Below are positions 1 to 64,000 of a DNA stretch of 64,000 nucleotides, piece by piece. The stretch is taken from the NCBI GenBank assembly GCA_964019335.1, contig OZ025664.1:434001-498000 (forward strand), in the 5' to 3' direction. Numbering within the stretch: the stretch's first letter is position 1; every line of letters starts with the position of its first letter. The notes beneath the pieces are model-generated. The model saw only the letters and a program-made list of their open reading frames with translations, ran no database searches and was not told the origin of the DNA. Origin of the DNA: Diplonema japonicum (Eukaryota; Protista; Euglenozoa: Diplonemea). A program made the position numbers and the translations under genes.

Positions 1-1
1 G

Positions 2-889
2 TGTCTTGATGTCTGGGGCTCCCTCTTGAGAAGGAAGCTGGCTCGGCACGGAACGGGGTTTATAGCAATGCTGCATGCAGCACTCGACGAAATAGAGGTC
101 GAAGCCCGAAAGGAACCCGTCATCATTCTCCCTGGATACGAAATCAGCGAGCTTTCCATAAAGCCCCCAGGATCTTTATACACCTGGAATTCTTGCAGAC
201 AGGTAACTGGAAGAGAAGCCGCTTGGCTATCACACGGAAAACGAAAATCGGACAACAAGGAAGTCACCCTTTGGATGCACCACGTACCTTGTGGGATGGG
301 AACCTCGGTGTGGATATCTATACTTTTTTTAAAAAACGGTGGTGTGGAATGGGCGTTTCAACTAGCAGAGGTCGATCCCTCAGCTGATCCAGAAACATCA
401 ACAGTGTTCTTAGGTTACCCTTTACGTGCATCGGTGGCCCGTCTTCGTGCCTTGAAAGACCCTGAAAACACAGTGTCTACCAGCACAGAGCACTACACAA
501 CATATCAGGTTTCTTTTGAAGCTTCCGAAGATGGTGGGCATGCTGCTTTGCTGCGTCTAGGCGTGCGTTGCTCTATTGGGGTGTTGAGCTTGTATATTAA
601 ATCAGAGACAGAAGATTTCCTTTCGTTCCTCAAAACCCAGCAGGTTCCTGAGCTCTTTACCATTGACACTGAGACTAAGGCGCTTGTGACACACAAAGGT
701 GTGACTCGGTACACAACAGGCTCCTGCACCGCGACGCCTTCCCCTCCAGAGACATTCCACGATGTTATTTATCTGAAGGCCGTGCGGCTGCAGCGCTACG
801 CCACGAGACATGAGGCAGATATGTCTGCGGCGCTCGTTTCTCTGATTCCTTATGGCATTCTCTCGTGGGTGCCTGCTTCGTGCAGATGA
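2..889 (+). CDS. 3' part of a hypothetical protein (5' end lies before the window)
   Basis: Frame is open from base 2 (CLDVWGSLLRRKL...) to TGA 887-889. Coding-like composition without homopolymer runs; no recognisable motif. Confidence 0.6.
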   Translation, partial: CLDVWGSLLRRKLARHGTGFIAMLHAALDEIEVEARKEPVIILPGYEISELSIKPPGSLYTWNSCRQVTGREAAWLSHGKRKSDNKEVTLWMHHVPCGMGTSVWISILFLKNGGVEWAFQLAEVDPSADPETSTVFLGYPLRASVARLRALKDPENTVSTSTEHYTTYQVSFEASEDGGHAALLRLGVRCSIGVLSLYIKSETEDFLSFLKTQQVPELFTIDTETKALVTHKGVTRYTTGSCTATPSPPETFHDVIYLKAVRLQRYATRHEADMSAALVSLIPYGILSWVPASCR

Positions 890-994
890 TTAATTGTTTC
901 TATGCTCTTTTCTTTGCTTTTTCGACATGCAATTTTTCAGGTGGTATTTACACGCTTTAAAGAAAGAGAAAAAGAAGAACAAAAAAAAGAAGGA

Positions 995-3900
995 ATGGCG
1001 GTAAAGATAGCAGCGGTGCTGCTGTTGGCGACGGCAACGAGGGGACAGCAGACCTGTTCAAACTTCGGGGATGAGGAGTCGTGTGTGAACTGGAAGTGCG
1101 ACACGGGTGTGTGCCAGTGGGAGGCGACTTTGAGGAGGTGCGGGTGCCCAACGGGGTGCTCTGTGTTCCTGAACCCGGACACCTGCAAGGGGAACCGCTG
1201 CCCTGGGACGCAGGACCCTTGTGATTGGAACAGCAACAATGACAAATGTGAGTGCTCCAGCAGGCCCTGCTCCAGCTTCACTGACGAGAAAATCTGCCGG
1301 ACAATGCAATGCCCTGGTAAGCCGAACACTCTTTGCGTGTTTGAGAACGACAAGTGCGACTGTCCTCCTGAAACATGTAAAGACCTACAAGATGAGAAAT
1401 CGTGTATGAACTTCGTCTGCCCTGACAACAAAATGCAGTGCAAGTGGAATACTCCCGCTCGTGCAAGGCATTTCTGTGATTGTCCTCCTGCTGAGACGGA
1501 GGCACCCGCCCCCAGGAACTGCTTGGACCTGCGCGACGAGAAGTCTTGTGAGAGCTTCATCTGCCCCGACAACAACATGAACTGCAAGTGGATGACCTCT
1601 TCAGCCGGGAAGCAGTTCTGCGACTGTCCTCCTCGTGAGACGAAGGCACCTGAGACGAAGGCACCCGCTCCAAGGAATTGTAAAGACTTGAGGGATGAGA
1701 GGTCTTGTGAAAACTTCATCTGCCCCGACAACAAGCTGAATTGCAAGTGGATGACTTCACCCATTGGACAGTATTGCGACTGTCCTCCTCATGAGACAGA
1801 GGCACCTGAGACGAAGGCACCTGAGACCAAGGCACCTAGGACGAAGGCACCTGAGACGAAGGCACCTGAGACCAAGGCACCTAGGACGAAGGCACCTGAG
1901 ACGAAGGCACCTAGGACGAAGGCACCTGAGACCAAGGCACCTGAGACGAAGGCACCCGCTCCAAGGAATTGTAAAGACCTGAGGGATGAGAGGTCTTGTG
2001 AAAACTTCATCTGCCCAGACAACAACATGAACTGCAAGTGGATGACTTCTTCAGCCGGGAAGCAGTTCTGCGACTGTCCTCCTCGTGAGACAAAGGCACC
2101 TGAGACGAAGACACCTGCTCCCGAGAACTGTGAGGACCTGAGGGATGAGAGGTCTTGTGAAAACTTCATCTGCCCAGACAACAAGAGAAACTGCAAATGG
2201 AATACCCCAGCTGGTGCAAAACATTTCTGTAATTGTCCTCGTGAAACTGAGGTGCCCGCCCCCAAGAACTGTGAGGACCTGCGTGACCACAAGGCCTGTG
2301 TGAACTTCGTCTGTCCTGACAACAACCTGAACTGCAGGTGGATGACCTCACCCAAGGGACAGTACTGCGACTGCCCTCCCGTCGAGACGGAGGCACCTGC
2401 ACCCGAAAGATGCGAGGACCTGCGTGACCACAAGGCCTGTGTGAACTTCGTCTGTCCCGACAACAAGCTGAACTGCAAGTGGATCGAGAACTCTTCAACT
2501 GGTAAGCAGTTCTGCGACTGCCCCCAACGTGAGACGAAGGCACCTGAGACGAAGACACCTGCTCCCGAGAATTGCGAGGACTTGAGGGATGAGAGGTCTT
2601 GTGAAAACTTCATCTGCCCCGACAACAAGTTGAACTGCAAGTGGATGACTTCACCCAATGGACAGTATTGCGACTGTCCTCCTCGTGAAACAGAGGCACC
2701 TGAGACGAAGGTACCCGCCCCCAAGAACTGTGAGGACTTGAGGGATGAGAGGTCTTGTGAAAGATTTATGTGTCCTGACAACAACATGAACTGCAAGTGG
2801 ATGACTTCTTCAGCCGGGAAGCAGTTCTGCGACTGTCCTCCTCGTGAGACAAAGGCACCTGAGACGAAGACACCTGCTCCCGAGAACTGTGAGGACCTGA
2901 GGGATGAGAGGTCTTGTGAAAACTTCATCTGCCCAGACAACAAGAGGAACTGCAAATGGAATACCCCAGCTGGTGCAAAACATTTCTGTAATTGTCCTCG
3001 TGAAACTGAGGTGCCCGCCCCCAAGAACTGTGAGGACCTGCGCGACCACAAGGCCTGTGTGAACTTCGTCTGTCCTGACAACAACCTGAACTGCAGGTGG
3101 ATGACCTCACCCAAGGGACAGTACTGCGACTGCCCTCCCGTCGAGACGGAGGTGCCCGCACCCGAAAGATGCGAGGACCTGCGTGACCACAAGGCCTGTG
3201 TGAACTTCGTCTGTCCCGACAACAACCTGAACTGCAGGTGGGTGACCTCTTCGGCCGGGAAACAGTATTGCGACTGTCCTCCTCGTGAGACAAAGGCACC
3301 TGAGACGAAGGCACCCGCTCCAAGGAACTGTGAGGACCTGCGTGACCACAAAGCCTGTGTGAACTTCGTCTGTCCTGACAACAACCTGAACTGCGAATGG
3401 ATGACCTCTTCGGCCGGGAAACAGTACTGCGACTGCCCGCGTCGCGAAACGGAAGCCCCTCCCGCGCTGTCCTGCGGTGAGCACGAGTCCCCGGATGACT
3501 GCATGTCGCACTGGTGCGTTGACGAGAAGAAGAAGAGGTGTGAATGGGTGAGGTCGAAGGAAACGGGGAAGGAGTACTGCGACTGCCCTCCGGATGTGAC
3601 GCCGGTGCCCGCTCCCGAGGTCTGCGAGGATGTGGACACCGAGAGGGAGTGCGTGAACTTTTTGTGCCCGCGGAACAAGCAGAGGTGCCAGTGGACGTCG
3701 ACCCCAGTTGCTGGTGGGGGGAAGGGAAGCTGCAAGTGTCCACCGGAAACCTGTGCGGACCTCCCGAAAGAGCAGTGCAGAGAGCAGGCGTGCCCGAACT
3801 TCCCCGCGATGAAGTGCGACTGGGTGGAGGACGCGGCCGGTTCGAGGTGCGAGTGCCCCCCTCCTGACAGCTGCGCCGTGTTCACGGAGACCTGCGAGCA

Positions 3901-6900
3901 GCAACCCTGTCCCGAGAACCCCTCTCAGATGTGCTTTCGGAACCAGGTGGGGGTGTGCGACTGTCCGAAGGTGGCGCGTCCCTGCAAGGACTTCGACAGG
4001 GAGCAGTGCCAGAAGCAGAAGTGTGCGACGGCCCCCGATGTGGACTGTGCTTGGGCGGAGGACTTGGAGGAGTGCACGTGCCCGGAGGCGAAGGCTTGCT
4101 CGGAACACGGCCCTGCGAGGTGCCCTCGCGAGTCGTGCCCCGAGGACAGTACGAGGCGTTGCTTCTGGGACAAGCACACGGAGGCCTGCGACTGTCTCCC
4201 CCCGAAGGACCCCTGCAACTTGGTGGCGGACAAGGAGAAGTGTGTGAAGACGGAGTGCCCCGACAAGAAGGCGCTCTCGATGATGCTGACGGGTAGCGAG
4301 GCGACGCCCACGACCACCCTGTGCGAGTGGGACGACCGGACGAAGCACTGCAGCTGTGGGTCGTCGTCGTCGTCGTCGTGCAGGAGCCTGCAGAGACCCG
4401 AGGACTGCAACGGGAAGAAGTGCCCGGACAACGCGGACAGTTTGTGCTACTGGGACTCCTCGAGGGACCTGTGCGACTGTTTGGAGAAGGAGACCTGCAG
4501 GGACAAGACGAGGGAGAAGTGCAGCGGGGAGTGTCCCGAGAACCCCGCGAACACGTGCAGGTGGAACAGGGCTCTGGACACGTGCGAGTGCGTGGCGAAG
4601 CAGAACAGCTGCCGCGACATCCGGGTGAGGAAGGACTGCTACGGGGAGTGCAAGGTGAACGGGCAGGACAGCAAGTGCTACTGGGACGGGTTGACGTCGA
4701 CCTGTGACTGCTACACCCCGCACGTCGGATCCTGCGGAGACTACACGTCGCCCAGCCTGTGCACGGGGCAGTGCCCCGAGAACAAGGACGAGGCCTGCTC
4801 CTGGAACAGGTTCACCGACCGGTGCGAGTGCGGTCGGGAAGGCTGCAAGCGCTACCCGACCAGCGTGTGCGAGAAGATGCCGTGCCCGGACTACCCGAAC
4901 ATGAGGTGCGAGGTGGACCGCCTCACAGGGACGTGCGACTGCCCGAGGCAGCAGAAGACCTGTCGGGATCTGAGCATGACCTCGTGCTACGGGAGGTGCC
5001 CGGAGAAGCCGGAGCTGGAATGCAGGTGGGACAAGGCGGAGCAGGTGTGCGGGTGCCACGACCCGACCCCGGCACCCACGCCCGCCCCCACCTCGGAGAA
5101 GAGGTGTTCCGACATCAAGGAGCAGGAGAGGTGCCTCGGGAGGTGTCCGAACAACTGGGCCGGGTGGTGTGCGTGGGACGAGAAGGCGAAGAGGTGCGGG
5201 TGCGAGTCTGGTGGGGTGGAGCGCTGCAGCGACATCGCTGTGAGGGAGCTGTGCGTCGGGACTTGTCCGGAGAACCCGCGCTCTGTGTGTCGGTGGAAGA
5301 AGGAGGATCACGGGATGGGGGGCTGTCGGTGCGCTGATGCTGCAACCCCGTCGCCCACCCCGGCTCCGACCTGGCCTGTCGAGAAGTGCTCGCACATCAC
5401 CTCGATGGAGAACTGCAAGGGGGTGTGTCCCGAGGACAAGAGCAGCATCTGCGTCTGGAAGGAGGAGAAGTGCGGGTGCTTCAACGGGGGATTGAAGAAG
5501 TGCGAGCAGATCCTGGACCGAGATTTGTGTTTCGGGACGTGTCCGGAGGACCACATGAGCACCTGCAAGTGGAACCTGGAGGGAAACTGGTGCGGGTGCG
5601 CCCCCGTGGTCCACAAGTGCAGCGAGCACAGCTCTCCGTCGACGTGCAGGGGGAGGTGTCCCGAGAACCCGGACAGCCTGTGCATCTGGAACCGGAGGCG
5701 CGACTCGTGCGAGTGCATGGTGGACACGCTTCGGACGTGCAAGGAGCTCCCTAAGAGGTCGTGCCTGGGGGTGTGCCCGGAGAACGGAAGCGGGAGGTGC
5801 ACCTGGAACGAGGACATCGGGGTGTGCGGGTGTCGAGAGGAAGCGAAGAGGTGTGCGGACTACGGGTCGGCGAGCGAGTGTGTGGGGATGTGCCCGGAGA
5901 ACAGGGACCGACAGTGCTACTGGGACGATTCGAGGGCGACCTGCGACTGCGCGGACCCGAACCCGAAGTCGTGCAGGGCGATCTCAAGCCCGAAGCTCTG
6001 CAACGGGGTGTGCCCCGAGGACCACACCTCGAGGTGCGGGTGGACCGATTCCCACGGCTGCGACTGCAGGGGAGCGGAATCCTGCGAGCAGCTCTCCCTT
6101 GAGCAGTGCAACGGACAGGAGTGCCCGACCGACCCGAAGAACGCTTGTCTCTGGAACTCCCGGCACCGAAGGTGCTCCTGCCAGTCTCCGGACCCCTGCC
6201 GCTACCGCCCGTACGAGACCTGCTCCGGTCGCTGTCCGGAGGACCCGACGATGTCCTGTGCTTGGAACCACGCCTCCTCCACCTGCGGCTGCGGTGGACC
6301 AGGGAGGACCTGCAGGGCGCTTCCACGAGAGCGGTGTGGCGGGTTGTGCCCCGAGGACCCGACCGCAAACTCCAGGTGCTTCTGGAACCACCGCCTGAAC
6401 AGCTGCGACTGCGGAGACAGACACCCCCCCAGAAGCTGCAGCGACTTCAGCAACACCCACAAGGACCTCTGTGAACAGCAGAGGTGTCCTTACGACATAG
6501 CGTCAACCCTTGTGGCGGCGACTCCTGCGTGGCAGCTGCAAGGAAGGAGGTGCGAGTGGGACGCGAGGGACAACACCTGCGGCTGCCCAGTGGGCAACAA
6601 GGCCTGCAAGTGGCGTTCGCAGAGGGAGTGCAGGGGAACGTGTCCGGAAGACGACAGCAAAGACTGCGTTTGGAGGGAATTGGGTGTGGTTGGAGTGGAC
6701 GACCAGCAGCTGGTGGCGAGCAGCATCGCGATACACAGCAGGGGAAGGTGTGACTGTGCAGAAAGGCAGGAACCGAAAGAGTGCAGGTACTGGAGCAAGG
6801 ACGTGTGCCGCCGTATGCAGTGCCCCGACGACCACCAACAGAACTGCGTGTGGAGCGACCGCTCGGGTTCGTGCGAGTGCCCCAAGGCTGTGCGCTATTG

Positions 6901-7936
6901 TAAGGACCACCTTACTTACGAGACGTGCACGGGTCCGTGTCCCGAGGGGGGGAACTCGAAGTGCTATTGGAACCGTGCGGCCGGTCACTGCGACTGCTAC
7001 CAACCCGTGGAGGCGTGCAGCCACTACAACCAGCTGGAGTGCGGGCGGAGGCAGTGTCCCGAGGAGCCGACGAAGCGCTGCAGGTGGAGCAGCGTGAGGG
7101 ACGCGTGTGAGTGCCCGCGAGATCAGCCACCGAGGTCGTGTGCAGTGTTCAACAGCAGCCCGCGCCTCTGCGAGGCTTCGCGGTGCCCCGAGGACATGAC
7201 GAAGAACTGCCGCTGGAACGGAAGGAGCTGCGGGTGCGACGACAAGCCGCCCTCCTCGTGCGGGGAGATCGGGGACGCGAGGACGTGCGTGACGAGCAGG
7301 TGCCCCGAAAACAAGGAGATGAAGTGCGAGTGGAGCGGGACCCTGCAGACCTGCCACTGCCCCCCAACAACGCAGAGGAACTGCTCCATGTTCACGACCC
7401 CCGGGGTGTGCGTGAGGCAGACCTGTCCCGACGAGAAGGGGAAGCAGTGCATGTGGACGGGCAAGGGGTGCGAGTGCGACAAGCGCGTGAAGAGCTGCAG
7501 GGAACACAGGACGGAGGAGGACTGCTGCGGGACGTGTCCGGAGGACAACGAGAAGAAGTGCAAGTGGGACAAGAGGAGGAATGAATGCGGGTGTGTGGAA
7601 GGGGAGGTCCCGCCGCCGCCTCCACCGAAGAAGTGCTGTGAGGCGAAGGAGGAGCCCGGGAAGTATGGGAACCCGTTTTGCTTCGAGGGACACCGGTGCT
7701 GCGCGAACACGGGGAAGTGGGTGTGCGGGAATGGCTCGGGTGTGGTGGACTGCGGGAACGGGAACGCGGACTACGGAGAGGCTTGCCCCTGCAGGGACGG
7801 GGAGTGCAGGGACTGCAAGGGGACCTGCGTGATAGGGGCAGAGGTCCTCTGCTTCGCCAACCCGTGCACCTTCGCAAAGTGCCCTTCAAGATGCCGAGCC
7901 AACTACTGCAACGGATGCAACGCCTGCTGCGAGTAA
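995..7936 (+). CDS. Giant secreted cysteine-rich repeat protein, copy 1 (~2,313 aa, ~49 six-Cys modules)
   Basis: ATG 995 gives the signal peptide MAVKIAAVLLLATATRG. The ORF extension from 902 is pyrimidine/A-rich UTR with a probable acceptor AG at 939-940. Recurrent module C-x7/8-C-x3/4-CP-x5/6-C-x-W-x4/9-C-x-C; no TM or GPI tail; intronless. Confidence 0.9.
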   Translation: MAVKIAAVLLLATATRGQQTCSNFGDEESCVNWKCDTGVCQWEATLRRCGCPTGCSVFLNPDTCKGNRCPGTQDPCDWNSNNDKCECSSRPCSSFTDEKICRTMQCPGKPNTLCVFENDKCDCPPETCKDLQDEKSCMNFVCPDNKMQCKWNTPARARHFCDCPPAETEAPAPRNCLDLRDEKSCESFICPDNNMNCKWMTSSAGKQFCDCPPRETKAPETKAPAPRNCKDLRDERSCENFICPDNKLNCKWMTSPIGQYCDCPPHETEAPETKAPETKAPRTKAPETKAPETKAPRTKAPETKAPRTKAPETKAPETKAPAPRNCKDLRDERSCENFICPDNNMNCKWMTSSAGKQFCDCPPRETKAPETKTPAPENCEDLRDERSCENFICPDNKRNCKWNTPAGAKHFCNCPRETEVPAPKNCEDLRDHKACVNFVCPDNNLNCRWMTSPKGQYCDCPPVETEAPAPERCEDLRDHKACVNFVCPDNKLNCKWIENSSTGKQFCDCPQRETKAPETKTPAPENCEDLRDERSCENFICPDNKLNCKWMTSPNGQYCDCPPRETEAPETKVPAPKNCEDLRDERSCERFMCPDNNMNCKWMTSSAGKQFCDCPPRETKAPETKTPAPENCEDLRDERSCENFICPDNKRNCKWNTPAGAKHFCNCPRETEVPAPKNCEDLRDHKACVNFVCPDNNLNCRWMTSPKGQYCDCPPVETEVPAPERCEDLRDHKACVNFVCPDNNLNCRWVTSSAGKQYCDCPPRETKAPETKAPAPRNCEDLRDHKACVNFVCPDNNLNCEWMTSSAGKQYCDCPRRETEAPPALSCGEHESPDDCMSHWCVDEKKKRCEWVRSKETGKEYCDCPPDVTPVPAPEVCEDVDTERECVNFLCPRNKQRCQWTSTPVAGGGKGSCKCPPETCADLPKEQCREQACPNFPAMKCDWVEDAAGSRCECPPPDSCAVFTETCEQQPCPENPSQMCFRNQVGVCDCPKVARPCKDFDREQCQKQKCATAPDVDCAWAEDLEECTCPEAKACSEHGPARCPRESCPEDSTRRCFWDKHTEACDCLPPKDPCNLVADKEKCVKTECPDKKALSMMLTGSEATPTTTLCEWDDRTKHCSCGSSSSSSCRSLQRPEDCNGKKCPDNADSLCYWDSSRDLCDCLEKETCRDKTREKCSGECPENPANTCRWNRALDTCECVAKQNSCRDIRVRKDCYGECKVNGQDSKCYWDGLTSTCDCYTPHVGSCGDYTSPSLCTGQCPENKDEACSWNRFTDRCECGREGCKRYPTSVCEKMPCPDYPNMRCEVDRLTGTCDCPRQQKTCRDLSMTSCYGRCPEKPELECRWDKAEQVCGCHDPTPAPTPAPTSEKRCSDIKEQERCLGRCPNNWAGWCAWDEKAKRCGCESGGVERCSDIAVRELCVGTCPENPRSVCRWKKEDHGMGGCRCADAATPSPTPAPTWPVEKCSHITSMENCKGVCPEDKSSICVWKEEKCGCFNGGLKKCEQILDRDLCFGTCPEDHMSTCKWNLEGNWCGCAPVVHKCSEHSSPSTCRGRCPENPDSLCIWNRRRDSCECMVDTLRTCKELPKRSCLGVCPENGSGRCTWNEDIGVCGCREEAKRCADYGSASECVGMCPENRDRQCYWDDSRATCDCADPNPKSCRAISSPKLCNGVCPEDHTSRCGWTDSHGCDCRGAESCEQLSLEQCNGQECPTDPKNACLWNSRHRRCSCQSPDPCRYRPYETCSGRCPEDPTMSCAWNHASSTCGCGGPGRTCRALPRERCGGLCPEDPTANSRCFWNHRLNSCDCGDRHPPRSCSDFSNTHKDLCEQQRCPYDIASTLVAATPAWQLQGRRCEWDARDNTCGCPVGNKACKWRSQRECRGTCPEDDSKDCVWRELGVVGVDDQQLVASSIAIHSRGRCDCAERQEPKECRYWSKDVCRRMQCPDDHQQNCVWSDRSGSCECPKAVRYCKDHLTYETCTGPCPEGGNSKCYWNRAAGHCDCYQPVEACSHYNQLECGRRQCPEEPTKRCRWSSVRDACECPRDQPPRSCAVFNSSPRLCEASRCPEDMTKNCRWNGRSCGCDDKPPSSCGEIGDARTCVTSRCPENKEMKCEWSGTLQTCHCPPTTQRNCSMFTTPGVCVRQTCPDEKGKQCMWTGKGCECDKRVKSCREHRTEEDCCGTCPEDNEKKCKWDKRRNECGCVEGEVPPPPPPKKCCEAKEEPGKYGNPFCFEGHRCCANTGKWVCGNGSGVVDCGNGNADYGEACPCRDGECRDCKGTCVIGAEVLCFANPCTFAKCPSRCRANYCNGCNACCE
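1793..1957 (+). repeat. Coding 15-bp minisatellite, 11 units (E/R)TKAP (also 12903-13067, 24013-24177)
   Basis: GAGACGAAGGCACCT / AGGACGAAGGCACCT units read directly; Thr/Pro-rich mucin-like linker. Confidence 0.95.
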
Positions 7937-8416
7937 GAACGCAAGCGAAAGAACTTTAAAAAAAATATATGAAAGTGTAAACAGTCCCGTGACGAGCTGA
8001 ACACGATTCTGGACGGGAGAAGGAACAAGACAAGGCACTGATCAAGCCGCTTGAAAAAGATAAAGGAGGGGAATGGGATCGAGGACGGAGTAGATTTCGA
8101 GTCTCGTGCCCCCCCACACCCCCCCTTCCCTTTTTTTTATATAACACCCTTGGATAATGCTGATTGTCACCCCACCCCTTTTTTTATTAAAAATTAAGAA
8201 GAAGAAAGAGCAAGAAGAAGTACCTGGGATCAATGTTTCTTTTTTTTTTTTTTTTTTTTGGCCATCTGAGGCCATTCCGGCGCTTAAGGGTGGGAATAAG
8301 AGCTTTACTTCCCCTTAAAATGCCGTGGCGAAATAGCTGCCCCGTATTGCCTTAGGGAAATCCCCAAAAAAGCTGTCCCGTGTGAGGAAAACAGCAGTGA
8401 GAGCGACTCAAATGGC

Positions 8417-8486
8417 GAAGAGTGAAATGAAACGACTTACTTGCCGCCAAATGAGCCATTATTTGTTGACAATAAATAGCTATTTA
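8417..8486 (-). mobile_element. Truncated end of the palindrome+TIR element family of 53277-54012 (second copy 19527-19596)
   Basis: Reverse complement reads TAAATAGCTATTTATTGTCAACAAATAATGGCTCATTTGGCGGCAAGTAAGTCGTTTCATTTCACTCTTC. It aligns with 53278-53307 plus 53388-53422, with the inner 80-bp hairpin deleted. Confidence 0.7.
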
Positions 8487-8653
8487 TGTAATAACTTGAT
8501 GTGGTTCTATTAGAATCTCTACTTCTTCTGTTCTCTTTTTTTTTTTTTTTTTTTTTTTTCAAAGCTTGCTCTTAATATTTTTTCACCCCCATCCCTCTCT
8601 CTCTTTTTAACAAAATTTTATCCCTCCCTCCTTTTTTTTTTCTTTTTTTTAGT

Positions 8654-9352
8654 TTACAGAGGGAAGCGGCCAAGGAGGACAAGGACAGGCTCGAGAAGAC
8701 CCAGCGTTACCTGCTGGCTGTGGTGGGGGAACGCGACGCAGCCTTGCAGGCAAAGAGGCAGCAGATCTACCGGACACACCAATGGCTGGAGATCACGGAG
8801 GGGGAGGCACACCCAGCACCAACAGAGGAGGAGTTCGCGAGGCTGCAGACCGGCAACACCCTGAAGGAGTACACGAAACCGGTGCAGAAATGGCACAAGC
8901 AGCTGCGCTGGTATGGAGGGAACAGAAGCACGGCAGTGTCGACGGTGGAGCTGGCGCTGGATTTCGAAAACGTGACCCAGAAATCCCTTGGAGGGAAGCT
9001 AGGGGAGTTGGCAGAGGTGCGACAGAAGGCCAGGAGACTGCACACGGTGATGAAGAAGGTGTGGAACACATGGGAACTAGGGAGACTGCAGAAGAAGGTG
9101 AAAGGAAGGAGGGCCTTCCCTGCTGAACCATGCAAGAGAGTACATACGCTGCGATCAATCGGAGGGACGAAGGCGGTGATCGGGTGGAGTAGAAGAGCAA
9201 TCTTTGCATCAACGAAGACCAAGTACGACCTGGAGGAGCTGGGGAAGCAATGGGCAAAGGAAAGAAGGGAAAAAGTAGCCAAGCTGGGGAGGAGGCCGGC
9301 ACGACCACCGAAGAAGGAGAAACCGCTGCTGAAGGGGGATAGGTGCAGGTAG
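8654..9352 (+). mobile_element. Probable 5'-truncated non-LTR retrotransposon ORF, C-terminal part (second copy 19764-20462)
   Basis: ATG-less, purine-rich open frame starting abruptly after a T-tract (LQREAAKEDKDRLEKTQRYLLAVVGER...LRWYGG...VSTVELALDFE...TLRSIG). It resembles, from memory only, the post-RNase H tail of protist LINE-like ORFs; no RT motif is present. Confidence 0.45.
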
Positions 9353-10807
9353 AGCATGAGAACAAGGGGGCGTCTCACAAAGACTTCCTTTAACTCATAT
9401 ATATATTTTTTTTTTTTCTCTTTTTTTTTGCACATTTACCGGCATGAGAAAAGTAAAAGAAAAATAAGATAATTCTTTTCTTTATTTCTTTTTCATTTTT
9501 TTCTTCTCATAAATATAAGAAGAAGAAGGTAATATGTTTTTTTATTTTAAAAAAAAAGGAAGAGAGAGGCGGGCTAAGTGGAGGATATTTTAAAACAGTG
9601 GGAGAAGAAGCAAGGAGGGGGGAATGAAAATATTAGCACAAAAGGTTTCAAATTATATAAAACCGGAAAAGAAAAAACAAAGGGGGTTGGGGGAGGAAGC
9701 AGGGAGTGAGCTTTTGCAGCTCGGGAATGAATTGTTTTTAAAAAAAGGAGTTTTCTCTTTTTTTTTCTCTCTCTTCTCCCTCGTTCCTTACTTCTCTTCT
9801 GTTCCTCCCCCCCCCCTCTTTTTTTCCGTGTTTTTTCTTCACAATAATTTACCCCTTTTGTTTCCCCCTTTTTCTTCTTTTCTTATCGATTCTTTTAACA
9901 AATCCACCTCTCCCCGTCTTGCATTAAGGAAAGAACAATTCGCATTATTTTTTTTTCCTGCTTATTTCCATCTTTATTAAGTTGCTTTTACTATATTACC
10001 TTCCTCTCGCACCTACCCCCCCCTTTTTTTTGGTCTTCTTCTACCTCCCTTTCTACACTAAACCCTTTTTTATTAAAAAAGGGTTTAAAAAAAAAAGAAA
10101 TATTTTTGTAACACCCTTTCCTCCCCCGTTCCTTGAAGAAAAAAGAGAATTATTTCTAAAAACCAGGGAGCAATGCAGCCAAAATGTCCTTGCTGACTCG
10201 GGCCTCCTCTCTTTGATTTTCCTTTTCTTTTCTTCACCCCCCCACCCCCTCATTTTCCTCTCTTTTAACTTTTACACCCTGCCTTTTTCTTTTTTTTCCC
10301 TCCTTCATGCTCTATTATTTACGCCTCATATCTCTAAAGCCGAGGACAGAAAATTGCCGTTTTTTTGTTGTTTTTCCAAGGGTTCCAGTGTACACAAGGG
10401 GAAAAAAAAAAGAAAAAAAAGAAGAAGAAAGAAGAAGACGATCTTCTTCTTCAAGGGAAAAGTGCCCGCTGCACACATTGCTGCAAAATGGGACCCTCGC
10501 CCAGAGCGACCACAAAAATCTTTGGCGGGCCGTTGCTAACCACTTCGTTCCTATCATCAGGCCCCCCGGTAAGGTGGGGATAGACCGGCGATCGCCTGTC
10601 TAAGCAATTCTTTTTGAAAACGTCGCCGGACTACGTAGATCGGCGAATTTCTAGTACCTGCGGTAGGCCATAAGGGGGCAGGGGTTGCCCCCTTTTGTGA
10701 GGAATTTTTCTCTTTTTATTAATCACGGGGTGTGTGGTTTTAGTCCGCATTGGATTGCCTGCACCCACTGAATAATAAACTGCAGACGAGTTCCCTCCAT
10801 CGGTTCT

Positions 10808-11528
10808 GTGAACGTGTTGCTTGATGGAGCAATCATGAAGCTCGCTGAATCGGCAGCTCATGTTGAGAACCCCCCATGGACGAACTTTTGCGTGTCCCAC
10901 GGAGTCCAACTCAGTTCCACGGCATCCAGTCTGTACCACGAAAAGGTACACAAACCGTACTTCAGCTCTGATGGGCAACGTGGAGCAGTGGTTAGCGCCG
11001 CAGCCGGAGTTGCAAGCTGCCGGTTTATTCGATCTTGATCATAAATCTAAGACCCGAAATCGAAACAGCTAAGCAGTTGGTCGAGCCGTTGCTTCACCAC
11101 TTAAGCAATCAGTTCTCCATAGAACTTGGCAAAGAGGCAAAAGGATAAAGTGTGGAAGAGGGTGCAGCGGCTGAAGTCAGATAACTGGGTTAAGGCCGTG
11201 CGAGAAGACATCAGTCTAGTGGTGACTGAGCTTGTCAAGCTCAAGACAAGTTCTTCTCCCATCAACCACGACACCATCAGGGAGACTCTATCGATAGAGT
11301 TCTTCTTGCTGCTATCCGCAATTCCCTACATGCTCTACAGCAGCGGTCGAACGCAGTTTCAGCGAGCTGCGCCTCGTGTTCACAAGGCTCAGGACATCAA
11401 TTAAACCTGAGAAACTGAACTGTCTATTGGTGATAAGCACGGAGGGGGCAGATGTTCCGAGTGAAGACTTCATCAGTTGCGTCATAAGACGGTTTCATGA
11501 TATGCCGACGGCATGTGAACCTTACTGA
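10808..11528 (+). pseudogene. Decayed hAT-superfamily transposase, C-terminal half with dimerisation domain (second copy 21918-22638)
   Basis: Frame 11322-11528 reads FPTCSTAAVERSFSELRLVFTRLRTSIKPEKLNCLLVISTEG, matching the hAT C-terminal dimerisation motif (P-x-S-x-A-x-x-ERSFS...R-x-S...L). Frameshifted upstream pieces: YHEKVHKPY/ALMGNVEQWL...GLFD and LLLSAIP. Confidence 0.85.
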
Positions 11529-12101
11529 GGCTGAGTTTTTGGAGGGGTTGCACAAATGTTCAGGGAGAAAAAAAAGTGTTCACAGTGGCCGAGAGGCCCA
11601 ATTAACGTTCACCCCTATTTTTATTTTTTTTTTGAAAAAAAGGGTCAAAAAATCTGCTAAAAAGCACCGCAGGTCTATCGAAAAAAACCCATTTTGAACC
11701 GGGGGCCCTGTATCATAGTGAATCTTTTTTTTTTTTCGAAAAGTCGAAAACGAAACTACATCGCTCCTTTGCCTCGCTCAGAGTGTTTAACTTTTCTAAA
11801 GTTTTTTCTCAGCCACCCTTGCAAGGTTTCTCAAGATATTTCACAAATTCCCTCTAGCGCCCTTAGCCATTGGGACTTGAACAAGTACGAGAGAGCCTGT
11901 GGCATAGCACGCACTACCAATCTTTTCTGGTGAAAATGGCGAACATAAATCTGGGAGAAAAACTTTCTGACGAACATTACCCCCTGTCACTTTTTAACGG
12001 AAAATTATTTTGCTTACAACTAGCCACAAAAAAAAAAAAAAAAAAAAAAAAAAACACAGTTTGTACCCTTTACACAACACATAAGAGTTCCCAACCTACC
12101 T

Positions 12102-15100
12102 ATGAATGCGGTAAAGATAGCAGCGGTGCTGCTGTTGGCGACGGCAACGAGGGGACAGCAGACCTGTTCAAACTTCGGGGATGAGGAGTCGTGTGTGAAC
12201 TGGAAGTGCGACACGGGTGTGTGCCAGTGGGAGGCGACTTTGAGGAGGTGCGGGTGCCCAACGGGGTGCTCTGTGTTCCTGAACCCGGACACCTGCAAGG
12301 GGAACCGCTGCCCTGGGACGCAGGACCCTTGTGATTGGAACAGCAACAATGACAAATGTGAGTGCTCCAGCAGGCCCTGCTCCAGCTTCACTGACGAGAA
12401 AATCTGCCGGACAATGCAATGCCCTGGTAAGCCGAACACTCTTTGCGTGTTTGAGAACGACAAGTGCGACTGTCCTCCTGAAACATGTAAAGACCTACAA
12501 GATGAGAAATCGTGTATGAACTTCGTCTGCCCTGACAACAAAATGCAGTGCAAGTGGAATACTCCCGCTCGTGCAAGGCATTTCTGTGATTGTCCTCCTG
12601 CTGAGACGGAGGCACCCGCCCCCAGGAACTGCTTGGACCTGCGCGACGAGAAGTCTTGTGAGAGCTTCATCTGCCCCGACAACAACATGAACTGCAAGTG
12701 GATGACCTCTTCAGCCGGGAAGCAGTTCTGCGACTGTCCTCCTCGTGAGACGAAGGCACCTGAGACGAAGGCACCCGCTCCAAGGAATTGTAAAGACTTG
12801 AGGGATGAGAGGTCTTGTGAAAACTTCATCTGCCCCGACAACAAGCTGAATTGCAAGTGGATGACTTCACCCATTGGACAGTATTGCGACTGTCCTCCTC
12901 ATGAGACAGAGGCACCTGAGACGAAGGCACCTGAGACCAAGGCACCTAGGACGAAGGCACCTGAGACGAAGGCACCTGAGACCAAGGCACCTAGGACGAA
13001 GGCACCTGAGACGAAGGCACCTAGGACGAAGGCACCTGAGACCAAGGCACCTGAGACGAAGGCACCCGCTCCAAGGAATTGTAAAGACCTGAGGGATGAG
13101 AGGTCTTGTGAAAACTTCATCTGCCCAGACAACAACATGAACTGCAAGTGGATGACTTCTTCAGCCGGGAAGCAGTTCTGCGACTGTCCTCCTCGTGAGA
13201 CAAAGGCACCTGAGACGAAGACACCTGCTCCCGAGAACTGTGAGGACCTGAGGGATGAGAGGTCTTGTGAAAACTTCATCTGCCCAGACAACAAGAGAAA
13301 CTGCAAATGGAATACCCCAGCTGGTGCAAAACATTTCTGTAATTGTCCTCGTGAAACTGAGGTGCCCGCCCCCAAGAACTGTGAGGACCTGCGTGACCAC
13401 AAGGCCTGTGTGAACTTCGTCTGTCCTGACAACAACCTGAACTGCAGGTGGATGACCTCACCCAAGGGACAGTACTGCGACTGCCCTCCCGTCGAGACGG
13501 AGGCACCTGCACCCGAAAGATGCGAGGACCTGCGTGACCACAAGGCCTGTGTGAACTTCGTCTGTCCCGACAACAAGCTGAACTGCAAGTGGATCGAGAA
13601 CTCTTCAACTGGTAAGCAGTTCTGCGACTGCCCCCAACGTGAGACGAAGGCACCTGAGACGAAGACACCTGCTCCCGAGAATTGCGAGGACTTGAGGGAT
13701 GAGAGGTCTTGTGAAAACTTCATCTGCCCCGACAACAAGTTGAACTGCAAGTGGATGACTTCACCCAATGGACAGTATTGCGACTGTCCTCCTCGTGAAA
13801 CAGAGGCACCTGAGACGAAGGTACCCGCCCCCAAGAACTGTGAGGACTTGAGGGATGAGAGGTCTTGTGAAAGATTTATGTGTCCTGACAACAACATGAA
13901 CTGCAAGTGGATGACTTCTTCAGCCGGGAAGCAGTTCTGCGACTGTCCTCCTCGTGAGACAAAGGCACCTGAGACGAAGACACCTGCTCCCGAGAACTGT
14001 GAGGACCTGAGGGATGAGAGGTCTTGTGAAAACTTCATCTGCCCAGACAACAAGAGGAACTGCAAATGGAATACCCCAGCTGGTGCAAAACATTTCTGTA
14101 ATTGTCCTCGTGAAACTGAGGTGCCCGCCCCCAAGAACTGTGAGGACCTGCGCGACCACAAGGCCTGTGTGAACTTCGTCTGTCCTGACAACAACCTGAA
14201 CTGCAGGTGGATGACCTCACCCAAGGGACAGTACTGCGACTGCCCTCCCGTCGAGACGGAGGTGCCCGCACCCGAAAGATGCGAGGACCTGCGTGACCAC
14301 AAGGCCTGTGTGAACTTCGTCTGTCCCGACAACAACCTGAACTGCAGGTGGGTGACCTCTTCGGCCGGGAAACAGTATTGCGACTGTCCTCCTCGTGAGA
14401 CAAAGGCACCTGAGACGAAGGCACCCGCTCCAAGGAACTGTGAGGACCTGCGTGACCACAAAGCCTGTGTGAACTTCGTCTGTCCTGACAACAACCTGAA
14501 CTGCGAATGGATGACCTCTTCGGCCGGGAAACAGTACTGCGACTGCCCGCGTCGCGAAACGGAAGCCCCTCCCGCGCTGTCCTGCGGTGAGCACGAGTCC
14601 CCGGATGACTGCATGTCGCACTGGTGCGTTGACGAGAAGAAGAAGAGGTGTGAATGGGTGAGGTCGAAGGAAACGGGGAAGGAGTACTGCGACTGCCCTC
14701 CGGATGTGACGCCGGTGCCCGCTCCCGAGGTCTGCGAGGATGTGGACACCGAGAGGGAGTGCGTGAACTTTTTGTGCCCGCGGAACAAGCAGAGGTGCCA
14801 GTGGACGTCGACCCCAGTTGCTGGTGGGGGGAAGGGAAGCTGCAAGTGTCCACCGGAAACCTGTGCGGACCTCCCGAAAGAGCAGTGCAGAGAGCAGGCG
14901 TGCCCGAACTTCCCCGCGATGAAGTGCGACTGGGTGGAGGACGCGGCCGGTTCGAGGTGCGAGTGCCCCCCTCCTGACAGCTGCGCCGTGTTCACGGAGA
15001 CCTGCGAGCAGCAACCCTGTCCCGAGAACCCCTCTCAGATGTGCTTTCGGAACCAGGTGGGGGTGTGCGACTGTCCGAAGGTGGCGCGTCCCTGCAAGGA

Positions 15101-18100
15101 CTTCGACAGGGAGCAGTGCCAGAAGCAGAAGTGTGCGACGGCCCCCGATGTGGACTGTGCTTGGGCGGAGGACTTGGAGGAGTGCACGTGCCCGGAGGCG
15201 AAGGCTTGCTCGGAACACGGCCCTGCGAGGTGCCCTCGCGAGTCGTGCCCCGAGGACAGTACGAGGCGTTGCTTCTGGGACAAGCACACGGAGGCCTGCG
15301 ACTGTCTCCCCCCGAAGGACCCCTGCAACTTGGTGGCGGACAAGGAGAAGTGTGTGAAGACGGAGTGCCCCGACAAGAAGGCGCTCTCGATGATGCTGAC
15401 GGGTAGCGAGGCGACGCCCACGACCACCCTGTGCGAGTGGGACGACCGGACGAAGCACTGCAGCTGTGGGTCGTCGTCGTCGTCGTCGTGCAGGAGCCTG
15501 CAGAGACCCGAGGACTGCAACGGGAAGAAGTGCCCGGACAACGCGGACAGTTTGTGCTACTGGGACTCCTCGAGGGACCTGTGCGACTGTTTGGAGAAGG
15601 AGACCTGCAGGGACAAGACGAGGGAGAAGTGCAGCGGGGAGTGTCCCGAGAACCCCGCGAACACGTGCAGGTGGAACAGGGCTCTGGACACGTGCGAGTG
15701 CGTGGCGAAGCAGAACAGCTGCCGCGACATCCGGGTGAGGAAGGACTGCTACGGGGAGTGCAAGGTGAACGGGCAGGACAGCAAGTGCTACTGGGACGGG
15801 TTGACGTCGACCTGTGACTGCTACACCCCGCACGTCGGATCCTGCGGAGACTACACGTCGCCCAGCCTGTGCACGGGGCAGTGCCCCGAGAACAAGGACG
15901 AGGCCTGCTCCTGGAACAGGTTCACCGACCGGTGCGAGTGCGGTCGGGAAGGCTGCAAGCGCTACCCGACCAGCGTGTGCGAGAAGATGCCGTGCCCGGA
16001 CTACCCGAACATGAGGTGCGAGGTGGACCGCCTCACAGGGACGTGCGACTGCCCGAGGCAGCAGAAGACCTGTCGGGATCTGAGCATGACCTCGTGCTAC
16101 GGGAGGTGCCCGGAGAAGCCGGAGCTGGAATGCAGGTGGGACAAGGCGGAGCAGGTGTGCGGGTGCCACGACCCGACCCCGGCACCCACGCCCGCCCCCA
16201 CCTCGGAGAAGAGGTGTTCCGACATCAAGGAGCAGGAGAGGTGCCTCGGGAGGTGTCCGAACAACTGGGCCGGGTGGTGTGCGTGGGACGAGAAGGCGAA
16301 GAGGTGCGGGTGCGAGTCTGGTGGGGTGGAGCGCTGCAGCGACATCGCTGTGAGGGAGCTGTGCGTCGGGACTTGTCCGGAGAACCCGCGCTCTGTGTGT
16401 CGGTGGAAGAAGGAGGATCACGGGATGGGGGGCTGTCGGTGCGCTGATGCTGCAACCCCGTCGCCCACCCCGGCTCCGACCTGGCCTGTCGAGAAGTGCT
16501 CGCACATCACCTCGATGGAGAACTGCAAGGGGGTGTGTCCCGAGGACAAGAGCAGCATCTGCGTCTGGAAGGAGGAGAAGTGCGGGTGCTTCAACGGGGG
16601 ATTGAAGAAGTGCGAGCAGATCCTGGACCGAGATTTGTGTTTCGGGACGTGTCCGGAGGACCACATGAGCACCTGCAAGTGGAACCTGGAGGGAAACTGG
16701 TGCGGGTGCGCCCCCGTGGTCCACAAGTGCAGCGAGCACAGCTCTCCGTCGACGTGCAGGGGGAGGTGTCCCGAGAACCCGGACAGCCTGTGCATCTGGA
16801 ACCGGAGGCGCGACTCGTGCGAGTGCATGGTGGACACGCTTCGGACGTGCAAGGAGCTCCCTAAGAGGTCGTGCCTGGGGGTGTGCCCGGAGAACGGAAG
16901 CGGGAGGTGCACCTGGAACGAGGACATCGGGGTGTGCGGGTGTCGAGAGGAAGCGAAGAGGTGTGCGGACTACGGGTCGGCGAGCGAGTGTGTGGGGATG
17001 TGCCCGGAGAACAGGGACCGACAGTGCTACTGGGACGATTCGAGGGCGACCTGCGACTGCGCGGACCCGAACCCGAAGTCGTGCAGGGCGATCTCAAGCC
17101 CGAAGCTCTGCAACGGGGTGTGCCCCGAGGACCACACCTCGAGGTGCGGGTGGACCGATTCCCACGGCTGCGACTGCAGGGGAGCGGAATCCTGCGAGCA
17201 GCTCTCCCTTGAGCAGTGCAACGGACAGGAGTGCCCGACCGACCCGAAGAACGCTTGTCTCTGGAACTCCCGGCACCGAAGGTGCTCCTGCCAGTCTCCG
17301 GACCCCTGCCGCTACCGCCCGTACGAGACCTGCTCCGGTCGCTGTCCGGAGGACCCGACGATGTCCTGTGCTTGGAACCACGCCTCCTCCACCTGCGGCT
17401 GCGGTGGACCAGGGAGGACCTGCAGGGCGCTTCCACGAGAGCGGTGTGGCGGGTTGTGCCCCGAGGACCCGACCGCAAACTCCAGGTGCTTCTGGAACCA
17501 CCGCCTGAACAGCTGCGACTGCGGAGACAGACACCCCCCCAGAAGCTGCAGCGACTTCAGCAACACCCACAAGGACCTCTGTGAACAGCAGAGGTGTCCT
17601 TACGACATAGCGTCAACCCTTGTGGCGGCGACTCCTGCGTGGCAGCTGCAAGGAAGGAGGTGCGAGTGGGACGCGAGGGACAACACCTGCGGCTGCCCAG
17701 TGGGCAACAAGGCCTGCAAGTGGCGTTCGCAGAGGGAGTGCAGGGGAACGTGTCCGGAAGACGACAGCAAAGACTGCGTTTGGAGGGAATTGGGTGTGGT
17801 TGGAGTGGACGACCAGCAGCTGGTGGCGAGCAGCATCGCGATACACAGCAGGGGAAGGTGTGACTGTGCAGAAAGGCAGGAACCGAAAGAGTGCAGGTAC
17901 TGGAGCAAGGACGTGTGCCGCCGTATGCAGTGCCCCGACGACCACCAACAGAACTGCGTGTGGAGCGACCGCTCGGGTTCGTGCGAGTGCCCCAAGGCTG
18001 TGCGCTATTGTAAGGACCACCTTACTTACGAGACGTGCACGGGTCCGTGTCCCGAGGGGGGGAACTCGAAGTGCTATTGGAACCGTGCGGCCGGTCACTG

Positions 18101-19046
18101 CGACTGCTACCAACCCGTGGAGGCGTGCAGCCACTACAACCAGCTGGAGTGCGGGCGGAGGCAGTGTCCCGAGGAGCCGACGAAGCGCTGCAGGTGGAGC
18201 AGCGTGAGGGACGCGTGTGAGTGCCCGCGAGATCAGCCACCGAGGTCGTGTGCAGTGTTCAACAGCAGCCCGCGCCTCTGCGAGGCTTCGCGGTGCCCCG
18301 AGGACATGACGAAGAACTGCCGCTGGAACGGAAGGAGCTGCGGGTGCGACGACAAGCCGCCCTCCTCGTGCGGGGAGATCGGGGACGCGAGGACGTGCGT
18401 GACGAGCAGGTGCCCCGAAAACAAGGAGATGAAGTGCGAGTGGAGCGGGACCCTGCAGACCTGCCACTGCCCCCCAACAACGCAGAGGAACTGCTCCATG
18501 TTCACGACCCCCGGGGTGTGCGTGAGGCAGACCTGTCCCGACGAGAAGGGGAAGCAGTGCATGTGGACGGGCAAGGGGTGCGAGTGCGACAAGCGCGTGA
18601 AGAGCTGCAGGGAACACAGGACGGAGGAGGACTGCTGCGGGACGTGTCCGGAGGACAACGAGAAGAAGTGCAAGTGGGACAAGAGGAGGAATGAATGCGG
18701 GTGTGTGGAAGGGGAGGTCCCGCCGCCGCCTCCACCGAAGAAGTGCTGTGAGGCGAAGGAGGAGCCCGGGAAGTATGGGAACCCGTTTTGCTTCGAGGGA
18801 CACCGGTGCTGCGCGAACACGGGGAAGTGGGTGTGCGGGAATGGCTCGGGTGTGGTGGACTGCGGGAACGGGAACGCGGACTACGGAGAGGCTTGCCCCT
18901 GCAGGGACGGGGAGTGCAGGGACTGCAAGGGGACCTGCGTGATAGGGGCAGAGGTCCTCTGCTTCGCCAACCCGTGCACCTTCGCAAAGTGCCCTTCAAG
19001 ATGCCGAGCCAACTACTGCAACGGATGCAACGCCTGCTGCGAGTAA
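12102..19046 (+). CDS. Giant secreted cysteine-rich repeat protein, copy 2 (2,314 aa, starts MNAVKI)
   Basis: Identical to copy 1 from AVKIAA onward; the start codon comes from a different 5' flank. Confidence 0.88.
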   Translation: MNAVKIAAVLLLATATRGQQTCSNFGDEESCVNWKCDTGVCQWEATLRRCGCPTGCSVFLNPDTCKGNRCPGTQDPCDWNSNNDKCECSSRPCSSFTDEKICRTMQCPGKPNTLCVFENDKCDCPPETCKDLQDEKSCMNFVCPDNKMQCKWNTPARARHFCDCPPAETEAPAPRNCLDLRDEKSCESFICPDNNMNCKWMTSSAGKQFCDCPPRETKAPETKAPAPRNCKDLRDERSCENFICPDNKLNCKWMTSPIGQYCDCPPHETEAPETKAPETKAPRTKAPETKAPETKAPRTKAPETKAPRTKAPETKAPETKAPAPRNCKDLRDERSCENFICPDNNMNCKWMTSSAGKQFCDCPPRETKAPETKTPAPENCEDLRDERSCENFICPDNKRNCKWNTPAGAKHFCNCPRETEVPAPKNCEDLRDHKACVNFVCPDNNLNCRWMTSPKGQYCDCPPVETEAPAPERCEDLRDHKACVNFVCPDNKLNCKWIENSSTGKQFCDCPQRETKAPETKTPAPENCEDLRDERSCENFICPDNKLNCKWMTSPNGQYCDCPPRETEAPETKVPAPKNCEDLRDERSCERFMCPDNNMNCKWMTSSAGKQFCDCPPRETKAPETKTPAPENCEDLRDERSCENFICPDNKRNCKWNTPAGAKHFCNCPRETEVPAPKNCEDLRDHKACVNFVCPDNNLNCRWMTSPKGQYCDCPPVETEVPAPERCEDLRDHKACVNFVCPDNNLNCRWVTSSAGKQYCDCPPRETKAPETKAPAPRNCEDLRDHKACVNFVCPDNNLNCEWMTSSAGKQYCDCPRRETEAPPALSCGEHESPDDCMSHWCVDEKKKRCEWVRSKETGKEYCDCPPDVTPVPAPEVCEDVDTERECVNFLCPRNKQRCQWTSTPVAGGGKGSCKCPPETCADLPKEQCREQACPNFPAMKCDWVEDAAGSRCECPPPDSCAVFTETCEQQPCPENPSQMCFRNQVGVCDCPKVARPCKDFDREQCQKQKCATAPDVDCAWAEDLEECTCPEAKACSEHGPARCPRESCPEDSTRRCFWDKHTEACDCLPPKDPCNLVADKEKCVKTECPDKKALSMMLTGSEATPTTTLCEWDDRTKHCSCGSSSSSSCRSLQRPEDCNGKKCPDNADSLCYWDSSRDLCDCLEKETCRDKTREKCSGECPENPANTCRWNRALDTCECVAKQNSCRDIRVRKDCYGECKVNGQDSKCYWDGLTSTCDCYTPHVGSCGDYTSPSLCTGQCPENKDEACSWNRFTDRCECGREGCKRYPTSVCEKMPCPDYPNMRCEVDRLTGTCDCPRQQKTCRDLSMTSCYGRCPEKPELECRWDKAEQVCGCHDPTPAPTPAPTSEKRCSDIKEQERCLGRCPNNWAGWCAWDEKAKRCGCESGGVERCSDIAVRELCVGTCPENPRSVCRWKKEDHGMGGCRCADAATPSPTPAPTWPVEKCSHITSMENCKGVCPEDKSSICVWKEEKCGCFNGGLKKCEQILDRDLCFGTCPEDHMSTCKWNLEGNWCGCAPVVHKCSEHSSPSTCRGRCPENPDSLCIWNRRRDSCECMVDTLRTCKELPKRSCLGVCPENGSGRCTWNEDIGVCGCREEAKRCADYGSASECVGMCPENRDRQCYWDDSRATCDCADPNPKSCRAISSPKLCNGVCPEDHTSRCGWTDSHGCDCRGAESCEQLSLEQCNGQECPTDPKNACLWNSRHRRCSCQSPDPCRYRPYETCSGRCPEDPTMSCAWNHASSTCGCGGPGRTCRALPRERCGGLCPEDPTANSRCFWNHRLNSCDCGDRHPPRSCSDFSNTHKDLCEQQRCPYDIASTLVAATPAWQLQGRRCEWDARDNTCGCPVGNKACKWRSQRECRGTCPEDDSKDCVWRELGVVGVDDQQLVASSIAIHSRGRCDCAERQEPKECRYWSKDVCRRMQCPDDHQQNCVWSDRSGSCECPKAVRYCKDHLTYETCTGPCPEGGNSKCYWNRAAGHCDCYQPVEACSHYNQLECGRRQCPEEPTKRCRWSSVRDACECPRDQPPRSCAVFNSSPRLCEASRCPEDMTKNCRWNGRSCGCDDKPPSSCGEIGDARTCVTSRCPENKEMKCEWSGTLQTCHCPPTTQRNCSMFTTPGVCVRQTCPDEKGKQCMWTGKGCECDKRVKSCREHRTEEDCCGTCPEDNEKKCKWDKRRNECGCVEGEVPPPPPPKKCCEAKEEPGKYGNPFCFEGHRCCANTGKWVCGNGSGVVDCGNGNADYGEACPCRDGECRDCKGTCVIGAEVLCFANPCTFAKCPSRCRANYCNGCNACCE

Positions 19047-22000
19047 GAACGCAAGCGAAAGAACTTTAAAAAAAATATATGAAAGTGTAAACAGTCCCGT
19101 GACGAGCTGAACACGATTCTGGACGGGAGAAGGAACAAGACAAGGCACTGATCAAGCCGCTTGAAAAAGATAAAGGAGGGGAATGGGATCGAGGACGGAG
19201 TAGATTTCGAGTCTCGTGCCCCCCCACACCCCCCCTTCCCTTTTTTTTATATAACACCCTTGGATAATGCTGATTGTCACCCCACCCCTTTTTTTATTAA
19301 AAATTAAGAAGAAGAAAGAGCAAGAAGAAGTACCTGGGATCAATGTTTCTTTTTTTTTTTTTTTTTTTTGGCCATCTGAGGCCATTCCGGCGCTTAAGGG
19401 TGGGAATAAGAGCTTTACTTCCCCTTAAAATGCCGTGGCGAAATAGCTGCCCCGTATTGCCTTAGGGAAATCCCCAAAAAAGCTGTCCCGTGTGAGGAAA
19501 ACAGCAGTGAGAGCGACTCAAATGGCGAAGAGTGAAATGAAACGACTTACTTGCCGCCAAATGAGCCATTATTTGTTGACAATAAATAGCTATTTATGTA
19601 ATAACTTGATGTGGTTCTATTAGAATCTCTACTTCTTCTGTTCTCTTTTTTTTTTTTTTTTTTTTTTTTCAAAGCTTGCTCTTAATATTTTTTCACCCCC
19701 ATCCCTCTCTCTCTTTTTAACAAAATTTTATCCCTCCCTCCTTTTTTTTTTCTTTTTTTTAGTTTACAGAGGGAAGCGGCCAAGGAGGACAAGGACAGGC
19801 TCGAGAAGACCCAGCGTTACCTGCTGGCTGTGGTGGGGGAACGCGACGCAGCCTTGCAGGCAAAGAGGCAGCAGATCTACCGGACACACCAATGGCTGGA
19901 GATCACGGAGGGGGAGGCACACCCAGCACCAACAGAGGAGGAGTTCGCGAGGCTGCAGACCGGCAACACCCTGAAGGAGTACACGAAACCGGTGCAGAAA
20001 TGGCACAAGCAGCTGCGCTGGTATGGAGGGAACAGAAGCACGGCAGTGTCGACGGTGGAGCTGGCGCTGGATTTCGAAAACGTGACCCAGAAATCCCTTG
20101 GAGGGAAGCTAGGGGAGTTGGCAGAGGTGCGACAGAAGGCCAGGAGACTGCACACGGTGATGAAGAAGGTGTGGAACACATGGGAACTAGGGAGACTGCA
20201 GAAGAAGGTGAAAGGAAGGAGGGCCTTCCCTGCTGAACCATGCAAGAGAGTACATACGCTGCGATCAATCGGAGGGACGAAGGCGGTGATCGGGTGGAGT
20301 AGAAGAGCAATCTTTGCATCAACGAAGACCAAGTACGACCTGGAGGAGCTGGGGAAGCAATGGGCAAAGGAAAGAAGGGAAAAAGTAGCCAAGCTGGGGA
20401 GGAGGCCGGCACGACCACCGAAGAAGGAGAAACCGCTGCTGAAGGGGGATAGGTGCAGGTAGAGCATGAGAACAAGGGGGCGTCTCACAAAGACTTCCTT
20501 TAACTCATATATATATTTTTTTTTTTTCTCTTTTTTTTTGCACATTTACCGGCATGAGAAAAGTAAAAGAAAAATAAGATAATTCTTTTCTTTATTTCTT
20601 TTTCATTTTTTTCTTCTCATAAATATAAGAAGAAGAAGGTAATATGTTTTTTTATTTTAAAAAAAAAGGAAGAGAGAGGCGGGCTAAGTGGAGGATATTT
20701 TAAAACAGTGGGAGAAGAAGCAAGGAGGGGGGAATGAAAATATTAGCACAAAAGGTTTCAAATTATATAAAACCGGAAAAGAAAAAACAAAGGGGGTTGG
20801 GGGAGGAAGCAGGGAGTGAGCTTTTGCAGCTCGGGAATGAATTGTTTTTAAAAAAAGGAGTTTTCTCTTTTTTTTTCTCTCTCTTCTCCCTCGTTCCTTA
20901 CTTCTCTTCTGTTCCTCCCCCCCCCCTCTTTTTTTCCGTGTTTTTTCTTCACAATAATTTACCCCTTTTGTTTCCCCCTTTTTCTTCTTTTCTTATCGAT
21001 TCTTTTAACAAATCCACCTCTCCCCGTCTTGCATTAAGGAAAGAACAATTCGCATTATTTTTTTTTCCTGCTTATTTCCATCTTTATTAAGTTGCTTTTA
21101 CTATATTACCTTCCTCTCGCACCTACCCCCCCCTTTTTTTTGGTCTTCTTCTACCTCCCTTTCTACACTAAACCCTTTTTTATTAAAAAAGGGTTTAAAA
21201 AAAAAAGAAATATTTTTGTAACACCCTTTCCTCCCCCGTTCCTTGAAGAAAAAAGAGAATTATTTCTAAAAACCAGGGAGCAATGCAGCCAAAATGTCCT
21301 TGCTGACTCGGGCCTCCTCTCTTTGATTTTCCTTTTCTTTTCTTCACCCCCCCACCCCCTCATTTTCCTCTCTTTTAACTTTTACACCCTGCCTTTTTCT
21401 TTTTTTTCCCTCCTTCATGCTCTATTATTTACGCCTCATATCTCTAAAGCCGAGGACAGAAAATTGCCGTTTTTTTGTTGTTTTTCCAAGGGTTCCAGTG
21501 TACACAAGGGGAAAAAAAAAAGAAAAAAAAGAAGAAGAAAGAAGAAGACGATCTTCTTCTTCAAGGGAAAAGTGCCCGCTGCACACATTGCTGCAAAATG
21601 GGACCCTCGCCCAGAGCGACCACAAAAATCTTTGGCGGGCCGTTGCTAACCACTTCGTTCCTATCATCAGGCCCCCCGGTAAGGTGGGGATAGACCGGCG
21701 ATCGCCTGTCTAAGCAATTCTTTTTGAAAACGTCGCCGGACTACGTAGATCGGCGAATTTCTAGTACCTGCGGTAGGCCATAAGGGGGCAGGGGTTGCCC
21801 CCTTTTGTGAGGAATTTTTCTCTTTTTATTAATCACGGGGTGTGTGGTTTTAGTCCGCATTGGATTGCCTGCACCCACTGAATAATAAACTGCAGACGAG
21901 TTCCCTCCATCGGTTCTGTGAACGTGTTGCTTGATGGAGCAATCATGAAGCTCGCTGAATCGGCAGCTCATGTTGAGAACCCCCCATGGACGAACTTTTG

Positions 22001-23211
22001 CGTGTCCCACGGAGTCCAACTCAGTTCCACGGCATCCAGTCTGTACCACGAAAAGGTACACAAACCGTACTTCAGCTCTGATGGGCAACGTGGAGCAGTG
22101 GTTAGCGCCGCAGCCGGAGTTGCAAGCTGCCGGTTTATTCGATCTTGATCATAAATCTAAGACCCGAAATCGAAACAGCTAAGCAGTTGGTCGAGCCGTT
22201 GCTTCACCACTTAAGCAATCAGTTCTCCATAGAACTTGGCAAAGAGGCAAAAGGATAAAGTGTGGAAGAGGGTGCAGCGGCTGAAGTCAGATAACTGGGT
22301 TAAGGCCGTGCGAGAAGACATCAGTCTAGTGGTGACTGAGCTTGTCAAGCTCAAGACAAGTTCTTCTCCCATCAACCACGACACCATCAGGGAGACTCTA
22401 TCGATAGAGTTCTTCTTGCTGCTATCCGCAATTCCCTACATGCTCTACAGCAGCGGTCGAACGCAGTTTCAGCGAGCTGCGCCTCGTGTTCACAAGGCTC
22501 AGGACATCAATTAAACCTGAGAAACTGAACTGTCTATTGGTGATAAGCACGGAGGGGGCAGATGTTCCGAGTGAAGACTTCATCAGTTGCGTCATAAGAC
22601 GGTTTCATGATATGCCGACGGCATGTGAACCTTACTGAGGCTGAGTTTTTGGAGGGGTTGCACAAATGTTCAGGGAGAAAAAAAAGTGTTCACAGTGGCC
22701 GAGAGGCCCAATTAACGTTCACCCCTATTTTTATTTTTTTTTTGAAAAAAAGGGTCAAAAAATCTGCTAAAAAGCACCGCAGGTCTATCGAAAAAAACCC
22801 ATTTTGAACCGGGGGCCCTGTATCATAGTGAATCTTTTTTTTTTTTCGAAAAGTCGAAAACGAAACTACATCGCTCCTTTGCCTCGCTCAGAGTGTTTAA
22901 CTTTTCTAAAGTTTTTTCTCAGCCACCCTTGCAAGGTTTCTCAAGATATTTCACAAATTCCCTCTAGCGCCCTTAGCCATTGGGACTTGAACAAGTACGA
23001 GAGAGCCTGTGGCATAGCACGCACTACCAATCTTTTCTGGTGAAAATGGCGAACATAAATCTGGGAGAAAAACTTTCTGACGAACATTACCCCCTGTCAC
23101 TTTTTAACGGAAAATTATTTTGCTTACAACTAGCCACAAAAAAAAAAAAAAAAAAAAAAAAAAACACAGTTTGTACCCTTTACACAACACATAAGAGTTC
23201 CCAACCTACCT

Positions 23212-26200
23212 ATGAATGCGGTAAAGATAGCAGCGGTGCTGCTGTTGGCGACGGCAACGAGGGGACAGCAGACCTGTTCAAACTTCGGGGATGAGGAGTC
23301 GTGTGTGAACTGGAAGTGCGACACGGGTGTGTGCCAGTGGGAGGCGACTTTGAGGAGGTGCGGGTGCCCAACGGGGTGCTCTGTGTTCCTGAACCCGGAC
23401 ACCTGCAAGGGGAACCGCTGCCCTGGGACGCAGGACCCTTGTGATTGGAACAGCAACAATGACAAATGTGAGTGCTCCAGCAGGCCCTGCTCCAGCTTCA
23501 CTGACGAGAAAATCTGCCGGACAATGCAATGCCCTGGTAAGCCGAACACTCTTTGCGTGTTTGAGAACGACAAGTGCGACTGTCCTCCTGAAACATGTAA
23601 AGACCTACAAGATGAGAAATCGTGTATGAACTTCGTCTGCCCTGACAACAAAATGCAGTGCAAGTGGAATACTCCCGCTCGTGCAAGGCATTTCTGTGAT
23701 TGTCCTCCTGCTGAGACGGAGGCACCCGCCCCCAGGAACTGCTTGGACCTGCGCGACGAGAAGTCTTGTGAGAGCTTCATCTGCCCCGACAACAACATGA
23801 ACTGCAAGTGGATGACCTCTTCAGCCGGGAAGCAGTTCTGCGACTGTCCTCCTCGTGAGACGAAGGCACCTGAGACGAAGGCACCCGCTCCAAGGAATTG
23901 TAAAGACTTGAGGGATGAGAGGTCTTGTGAAAACTTCATCTGCCCCGACAACAAGCTGAATTGCAAGTGGATGACTTCACCCATTGGACAGTATTGCGAC
24001 TGTCCTCCTCATGAGACAGAGGCACCTGAGACGAAGGCACCTGAGACCAAGGCACCTAGGACGAAGGCACCTGAGACGAAGGCACCTGAGACCAAGGCAC
24101 CTAGGACGAAGGCACCTGAGACGAAGGCACCTAGGACGAAGGCACCTGAGACCAAGGCACCTGAGACGAAGGCACCCGCTCCAAGGAATTGTAAAGACCT
24201 GAGGGATGAGAGGTCTTGTGAAAACTTCATCTGCCCAGACAACAACATGAACTGCAAGTGGATGACTTCTTCAGCCGGGAAGCAGTTCTGCGACTGTCCT
24301 CCTCGTGAGACAAAGGCACCTGAGACGAAGACACCTGCTCCCGAGAACTGTGAGGACCTGAGGGATGAGAGGTCTTGTGAAAACTTCATCTGCCCAGACA
24401 ACAAGAGAAACTGCAAATGGAATACCCCAGCTGGTGCAAAACATTTCTGTAATTGTCCTCGTGAAACTGAGGTGCCCGCCCCCAAGAACTGTGAGGACCT
24501 GCGTGACCACAAGGCCTGTGTGAACTTCGTCTGTCCTGACAACAACCTGAACTGCAGGTGGATGACCTCACCCAAGGGACAGTACTGCGACTGCCCTCCC
24601 GTCGAGACGGAGGCACCTGCACCCGAAAGATGCGAGGACCTGCGTGACCACAAGGCCTGTGTGAACTTCGTCTGTCCCGACAACAAGCTGAACTGCAAGT
24701 GGATCGAGAACTCTTCAACTGGTAAGCAGTTCTGCGACTGCCCCCAACGTGAGACGAAGGCACCTGAGACGAAGACACCTGCTCCCGAGAATTGCGAGGA
24801 CTTGAGGGATGAGAGGTCTTGTGAAAACTTCATCTGCCCCGACAACAAGTTGAACTGCAAGTGGATGACTTCACCCAATGGACAGTATTGCGACTGTCCT
24901 CCTCGTGAAACAGAGGCACCTGAGACGAAGGTACCCGCCCCCAAGAACTGTGAGGACTTGAGGGATGAGAGGTCTTGTGAAAGATTTATGTGTCCTGACA
25001 ACAACATGAACTGCAAGTGGATGACTTCTTCAGCCGGGAAGCAGTTCTGCGACTGTCCTCCTCGTGAGACAAAGGCACCTGAGACGAAGACACCTGCTCC
25101 CGAGAACTGTGAGGACCTGAGGGATGAGAGGTCTTGTGAAAACTTCATCTGCCCAGACAACAAGAGGAACTGCAAATGGAATACCCCAGCTGGTGCAAAA
25201 CATTTCTGTAATTGTCCTCGTGAAACTGAGGTGCCCGCCCCCAAGAACTGTGAGGACCTGCGCGACCACAAGGCCTGTGTGAACTTCGTCTGTCCTGACA
25301 ACAACCTGAACTGCAGGTGGATGACCTCACCCAAGGGACAGTACTGCGACTGCCCTCCCGTCGAGACGGAGGTGCCCGCACCCGAAAGATGCGAGGACCT
25401 GCGTGACCACAAGGCCTGTGTGAACTTCGTCTGTCCCGACAACAACCTGAACTGCAGGTGGGTGACCTCTTCGGCCGGGAAACAGTATTGCGACTGTCCT
25501 CCTCGTGAGACAAAGGCACCTGAGACGAAGGCACCCGCTCCAAGGAACTGTGAGGACCTGCGTGACCACAAAGCCTGTGTGAACTTCGTCTGTCCTGACA
25601 ACAACCTGAACTGCGAATGGATGACCTCTTCGGCCGGGAAACAGTACTGCGACTGCCCGCGTCGCGAAACGGAAGCCCCTCCCGCGCTGTCCTGCGGTGA
25701 GCACGAGTCCCCGGATGACTGCATGTCGCACTGGTGCGTTGACGAGAAGAAGAAGAGGTGTGAATGGGTGAGGTCGAAGGAAACGGGGAAGGAGTACTGC
25801 GACTGCCCTCCGGATGTGACGCCGGTGCCCGCTCCCGAGGTCTGCGAGGATGTGGACACCGAGAGGGAGTGCGTGAACTTTTTGTGCCCGCGGAACAAGC
25901 AGAGGTGCCAGTGGACGTCGACCCCAGTTGCTGGTGGGGGGAAGGGAAGCTGCAAGTGTCCACCGGAAACCTGTGCGGACCTCCCGAAAGAGCAGTGCAG
26001 AGAGCAGGCGTGCCCGAACTTCCCCGCGATGAAGTGCGACTGGGTGGAGGACGCGGCCGGTTCGAGGTGCGAGTGCCCCCCTCCTGACAGCTGCGCCGTG
26101 TTCACGGAGACCTGCGAGCAGCAACCCTGTCCCGAGAACCCCTCTCAGATGTGCTTTCGGAACCAGGTGGGGGTGTGCGACTGTCCGAAGGTGGCGCGTC

Positions 26201-29200
26201 CCTGCAAGGACTTCGACAGGGAGCAGTGCCAGAAGCAGAAGTGTGCGACGGCCCCCGATGTGGACTGTGCTTGGGCGGAGGACTTGGAGGAGTGCACGTG
26301 CCCGGAGGCGAAGGCTTGCTCGGAACACGGCCCTGCGAGGTGCCCTCGCGAGTCGTGCCCCGAGGACAGTACGAGGCGTTGCTTCTGGGACAAGCACACG
26401 GAGGCCTGCGACTGTCTCCCCCCGAAGGACCCCTGCAACTTGGTGGCGGACAAGGAGAAGTGTGTGAAGACGGAGTGCCCCGACAAGAAGGCGCTCTCGA
26501 TGATGCTGACGGGTAGCGAGGCGACGCCCACGACCACCCTGTGCGAGTGGGACGACCGGACGAAGCACTGCAGCTGTGGGTCGTCGTCGTCGTCGTCGTG
26601 CAGGAGCCTGCAGAGACCCGAGGACTGCAACGGGAAGAAGTGCCCGGACAACGCGGACAGTTTGTGCTACTGGGACTCCTCGAGGGACCTGTGCGACTGT
26701 TTGGAGAAGGAGACCTGCAGGGACAAGACGAGGGAGAAGTGCAGCGGGGAGTGTCCCGAGAACCCCGCGAACACGTGCAGGTGGAACAGGGCTCTGGACA
26801 CGTGCGAGTGCGTGGCGAAGCAGAACAGCTGCCGCGACATCCGGGTGAGGAAGGACTGCTACGGGGAGTGCAAGGTGAACGGGCAGGACAGCAAGTGCTA
26901 CTGGGACGGGTTGACGTCGACCTGTGACTGCTACACCCCGCACGTCGGATCCTGCGGAGACTACACGTCGCCCAGCCTGTGCACGGGGCAGTGCCCCGAG
27001 AACAAGGACGAGGCCTGCTCCTGGAACAGGTTCACCGACCGGTGCGAGTGCGGTCGGGAAGGCTGCAAGCGCTACCCGACCAGCGTGTGCGAGAAGATGC
27101 CGTGCCCGGACTACCCGAACATGAGGTGCGAGGTGGACCGCCTCACAGGGACGTGCGACTGCCCGAGGCAGCAGAAGACCTGTCGGGATCTGAGCATGAC
27201 CTCGTGCTACGGGAGGTGCCCGGAGAAGCCGGAGCTGGAATGCAGGTGGGACAAGGCGGAGCAGGTGTGCGGGTGCCACGACCCGACCCCGGCACCCACG
27301 CCCGCCCCCACCTCGGAGAAGAGGTGTTCCGACATCAAGGAGCAGGAGAGGTGCCTCGGGAGGTGTCCGAACAACTGGGCCGGGTGGTGTGCGTGGGACG
27401 AGAAGGCGAAGAGGTGCGGGTGCGAGTCTGGTGGGGTGGAGCGCTGCAGCGACATCGCTGTGAGGGAGCTGTGCGTCGGGACTTGTCCGGAGAACCCGCG
27501 CTCTGTGTGTCGGTGGAAGAAGGAGGATCACGGGATGGGGGGCTGTCGGTGCGCTGATGCTGCAACCCCGTCGCCCACCCCGGCTCCGACCTGGCCTGTC
27601 GAGAAGTGCTCGCACATCACCTCGATGGAGAACTGCAAGGGGGTGTGTCCCGAGGACAAGAGCAGCATCTGCGTCTGGAAGGAGGAGAAGTGCGGGTGCT
27701 TCAACGGGGGATTGAAGAAGTGCGAGCAGATCCTGGACCGAGATTTGTGTTTCGGGACGTGTCCGGAGGACCACATGAGCACCTGCAAGTGGAACCTGGA
27801 GGGAAACTGGTGCGGGTGCGCCCCCGTGGTCCACAAGTGCAGCGAGCACAGCTCTCCGTCGACGTGCAGGGGGAGGTGTCCCGAGAACCCGGACAGCCTG
27901 TGCATCTGGAACCGGAGGCGCGACTCGTGCGAGTGCATGGTGGACACGCTTCGGACGTGCAAGGAGCTCCCTAAGAGGTCGTGCCTGGGGGTGTGCCCGG
28001 AGAACGGAAGCGGGAGGTGCACCTGGAACGAGGACATCGGGGTGTGCGGGTGTCGAGAGGAAGCGAAGAGGTGTGCGGACTACGGGTCGGCGAGCGAGTG
28101 TGTGGGGATGTGCCCGGAGAACAGGGACCGACAGTGCTACTGGGACGATTCGAGGGCGACCTGCGACTGCGCGGACCCGAACCCGAAGTCGTGCAGGGCG
28201 ATCTCAAGCCCGAAGCTCTGCAACGGGGTGTGCCCCGAGGACCACACCTCGAGGTGCGGGTGGACCGATTCCCACGGCTGCGACTGCAGGGGAGCGGAAT
28301 CCTGCGAGCAGCTCTCCCTTGAGCAGTGCAACGGACAGGAGTGCCCGACCGACCCGAAGAACGCTTGTCTCTGGAACTCCCGGCACCGAAGGTGCTCCTG
28401 CCAGTCTCCGGACCCCTGCCGCTACCGCCCGTACGAGACCTGCTCCGGTCGCTGTCCGGAGGACCCGACGATGTCCTGTGCTTGGAACCACGCCTCCTCC
28501 ACCTGCGGCTGCGGTGGACCAGGGAGGACCTGCAGGGCGCTTCCACGAGAGCGGTGTGGCGGGTTGTGCCCCGAGGACCCGACCGCAAACTCCAGGTGCT
28601 TCTGGAACCACCGCCTGAACAGCTGCGACTGCGGAGACAGACACCCCCCCAGAAGCTGCAGCGACTTCAGCAACACCCACAAGGACCTCTGTGAACAGCA
28701 GAGGTGTCCTTACGACATAGCGTCAACCCTTGTGGCGGCGACTCCTGCGTGGCAGCTGCAAGGAAGGAGGTGCGAGTGGGACGCGAGGGACAACACCTGC
28801 GGCTGCCCAGTGGGCAACAAGGCCTGCAAGTGGCGTTCGCAGAGGGAGTGCAGGGGAACGTGTCCGGAAGACGACAGCAAAGACTGCGTTTGGAGGGAAT
28901 TGGGTGTGGTTGGAGTGGACGACCAGCAGCTGGTGGCGAGCAGCATCGCGATACACAGCAGGGGAAGGTGTGACTGTGCAGAAAGGCAGGAACCGAAAGA
29001 GTGCAGGTACTGGAGCAAGGACGTGTGCCGCCGTATGCAGTGCCCCGACGACCACCAACAGAACTGCGTGTGGAGCGACCGCTCGGGTTCGTGCGAGTGC
29101 CCCAAGGCTGTGCGCTATTGTAAGGACCACCTTACTTACGAGACGTGCACGGGTCCGTGTCCCGAGGGGGGGAACTCGAAGTGCTATTGGAACCGTGCGG

Positions 29201-30156
29201 CCGGTCACTGCGACTGCTACCAACCCGTGGAGGCGTGCAGCCACTACAACCAGCTGGAGTGCGGGCGGAGGCAGTGTCCCGAGGAGCCGACGAAGCGCTG
29301 CAGGTGGAGCAGCGTGAGGGACGCGTGTGAGTGCCCGCGAGATCAGCCACCGAGGTCGTGTGCAGTGTTCAACAGCAGCCCGCGCCTCTGCGAGGCTTCG
29401 CGGTGCCCCGAGGACATGACGAAGAACTGCCGCTGGAACGGAAGGAGCTGCGGGTGCGACGACAAGCCGCCCTCCTCGTGCGGGGAGATCGGGGACGCGA
29501 GGACGTGCGTGACGAGCAGGTGCCCCGAAAACAAGGAGATGAAGTGCGAGTGGAGCGGGACCCTGCAGACCTGCCACTGCCCCCCAACAACGCAGAGGAA
29601 CTGCTCCATGTTCACGACCCCCGGGGTGTGCGTGAGGCAGACCTGTCCCGACGAGAAGGGGAAGCAGTGCATGTGGACGGGCAAGGGGTGCGAGTGCGAC
29701 AAGCGCGTGAAGAGCTGCAGGGAACACAGGACGGAGGAGGACTGCTGCGGGACGTGTCCGGAGGACAACGAGAAGAAGTGCAAGTGGGACAAGAGGAGGA
29801 ATGAATGCGGGTGTGTGGAAGGGGAGGTCCCGCCGCCGCCTCCACCGAAGAAGTGCTGTGAGGCGAAGGAGGAGCCCGGGAAGTATGGGAACCCGTTTTG
29901 CTTCGAGGGACACCGGTGCTGCGCGAACACGGGGAAGTGGGTGTGCGGGAATGGCTCGGGTGTGGTGGACTGCGGGAACGGGAACGCGGACTACGGAGAG
30001 GCTTGCCCCTGCAGGGACGGGGAGTGCAGGGACTGCAAGGGGACCTGCGTGATAGGGGCAGAGGTCCTCTGCTTCGCCAACCCGTGCACCTTCGCAAAGT
30101 GCCCTTCAAGATGCCGAGCCAACTACTGCAACGGATGCAACGCCTGCTGCGAGTAA
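23212..30156 (+). CDS. Giant secreted cysteine-rich repeat protein, copy 3 (2,314 aa)
   Basis: Translation identical to copy 2; unique 3' flank after 30172. Confidence 0.88.
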   Translation: MNAVKIAAVLLLATATRGQQTCSNFGDEESCVNWKCDTGVCQWEATLRRCGCPTGCSVFLNPDTCKGNRCPGTQDPCDWNSNNDKCECSSRPCSSFTDEKICRTMQCPGKPNTLCVFENDKCDCPPETCKDLQDEKSCMNFVCPDNKMQCKWNTPARARHFCDCPPAETEAPAPRNCLDLRDEKSCESFICPDNNMNCKWMTSSAGKQFCDCPPRETKAPETKAPAPRNCKDLRDERSCENFICPDNKLNCKWMTSPIGQYCDCPPHETEAPETKAPETKAPRTKAPETKAPETKAPRTKAPETKAPRTKAPETKAPETKAPAPRNCKDLRDERSCENFICPDNNMNCKWMTSSAGKQFCDCPPRETKAPETKTPAPENCEDLRDERSCENFICPDNKRNCKWNTPAGAKHFCNCPRETEVPAPKNCEDLRDHKACVNFVCPDNNLNCRWMTSPKGQYCDCPPVETEAPAPERCEDLRDHKACVNFVCPDNKLNCKWIENSSTGKQFCDCPQRETKAPETKTPAPENCEDLRDERSCENFICPDNKLNCKWMTSPNGQYCDCPPRETEAPETKVPAPKNCEDLRDERSCERFMCPDNNMNCKWMTSSAGKQFCDCPPRETKAPETKTPAPENCEDLRDERSCENFICPDNKRNCKWNTPAGAKHFCNCPRETEVPAPKNCEDLRDHKACVNFVCPDNNLNCRWMTSPKGQYCDCPPVETEVPAPERCEDLRDHKACVNFVCPDNNLNCRWVTSSAGKQYCDCPPRETKAPETKAPAPRNCEDLRDHKACVNFVCPDNNLNCEWMTSSAGKQYCDCPRRETEAPPALSCGEHESPDDCMSHWCVDEKKKRCEWVRSKETGKEYCDCPPDVTPVPAPEVCEDVDTERECVNFLCPRNKQRCQWTSTPVAGGGKGSCKCPPETCADLPKEQCREQACPNFPAMKCDWVEDAAGSRCECPPPDSCAVFTETCEQQPCPENPSQMCFRNQVGVCDCPKVARPCKDFDREQCQKQKCATAPDVDCAWAEDLEECTCPEAKACSEHGPARCPRESCPEDSTRRCFWDKHTEACDCLPPKDPCNLVADKEKCVKTECPDKKALSMMLTGSEATPTTTLCEWDDRTKHCSCGSSSSSSCRSLQRPEDCNGKKCPDNADSLCYWDSSRDLCDCLEKETCRDKTREKCSGECPENPANTCRWNRALDTCECVAKQNSCRDIRVRKDCYGECKVNGQDSKCYWDGLTSTCDCYTPHVGSCGDYTSPSLCTGQCPENKDEACSWNRFTDRCECGREGCKRYPTSVCEKMPCPDYPNMRCEVDRLTGTCDCPRQQKTCRDLSMTSCYGRCPEKPELECRWDKAEQVCGCHDPTPAPTPAPTSEKRCSDIKEQERCLGRCPNNWAGWCAWDEKAKRCGCESGGVERCSDIAVRELCVGTCPENPRSVCRWKKEDHGMGGCRCADAATPSPTPAPTWPVEKCSHITSMENCKGVCPEDKSSICVWKEEKCGCFNGGLKKCEQILDRDLCFGTCPEDHMSTCKWNLEGNWCGCAPVVHKCSEHSSPSTCRGRCPENPDSLCIWNRRRDSCECMVDTLRTCKELPKRSCLGVCPENGSGRCTWNEDIGVCGCREEAKRCADYGSASECVGMCPENRDRQCYWDDSRATCDCADPNPKSCRAISSPKLCNGVCPEDHTSRCGWTDSHGCDCRGAESCEQLSLEQCNGQECPTDPKNACLWNSRHRRCSCQSPDPCRYRPYETCSGRCPEDPTMSCAWNHASSTCGCGGPGRTCRALPRERCGGLCPEDPTANSRCFWNHRLNSCDCGDRHPPRSCSDFSNTHKDLCEQQRCPYDIASTLVAATPAWQLQGRRCEWDARDNTCGCPVGNKACKWRSQRECRGTCPEDDSKDCVWRELGVVGVDDQQLVASSIAIHSRGRCDCAERQEPKECRYWSKDVCRRMQCPDDHQQNCVWSDRSGSCECPKAVRYCKDHLTYETCTGPCPEGGNSKCYWNRAAGHCDCYQPVEACSHYNQLECGRRQCPEEPTKRCRWSSVRDACECPRDQPPRSCAVFNSSPRLCEASRCPEDMTKNCRWNGRSCGCDDKPPSSCGEIGDARTCVTSRCPENKEMKCEWSGTLQTCHCPPTTQRNCSMFTTPGVCVRQTCPDEKGKQCMWTGKGCECDKRVKSCREHRTEEDCCGTCPEDNEKKCKWDKRRNECGCVEGEVPPPPPPKKCCEAKEEPGKYGNPFCFEGHRCCANTGKWVCGNGSGVVDCGNGNADYGEACPCRDGECRDCKGTCVIGAEVLCFANPCTFAKCPSRCRANYCNGCNACCE

Positions 30157-30871
30157 GAACGCAAGCGAAAGATTTTTTAAAAAGAAAAAGTTATGAAAAT
30201 TACGGAAAACGGGAACAATTCCATTACAAGGAACACATCTGGTATTCTTTATTCTTTTTTCAGATCACCCTATATTTTGAACGAGAAGTATTTTACTTTT
30301 ATTTCCTCTCCCTTTTTTGTCCTTTGATATTCTATTTTTTCCCTCTTTATTATTTTCTCTTCTCTTTTTTTTTGTTTTTTTTTTTTTACTTGCTTCTGGC
30401 AAAGCGTACAAAACAACCACCAGGTCCTGATAGGCACCGACAGTTTTCTTTTCTTTTTGTAACCGCTCCCAGATTATTTTATTATTATTATACCGCTTCT
30501 TCAACCTACCTCTCTTTATTACACCGAACAGTCTCAGTTGCTGTTCAAGGGAGCAATGCAGCCGCTGGATTTTTCTATCCTCGGCCTCCTCCCGACTTCC
30601 CCTGCCCCCCCCACCCCTTCTTTTCTTTGCAAGAATGACTTAAACACAAAAAGAAGGACGTTCGACATGTTGGTTGTTGGTACTTCTTTTCTGGTTGATG
30701 TACCCATGAGCAAACAACACAGGCCAATTCCTTTCTTTTTTTTATATTTTTTTTTTTTTAAAAGAATGAAAGAAAAAAAAAAATACCCTATATTTATCTA
30801 TGCCCCTGCACCCTACCGCTCTCTCCCCTATTGCCCCCCCCTCCCTCCCCTGTTACTCGAAATCACACTAC

Positions 30872-30903
<32 letters not shown>

Positions 30904-30918
30904 GAGAGAAAAAAAAAA

Positions 30919-31788
30919 ATGTTGTTGGTAAAACGCGTTGTCCAAAAGCGTTTCGCCTCCAAGATCACCACTGGAGGCTACAAAAATAAAATTATGAACC
31001 AGGGCAGAGGTGGGCCGCTGACAAAGTGGTACGGGTGGAAGATCACCCCGGGTGGCATGGCAGAGACAGGATGGACAGTCTATAAAACCCAGGTGTCAAG
31101 CTTAGCTGTGGATGACGATGACGATGAAATGCCTTTCAATATTTACCCTGGGCTGAACACGGTAAGGGACCACTTGGGGTATATTAAGGCCACCGTCAAC
31201 GGGATTGTGAGGATTTCGAAACTGCCTGGGACGGAAGGTACCGGTGAGAAGGTGTTCGTGTGGATCGACCCGAACTTCACACAATTTTTCAAAAAGGAGT
31301 TTGAACGGCACCGGCACAGGGCGAACGGGAATGAATTTGTCGCCGATGAAATCGAGGATCGGTTTTTAAGAACCCCTAGATGGACGCGTAAGGAGGACAC
31401 AGAACAAGAGCTCCCTGACTGGCCGAAGAACCCAGTGTGGGATCATGTCGGCAAAAAAAATTATTCCATGCAGCCCTCCACGAAAAATATGAAAAAGGCA
31501 CTCACTGAACGGGAGCGGTATGAACAGGCAGACCAAGATATGTTCTACTCCCGTATGGCCAACCGAACCCGAAGCTACTCATTCGGCGGGATAAATTACG
31601 CCTATGAAAATGAAAGGCTTCAAGAAAAGCCCATCACAATCGATCACAATGGAGGGCACTCTTTCCACCGCCCCACCGTCGGCGGTCGCTCGGTAATCTA
31701 CGCAAAAGGACACGTCCGAAGCACACATAAGAAGGAGCGTTACAGGGTGTACCACGTCTCGGATATGTTTGGCACTTTCTGGGAATAG
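30919..31788 (+). CDS. Putative mitochondrial ribosomal protein bL27m-like with long C-terminal extension
   Basis: ATG follows a poly-A tract. Presequence-like MLLVKRVVQKRF, then ASKITTGGYKN...YGWK..PG....GWTV..TQ...IYPGLN..RDH..IKATVNGIVRI, which follows the bL27 pattern (ASKK.GGS..N..G.K..G..V.AG.I..RQ...HPG.NV...DH.L.A...G.V). Confidence 0.6.
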   Translation: MLLVKRVVQKRFASKITTGGYKNKIMNQGRGGPLTKWYGWKITPGGMAETGWTVYKTQVSSLAVDDDDDEMPFNIYPGLNTVRDHLGYIKATVNGIVRISKLPGTEGTGEKVFVWIDPNFTQFFKKEFERHRHRANGNEFVADEIEDRFLRTPRWTRKEDTEQELPDWPKNPVWDHVGKKNYSMQPSTKNMKKALTERERYEQADQDMFYSRMANRTRSYSFGGINYAYENERLQEKPITIDHNGGHSFHRPTVGGRSVIYAKGHVRSTHKKERYRVYHVSDMFGTFWE

Positions 31789-32024
31789 AAGAAAAAAGAG
31801 GAGGAAAAAGAGAATGGAGAGAGAGAGAGGAGTGTTATTATATAAGAGAGTGTTTTCTGTTTGGAGTGTGTTCCCCCCCTTTTTTTTTTGTATTAAATTA
31901 TAGCGCATTTAACGCAGATTTCCGACAAGGCTTTTGGTTTAGATGAGCCAGGGAGATCACAACCCATCTGTCAGGAGCGGGGGAGAGGGAAAGAGGGAGG
32001 GAGAAAATAAAATAAAATAAAAGA

Positions 32025-32474
32025 ATGCTAAAGCGAACGCTGATACGGTTGCCGTTCGTTGATGCAGCCCCCGACCCGCGGAGGGTGGCGTGCCACACTG
32101 CGGGGAACCGACCGTTGGGGAGACGGGGGGTGAAGGAGGGGAACTTCAGATTTACGAGGGATGACCTTGCGTACGAAATGCCCGGGTTCGCAGGGGGTGA
32201 TTCCAATATCTTCAACAGACACACAATGAAGCACCTGGGCAAGGCCAAGCCGCTGAAACAAAAGGTTCAATGCCCGTGGTGCCACACCTTCTTCCCATAC
32301 ACCTACGAGGAGTACAGACGGGACCCTGCGCTTCAGGATGAATATCAAAAACATGAGGACAGCCATGCCCCGCCGCCTGGGTGGGAACCCGATCCAAGAC
32401 CCATGAAGGGCAAGGGCGTCACTCAATACGATGCTCGGCACCGATTCGGGTGGATGCTTGGTGAGGAATGGTAA
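32025..32474 (+). CDS. Small, probably mitochondrial protein with a CPWC...H-x3-H zinc-finger-like motif
   Basis: 149-aa ORF; presequence-like MLKRTLIRL; QCPWCH...KHEDSH. Confidence 0.75.
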
Positions 32475-32595
32475 CAAAGAAACAGTGTTATTTTTTTCTT
32501 CTATTGCAGTGTTTTCTTTTTTTTTTTTTTTTGTTTTAATTTTTATGTCAATATACACTGAAAGAAATCAAGGGGGTGTTGGGGGGGGGGAGGCC

Positions 32596-34176
32596 ATGAT
32601 ATGCGAGGGCTGCAAGAAGAAGTTCGCGCTCACAGACCTCAAGCGGCACCTTGACGTGGTGGCGATCAATGTCCACGACCCGAAATTCTACGACCTTTGT
32701 CCCGACAAGGGCAAACTGCCGCAGAAGAGCATCGAAGAGTTCCTCCGCTTGCGACAGACCCCCATCGAGGAGCTCCCGAAAAACCCACAACGAGCGTCAA
32801 AAGGCGTATCCGACTCACTCCACTGGGACGTCCCTCAGGCCCGCACCTCTACCGTCGACACATCTCTTCTGGACTTCAAGCGCAAGGCAGCCTACGACCC
32901 TAACCAAACACTAGACGACACGTTGAAATGGCCCGATAGAAAAACCCAAGCACATATGAGAAAGACGCCCTTCCAACAGGCTATGGCAGAAGAAGACTTG
33001 TCGGATTCTTTGAAATGGGGGGGCGCCAGGGTGCGCCGTCCAAAGACTGCGTGGGAAAAAACTCAAACAGAATTAGAGCCCGAAGACGTTAAATGGGCCA
33101 CATCGCAGCGCAATGCAGGCCGCACCCAAAGGCAGATCAGAGTCGCGCAAGAAGACGAGCGCAACGATGCAAACCACGCTTTGAAGTCCGACAGAAAGCT
33201 CGACATCGGAAAGGCTGCACCCCGGAAGCATACCTTGCTGGAGAAGATGCAGGAGCGAGAACGGCAAGAGCGTGTTCAGGAACAGGATGCCACGACCAGC
33301 CGCAAGCAGCAGGCGGCCTCTCGCAAAGCCTCTCAACTGCACCTTGATATCAAACGTGCGGCCTCTATGCTGGAAACGCAGCAAACCCAACGGCGTGGGA
33401 CCACCCGCAAGACGTGCCCCCACTGCGCCTTCGCTTGGCAGGATAAGCATGGCAGCAACGAGTGTCCTAAGTGTATGAAGCCGCTGCAAAGAACACGTCC
33501 GAATGTCTTGAGGTCGGAGCACAACACCACTGTGCCTCAGGGTGGGGGTTTGGCACAATCGAGCGCAAGTCAGCAGTACCCAATGCAGCAGTTCTCCCCA
33601 CCACTGCACCCTAACCCGCAGGATTGGAGACAACACAAGCAATTCCAGCAGCAGCAACAACAGCAGCACGGGCAGCAGCTGCAACATCAACATCACCATC
33701 ATAGGACGCATGGTGCGCAGAGGCAACAGCAGGACCCGCAGCACCAGCACGAGTTGCAAGAGACGAGGAGGCAACAACACCACAATCGGGATCAATTGCA
33801 CCATCAGGAACAGCAGATGCAATTCCAGCACCAACACCAGCAACAACACCTACATCAGCATCAGCACCAGCATCAGCAGCACGGGCAGCAATATCCGTCG
33901 CCTGCCGGGTTTCCGCAAGAGCAGTCTTTTGGGCATTCGCAGCAATTCCCACAACAGCAAGAACAGTTCTATGCGACACTGCCACGGCAAAAGACATGCA
34001 CCGCATGCGGGCACCATGTGCGCAACATGCAAAAGACTCGATGTCCAAAGTGCCACCAGCTGCTCTCTGATGGTGTTAATAAGCGGCAGCTGAGACAGCA
34101 AAGAACCCGCACGAAGCTCGACAACGGAAGAAATACCCTGAAAAAAGGAAACACGGCAACCGGAGCATGGAAATGA
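32596..34176 (+). CDS. Hypothetical protein with CxxC zinc ribbons and a Gln/His-rich low-complexity region
   Basis: Likely start MICEGC (32596). Paired knuckles CPHC..CPKC and CTAC..CPKC flank a poly-Q/H tract; repeated DxL(K/H)W motifs in the N-terminal half. Confidence 0.8.
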
Positions 34177-34455
34177 GCCTCCCCCCGGCCTTCCGTGTCT
34201 TCCACGGCAACAACCTGTAATCACACCTGATAGATCTTTTTTTTTTTTTTTTTTTTTTTTTTTGTTTCCTTTTTACCACCTAAAACAAAAAGTTTCAGAT
34301 TTTCTTTTCCTTCAATTTGTTTTTTCTTTGTACCCCCAGTAGTGAAACAGTAATTTTGGAGTTTTTTTTTTTTTTTTTTCTTTCGAAAAAAAAAAAAAAA
34401 AAAAAAACGCACCGCAAAAAAAAAAAAAAAAAAAAAGGATACCTAGCATCTTAAA

Positions 34456-35415
34456 ATGTCGAAGTGGATCATCGAAGACCTTGAGGACGGGCTGAGGTTC
34501 TCCTACAAACTGAACAAAATCCTGTCGTCGACTCAGTCGGAGTTCCAGCAGGTTGATGTGTGCGAGACGGCGCCGTTCGGCAGGGTGCTGATCATCGACG
34601 GGTTGATCCAGAGCTCGCAGTTGGACGAGTACGTGTACCATGAGTCGCTTGTGCACCCTGCCATGCTGGCACACGCCACAGGCCCCAAGAGGGTGTTCAT
34701 CGGTGGCGGCGGCGAGGGCAGCACCGCAAGGGAGGTGCTGAGGCACAAGAGCGTCGAGAAGTGTGTGATGGTGGACATCGACGGTGCCGTCGTGGACTTC
34801 TGCAAGGAGCACCTTCCGGAGAACGCTGAGGCCTTCAAGGACTCCAGGCTGGAACTCATCATCGACGACTGCAAAATCCAGCTTGAGAAGGCTGAGGAGA
34901 AGTTCGACGTTATCATCATGGACCTTGACGACCCTCTTGAGGACGGTCCCTGCTACTGGCTGTACTGCAAGGAGTTCTACGAGATGTGCAAGTCGAAATT
35001 GAACCCTGGTGGTATCCTTGTGACACAAGCGTCCGGTGCCGGTGTGAAGCAGCACCACCAGGTGTTCGCTCCTGTGTACAACACCCTCAAGCAGGTCTTC
35101 CCTGCCGTTAAGGGTTACAACCAGGCCGTGTACTCCTTCGCTGACGAATGGGGTTTCGTCATTGGGTACTCGGACGAGGCCTGCGCCAAGGTCGATGAGG
35201 AGACCATCAACAAGCGCATTGCCGAGCGTATCACCGGTGAACTTGAGTTCCTTGACGGTGAGTCCTACACTGGTCTCTTCTCCCTCTCCAAGAAGGTCAG
35301 GAAGACCCTCAGCGAGGAATCCCGCGTCCTGTCCAAGGACGCCCCTGCTATTTTCCTCTCCCACATGACCGGTGTCTCCAACTACACCAAGGAATCCACC
35401 AGCACCAAGCAGTAG
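34456..35415 (+). CDS. Polyamine aminopropyltransferase, thermospermine synthase (ACL5-like) type
   Basis: SEFQ, FGRVLIIDGLIQS, DEYVYHESLVHPA, IGGGGEGSTARE (GGGEG rather than GGGDG), VDIDG, DLDDPLEDGPCYWLY. Strong codon bias suggests high expression. Confidence 0.9.
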   Translation: MSKWIIEDLEDGLRFSYKLNKILSSTQSEFQQVDVCETAPFGRVLIIDGLIQSSQLDEYVYHESLVHPAMLAHATGPKRVFIGGGGEGSTAREVLRHKSVEKCVMVDIDGAVVDFCKEHLPENAEAFKDSRLELIIDDCKIQLEKAEEKFDVIIMDLDDPLEDGPCYWLYCKEFYEMCKSKLNPGGILVTQASGAGVKQHHQVFAPVYNTLKQVFPAVKGYNQAVYSFADEWGFVIGYSDEACAKVDEETINKRIAERITGELEFLDGESYTGLFSLSKKVRKTLSEESRVLSKDAPAIFLSHMTGVSNYTKESTSTKQ

Positions 35416-35708
35416 GCTGCTTCTTTTTTTTTTTGATACCTCTCTTTTTACTTTCCCCCCCCCCCCATTTTTTTTTTGCGTTAAAACGTCGGCCAAAAGA
35501 AAAAAGTTTTTTTTTTTTTGTTAAGTCCGGTTTGTTTGGCGGAAGTGTCAGTTTTCTTTTTTTTTTTTTTTTTTTTTTCTCCATCATATATTTTTTTTTA
35601 TTTTTATTCTCCATTATTTTTTTCTATAAAAAAAATTGCACGTGTTCTCAAAAAAAAAAAATCTCTCAGGGGCGTGGCAACAAAAAAAAAAAAGAAGAAA
35701 AAAATACC

Positions 35709-35836
35709 ATGGCAGATAGGTCGAAAAGGGCAAGTAAGCACCCTTATGCAAATGTAAACTCTTCGAAGCCGAAGGACTATTATGATTATGAGAATTTTCC
35801 CATTTGCTGGAACCCGCAGGACTCTTACGAGGTATT

Positions 35837-35871
<35 letters not shown>

Positions 35872-36535
35872 CCACCCCCACTTTTTTTTTTTTCATTTTT
35901 TTCCACCTTACAGGTCGTGAAAAAAATTGGCAGAGGTAAGTACTCTGAAGTGTTCGAAGGGGTCAACGTGAATAATGATGAAAAGTGTGTTATAAAAGTG
36001 CTGAAGCCTGTGAAAAAAATGAAGATCAAACGGGAAATCAAGATTTTGCAGAACCTCTGTGGGGGGACAAATATCATCAAGCTTCTGGATGTGGTGCGGG
36101 ACCCGCTTTCCAAGACACCAGCCCTCATCTTTGAGCATGTGAACAACATTGATTTCAGGACCCTCTACCCGACCCTCTCCGACCTCGATATCAGGTACTA
36201 CATCAACGAATTACTGAAGGCCTTGGATTTCTGCCACTCCATGGGGATTACCCATCGAGATGTGAAGCCGCAAAATGTTATGATTGACCACGAGAAACGT
36301 GTCCTTAGGTTGATCGACTGGGGTCTGGCCGAATTTTTCCATCAAGGTCAGGAGTACAATGTCCGTGTTGCGTCCAGGTACTTCAAGGGGCCTGAGCTAT
36401 TGGTCGATTTCCACGAATATGACTATCTGCTCGATATGTGGTCTTTGGGGTGCATGTTTGCCGCCATGATTTTCCGCAAGGAGCCGTTTTTCCACGGTCA
36501 TGACAATTATGACCAGTTAGTCAAAATTGTATGGG

Positions 36536-36573
<38 letters not shown>

Positions 36574-36896
36574 CCCACAGAGCAAAGTCCTCGGGACGGA
36601 TGAGATGTACAGCTACCTTGACAAATACAACATTGAGCTTTCTCCTCATTACGACGGAATTCTGCAGCACCACCCGAGGAAGCCCTGGAAGCATTTCATC
36701 AACAAGGTTGTTTTTTTTTTGGGGGGGGGGGGAAATATTCGTTTTTTATTTACAGGACAACCAAACTCTTGCTACTCCCGATGCGCTTGATTTCCTCGAT
36801 AAATTGTTGGTTTACGACCAGCAGCTCCGGATGGACGCTACAACGGCCATGAAACATGCGTACCTGGACCCCGTTAGGAGCGAGGCACAGAGTTAG
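35709..36896 (+). CDS. CSNK2A1: Casein kinase II alpha; exons 35709-35831, 35914-36528, 36581-36706, 36756-36896
   Basis: [53 protein letters not shown]. Removing three GT-AG introns gives a continuous 334-aa CK2 alpha. Confidence 0.96.
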
Positions 36897-37876
36897 AAGA
36901 AAGGAAAAAAAAAAAAAAAAAAAAAAAAAAAGTGTTTCCTCTTTTTTTTTTGTTGTTTTAATTTTTCACACACACCATTTTTTTTTTTTTCCCCTTTCCC
37001 AATATATTTTTTTTCTTGCCTTTTTTTTTGAGATGAGGTGGGGGAAGGATTTATAAGAAAAAAAACAAATCATTTTGAAAAAAAAAAAGAAAAAGGAAGA
37101 AGAGGAGTTGTTGGGGGGGGGGGGGTCCGGTATTTTTTCCTAAAATAAAAGGCTTTAAATAATTGGGAGGATAAAAAAGACTTTCAAAAAAAAAAAGTGT
37201 GTATATTTCCCCCCCCCCCCCTTCCCTCCCACCAGACCCCTTTGTTCTTAGATAAAACCTTAAGTCGTTTTTTTTTCCCCTTTTTTTTCCCCCTTCTTTT
37301 TTTTAAACAATACCGTTGTCCAACTCAAACTGTACAGCAGCGCAAATGAGTAAGTATTTTATTTCTTCTTTTCTTTTTTAACGTAAGATATCGTCCCCGC
37401 AAACCACAAAACAACAAAAATTACGGACAATTTGGGTAGAACGTGTTGCCGTTTTCCCAACTTAATGGTAAAAGTTTTTTTTTTTTTTATCCAAACAGGG
37501 GGGGAAAAAAATACCCCAGCTTGTGAGCTGACAAGATTTGAATGCTTTTTTTTTTCTTTTTTTTTTTCTCAAGTGATTATTGCTTTTGTTTTGTTAGTCA
37601 AAAAAAAGAAGGAAACAAAAAAGAGAAAAAAAAGAGAGAGAAGTCTGCGTACCACGTAGTGTAAGTTTTCCCCCCCCCCCTTTTTTTCATTTCATAACAT
37701 CTCTGCAGTTTCTTTTTTTTTTTGTGAAAAACCATTTTTTTATTCTTTTTTTCTTCTTCATTCATTTATTCAATTTTTCTTTTTTTTTTTTTTCTGTCCA
37801 CTTTACCTCCACTTACCGCGGTTTCGTGGGGCTATATAAAAAAAAAAAAAAAGAAAAGAGAGAGAGAAAAAAAAAA

Positions 37877-38213
37877 ATGATAGAAAGCTACTTCCGAGTC
37901 CCACCTATAAAATTGAAACAGCCTGATCTGTCTTGGAGACCAGAAATGTGGCTGGTACAAGCAGGGCTCCTCTTCGCCTTTTGGCTGATCACCAGTGGCA
38001 TTGTGTACGACATGATCAACGAGCCTCCTGCAGTGGGCACTACCGACGGCCCAGGAGGGAGAAAGGTTCCTCAGGGCGTCATGGACCGAATGCAAGGGCA
38101 GTATTTCATAGAAGGGTTGACCGGAGGTTTCTACTACACTATGGGTGGGTCAGGATGCATTTTGGCTCATTACAGCCTCACAGCTCCTTGGGCCCTTAAG
38201 AAAAGAGTATGCG

Positions 38214-38246
<33 letters not shown>

Positions 38247-39891
38247 ACTATTTATTAAATAAAAATCAGATTACCTGATTTTTACGAGGAATTTTTTTTT
38301 TCACTTGAAATTCAAAAAAAACGAGTGAAAAAAGAAATTCCGAGTAAAAATCTGGCTGATTTTTATTTAATATGATATTTTATTTAATTTTTGTAAAGTT
38401 AAATGAGGAAATTTCGGACACTGTGAACCCTACATGTTCACTTCTGAGAAATGTTCACACTGATGTCAAAACTAAGCCTGATTGCCTGAGAAGGCGATGT
38501 CAAATTGACAGAATTCTGTAGGTTTTGTGTAATTTGTGTCGGCACTTGATCATCGCTCTTCAGAAACTGCTGGTTTTGTGCGGGGGCTTGATCAGGTCTG
38601 ACTTCCAGCCAAAACAGCAGGTTCCTTCATCAACAAGGTATTGTGCAAAAGAACGCCTGTATGCATGGCCAGTGTAATTTTCGGCATTTGCCGGCCTCAG
38701 GTGTGATGCTTGGTGGCCAGGAAACGTGGTAAAGTGTGTTTATGCCTCTTTTGCCTCGGATGCCTGACTGTTTTTTGCCTCAGATACCTGACTGTGGTTT
38801 GGGTTGGTTTGGGTTTCGTCTCATATTTTGCGAGGCGATTAATAATGTATGTGTCGAGCGACGTTTGTAAAAGCGCAACATGCTGTTGCTTAGAGCTTGG
38901 ATACGGCCATACTCTGGTGAATGCACCCCATCCCGCCTGATTTGGGAAGTTAAGCACCAGCAGGCCAGGTTAGTACTGCGGTGAGTGATCACGTGGGAAG
39001 CCCTGGTGCTGTATCCTCCAAACTTTTGGGCTAGCCTTCGGGCTAGTGGTAGTCTGGCCGGCTACCAATCCCCAAGGCCCGGGGTCGATTCCCTCCTCTC
39101 GGTATCTTTCGGGGAGTCGACCCGTGATCTCTTCCTCTCACATCATCTCCAACGCCAACATTCGGCTCCGGGCGGGGCCAACAAATCCTTCCACGGTGGA
39201 ATAACGCAGAAGGCGGCTCGATCCGTAAGTGACCACTGGCCTCTAGGCAACCAGTTAAAAACAGAACCGTCCCCCGTAGGGATGGGCAGTAAAGGAACAC
39301 TATGGCAGGAGAACCAGGGTTTCCGATACAAGTGCACTTATAGCAAAAAAAAAAAAAAAAAAAAAAAACTGTTGCTTAGTGGTAGCTCAGTGGTCATGTC
39401 GTCGCACTCGTCTCCTGGAGACGCCAGATCAAATCCTGGACCCTGAACTTTTTTCGATAAAATCGGGGTCAAAAAAACGGTCCCTCGGGGCTTGAACCCT
39501 CGACCCCTGAAACAGTGGCCGAGGATCCTGACCTACGGCGGTGTCAGCGGCCACCAGATGCAAAAAATGAAGACGAATGCCGAAAAAGCCGCTGCTCAGA
39601 GTAAAAATCAGATTTTACTTTATTTTTACGGCACTTTTTTAAGCCAAATTCGGCCTATTACTTTATTTTTATTCTTCACTTTATTTTTACTCGTGAACGA
39701 TAAAGTGATTTCTGATTTTTATGGCTCTTTAGGAATTTCCTCATGTAACTTTACAGAATTAAATAAAAAAAAAAAAAAAAAAACAGAGCATCGCCCTCGG
39801 GACTGCATTCGCTCTTGTGATCCTTGCAAAATTCGGGACCAATATGTTCTGGTCCATCAAAATGCCTGGCTACCGTCCGACTATGTTTTAA
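37877..39891 (+). CDS. OSTC: Oligosaccharyltransferase subunit OSTC/DC2; exons 37877-38206 and 39787-39891, 1,580-nt intron
   Basis: Exon 1: YFRVPP.KLKQP, ITSGIVYDMINEPPAVG, GQYFIEGL. Exon 2: SIALGTAFALVILAKFGTNMFWSIKMPGYRPTMF*, supplying the last TM helix and the conserved K(L/M)PGY end. Phase-0 intron GTATGC...ACAG. Confidence 0.9.
38253..38372. repeat. 120-bp fold-back palindrome
   Basis: TATTAAATAAAAATCAG ... CTGATTTTTATTTAATA (perfect 17 bp), with inner arms GATTTTTAC/GTAAAAATC, GGAATTT/AAATTCC and TTTTTTCACT/AGTGAAAAAA. Confidence 0.92.
38378..38415. repeat. Left inverted repeat (~37 bp), partner of 39732-39768
   Basis: TTTTATTTAATTTTTGTAAAGTTAAATGAGGAAATTTC versus the reverse complement of the right copy, TTTTATTTAATTCTGTAAAGTTACATGAGGAAATTCC. 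Confidence 0.92.
38438..38875 (-). pseudogene. Decayed tyrosine recombinase (Crypton-like/phage-integrase family), C-terminal portion
   Basis: Minus strand, across frameshifts: RYLRQK..RGINTL / PRFLATKHH / LRPANAENYTGHAYRRSFAQYLVDEG..FGWKSD / Q-N-S-rich tail to TGA. The H-x-x-R box (38653-38676) and GWKS box (38596-38610) of YRs are present; the catalytic Tyr segment is missing. Confidence 0.75.
38899..39017 (+). rRNA. 5S rRNA: 5S rRNA gene (119 nt)
   Basis: GGATACGGCCATAC...GAAGTTAAGC...GTTAGTAC...GGGAA...GTGCTGTATCCT. Helices pair (GGATACGGC/GCTGTATCC, CTGGTG/CACCAG, CCAGG/CCTGG, GTGA/TCAC); TTTT at 39024-39027. Confidence 0.96.
39028..39105 (+). promoter_or_regulatory. tRNA-like Pol III A/B-box unit (no proper cloverleaf)
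   Basis: GGCTAGTGGTAG ... GGCCCGGGGTCGATTCCC resembles the D- and T-loop boxes of tRNA-Glu/Gly at tRNA spacing. Begins with a CTAGCC-TTCG-GGCTAG UUCG hairpin. Confidence 0.5.
39376..39454 (+). promoter_or_regulatory. tRNA-like Pol III unit with T6 terminator
   Basis: A box GGTAGCTCAGTGG (39381-39393), T-arm-like CCAGATCAAATCCTGG (39424-39439), TTTTTT 39449-39454; acceptor and anticodon stems do not pair. Confidence 0.5.
39471..39555 (-). promoter_or_regulatory. Convergent tRNA-like unit with B box and T7 terminator
   Basis: Minus strand reads GTCGAGGGTTCAAGCCCCGAGGGACCG followed by TTTTTTT; A box is poor. Confidence 0.4.
39602..39721. repeat. Second ~120-bp fold-back, related to 38253-38372
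   Basis: TAAAAATCAGATTTTACTTTATTTTTACG versus the reverse complement of the right arm, TAAAAATCAGAAATCACTTTATCGTTCACG. ACTTTATTTTTA occurs three times inside. Confidence 0.8.
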
Positions 39892-40082
39892 TTAAACGGC
39901 AGTGTGTACCCCTCCTTTTTTTTTTTTTTTTTTTTTTTAATAGTTTCCACGTCTTTTTTTTATTATTATTATTATTTTTTTTTTTAATTTCCATAGCGCC
40001 CGGGAAAAAAAAAAAGAAAGGAAAACGGGGGAAAAAGAAAAATTTAAAAAAAAAAAAAAAAAAGACAAAAAAAAAAAAGAAA

Positions 40083-40760
40083 ATGGGCCAGGGCAGCACG
40101 AAGGATATAGGAGCCGAGCTGGTTCAAGTACGCTGCGAAGGCAGACCGGATCTGGTGGGGGTGTACAGCAAGAGGGGCCAAGAAAAAGAAATTCTTATAT
40201 TCAAATCGAAAGGAGAGAAAATAGGAGTACAGTTCAACATCGATGGGGTGGTACGAGGGGTGGAATCCGGCTCACCAGGTGATAAAGCCGGCCTCGCAAA
40301 CTGCATCGGCGACACTATACTGAATAAGGAAATAATAGACCTCTCTTTAAACGACGAAACCGTTTGCCTGAAACTCAAAGAAGAGGACCCATCTGCAAAC
40401 TATTACCCAGTATGGAAGAAGGGAAACTTCCATATCTACTCCACCAAAGAAGGCAAATGGATGTTAACAGACTCCAAGGAAGGCATCACCAAATCCAGCG
40501 GGTACGCCATGACAACCCTTCACAGCGAAAGTCCCCCTACCGAAATACCTGAGTGGCACACCTACAACAGGAGCAAAGCACAGTGGGAAGTTGACAGATC
40601 TTTCGCGGTGTGGGAGCTGACAATGCCCACATTTAAAATAGGCCAGCTGGTGGAGTTCAAGCCCTCAGTTGCTTCTCAAGAAGACGCCTACCAGCCTGGT
40701 ATTATAACAGCAACGAAGACTCCTGAAGAGGTCATGCAAGGGGCACACCAATATGGTATG

Positions 40761-40807
<47 letters not shown>

Positions 40808-41193
40808 AGAAATCGAAATAAGCGGAACCGACACTCGGTTAGAAGTGGACTCATGTTGCATCCGAGCCCATTCTGCATATAGGGGTGCTGGGATGCATGT
40901 GGTATGCATTTTTTTTTTTTTTTTGATGATTAAATTTTTCGGCAGACGCACTCTTCTTCGTCTCTGAACATGAACGGCTCAGTCTCCAGTGTGACAATGG
41001 TCTCAAGTAAAACTGGAGAGAGCACAGTTGCTGCAGCAGCTGTTGCTGTGGCTGCCTCGGTTTCTCCTGTTGAACCGGAAGAATGCGAACCAGAGAGGTG
41101 TGTAAAGAAAAGGGGAACACAAAAAAAAAAAAAGAATTTCTTTTTCTTCCGTGCAGAAAGTCGAATGATGATGAAGAAGAAGAGCGGTGTTAG
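40083..41193 (+). CDS. Putatively N-myristoylated protein with a PDZ-like segment; introns 40756-40809, 40902-40945, 41098-41156
   Basis: MGQGSTK start; KIGVQF...VRGVESGSPGDKAGL..IGDTIL is PDZ-like. Splicing at GT-AG joins the frames through to ...RKSNDDEEEERC*. Confidence 0.72.
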
Positions 41194-41712
41194 AAAGAAG
41201 GGAAAAAAGAAAAAAGAAAAGACAAAGAAAAAAAAAGTGTGTGAAGAGCACGTTACCCCCCCATTTTTTTCTAACCACCTCCCTTCCCCTTCCCCCCTCT
41301 TGCTGACACCTTGTGGGAGCTATTTTTTTTTTTTCTTTTTTACTATATTTTTTGTTTCTCTCTTAGTCATCTCTTAAAGAGGCCTTTTTTTTATATTACC
41401 CTCCCCCCGCCCCCGTAGGAAGCGGACAAATGGGCGGAGGAAAAAAAAAAAAAAAAAAATGCCCCCATGAAGCATCCCTTCCTGCTACAAAAAAAAAGAA
41501 CTGCTCCCTGTTAAATAGAGAGATTTAAAAGAGGGACAAAAAAAAAAGAAAAATGAGAACGGAGGGGGGGGGGGGGGGGAGAGGAAAAGCACCGCCAAAA
41601 AAAGAACTCCCCCCCCCCCCCACCCTCCCCTCCTTTCCCCCCTCCTTCTTTTCAGTATGAGTTCTTCTTTTTTTTCTATCGTACTAAAAAAAAGAGGGGA
41701 AAAAAAAACTGA

Positions 41713-42282
41713 ATGTTGAGGTGGGTGAGAACACTGCATGCAGTTCACCCAAGAGTTGGGGGTGCATTTCTCAACATAGGAAAGGTTCATGAGGTGGAGG
41801 TTTTATTATTAAACCCTGTCGGGGGTACGAATCTCGGCGGCTGTCTACGCACAGCAGAGTGCGCAGGTGTACGCAAGGTCTACTACACCAGAAGAGAAAA
41901 GCTTCAAAAGGGTGTTAACGACGCTGCGGTAAGGAAGACCGCACTTGGAGCAACAGACTGGGTCCCCATGGAGCACATAACAAGCCCTGCTGAAACAGTT
42001 GAAAGAGCCAACCAAGATGGGCATCTCACGCTCCTGGTGGACCCAAGAGCGAGTGTTCCCATGAGCACTTTTCTGGGCTCTCTTGCGTCGCGGCCTTCTT
42101 CGGTGTTGTTGGTTTTCCCTAATGAGTTTTTAGAAGGTGTTGACGATCAGCTCCCTGTCGCCGCATCTGTCTCTCCAAGCCAGTCGGCCTTCAAGGGCCC
42201 AGACGAACTGGTGGTGCGAATGAACCTCACGTCGTCCTTCGCAACGGCCGTTTACCGAACTGTAGAGTGGCTTCGTAAATGA
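41713..42282 (+). CDS. SpoU/TrmH-family (SPOUT) RNA methyltransferase, probably organellar
   Basis: NLGGCLRTAECAG (motif 1), RKTALGA, LLVFPNE..EGV (motif 2), RMNLTSS (degenerate motif 3); presequence-like MLRWVRTL. Confidence 0.8.
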   Translation: MLRWVRTLHAVHPRVGGAFLNIGKVHEVEVLLLNPVGGTNLGGCLRTAECAGVRKVYYTRREKLQKGVNDAAVRKTALGATDWVPMEHITSPAETVERANQDGHLTLLVDPRASVPMSTFLGSLASRPSSVLLVFPNEFLEGVDDQLPVAASVSPSQSAFKGPDELVVRMNLTSSFATAVYRTVEWLRK

Positions 42283-42795
42283 AAAGAGGGGCGGGGCAAA
42301 AACCCAGATTCCTCGAAGGGCTGCCATTTTTTTTTTTTTTTTTTTTTGCCGACTTTCTGTCACACTATGATCCAGAGCTTCTCCGTCTCCTCTTCCTGTC
42401 ATGTACTTCTTCTTGCTCCTGCTCCGTCCTCAGGCTCTTCACCCGCCAACCCGTCTTCAACAGCTTCGAACGGTTTGCGTTCATCTGCCCGTCGTACCTC
42501 ATCGGTAGGGGGTAAGAAGGCCATTTCGTTTAAAGAAGTTTAAGATTGATAGTCTGATGAATGGTGGGCTTTGGCATTACATTCTGAATAAAATACACTG
42601 CCTTCCACTTCTTGGTCGGGCGTCAGCCACGTCTACAGCCCCCCCCCCCCGGTCCCCTCAAAACAAAGGGGGTCGGGAATTATTTGGGAGATTTGGAGAG
42701 GGAAAATCCCCGGGAAAAATATTTGGGAAAAAAAACACATTATTTGGGAATTATTCGCCCCCCCCCCCCCCCCCCCTTTAGAAAGCAACAAAAAA

Positions 42796-43842
42796 ATGGA
42801 TGAATCAGACATTCCACCCCCGTTGGTGGAGATTAATGGTGAGGGGAACTCGCTCCCCATCTGGTTAAGCAGGCCGGAGATCAGGTACCATGTGAACGGG
42901 AGCGGGGAGATACTGGGGATCGACACTCCGGACATGTGGGAGAAGAGCGCGGTTAAGGGCGAGGGCGACGAGATCAGAGACCCGCACAGCGTAGTGGGGA
43001 GCAACCTCCTGGACACGATGTCCCCCTTCTACAAAACACTATTCGGGGGGATCTTAAGACGGGTATCGGAAGGAAAGAGCGGGGTAGTAAGCTGGAGATA
43101 CTGCGCCGACTCCCCAGGCGTCTGCAGACACTTCATGCTGACAATCACAAGACTGCCAGACGGCTCCCTACAGTTCAGCAGCACACAGCTAGACGAGCAT
43201 CTCCGTGCTCCAGTCTTCGAACACGGCTTTGAGGACAACGACTCGGCCTCTGTCGAAATCTGCGGATGGTGTCAAAAACTCCGACACCGAGACGGTTCAA
43301 AATGGCAATCCCCTGACACCTTCCACGCGTCACTAGCAGCTCTAGGTGTGACACCGCCTAAGTCCTTGGCTGTGAAGCACATTGCTTGCGATGTGTGCAG
43401 CAAAGAGCTTTCCCATAATGGTATGGCATGGATACCTAACCTGCCTAGAAGCATCACGGACACACATAGTAGGCTGTCTTTGATTTGTGTGTCGAAGGAT
43501 GTGCTGCTTCTTAAGGAGTTGACGGTGCGTGTGTGTAGTACTCGCCCTTGGCATGCGCTTACTTTCCCTATTGGTGAGAAGGACTCGCCTCTTGCGTTAT
43601 CGTCAGAAGCTGCCGTTCATACTGTAAAGGTCTTTGTGCTTAATAACCCCAGTGCCGCTGCTGTCGCTACGGATTGTCCCGTTATTACCGCTTCTCTTCT
43701 TGACACTCTTTCGACGCCTGTGGTCGGTATCGCTTCGAATGACGCCATGGCGAAAAGCCTCCTGGAAGCAGGTTGCTGTTCTGTAGTCAGCCGGCCTCAG
43801 TGGAAACAACTAAAGCGGGCATTGTCCGATATTGCAAAATAA
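42796..43842 (+). CDS. PAS-like + CxxC/HxxCxxC zinc site + degenerate receiver-like domain protein
   Basis: VVGSNLLD...WRYCADSPGVCRHFMLTITRLPDGSLQFSS (prokaryotic PAS-like), ICGWCQK...HIACDVC, C-terminal PVVGIAS...LLEAGCCSVVSRP; intronless. Confidence 0.75.
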   Translation: MDESDIPPPLVEINGEGNSLPIWLSRPEIRYHVNGSGEILGIDTPDMWEKSAVKGEGDEIRDPHSVVGSNLLDTMSPFYKTLFGGILRRVSEGKSGVVSWRYCADSPGVCRHFMLTITRLPDGSLQFSSTQLDEHLRAPVFEHGFEDNDSASVEICGWCQKLRHRDGSKWQSPDTFHASLAALGVTPPKSLAVKHIACDVCSKELSHNGMAWIPNLPRSITDTHSRLSLICVSKDVLLLKELTVRVCSTRPWHALTFPIGEKDSPLALSSEAAVHTVKVFVLNNPSAAAVATDCPVITASLLDTLSTPVVGIASNDAMAKSLLEAGCCSVVSRPQWKQLKRALSDIAK

Positions 43843-45259
43843 GTGAAAGAAAAAGAAGAATAATTTAACAAAAAAAAAAAAAGAATTTCGAAAAAAATAA
43901 ATAAATTGACATGTGCACATAATTTTTTATAGTTTATTTTTTTTGCTCCCTTTTTTTTTTTTTTGAGGTTCCACCGAAGAGTGATCGAATAATTTTTTCC
44001 CCCCCCCCTGAAATTCTAGCATCAAAAAAGGCGAAGTAGATAGGTGGGGGAAAGAATGGAAAAAAAAAAAAAAAGAAAAAAAAAAGACGGTCGATGCAAA
44101 AATGCGCACAATATTTATTTTAAAAAAAAGAAAAGAACAGAAAAAAGAAAAGAAAGTGAGAAAAACAAAAACAAAAACAAAAAAAAAAAGAAAATTGGAA
44201 AATCCTTTTTTTTTAAATCACAGAAGGCCGTTGATATCTTGATCGTGACCAGAGAGCACCATTGAATGGGGCATCAGGAAAAGTTCCTGGTATTCTACAT
44301 GGCGGTGAAGAGACTAGTAGCTTCTAGCACCAGTGCTATGGAGACTGCAATGGATTTTACACCTTGAGTTGAGAGACCTTGGGAGGTGAACAGTGAGTAT
44401 CTACCCGCACACTGAAATTTATCAATTTTTTTAAAAGTTTTTTGAAATAACGTTTAACTTTGTTCCCCCCTCATGTCCCTCTTCTTCCTCTCTGCTCTTT
44501 TCGGGGGGGGATTTTCTTCTTCTTTTTTTTTTTTTGTGAATTTGGTGTTGATACTGATGTAAAAGACCGTTTTTGCCATAAAGGATATACTCAGTTTTTT
44601 ATGACAATCAGCTTTGCTTCACAGTATCCTCTCTTTTATTTCACACGAAAAACACCCTCCCGAAAAGTAAAGAAATAGAAACGGTGGGGGGGGGGGGAAG
44701 AAAAAGAAAAAGGGGGGGAAACCCAAACAAAATGTGTCAGTAGTTAGATTGTTTCTTTTTTTAGGATGGCGGGGGGGGGGTCTTTTTATTTATTTGGTCA
44801 GCTGAACGAGAAATATCCTTTAATTTTCTCCGGTCTCTTTTTTTTTTTTCTCTTTCTCTTTCATATGGTTCAGTTACTTTAAAAAAGAATACACTTGTTA
44901 TAACCTTCTGGTGTTGGACTCACTCCAGGGTGCTCGCTTATCAAACCCAAGATGTTGATGCCCAACGGTGAAAAAGCTGCCTCCTCCCAAAAAGATTAAA
45001 AAAAAAAAAAAAAAGGGAGAGAGAGGAGGGGGTTAGCTTTGCAAAGTTTCCCATCGATTTTTTTTTTTTTTGATTCCTTTTTTTTTTTTTTTTTTTTTAT
45101 ATCCTCCTGATCATGTAGTCCTTCCTTGGGGGGGGTTTTTTTTTTCTTTCCTCCTTTTTTTTTTTTTTTCTTGTTCGCTCCCAAAAGAAATCTCAACACA
45201 GTAGGAGGGGAAGACTTAAAAAAAGATCTTCTGTAAAAAAATTAAAAAAAAAAAGGAAA

Positions 45260-46501
45260 ATGAAACCCCCACAGTACACAACAGTCCTCCTCTACGCTGT
45301 ATTGGTTCTAGCCAGTGGATGGCAACTGGTGTACAGCAAGAAGCCAGGCCGGCCGTTTCAAGTAACGGCTGACGACTTGGACACCATGGAAAAGGCGTTG
45401 AAAAAAATAAAAAAAGAAGGGAGAAAAGCTGCAAAATCGATGAGGAAGCTAATGGAGCAGTCGAAGGAGAACAACGACGACGAAAACTCAAACAGCGAAG
45501 AAACAGACAAATCGCTCATTACAAAAATATGGGACGATCTCAGGGACACTCCGAAATATATTACGGAAAAGAAGAAACAACGGGAGGAGATACGCTTCGC
45601 TACCAACACAGCAGACAAACTCTTGTACGAGCTGAAGAATTTTGAACACAGCGAATCCAACGAAGAACCCAAAGCCCTGCCACAGTTCAATCCCACAACG
45701 CACCAAGAAGGCACCCCAAACATGGTGATTGGGATCTCCTCGGTGAACCGGAAAAAAAACTATTTACTAAACACGATCCGGGACATTTTTAAAAAACTGT
45801 TGAAACCCGAGAGGAAAACAGTGAAAATTGTTGTTATGAACGGTGATGTTCCACCGGAGAAACATACTGACGTTCCACTTCTTGAGACGGAATTTCAATC
45901 TGAAATTGAATCGGGCCTCCTTGTAATCGAACAAAACCCCCGCCACACCGGCCACAAACAGCTTGAAACCAACGACAAGCTCACCCTACGGTGGGGAGAC
46001 AATATCAAACGTGTAAAATGGAGGTCAAAACAAGTTCTCGATGTTACCATGTTAATGAGAAAATGCCACCATCACGCTCAACAAGGCGGCTACGGATATT
46101 TCCTCATGCTGGAAGACGATGTTAAGGTGGCTGAAGGCTTCCCTACCGCAATACGAAGTTGGGTCGACAAGCACCTGTCGTCACGCACCGACTGGACCGT
46201 GGCATCCTTCTACAACCCTTGGAAAGTCGCTGATCGGGAGGAAATACCGGCGTTTAAATTCTTTGGCGTTATCGGGCAGCTCTTTAGAACGCACGACCTC
46301 CCGCACATCACCAGCTTCTTGGGGAGGAACTTTGACGAGTCACCTTTAGACTGGCTGTTTGTCGACTACCTCACCAAGCACAAGGGGAAGATGATCGCTC
46401 ACGCACCGTCCCTCTTCCAGCACCTCGGCGTCGTGTCCAGCCTCTCGGATAAGATACAGCCCAGCAGGGCCGCGGAGTTCGATGAGTTTCCTTTAAGATA
46501 A
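45260..46501 (+). CDS. GT54 / MGAT4-like N-acetylglucosaminyltransferase (type II membrane)
   Basis: N-terminal anchor; IGISSVNRKKNYLLNTI, KWRSKQVLD, YFLMLEDDV, SLFQHLGVVSSL. Confidence 0.88.
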   Translation: MKPPQYTTVLLYAVLVLASGWQLVYSKKPGRPFQVTADDLDTMEKALKKIKKEGRKAAKSMRKLMEQSKENNDDENSNSEETDKSLITKIWDDLRDTPKYITEKKKQREEIRFATNTADKLLYELKNFEHSESNEEPKALPQFNPTTHQEGTPNMVIGISSVNRKKNYLLNTIRDIFKKLLKPERKTVKIVVMNGDVPPEKHTDVPLLETEFQSEIESGLLVIEQNPRHTGHKQLETNDKLTLRWGDNIKRVKWRSKQVLDVTMLMRKCHHHAQQGGYGYFLMLEDDVKVAEGFPTAIRSWVDKHLSSRTDWTVASFYNPWKVADREEIPAFKFFGVIGQLFRTHDLPHITSFLGRNFDESPLDWLFVDYLTKHKGKMIAHAPSLFQHLGVVSSLSDKIQPSRAAEFDEFPLR

Positions 46502-46503
46502 CC

Positions 46504-46536
<33 letters not shown>

Positions 46537-46626
46537 TTCTCCTTTTTTTTCTTCGACAACACGAAATTCAAGAAAGAGTAGGGGGTGCAAAAAAAAAAAA
46601 AAGGGAAAAAAAAAAAAAAAAAAAAG

Positions 46627-47805
46627 ATGCCACTGGTATCCAGCACCCCGCAGACGGGCGAAGGTATCCTTCGCGATAACGCCAATAGTGCCGTTGATAT
46701 TACGAGTTCTAAACCCCGGATTGAGTTGAAGGATTTAGTGGCCAGCCCTGGGGCGTATGAGAGGGAACGCGAGCTTGCTAAATTGAGAGCGGACCACCAG
46801 TACAATGATAGGACAGGGTTGCTGGAGCTGCAGGTGAAACGGCCTGATGGTACGCACTCGCAGCTGCAGCTTGACCCGAAGTACTTAGTGGATCCAGCTC
46901 CTGTGCCAGAAGCACAGCAGCACCACCACCAGGCGAGGGTTTCGCCACAGGCAGGACAGTACCCACAACATCATGGGCACAGCCCACATCATCATGGACA
47001 CAGCCCGCATCACAGCGGAACCCCTCCCATGTCCAACCCGCCACGGCAGCTTGTCAAAAAACAAATGATGGAAGAGCCTCATGACTGGTCCCCGCCAAGA
47101 CACAGGGAGACCCACCACAATGTAACCCAAAACAGCAGGATGGAAATGGTATTTTTCTTTTTTTCTTTTTCTCTCCAATCCCAATGCAACACCGACAAAC
47201 AGCCTGCTGCGCCGTGTGGCGTAGAGGAGCACGCACTGAATCAGAGGCTCGACGACATCGACTACGAACTGCAGGAGAAGTCCCCGGAACCGGGGAAGGT
47301 GAGAGCACTTATGGAAGAGAAGGAGAGGATACTACAGAGGATTCAGTACATCACCCCGAAAAAGAACCGCCCAATGGGGTATGGAGCTGCAGAATGGGGG
47401 GAAAAAAAAAATTTTTTTTTTTAAAGATTGCACCCGTCGGAGATACCAAGGGTGACAGTGCCTGCGGTTCCTGTGGACCCGAGACAAGCAAGCAACGATG
47501 CACAAGCCATCTGGCGGCATTTTGGTGTCCGGAGCACGCACTCTGCTGGGTACCACATCCATGAGCAGTCCACACACCCAAGGGGAGCAACATATCCCAC
47601 AGCAACCTATCCCACCTCGCGACAGGTGGCAACACCTCATAGAAGTCCTGCAGTGGGGTCTGTGAAAACACCTGTGACATCAGGGAACCAACCCACGCGT
47701 AGAGTTAGCGATGTCTCGTCTCGCAGGAGGCGATCGTCTAGCAGAAGGCGCCGTTCCTCACCCGATGCGTCGAGGAGGAGGAGGAGAAGCTCTTCGAGAG
47801 GGTAG
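46627..47805 (+). CDS. Hypothetical low-complexity protein with RS-rich tail; introns 47149-47202, 47379-47426
   Basis: ATG follows poly-A; GT-AG splicing joins the 46585 and 47428 frames; ends SRRRRSSSRG*. Confidence 0.7.
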
Positions 47806-48165
47806 ATTTAAAAAAAAAAAAAAAAAAAAAAAAAGATTCCCACCATCCCCTTATGTTGTATCTTCCTCCTCTTTGCTTTTTTTTTTTTTTTTTTTTTTTT
47901 TTTTGTACTGTACTTCCAAAAAGAAATTTAAAAAAAAAAAAAAAACGAACAAGAAAATGAGAAACCTCTCTGATGTATTTTCTTTTTTTTTTACATTTTT
48001 TTTTTAATATAAAAATATACTCTATACTCTGTACTATTTTCCACAACAACAAAAAGAAACTGTTTGAATCGGGCAGAGGTCTCCCTTTTTCTTCTTGTTC
48101 TCTTTTTTTTTTTTTTTTTTTTTTATAGTGACACCTTTCTCCTCCTTCTACCCACCACCAGAGGG

Positions 48166-49213
48166 ATGATCATCAAGATTAGAGGCGATGCCGATGCGTT
48201 CGACAGAAGCGATGAGCTGATCTGCTCAATTAACCAGTCGGCAAGCAGCGTGATGAGCCCTCAGCTGGCGACGAGGCTAGGAAGAAGAAGCCTGAAGGGG
48301 CTGGAGGTGTGGGCGGTGATGCCCGACGGGAAGTACAAAAGGGTGGATGTTAACGCCAGGCCGTGCGACTACGGGATCACAGAGGACGACAAGGAGTGGG
48401 CTGTCTTTATACGCAGGTATGACAAAAAAGAAAGAAAAAAAAGTCCATCATCTCACTCTCAGCCCGGCAATTCCCGAGTGTCCTGTCCCCGCGGCTGAGG
48501 AAGCGTCAGTGTCCAACATCATCACAATGCAATGGTCGAGGCACGCTGTGTACAAACCACGACCAAAGAGATGCATTACAAACCGAAGCCTTCCAAGGAA
48601 AACGTATACAAGAAGGCTTGCGCAGACCCCCACCGCGGAGCAACAGCTACGCGCGCTCTCTCACTACAGCTTTGTGATCAACGATGGGTTAATATCTCGG
48701 GACTTTGCTTCGGCCGTCTTAGCGGAGGCCATACAAGTCCACTTGCGAGGGAGGCTCTCTGAGACAGTGCCCTCTCAGGTCCTTCCTGTCACGTTCAAGA
48801 ACGAGACACACGGCGGGCAGTGCTGCTGGGTCAACGGGGAGCATCACCCGGCTTTTAAGCGGTACCTTCGAATTCTCGACAGCACCGTGAGCGGTCTGAA
48901 CCTGCCGTTGGACAAAGGGTCGCCTTGCCTGCTGTCCTTCTACCCTGCTGGAGGCTCCTGTGGTTCCATCCATGCTGATACGGATAACGACAGCCGGCGG
49001 ATGGTTTGTTTCAATAAGTTTTTTTTTTTAAAACCCCTTCACACAGCTAACTGCAACAATGTTCCTTCAGCACCCCGGTCAAGGTGGAGACCATCACATG
49101 CTGACTCCCACTAACTTCGTTGAGGTGGCGCCCCTCCTTGGAAGAGTCCTTCTTCACTGGAGTGATGAGAGGTGTAAGCATGAGGTGTGAGAGAGATTTT
49201 GAAAAAAAGAATA

Positions 49214-49246
<33 letters not shown>

Positions 49247-49356
49247 TCCGACCGACCAGTTCACAGGCACATTATTCCATAACTGTGTGGTACTGTCACA
49301 AGGACAAGCAAGCAAAGCTTGATATCGAGAATAAAAAAGCGAAGGTGTTTAACTAG
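48166..49356 (+). CDS. 2OG-Fe(II) dioxygenase, EGLN/PHD prolyl-hydroxylase-like; introns 48417-48462, 49004-49046, 49185-49245
   Basis: Spliced product: SFYPAGG..IHADTDNDSRRMLTATMFL...GGD...VAPLLGRVLLHWSDERCKHEIRP...HYSITVWY (HxD...H triad and the WSD.R..HE and ITVWY motifs). Confidence 0.82.
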
Positions 49357-49408
49357 AAACTAACAAAAGAAAAAGAGAAAGAAAAAAAAAAAAAAACAGC
49401 TCAAGCGC

Positions 49409-49998
49409 ATGGCGCTCATGTACGTGATAGGCAGGGCATGCGTGGGTGCTGGGCTGGTGACATGCGCGAGTGTGGAACAGAAGAAAAAGAGGAAAAAACA
49501 TAAGAAGAGAAAGAGCAAGAAGAAGAACACCGAAGCCATCGTCCTTCGGGGGCAGCAAGAGGATTCTTCAGACTCGGATGACAATTGGATGGTATCCCCA
49601 CCACCCCACCACCCCTTCTAATCATCTACAACAGGTTTTCTGCTCTGCGCTACGAGCTGCTCTAGCTTCTTCAGTTGCGCTCCTTGTGTCTCATACTACC
49701 CTGCCCCCTACCACGCCCCTGCAAAGACCTAGCAGTCCTGTAATGGCTTTGTCGCCTTTGCCCGTCTCCTCTCCTCTTCTGTACAATGGGATTGAAGAAC
49801 TTGAGGGGCTTTATTCCTCGTATAGACAGGAGGCCAAGCTGCGGAGGAAGATCGAAATGCAAATGGCGGCCCATGAGGAAGAAGTTGAAGACATTCTTTG
49901 TGCTGCTTTGCACGCTATGGCCAAGGTGTGGAAAGGGAGGATATTTTTTTTTAATTCCTAAATTACAGTTAATGCGTGAAGTCCTGCCTGTGGCGTAA
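49409..49998 (+). CDS. Small hypothetical protein; introns 49592-49634, 49926-49968
   Basis: Three track ORF fragments are joined in frame by two 43-nt GT-AG introns. Confidence 0.6.
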
Positions 49999-50109
49999 TA
50001 TATAAAGGAAAGAGAAAAAAAAAAAAAAATGGATGAGTACTGAATGAGGGGTTTTTTTTTCTATTCTTGTTGGCTTCACAGCCTCCTAGATAAGAAGGAC
50101 CTCCGCCCT

Positions 50110-50153
<44 letters not shown>

Positions 50154-50666
50154 CGTAAAACAGCATTCATCCCTCCCCTATTCTATTTTTAATATTACAG
50201 CGTTGCAAAAAAAAAAAAAGAAGAAGAAGAAAAAGACTGAGGTGGAAAAGAAAAAAAAATAGGGGGAAAAACAAAGAAAACTGGCAACTTCACTTTAAAA
50301 GAATTTATGTAAACGATTAAGGGGCGTAAGCAAGAGATAGTGACCATTTCCAAGGAGAAAGGAAAAAAAATTAAAAAAGAAGAAAGGAAAAAAAGAAACA
50401 AGGGAAGAAAGGAAAGACCCCCTCCCCCCCCCTCTTCTTTTCTATTCTTTTTCTTCTTCTTCTCTTTTTTTTTGTTATTCTGCGATTTTTTTTATAGGAA
50501 TCGGCTCGGTATCCCTTCCCCTACAAAGTCCCCCCCCTCCCCCCCCGTTTCTTCTTCGCAAAGTTCCCCTCAAAAGATGAACAAAATGACCAACTTTATT
50601 TATATTGAGAATCCCTCATTGGGGTTTCTCTTTCGTTTTCTTCCCCCTCACTTCAATTCCCTCCCA

Positions 50667-50700
<34 letters not shown>

Positions 50701-50939
50701 CCATTTCCTTTACTTCCCTCTTATTTTTTTTAAACCTCTTTTTATGTTTTAAATATTCACTTATATTATGATAGAAAAGAGGACCGGAAAAAAAAAAAAA
50801 AAAAAAAAAAAAGACACCGAAAAAAAAAAAAAAAATATTTTCCTTGTTTTTCCTTCTTTTTTTGTTAACTCACAGAACCTAAACACAAGAAGAAAAAAAA
50901 AAAACACAAAAAGGGGGAGAAAAGAAAAAAAAGGGGGAA

Positions 50940-53080
50940 ATGGATGAAGAAGGGGGTATGGAACTAGAAGAGATGAGCCCACGAGAGGGGATGACGAAGC
51001 AGGAGAGAGAGAAAAAAGCAAAGGTAGGTTTTGCATTAGACAGCGCTGCCGCCATGGGGAATTTCGGGTGTGGGTTGATGCAGAACCAGCAGACTGTACA
51101 GGCAAAACTTGCGAACAAAGCAAGAAAGCAGTTGAACACACTAAGGGACATCGATATGAACGAGGAATGGCCAGAGGCGCTGAGGCGTACTACAAACCAA
51201 CTAGAGGCCGCGACACAAGAACTAAAGGAAAACTCCCAAGAGCTTTTTCAAGAAGCCGCCGAAGACATCTTGCGAAGGGTGAATATCCGCCTTGAAGAGT
51301 ACAAAAACGACTTTGTAGAGGATTTCGGCCGCCCTGCAGGAACTGCCTACGGCGTGGCCCGAGCCAGCTCAGACCTTCTCTCCCGGGATACCAAAAAGGC
51401 CCAGTTTCTCTGCCTCTCCTTCTGGATTCTCTTCCTCGTTGCATGGGAAATCCTCATTGCCTCTATTTCACACCCGCTCGACTGCAACCTCCTCCACACC
51501 TCCGACCCTGCGTACCTTCAGTGCTACGACGCCAAAGACCTTCTCATCAACCTTAACTGCTCTGCCTACCGCTGTGCCACTCCATGGAGCTCCCTCCCGG
51601 GCAGCCGCGGGTGCGACACCTGCAACTGCGAGACGTGCAACCACTGTACAGAATGCCTGTGCACCGTAGGCTACGGGCCTTCCCAGCACCATGTCTGTGC
51701 GGACTTCGAACAGTGGCCCGGTTCCTGGGCTGTCACCGTGCGCTGGGCTGTCGTCGGGTTTTGGATCACGTTGTTCGTCTTGTTTATGATAAAGTACTTC
51801 GTCGGCTGGTACCTCGAGCACCGCAGCACTGTGGTCATCTACGAACAGGACAGGCAGGATGAGCTGGCGAAGAAGAAGCGTCTCCGCATGATGCAGGAGG
51901 CACGCGACGAGCTGGTCGGCACGCACGTTGAGTTCTTCAACTCACCCAACCACCTGTACCACCCTGACCTCATAAAGGCCGCAGTGCAGCAGCGCATGGA
52001 GGACAGACAGTGCTTCCACAAGCCAGTGGCAGAGGTAGGCCGCAGTGCTGGCGAGGGAACTGATGCCTTCATGGAGATTGTGAGCCAGCATGCGGGGGAT
52101 GTGAAGGTGCGTGTGGCAGGCGACGTGAACCCCGAGCTGCAGAAGGTGTACCAGACGAGGTACATGGCACGGTCGTTGAAGAACGACAAACTCCGGCAGG
52201 CGAAGAAGAGCCGTGCTGTGGGGGCCACCTTTTCCTCGTTGGCGGCGAACCTCGGCGATCCGTGGCTGAAGGAGGTGGAGCAGGAGAACATCCCGCAGAG
52301 CGGAGAGCTGTACGATCTCTACCACAGAGTCAAAGATGCAAACAGGGAGGGCGCCACCCCCGAGCTGCTTGTGAAGGAAATGTTCAACCAGAAAGGGATA
52401 CATGCTTCGCTGCCGTTCTTGCGGAGGTTCTTGCTGCGTGAGCCGGCAAGGAACCAACTGCCCATCACTTGGGTGGAGTTTTACTCGGAGGTCTCTCTGG
52501 CGAAGGACTTCATCGTGCAGATTAGCAAAGGCGGAGCAGACTTCAGCCACTACCTCACTTCCACCTCAGAGTATGCAAATGCAACAAGAAAAAAAACCCC
52601 CAAATCACTACCACAGCGGTCTATGGGGGGAGCAGTCCACCGCGAATCGCCCGTCGCAAGCCCAGGCACTCTTTGCCATCGCCAAGCTAGTGGCACCCCT
52701 CTTCAAGGGGCTCAACCCAGACGACCTTGGCAGCGATGACACCCCTGCGTTCCAAGAGGTCGTTAGTGGCGTTGCTCCGTATGGAAAAAAAGATTTTCTT
52801 TTGTAGAATATAAAAAAAACTTAAACAGGTATGTCGTGCCCCTCGCTAGAGGCACTCCTCTCCCCACTTCATCCGAGGCAAGGGGGCAGCGCAAGGCGCT
52901 GCTTAGTGCCCTTAAAGTTCTTAAAAAGTATGGGGGGGCTTTTTTTTTCTTGGGAAATTATACCACAGGATGTCGAAACCAGAGGGCTCCGAGTCCTACG
53001 AAGAAGAGGAGGAGGAGGAGGAAGAAGAGGAGGAAGAAGAGGAACAGAACCGAGAAGACGCCGACCTGCTTCAGATGTAG
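50940..53080 (+). CDS. Two-TM membrane protein with Cys-rich loop and acidic C-terminus; introns 52571-52616, 52779-52828, 52928-52968
   Basis: Two hydrophobic helices flank CDTCNCETCNHCTECLC. Three GTATG-AG introns extend the frame to ...EEEEQNREDADLLQM*. Confidence 0.75.
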
Positions 53081-53276
53081 GGGAAAAAAAAAAACGGAAG
53101 ACAACGAGGTCGGTGCTCTCCCCCCCCCCCCCCCCCCATCCCTCCCATAGTGTCCCCTCTTTTCTTTTCCAGTAATAGATTCCCCTTCCCCCATCCCCCA
53201 TTTTCTTTTTTACAACCGAACCCGTCTCAACTTTTTTTTGTTGTATGCTTGCGAAAAAAAAATAACGTAAAAAAAA

Positions 53277-54012
53277 AAAATAGCTATTTACTGCCAACAA
53301 ATAATGACTTTACCGTTACCTCGAGGTTCCGCATTTTACCGTCGAGGGCCCGAGATGGTAAAATGCGGAGCCGAGAGGTCGGTAAAGCATTACTTGGCGG
53401 TAGGTAAGTGGTTTTATTTCACGACACTCTGAAATTACTTCACCACGAGGGGCACAACAGGGTGACAAGGGGTACAACAAGAGAGGGGTTACAAAGGTTA
53501 CAATACAAGTTGTTTTTCCTCCTTTTGTTGACTAAGAGCTGCCGCTGTCGCTGGCATTGCCACTGTCACCATCTCTAATCAGGCCTTCTCATACCTGGCG
53601 CGGCCGCTGGCTCCTTTTTTTCTGCTGCTTCGGTATTTTGAAGTCATTTGGGGAGCTTGGGTAAGCTGACTAAGTTACCCTTACCCACAGAAGAGTTACC
53701 CCCAGAAACTGGGTACAAGGCCTAGCCAAAAGTGGGCAAATTGGGAGGAAAAAGTAGTCCAACTTGGAACTGAGCCGAGGCAAAAGTTGGCCAATTGAGC
53801 TGAACCTGGGGGGAAATTAGCAAACTGAGAGGAAAAAGTAGCCCCACTGGGAACCGAACCGAGGCAAAAATTGGCCTACCGAGGCATATTATTTAACGGA
53901 AACCCCCTATTACTTCACGGAAAACAGGCCATTATTTCACCGTGAAGTAATGAGATTTAGCAAGTAATGGGCCCCCCAGTGCGTGAAGTAATTTCTGAAG
54001 AGTGAAATAAAA
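53277..54012. mobile_element. Non-autonomous element: terminal palindrome, inverted repeats and internal direct repeats, inserted in a poly-A tract
   Basis: Fold-back 53285-53407 (core CTTTACCG..CCGCATTTTACC / GGTAAAATGCGG..CGGTAAAG). IRs 53412-53443 (TTTTATTTCAC..GAAATTACTTCAC) and 53983-54012. ~84-bp direct repeat GCAAA.TG.GAGGAAAAAGTAG...CCGAGGCAAAA.TTGGCC (53736-53792 / 53820-53876). Confidence 0.8.
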
Positions 54013-54090
54013 AAAAAAAAAAAAGAAGAAGAAGAAATAAACAATAGACGGAGGGGAAAAAATAAAACAAACAAACACAAAAGAAAGAAA

Positions 54091-55407
54091 ATGAAGATAA
54101 TAGGCCTGGCAGGGGCAAGCGGGAGTACAGAAGCAGAAGGGTGCAGCGCGACCAATGCACTACAAGACGATGCGAGCGCATTTAAAGTGAAGGAGGAGAA
54201 CGGGGAAGGGAGCTGGTCCTGCAGTTTGAAAGGGTTTGTGGAGGACCCCATCTGCCTAGTGCAACTGCATGTTGCGACGGAGGGCGGGCTCTCCGGGGTC
54301 GTCTTGGATATCATGGCCGACGCCACAAACAGCCTATGGTCATCACCTATCCAGATACCGACAAACCACACAATACTCCACATACACGTACCCAACATCA
54401 AGGGAAGGAGGCTTCGCGTCCGCATGATAAAAGAATATTCAACAACGGGAATCTTGACCTTCCGATATGTTCAGTGCCACATTGCGAAGGGCGGGAAAAA
54501 GTACAGGTTGTCGAGAAGCATACTGACAATCGACAAGTTTTCCGTAGCACAGCCGTTTAGTCTAACAGATCTGGCTCATTCTACTGCATATGGAAATCTT
54601 TTCACAACATCGGCGTGCTACGAGCTATCTACGCAAGAATCTCAACAAGATGAACGAGAACAGGAAGCTTTGAACTTAACGCATCACCTCTCTGGTATCT
54701 GGGATGGTGCGAGTTTCAACCACGGGTCTCACCTCGGCACAGTGCGTGTGGTGTTCCTGGCGATCATCGAAAGTGTGAAGCAAATCTTCCTCAATGAGCC
54801 GAAGTTGCTTGATATCCATGCCCCCTCGTACGTCTTTGGTGATATCCACGGGAACTTCCAAGATTTGCTTTATTTCATGTCAAACTTGATCCCGTTCAAG
54901 CACATTAAGTACAGCTCGCACAATTATTTGTTCCTGGGGGATTATGTTGATAGAGGCCGTCATGATGTGGAGTGCCTTGCGTACCTCTTCGCGTTGAAGG
55001 TACAAGCCCCTCACAAAATCTTTCTTTGCCGGGGAAACCACGAGGATAGAAAGCAGAACTGCAAGCTCGAGGAATCTTTCCTCAAGCACTGCACTGCGCT
55101 CTTTGGAAAGACCGACGGCCATGAGGTGTGGGTGAAGTGCAACGAAGTTTTTGACGTGATGCCTTTATGTGCGGTTGTGGGAGAAAAGCTTTTCGCTTGC
55201 CATGGAGGCGTCCCACGGATGCCTTGTGATGACCAAGGGAAACAGCTTCCAATTCGGCCGTTTATGGCAAAGATGCCTAAGAAGATCGACACCATTTGCG
55301 ATAGTGAAGATGTTTATCAGCAGATGGCGTGTGATTTGCTATGGGCAGATCCAGCACAAGATAGAGATGTTGAAGGCTTTGAATGGTATGGTGGAAGAAA
55401 AAGAGAG

Positions 55408-55443
<36 letters not shown>

Positions 55444-55709
55444 GCAACGAGGCTCGGGGGTGTTCGACTGTCTTTGGCCAGGCGGCCGTAGAAGAATTTC
55501 TTGATGCCAATGGTTTTGAGTGCTTGTTCAGGGCGCACCAATGTTTCTCCTTCGGGGTGAACATAAGCAAGTGTGCCAAGGTGATCACCCTCTTCACATC
55601 TTCTAACTACTGCGACAACAACTCTTGTGCAGGGTGCGCGTTAGTCACAGGTGACCATAAGATATTACTTTTGATGAAAGAGCACTCGCCAGCGATTGCG
55701 AAAAAATGA
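54091..55709 (+). CDS. PPP-family Ser/Thr protein phosphatase with N-terminal extension; intron 55386-55444
   Basis: GDIHG, GDYVDRG, RGNHE, CHGG, DLLWADP, RAHQ, TLFTSSNYC. Confidence 0.93.
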
Positions 55710-56884
55710 GCCTTTTTTCTCTTTTTTTTTTTTTTTTTTTCCCCTTTTTTGCGATGAACTTTCGGAGGGGGGAGTAGACCAGATGCAGATTTTTTATCTT
55801 CAAACACAAAAAAAAAACACTTTTTTTTACCTACGCTTTGGCTTTTTTTTTTTTTTTTTCTCTTTTTTTTCCACCCCGTTACTTTTTAAAGGGAATTTGG
55901 CTAAATTTTTATTTTTCTGCCTTCCTGAAAGGAGGGGAAACTTTACGAGTTCACTATATTAAAAAAAAAAAAAGATTCTTCCCTTAGCAACCAATGCTGG
56001 GGAACCGACTTGTTTTTTTCTGTTCTAATACTGCATGAAAACAAAAAAAAAGAGAGAGGGGAAAAGAAAAAGGAGGGGGAGGGGGGAAACCCGCCTTTAT
56101 ATGTAAATTGTAAATTGTCGTCTTCTCTCTTTTCAAATCATATCCTTCCTTTTCCCCAATGTACCTATTTCTTCTTCTTCTTCTTTTCCTTTTCTTTAAA
56201 TATTTTATTAGAGAGAGGCTTTGGAGCCCCTCCCCTCTCCTTCTATGTTGACTGTATTGCAGTCCATCAAGTATTCAATGTGGGCCTATGAAGGTCCTCA
56301 CATTTGAGCAATAATGAGAATAAAATAATGAAAGAAGTTGGAATGAGGTGAAAAAGAGAAAAAAAAATAAAAAGAGGGGGGGGGTAAACAAAACGCGCAC
56401 CTTTTTACGTGAAAGAAACTATTAAAAAGAGAAATAAAAAAGGGTGAGGAAAAAAAAAACAAAAAATTGAAAAAAAAAGAAAAAGAAAATGCCAAGGACA
56501 AACAAAAACAAACAAAAAAAAAAGAAATAATAAAGTGTACCTGCAATTCTTACATCCCCCCCCCCCCCCCCCCATGTCTCCACATATTTTTATAACAACA
56601 GCAACAAAAAGAAAACCTCCCCCAATCGCTGTCCCACCCTCTCCTTTTTTTTTTTTAACTACCGTTAGCCGAAGTTATACCTTCGCCATGGAAGCGGATA
56701 AAGCCTGAGCTTATATTTGCAACATGGATTCGCAGGCCAGGCGCGAAAAAGACCCGGACGGATAGATTCTTGAATCAAGTAGCGTTGAGGACAAAGGCCC
56801 TGAATGAGCCCGTGTTGTTTTGTGCCCCTTGCAACGCCCTGCTAAACTACCCAGTTTCTTCCCAGAATACACAAAAAAAAAAAA

Positions 56885-58210
56885 ATGCCAGTATCGCGAG
56901 GAGGGGTAAGTAGAGAGGTGCCGGTGTGTTACAAGCCGCCACCTGTCCCTCATAGTAAAGTCGATGAACTATCTGACGATTCAGAAACGGAGAGCACATG
57001 GAGCAGCAGCACATCATCAAGCAGCAGCACAAGCTCGGGCTCCAGAGACGTGTCCACAGGTACTTCATACAACACATCGTCTTGCACTGCACGGACGGGG
57101 TGCACGTTTCAACCGAAAATCACAAATGTGGCGAGAGAACTGTGTGGTAGGAACCCCGACAAGTGGGAGAAGAAGCTGTACTATGAGGAGATGTGCACGC
57201 GTTCTGAGCGAAAGCGGGAGAACCACCTCCTGCGCCGCCTCGCGCAGCAACGCGAAGACGAGGAGTTGAAAGAATGCACCTTCGCTCCCAAAGTCCTGGA
57301 GAATACCTTTCAAAAGCTCCGCGACCCGTCGCAAGTGTTCTGCACTCTGTACGACGATGCCGTGCAACGAGAGAAGCTTCGGAAGTACGCACTTCTCAAA
57401 AAAAAACAACAACAAGAACGCGAAGACAGAATCGCCTGCATGCTTGGTACAAAACGGGCCAGAGTGAAAGGCGTGTCTGGTTTAAAAACCACCCTCGAGG
57501 CAGGTGCTAGGCTGCACAACGATGCCAAGAAACGGGACGCGAAGACAAAAGAGAAGCAAAAGGAACAGGAAACCGCGCTTCTATCCAAACAGCTCTCTCA
57601 CGACAAAAAGATCCACGCCGTGCCCAACGAGAAGCTCCCATGGGAGCGATGGTACGAGAAGGGCCTCGCAAAGCAACAGGAACGAAACACCAAAATGATG
57701 ACCGTCCGAACAAACGCGTGGCGGGAAAACCATGTCAAACGAAAATCAAGCGTCGAAGTCTTCGACAGACTGCACAGGGACAGGGATGTCAGGGTCACGA
57801 AAGATGAAATGGACGCGGAATGCACATTTAAACCAGAGATCCGAGAGCTTCCCAACAACATAAGAAGGGAGAGGGAGGCGTACAAAAGGGATCAAGAGGA
57901 ACGTGAAGAGAGAAGAACAGCCATGAGGAGAGAACGTCGCCAGATGAAGCTCAACAAGAAGCTCCTCGCACGGTACTATGACGCTTACGCAGAGCACAGC
58001 ATCACGCCTCCTGTCGTGCCTCCACCGCATGTATTCTACCACGAGAAACTTGCTTCGATAGAGTTCGTAGACGAGATGTGCTGCCCCATCCCATCCCCAT
58101 GCGACAGGCCCCCTTTGCCCCCGCAGCATAGAAAGCAGTCCGACTCCTACTCCAGCGAGGAGTCCCATCCGGAGAACGTCACAGATGAAGATGTCTCTGA
58201 CGAGAATTAG
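56885..58210 (+). CDS. Hypothetical coiled-coil protein with CTFxPxI repeats (probably cytoskeletal)
   Basis: 441-aa ORF; GCTFQPKI, ECTFAPKV and ECTFKPEI alternate with (V)F..LY/LH helices. Confidence 0.8.
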   Translation: MPVSRGGVSREVPVCYKPPPVPHSKVDELSDDSETESTWSSSTSSSSSTSSGSRDVSTGTSYNTSSCTARTGCTFQPKITNVARELCGRNPDKWEKKLYYEEMCTRSERKRENHLLRRLAQQREDEELKECTFAPKVLENTFQKLRDPSQVFCTLYDDAVQREKLRKYALLKKKQQQEREDRIACMLGTKRARVKGVSGLKTTLEAGARLHNDAKKRDAKTKEKQKEQETALLSKQLSHDKKIHAVPNEKLPWERWYEKGLAKQQERNTKMMTVRTNAWRENHVKRKSSVEVFDRLHRDRDVRVTKDEMDAECTFKPEIRELPNNIRREREAYKRDQEEREERRTAMRRERRQMKLNKKLLARYYDAYAEHSITPPVVPPPHVFYHEKLASIEFVDEMCCPIPSPCDRPPLPPQHRKQSDSYSSEESHPENVTDEDVSDEN

Positions 58211-58390
58211 ATTTAAAGAAAAGAGATGAAAGTAAAGGGAAAGTAAAAACAAACCCCCCCCTCCCCCCCTCCTGTATAACAAAGGAAGGACCACGCACAC
58301 CACGTGTACATATTAGTTATTATCGCTGATAGTTGTTTTTTTTTTTTAATTGGTAAACCTGTCACCACACCAAAGGGTGGTGGGTTAAAG

Positions 58391-59455
58391 ATGACCGAAG
58401 ACGGTGGTGCGAGCGAAAGGGTGTCGCTGAGAAGCTCTAAGTCATTGAGGAGCACTAAAAGCGCAAGTTCGACACGGTCGAGGGGGTCCTTCGGGGCGGG
58501 AACATACGAAGTGGGCATGGAGCACCTGCCGCAAGGGTGGAAGGTGCAGCGGAGTAAGAAGTACGGGCGGTTTTTCTATGTAGACACGGGCTCCGGGAAG
58601 GCGGTTTGGAAGAAGCCGACAGAAGTCGCCCCAGGGTTCTTAAGGAAGGCAGGTCCGAGGGGGTTACTGACTGCATATCAGACGAATTATCCACTCAAAA
58701 ACCTTGACACAAGGGGACCTGAAGTCGTGCGGGCCGTAGGCAGAGCGGTGAAAGGTCTGCGAGGGTGTTGGAGAGGCCCAGCAGATCCTTCACAAGAGAA
58801 AACTGCTGATAATTACGTATCGGTGTCGAAGGCAACGTTCACAGCGAAGAACTTCGACTTCGATCCGAAACACCACAAACTGCGTCCTGCACCTCCAGAT
58901 GCAAGACCTGAACACCATGAGTTCGATGGGAACACCACCAACAATGACTTCTTCAAAGGGGAGCAGCCAAAGCGCGCCGCAAAGAAAACCTACACTGACA
59001 GGCCTCCCATTTCCATCCCAAAGCCTACCCCTCTCTCTACTGAGACTACAAACAATGCCATTTACACCGCATACTGCGGGCCGTCCCTCCGCCCCCGCCT
59101 CCTCCGGCCCGCAGTCAAGACCGTCAGAACATCACCTTTCACGGCCACCACGCACTACCAAGCTGCCTTCAATGAGGAAGCATACGAGATCCCTCGCTTC
59201 TGCAGGCTCAAGCGGCAGCATTGGACGCCTCCCGAGAGGAAATGTTTGGTATGCTTGAAAAGTCATGGGGAAAAGAGGGGAAAACAATAACGTTAACAGT
59301 ATAAAGAAACCCGCAACTTCGAAACCACCCAAGAGGCCATGGCCAGGCAGATATGCGAGAACCCCGACGTTGACTTTGTTCAGTCGCGGCACTGCTTGAA
59401 CCATGCGTGGAGAGGCCCCGAGAGCGGCTGGGACATGGGCACGCCTGAGCCGTGA
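58391..59455 (+). CDS. WW-domain protein with SAXO/STOP-like TTxxxxF/Y motifs; intron 59249-59299
   Basis: LPQGWKVQRSKKYGRFFYVDTGSGKAVWKKP (WW); FDGNTTNNDFF, TETTNNAIY, FTATTHYQAAF, RNFETTQ. Confidence 0.78.
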
Positions 59456-59614
59456 GGAGATCCGTCGCGATGTAATAGTTCAGTTTAACTCCCTCATTCC
59501 TCACCTTTGCTTACTTCCGTTAAGTTCCCGTTCCTCCTAGTATTTTACACGGTTTTTTTTTTTTCTCCGTTAACCCGGTACTTTGAATTAACACCCACCA
59601 GGGCAAAGGGCGAG

Positions 59615-62600
59615 ATGCGGAGCAGCATTCGCGAGACACGGCCGAAGGCGGTAGAGGAAGAACCTGCATATCAGTCCTTCTGGTCGAGACTGACATACAC
59701 CTATGCGAGCGACACGCTACAGCTAGGGTCAGAAAGGCCACTGGAGGCAGATGATATCCCGCACTTGCACCCACGGTTTGAGGTGAAGCTGGCGCACAAG
59801 CAGTTTGCAGATGCGTGGAGCCAAGAGCTGAGGGGGGACGCCCCTAGTGTGGCGATGGCGATGCGGCATTGTTTTGAGGAGAGATTCATGGACAGCGTGA
59901 CGTTGGAGTTTTTAGAAATCTTGCTAGGGTTCGTGGGGCCGCTGGCATTGAAGGCCGTGATCGGGTTCACCGCTGACAAGACGCGACCCGTAAGTGAGGG
60001 AGTGGCGTTAGTGTTCCTGCTTTTCTGCTCGTCGATCGTGAAGGGTCTCAGTGCGTCATGGACTCTGCAGATCACGACCTCTGTCGGTATGGATGTGCAC
60101 AGCGCTGTCGTTGCCGCTATCTACCGCAAAGCCCTGAAGCTCTCCCCCGCTACCAAGTACACTAAGGGCTCCATCGTGAACATCCAGTCAAACGACGCCC
60201 TGCGTATGGCAAACATCGTTTCCGCACTCAACGTGGTGTGGACGGCACCCCTTACCATCTTTGTAGCCTTGGTCCTGCTCATTCAAAACGTCGGTGCTGC
60301 ATCCTTCGCGGGCCTTGCCTTCATGCTGTTGTTGGTCCCCATCAACGGTATCGCTGTGTCGCAGATGGAAGGGATTCGTATGGAGGTCATTGGGCTTACG
60401 GACTCACGTGTTGCGATGATGAACGAGTTGCTCTCAGGCGTCAGGATCGCGAAGTTCATGTGCCTTGAGGAGCACTTCAAAACGCGGCTGTACGCCATTC
60501 GAAAGAGAGAAATCGAACTGCTCCGTGCCCAGTCGTATTGGCACGCCTTCACCTCTTTCTTAGTTTTCATCACCCCTACTGTGACGTCCATGTTCACATT
60601 CGTCACCTATGCCGCGCTGGGGAACGAGCTGGATGCCCGTGCTATCTTTACTGCTCTGTCGCTGTTCAACCTGCTCCGTGTCCCTCTCTCCTTCCTCCCC
60701 ATCGTCATCTTCAGTATGATCGAGTCCACAGTTGCGCTGGAGCGTATCCAGGACTTCCTCACTTCGTCTGAGATCAACCCCGAAGCCATTGAACGCAGTG
60801 CCCCACGCTCGGACATCATCATCAAGAATGGGTCCTTCACATGGGAGACAGATGACAATGCGACTGTCGTGCTTGGCAGCGAGAAGCCCATCGACCTCAC
60901 GATCCGCAGCGGGGACCTGTGCCTCATTGTGGGGAAGGTAGGGAGTGGGAAGTCATCGCTGCTGGCCACCCTCTCAGGGCAGATCATAAAGCTGACAGGA
61001 CAAGTCACTCTGCCATCAGGGTCTGTTGCCTATTGCCCGCAGCAGGCGTGGCTCGCCAACGACACTGTGCGCGGGAACATTCTCTTTGGCAACGCGTACT
61101 TCAACAGCATGTACAAGCACGTCATCAAGGTCTGCTCGCTTCTTGCAGACCTCGACCTCTTCTCTTCCGGCGACATGACTGAGGTGGGCGAAAAAGGTGT
61201 GACCTTGAGCGGTGGGCAGAGGCAGCGTATCGCCTTAGCGCGGGCAGTTTACTCGAATGCGGATGTCGTGCTGCTGGACGATGTGCTCAGTGCTGTCGAC
61301 CCGCACGTTGCCAGGTCGCTGTTCGAGGAGGTTATACTGGGCGAGCTGAAGGACAAAACGCGTGTGATGGTGACGAACGCCGTGCAGTTTCTGAACAAAG
61401 CAGACCTCATTGTCGTGATGGGTGACAATGGGAACATTTCGTTCTCAGGAACATACCCGGAGCTCCGACAGAGCGGGATGCAACTGGAACAGGTGATCTC
61501 AGACGAAGCACAAGATGCCGAAGAGTTTGTACAAGGGGCAAATGTCAAACGCGAAAAGGAGCTAGAAGAAGAGAAAGCAGAAGACGAAGATGGTGACGGT
61601 GACGGTGACGATGACAAGAACGACGAGGAGGGTGAGACAGGCCAATCCACCCAAGCGGCGGAGGAGCGTGCCCACGGTGCCGTGAGCAACGAGGTGCTTT
61701 TCAGATACATGAGAGCATGCGGTAGCACTCTCTGGTACTTTGGTTTTTTTGTCGTCATTGCAGAGGTGGCGCAGACAACTTCTGATTTGTGGCTGGCTAT
61801 ATGGTCCGATCGCCGCTTGTCTCCGTCACCTGGTACGAACTTCTACCTTGGCATCTACGTGCTGTTGGGGTGTGTTGTTGCTTTGTTGTCATTCTTGCGT
61901 GGTATAGCCGCTGTTGAGTCCGCCGTGCGTGCTTCAAGGATTATGCACGCACAGATGCTTTCATCAGTATTAAGAGTATGTTGTAGTCTATGTATGTACC
62001 CTGTGCAGGCGCCTTCAAGCTTCTTCGATGTCACCCCAATGGGACGGATCCTAACGAGGTTTTCAAAGGATCTTGATTGTATGTTCCCCGAATACCTTAG
62101 AGACACACAGCCCTTGACACCTCCCTCGCCGACGGTCTCAACTCTTTTTTCACAGTCATCTCTATGACGCTTGGCACATTGATTGTGGTTTTGGTTGCCC
62201 TGCCTCTCTTCGTTGTTGTGTTGCTGCCGTTGGGTAACTTCTGTATGGAACAAACTTCTAACTTCTGTTTTTATCCTCCACACAGACCTCAGGGTGATGA
62301 ACTACTACAGAGCAACATCGAGAGAGCTGGCTAGAATCAGTGCCACAGCGTCCAGCCCCATCTACGCCTTTTTCTCGGAATCTCTGAGCGGTGCCTCTTC
62401 GATCCAGAGCTACGCGGTGGTGGAAAGATTCGAGTCGCAGAATGACAGGCTAGTGGACAGGTACCACAGGTGCTACTGGTTCGGCCTCACGGTGAGTAGG
62501 TGGTTGAACGTGCGCCTTGAGTTTTGCGGTGCCATGATAGTGCTAGCTGCTGGTCTGCTTGTTGCATTCTACCGGGACAGCATGGACCCCGGCCAAGTGG

Positions 62601-63547
62601 GGTTGGTGCTGACCTACGGTTTGCAGATGGTCGCAGCGCTTGAAATGATCGTCACGGGTGTGGCCGCTATGGAGACGCAGTTCAACGCAGTTGAGAGGGT
62701 CATCCACTACTCGAGGAACATCCCGCAAGAGGCACCAGCTGTCATAGAGAACAGCAGGCCGCCCTTCGACTGGCTCGAGGCACGCTCTGACGTGCTGCTT
62801 CGCAACGTAAGCATCAAGTACCGCCCCGACCTACCCAACGTGCTGCATGCTGTAAACGTCTTGGTTCCCTCTCGTGCCAAGGCGGGTGTTGTGGGGAGGA
62901 CAGGGTCGGGGAAGTCGAGCTTGTTCCTTGCGCTGCTGCGTATGATGGAAGTACACGCGGGTGAGATCCAAATCGGAGGTGTCTCCATACAGGAGATAGG
63001 GCTGAGGGATCTGCGATCGCGCATTGCCATTGTGCCACAGGAGCCTACGTTATTCAGTGGAACGCTGAGATCGAACCTAGACCCATACGGGGAGTACAGT
63101 GACAGGGAGATATGGGAGAACTTGGAGAAGGCGCACTGCAGGGAAGTGGGAGAGAGGGATGCGGCGAAGTTAGAGGCTATCGTGACGGAGAACGGGGAGA
63201 ACTACTCTGTAGGAGAAAGGCAGCTGCTGTGCTTGGCGAGAGCGTTGCTACGGCGTTGCAAGGTGCTGCTCATGGACGAGGTGACGGCCTCAGTCGACAT
63301 GGCCACAGACGCGCTGATCCAGCAGACTGTGACCCGTGAGTTCGAGGACTGCACGGTGCTGACCATAGCCCATCGCCTCGATACCATCATCACAGGCACA
63401 CATGTCCTCGTGCTTGATCACGGGCGTGTCGCAGAGTTTGGGTCGCCCAAGGAGCTTCTCCAAAACCCCCATGGCACCTTCACTTCTATGGTCACAAGTT
63501 CGGGTCCTGCCACTGCCGACACTCTCCGTAGAAAAGCCGGGCTTTGA
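59615..63547 (+). CDS. ABCC/MRP-type ABC transporter (no TMD0); introns 61976-62008, 62079-62110, 62243-62285
   Basis: NBD1: GKVGSGKS, LSGGQ, LLDD. NBD2: GRTGSGKS, YSVGERQ, LMDE, IAHRL. FFDVTPMGRILTRFSKD. Three 32-43-nt introns join the two track ORFs. Confidence 0.93.
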
Positions 63548-63866
63548 GGGTTCGTTTTCTTCTCTTTCTTTTTTCTTTTTTTTTTTTTTTTTTTTTGGTG
63601 CCAACTCGTAAAAATCTGTTTTTTTGTTTTGTTTTTGTTTTTGTTTTTTGTTTTTTTAGCTGCGCGTTACACAGGTGTTTAAGGAAGCAGCCTTTCCACC
63701 CGATCGGTATCCTTTTCTTCTTTTTTCTATCCGTTCATTCAATTTTTACATCTTTCTTTTTTTTGAGATCTCACATAAAGCCCTATAGTCCGCGGGGAGG
63801 GCAAAAAAAAAAAACAACAACATGCACATTGCGTTATTATGTATGTTAGCGATAATAGCCCAGGTA

Positions 63867-64000
63867 ATGGGGCAGGAGCAGCAAGAACAGCAGAAGCCGG
63901 CTGTCGCATCCGGTGAGGCGAAGGGTGTTGGTGGTGGTGACGCGGGGGCAGCAAAGGCAAAACCACACCCTGTGCAGCAAGGTCTTGTGGGGTCTCCGCT
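63867..64000 (+). CDS. Possible 5' start of a gene running off the window
   Basis: ATG 63867 follows a CAG; MGQEQQEQQKPAVASGEAKG... is open to the window end. Confidence 0.4.
   Translation, partial: MGQEQQEQQKPAVASGEAKGVGGGDAGAAKAKPHPVQQGLVGSP

Follow-up and report, generated by a model that had tools for sequence, protein, structure and literature searches.

5S rRNA sequence is known to move with retroelements. The 5S-derived portion of SINE3, the fruit-bat SINEs and Cassandra TRIMs is either a degenerate promoter head common to the whole family or a part of the LTR. In chimeric retrocopies formed by LINEs, such as U6/L1 and 5S/L1 of mammals and the tripartite copies of Magnaporthe, a small Pol III transcript lies in sense orientation on the 5' side of the retroelement to which it is fused (bioRxiv 10.1101/2025.02.02.635956; PMC2104539), and both partners lie within a single target duplication, with a single poly(A). 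Such events are recurrent and independent, and the 5S part of human 5S/L1 chimeras is mostly truncated and antisense (bioRxiv 10.1101/2025.02.02.635956). Other retrotransposons target tRNA genes. They integrate very close to the tRNA 5' end, at a constant distance, and leave the gene intact (PMC5006619); examples are Dictyostelium TRE5/TRE3 and DGLT-A, a dictyostelid non-LTR element that inserts about 4 bp upstream, and yeast Ty3. Classical Cryptons lack inverted repeats, and their terminal direct repeats are just 4-6 bp long (PMC3212892).

One intron of the protist Diplonema japonicum was compared with these systems. It lies in a stretch of 64,000 nucleotides, the window (contig OZ025664.1, positions 434,001 to 498,000). 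A sequence-only reading of this DNA had proposed that a tyrosine-recombinase (YR) element captured a 5S rRNA gene and disperses it. The follow-up analysis points elsewhere: the intron holds nested mobile elements, and the 5S copy very probably arrived independently, within a chimeric retro-insertion of 5S and a SINE.

The intron and its YR-type element

The exons on either side of the intron look like OSTC. Exon 1 (37877-38206, plus strand; 110 codons) was defined by its ORF, by spliced contigs and by a match to PF04756 (OST3_OST6) of 26.3 bits (E 6e-6), which slightly missed the cut-off of 27 bits. The last exon (39787-39891, plus strand; 34 codons and TAA) was read from the sequence and is covered by spliced contigs. 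The intron between them (38207-39786, plus strand; 1,580 nt) has GT..AG ends and contains the entire nested structure. In contigs from two runs (X6 and X11), position 38203 is joined to position 39796 with exactly 12 letters between them; they thus represent spliced mRNA from which the intron was removed whole and precisely. Deletion of 38245-39768 leaves GTATGCG, A31, A15 and CAG, i.e., 56 nt, so that both the long intron and the short intron of about 55 nt postulated beneath it were recovered. This short A-rich intron would be the first layer, and a non-autonomous element of about 1.04 kb, inserted into its A-run, would be the second.

The left part of this host element (38245-38893, plus strand) starts with TGACTATTTATT right after the A31 run, and its right part (39380-39768, plus strand) ends with GAATTAAATAAAA before an A run. 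Dozens of loci matched the left part (query positions 1-649) at 79-97% identity, and many loci matched the right part (query positions 1127/1138-1524), which adjoins the left part there. The family comprises dozens of assembled copies with a read depth of roughly 100-300x, and it ends in TRACTATTTAYT plus a hairpin on one side and in AAGTAAAA on the other. In the window, the hairpin is a terminal palindrome of 120 nt (38253-38372), detected as a self inverted match, with a predicted DNA fold of -38.4 kcal/mol (z = -9.2). The left arm of an inverted repeat (38378-38413, 36 nt) pairs with the right arm (39734-39768), with about 92% complementarity. The palindrome and the long inverted repeats had been described correctly from the sequence, and the element ends recur on dozens of copies in the genome. 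Family members are flanked by A-runs, without a consistent target duplication. A retroposon nature of the host element was rejected, a 16-bp duplication at L006 being outweighed by the absence of any at L004, L008 and L020.

A decayed recombinase remnant is located on the minus strand (38563-38739). As had been reported, this open frame, 59 aa in length, holds YTGHAYRR and GWKSD, i.e., an HxxR box and GW, without the catalytic Tyr region. A Pfam search with the 59 aa alone gave no match. The remnant shares 44% identity (E 1e-13) with L073:4899-5387 elsewhere in the genome, which itself scored 27.2 bits against PF00589 (E 3.8e-6; cut-off 27.1), and through this relative the proposal of a repeated, YR-related element stood. 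Of the catalytic residues (R..HxxR..(H/W)..Y), the remnant retains HAYR and, in GWKSD, the W; it has lost both the region of the box I Arg and the Tyr-bearing segment, in line with the decay claimed earlier, and a 6-aa gap is followed by a stop. On this sequence evidence, the frame is a dead remnant. Long intact YR ORFs (429-440 aa) occur at C7, C36, C60 and C73 (positions given: C7:842662-843270, C36:2669-3277, C60:185464-186072, C73:317899-318507). A protein database search returned one relative only, a transcript from Diplonema japonicum, and the feature-space clusters nearest to the YR were eukaryotic PF00589 and DUF3504 proteins. With regard to a DIRS, Ngaro or VIPER layout, the two related YR copies examined have no neighbouring RT, nor was an RT or another Pfam enzyme found among the ORFs within 10 kb around them; among the RT ORFs and YR places listed, no RT ORF was near a YR place.

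The host element shares with Cryptons a YR-related remnant, the lack of a regular target duplication and non-autonomous copies that far outnumber coding ones. Unlike Cryptons, which are free of terminal inverted repeats, it has the 120-nt terminal hairpin and the 36-nt inverted repeats, prefers A-runs and carries two tRNA-like modules. The family, hairpin-ended and poly(A)-tract-seeking, probably descends from a Crypton-like YR element, and its copies probably spread by YR-mediated movement.

The tRNA-like modules and the 475-bp insert

Two convergent tRNA-like modules, putatively of Pol III type, are carried by all host copies. Module 1 (39370-39454, plus strand) has an A-box (TAGCTCAGTGG, 39383-39393), a B-box-like motif (39426-39436) and T6 (39449-39454); module 2 (39471-39548, minus strand) has T7 on the minus strand at 39471-39477. 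The label 'tRNA-like' refers to motifs only, since ARAGORN and Rfam called no tRNA, whether in the window or among 30 host copies. The A- and B-box motifs, together with the pattern of insertions, suggest that the modules are Pol III-type promoters, to which Pol III factors may bind. The modules had been overlooked in the sequence-only reading, as had an 11-bp direct repeat and an A24 tract.

Module 1 is the landing site of a 475-bp retro-insert (38894-39368). It is enclosed by two copies of CTGTTGCTTAG (38883-38893 and 39369-39379, both plus strand) that match at 11/11 positions; in other host copies, this unit is present once. The insert begins with a 5-nt junction filler, AGCTT (38894-38898, plus strand), which is foreign to the host and to the flanks of other 5S copies. 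A full-length 5S rRNA gene copy follows (38899-39017, plus strand), then the 5S 3' trailer with its U-tail (39018-39028, plus strand; tccaaactttt, followed by g at the junction to the retroposon 5' end) and a 340-nt SINE-like retroposon, designated SINE-A (39029-39368, plus strand), which has a tRNA-like head and includes an A24 tail (39345-39368). The 5S copy matched Rfam RF00001 over model positions 1-120 with 102.6 bits (gathering threshold 38), which confirmed that the gene is intact, and it is identical to the canonical genome copies (L038-L041) at 119/119 positions. In the SINE-A head, A-box-like and near-perfect B-box motifs were recognized by eye at about 39040-39095, where ARAGORN and Rfam call no tRNA. 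Filler, 5S, trailer, retroposon and A24 between 11/11 repeats constitute the arrangement of a chimeric retrocopy, and locus L040 is built alike. Long direct repeats, as in Cassandra TRIMs, do not surround the 5S copy; a single poly(A) and the 11-bp duplication do. In public reads from four runs, no 38893 to 39380 joint, i.e., an empty allele, was reported, contigs of repeats being unable to prove its absence.

SINE-A has six other copies with 87-99% identity over the 340-nt part, each with its own 10-12-bp target-site duplication, a poly(A) and 2-4-nt fillers. 5S was absent from these six full-length copies and from the 5'-truncated copy L053; thus, seven copies lack the 5S head that would be common to the members of a SINE3-type family. 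As in SINE3, the fruit-bat SINEs and Cassandra TRIMs, 5S sequence moved here with a retroelement; unlike in those families, it is a one-off, sequence-perfect 5S.

The insertions showed a common site preference. In seven events (the window, L032/33, L035, L036, L037, L053 and L040), the junction precedes an A-box-like motif by 1-3 nt, i.e., independent insertions took place at a constant short distance, as for retrotransposons that target tRNA genes. Two of the seven adjoin tRNAs called by ARAGORN or Rfam, the one at L035 being a real tRNA-Gly. On the right, the insert joins the tRNA or tRNA-like unit within its initial 4-7 nt, a loss made good by the duplication. Modules of the host family received three independent SINE-A insertions; two of these, each with an 11-12-bp duplication, occupy exactly the same position of module 2 in two further host copies. 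The host modules appear to attract retroposons. The known tRNA-gene-targeting retrotransposons differ in that the junction here is inside the first nucleotides of the unit and that the targets include degenerate tRNA-like modules on a DNA transposon.

Origin of the 5S copy

Since the 5S copy is part of a poly(A)-tailed, duplication-flanked insert that also contains an unrelated retroposon, it is best explained by an independent later retro-insertion. The insert is younger than its host, because the 5S copy is canonical and the retroposon is up to 99% identical to its relatives (87-99% over six copies), compared with 85-96% for the host copy. This third layer would have been inserted at the 5' edge of module 1. 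A LINE-encoded enzyme would nick DNA a few bases before the A-box of tRNA genes, and reverse transcription, primed on the poly(A) tail of the 340-nt SINE-like RNA, would proceed to the RNA 5' end. It would then switch templates onto the U-tail of pre-5S rRNA and copy to the 5S 5' end; the cDNA would be joined via the five filler bases, and the 11-bp target duplication would form. That the 5S part was added specifically by template switching onto pre-5S RNA is somewhat more probable than not. The genome contains many intact RT ORFs; an alignment of the SINE-A tail with the LINE tail of L040 was no better than shuffles, and no LINE partner was tied to SINE-A.

Related chimeras occur elsewhere in the genome. 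L040 comprises 5S, trailer, the 3' end of a LINE ORF2 and A8; its 15-bp duplication extends into a tRNA-Val. Scattered 5S copies joined to the 5' end of a LINE or SINE include L050 and L060, where 5S with variable 5' truncation meets a LINE 5' end. The trailer sequence is also present behind other 5S copies, where it ends at variable points. At five loci, 5S is fused to differing subfamilies of a repeat, X, with T-run tails and about 1,400 first-look candidates; no Rfam family was found for the X body behind these five 5S copies. The 5S-X fusions could be T-run-seeking elements that entered 5S terminators, instead of switches. The reads are dominated by 5S in its canonical context, at about 1,500x single-copy depth in X1; therefore, the scattered copies are orphons. 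Unlike in the LINE-mediated chimeras of mammals and Magnaporthe, the partner in the window is full-length and SINE-like, with LINE 5' or 3' ends at other loci, and integration is aimed at tRNA-type promoters. Unlike in human 5S/L1, the 5S part is usually full length and sense.

The same chimeras bear on the possibility that Pol III read through the weak TTTT of a 5S gene into an adjoining retroposon, so that a composite RNA, a nascent 5S-headed SINE, was retroposed. The trailer has only four Ts, some retroposon copies begin with TTT(G), so that the junction shares TTT with the retroposon 5' end, and SINEs derived from 5S have been described (Kapitonov and Jurka 2003, cited by bioRxiv 10.1101/2025.02.02.635956). 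However, 5S and SINE-A were adjacent at no other locus of the assembly, all 35 candidates having been scored, and 5S is combined with at least four different partners, with variable trailer positions and 5' truncation, which fits repeated switching better. Read-through from a composite 5S-SINE source gene outside the assembled sequence is thus regarded as unlikely, and we infer template switching.

Less plausible still is a succession of two insertions into one point, in which the retroposon with its duplication arrived first and 5S was added at its 5' junction, or the reverse. 5S and the retroposon each occur separately in the genome, and the tRNA-like head of the retroposon could itself be a target of Pol III-directed insertion. 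However, there is only one duplication and one tail, the 5S copy having neither of its own, and L040 likewise has 5S first within a single duplication.

Capture of the 5S gene by the YR element, with Pol III genes spread as cargo, has become very improbable. The element is indeed YR-related and repeated, and tRNA-like modules are part of every host copy. However, nine contiguous full-length copies without the insert all lack 5S, and at least 13 other copies run uninterrupted over the insertion site. A comparison of the other approximately 18 5S loci found none within host ends, except that the diverged host copy L057 contains an 81-nt fragment of 5S in roughly the same position. The host parts of L057 are only 78-90% identical to the window copy, compared with the 100% canonical 5S in the window, and the fragment is read as a second, older insertion at the same hot spot, not as inheritance. 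In place of cargo, a poly(A)-tailed block with an 11-bp target duplication and an unrelated retroposon was found; thus, the independent later insertion of 5S, named beforehand as the outcome that would speak against capture, is what the locus presents. Mis-joining of repeats within the intron is hardly credible: all components are repeats and none of the public contigs covers the stretch in one piece, but the host halves are in register, the perfect duplication carries copy-specific substitutions, the splice sites are intact, and L037, L053 and L040 follow the same grammar.

Meaning for Diplonema and its mobile elements

With the independent retro-insertion of 5S and SINE-A, the attractive but mistaken idea that a DNA transposon captures Pol III genes falls away. 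What stays is a clean, datable case of mobile elements nested within an intron that still functions. Three features of this little-studied protist lineage deserve the attention of specialists: a retroposon system directed to the initial bases of tRNA genes, which looks convergent with elements of Dictyostelium and yeast; 5S orphons, some of them sequence-perfect, that are made as LINE/SINE chimeras; and the Crypton-like family, with hairpin ends, poly(A)-tract preference and built-in tRNA-like modules.

Tentatively, two transposon classes may exploit each other in D. japonicum: YR modules would serve as landing pads for LINEs and SINEs, YR elements would settle in retroposon poly(A) tails, and switching onto pre-5S would be the main route that scatters sequence-perfect, potentially active 5S copies outside the canonical array. 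If this doubtful view is true, transposons would feed each other, and working 5S genes would spread as a by-product. No part of the locus introduces a new principle; together, the parts offer testable handles on Pol III-directed integration beyond the usual models.

Host element in the OSTC intron

The GT..AG intron between two OSTC-like exons (38207-39786) was 1,580 nt long. Exon 1 matched PF04756 with 26.3 bits (E 6e-6), slightly below the 27-bit cut-off. In contigs from two public runs, 38203 and 39796 were linked by exactly 12 letters; one of these contigs, whose run carries the label of another organism, showed four exon SNPs. Since 12 letters are expected for precise splicing at 38206|39787, the entire nested structure is removed as an intron. 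Transposons in introns have been reported for the Diplonema papillatum genome (PMC10161547). The other items described in the sequence-only reading were also found: a residual intron, here ~56 nt, a palindrome of 120 nt (fold -38.4 kcal/mol, z -9.2), inverted repeats, here 36 nt, and a minus-strand peptide with YTGHAYRR and GWKSD.

The query 38245-39768 was searched against the genome assembly of the same organism (G000; 62.5 Mb, 132 contigs). Query positions 1-649 and 1127/1138-1524 matched dozens of loci with 79-97% identity and were adjacent there, and the middle part had no match at these loci. Nine other copies aligned end to end with a 1,038-nt model of this host element (38245-38893 plus 39380-39768), and the junction of its halves was uninterrupted in at least 13 other copies. 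Its read depth in public run X1 was ~100-300x that of the exons.

The tyrosine recombinase (YR) remnant of 59 aa (38563-38739, minus strand) alone had no match in Pfam. An ORF located on a different contig shared 44% identity with it (E 1e-13) and reached PF00589 with 27.2 bits (cut-off 27.1), supporting the earlier claim of a YR-related element. A related 259-aa ORF fell among eukaryotic PF00589 and DUF3504 clusters in a language-model look-alike search, a lead only. The sole database relative of the YR was a Diplonema japonicum transcript (84% identity). The 10-kb surroundings of two related YR copies contained no reverse transcriptase. Host copies start with TRACTATTTAYT, preceded by an A-run or by TA-type ends, and finish with AAGTAAAA followed by an A-run; a consistent target duplication was absent among them. 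Thus, the host element is best labelled a non-autonomous, tyrosine-recombinase-derived, Crypton-like DNA element seeking A-tracts. Neither its hairpin nor its inverted repeats are features of classical Cryptons (PMC3212892).

On contig C69, a 1,011-nt tandem duplication (98% identity) was seen at L073:533-2560 (C69:27532-29559) within an 899-aa ORF that had no Pfam match. The duplication adjoins one of three identical YR-bearing segments (~31.6, 67.0 and 82.6 kb).

The 5S rRNA gene as part of a retro-insert

The full-length 5S rRNA gene (38899-39017, plus strand; Rfam, 102.6 bits vs. a 38-bit threshold) agreed at 119/119 positions with the best genomic 5S copies. It lies in a 475-nt insert (38894-39368) composed of AGCTT, the 5S, its trailer tccaaactttt and a SINE-like 340-nt element (39029-39368), ending in A24. 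On both sides, the insert is flanked by CTGTTGCTTAG (38883-38893 and 39369-39379), and a homologous 11-mer (consensus CCGTAGCTCAG) occurs once at the insert position in other host copies. Because three private substitutions are common to both window 11-mers, the duplication was created at insertion. Separately, most host copies contain an internal 11-nt tandem duplication, GTAGCTCAGTG GTAGCTCAGTG, at a site homologous to 38883-39393; it yields two overlapping A-boxes, and loci L009 and L023 hold a single unit.

Six further copies of the 340-nt element (87-99% identity) were found in the genome, all of them lacking a 5S. Every copy is flanked by an individual duplication of 10-12 bp, ends in a poly(A) tail of its own and has 2-4 filler bases before its 5' end; a seventh was 5'-truncated (105 nt). 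Such duplications, tails and fillers mark target-primed reverse transcription. RT-coding candidates number in the hundreds in this genome, and many have intact frames of 1,400-2,000 aa. The retroposon part of the insert was 99% identical to its relatives and the 5S perfect, compared with 85-96% for the host copy; thus, the insert is younger than the host element. The 5S gene and YR-related repeat first noticed in the long intron were confirmed. Capture and spread of the 5S by the YR element, as the sequence-only reading had proposed, was refuted by its own test, since the 5S is a separate retro-insertion and other copies lack it.

Insertion at tRNA-like units

The right junction of the 340-nt element lay 1-3 nt before an A-box-like motif (TRGYNNAGTGG) in all informative copies, and a B-box-like motif followed ~40 nt beyond. 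The downstream unit was called as tRNA-Gly(GCC) at L035 and was tRNA-like at L032/33 and L036. Two tRNA-like modules in convergent orientation, module 1 (39370-39454, plus strand) and module 2 (39471-39548, minus strand), occur in the host family; a T-run follows each, and neither was called as a tRNA by ARAGORN or Rfam. These modules were the sites of three independent insertions: that of the window lies at module 1, those of L037 and L053 at the same position of module 2 (duplications GCTGACACCGC and GCTAACACCGCC). In addition, module 1 is replaced by an 81-nt 5S fragment (5S positions 30-108, 95% identical) in L057:1284-1836 (C73, about 196850-197400), a host-family copy that is diverged, has an internal deletion and is 78-90% identical to the window copy in its host parts. 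This fragment is read as the trace of an earlier, independent insertion at that hot spot. Short-range tRNA-gene targeting by retrotransposons is described for dictyostelids and yeast, with one non-LTR element ~4 bp upstream (PMC5006619). Very probably, the window feature is a chimeric 5S-SINE retrocopy that is nested in a Crypton-like non-autonomous element and was aimed at one of its tRNA-like modules.

The one exception to the A-box rule was L034, with another hairpin-ended element (TAGCTATTTACT...) within its poly(A) tail. This element belongs to the same family as window 53281-54012. As this copy sits in the tail of a retroposon, poly(A) tails serve as targets of these YR-type elements. 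Copies of this second family start with TAGCTATTTACTGCC right after an A-run and end with ...GTGAAATAAAA(A)n; they were also seen upstream of the 5S in L042, and that of L034 runs from position 1838 onward (reverse-complement).

Source of the attached 5S

About 19 above-threshold 5S copies were present, each single and on different contigs. Their similarity begins at +1 and ends at variable trailer points, and a long T-run terminator occurred only at L038/L039. As the L038/L039 flanks are the predominant surroundings of 5S in the reads (5S depth ~1,500x single copy, run X1), the scattered copies are orphons. The 5S of L038 (C59:511924-512042) and L039 (C15:778588-778706) is canonical, preceded by a GC-rich flank and followed by a T13 terminator. 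A contig end is ~1 kb away from L038, and the flanks of both loci dominate 5S-adjacent loose ends in reads. This suggests that large 5S arrays were collapsed or omitted in the assembly.

Repeat X (~320 nt; e.g., L046:1626-1945, C86:158267-158586, and many other places) begins with (A)GGTGGTGGGGATAAC, ends in a T-run and is located in T-rich tracts. There were ~1,400 candidates at first look, the 40 scored being 97-99% identical, and Rfam had no family for it. Possibly, this repeat is a SINE with a T-tail that primes on A-tracts. Units Z (L042, L056, L024) and Y (L045, L055), 41-45 nt followed by a T-run, stand directly behind 5S trailers, each once behind a full and once behind a 5'-truncated 5S, with Z also behind a repeat X copy. 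They may be retroposed read-through Pol III transcripts. Contigs C52, C61, C51 and C13 (e.g., C52:97399-256214) carry dense clusters of intact RT ORFs (1,100-1,480 aa), with several 5S copies and fragments inside at C52:176778, C52:246942, C61:52528 and C61:81995.

Many orphon 5S copies were fused to retroelements. L040 exactly parallels the window insert: it consists of 5S, trailer, a LINE ORF2 3' end and A8, and is enclosed by a 15-bp duplication, the right copy of which extends into tRNA-Val. L041 joins a 5S to the 3' end of another LINE; L050, L060 and a twin on the contig of L060 join a 5S to a full LINE 5' end with differing 5' truncations. Five 5S copies stand directly in front of repeat X, of both young and old subfamilies. 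A read-through transcript of a composite 5S-retroposon source gene is an improbable origin of the window fusion, as no such locus was found in the assembly. The window fusion and the other 5S-retroelement fusions match a class already known, that of LINE-made chimeras containing U6 or 5S RNA (bioRxiv 10.1101/2025.02.02.635956). Due to this match, a template switch onto pre-5S RNA is favoured, with some confidence, as the source of the attached 5S. Reverse transcription would have reached the 5' end of the retroposon RNA and continued on the U-tail of the pre-5S RNA; at the junction of the 5S and the 340-nt element, TTT is common to both sides.
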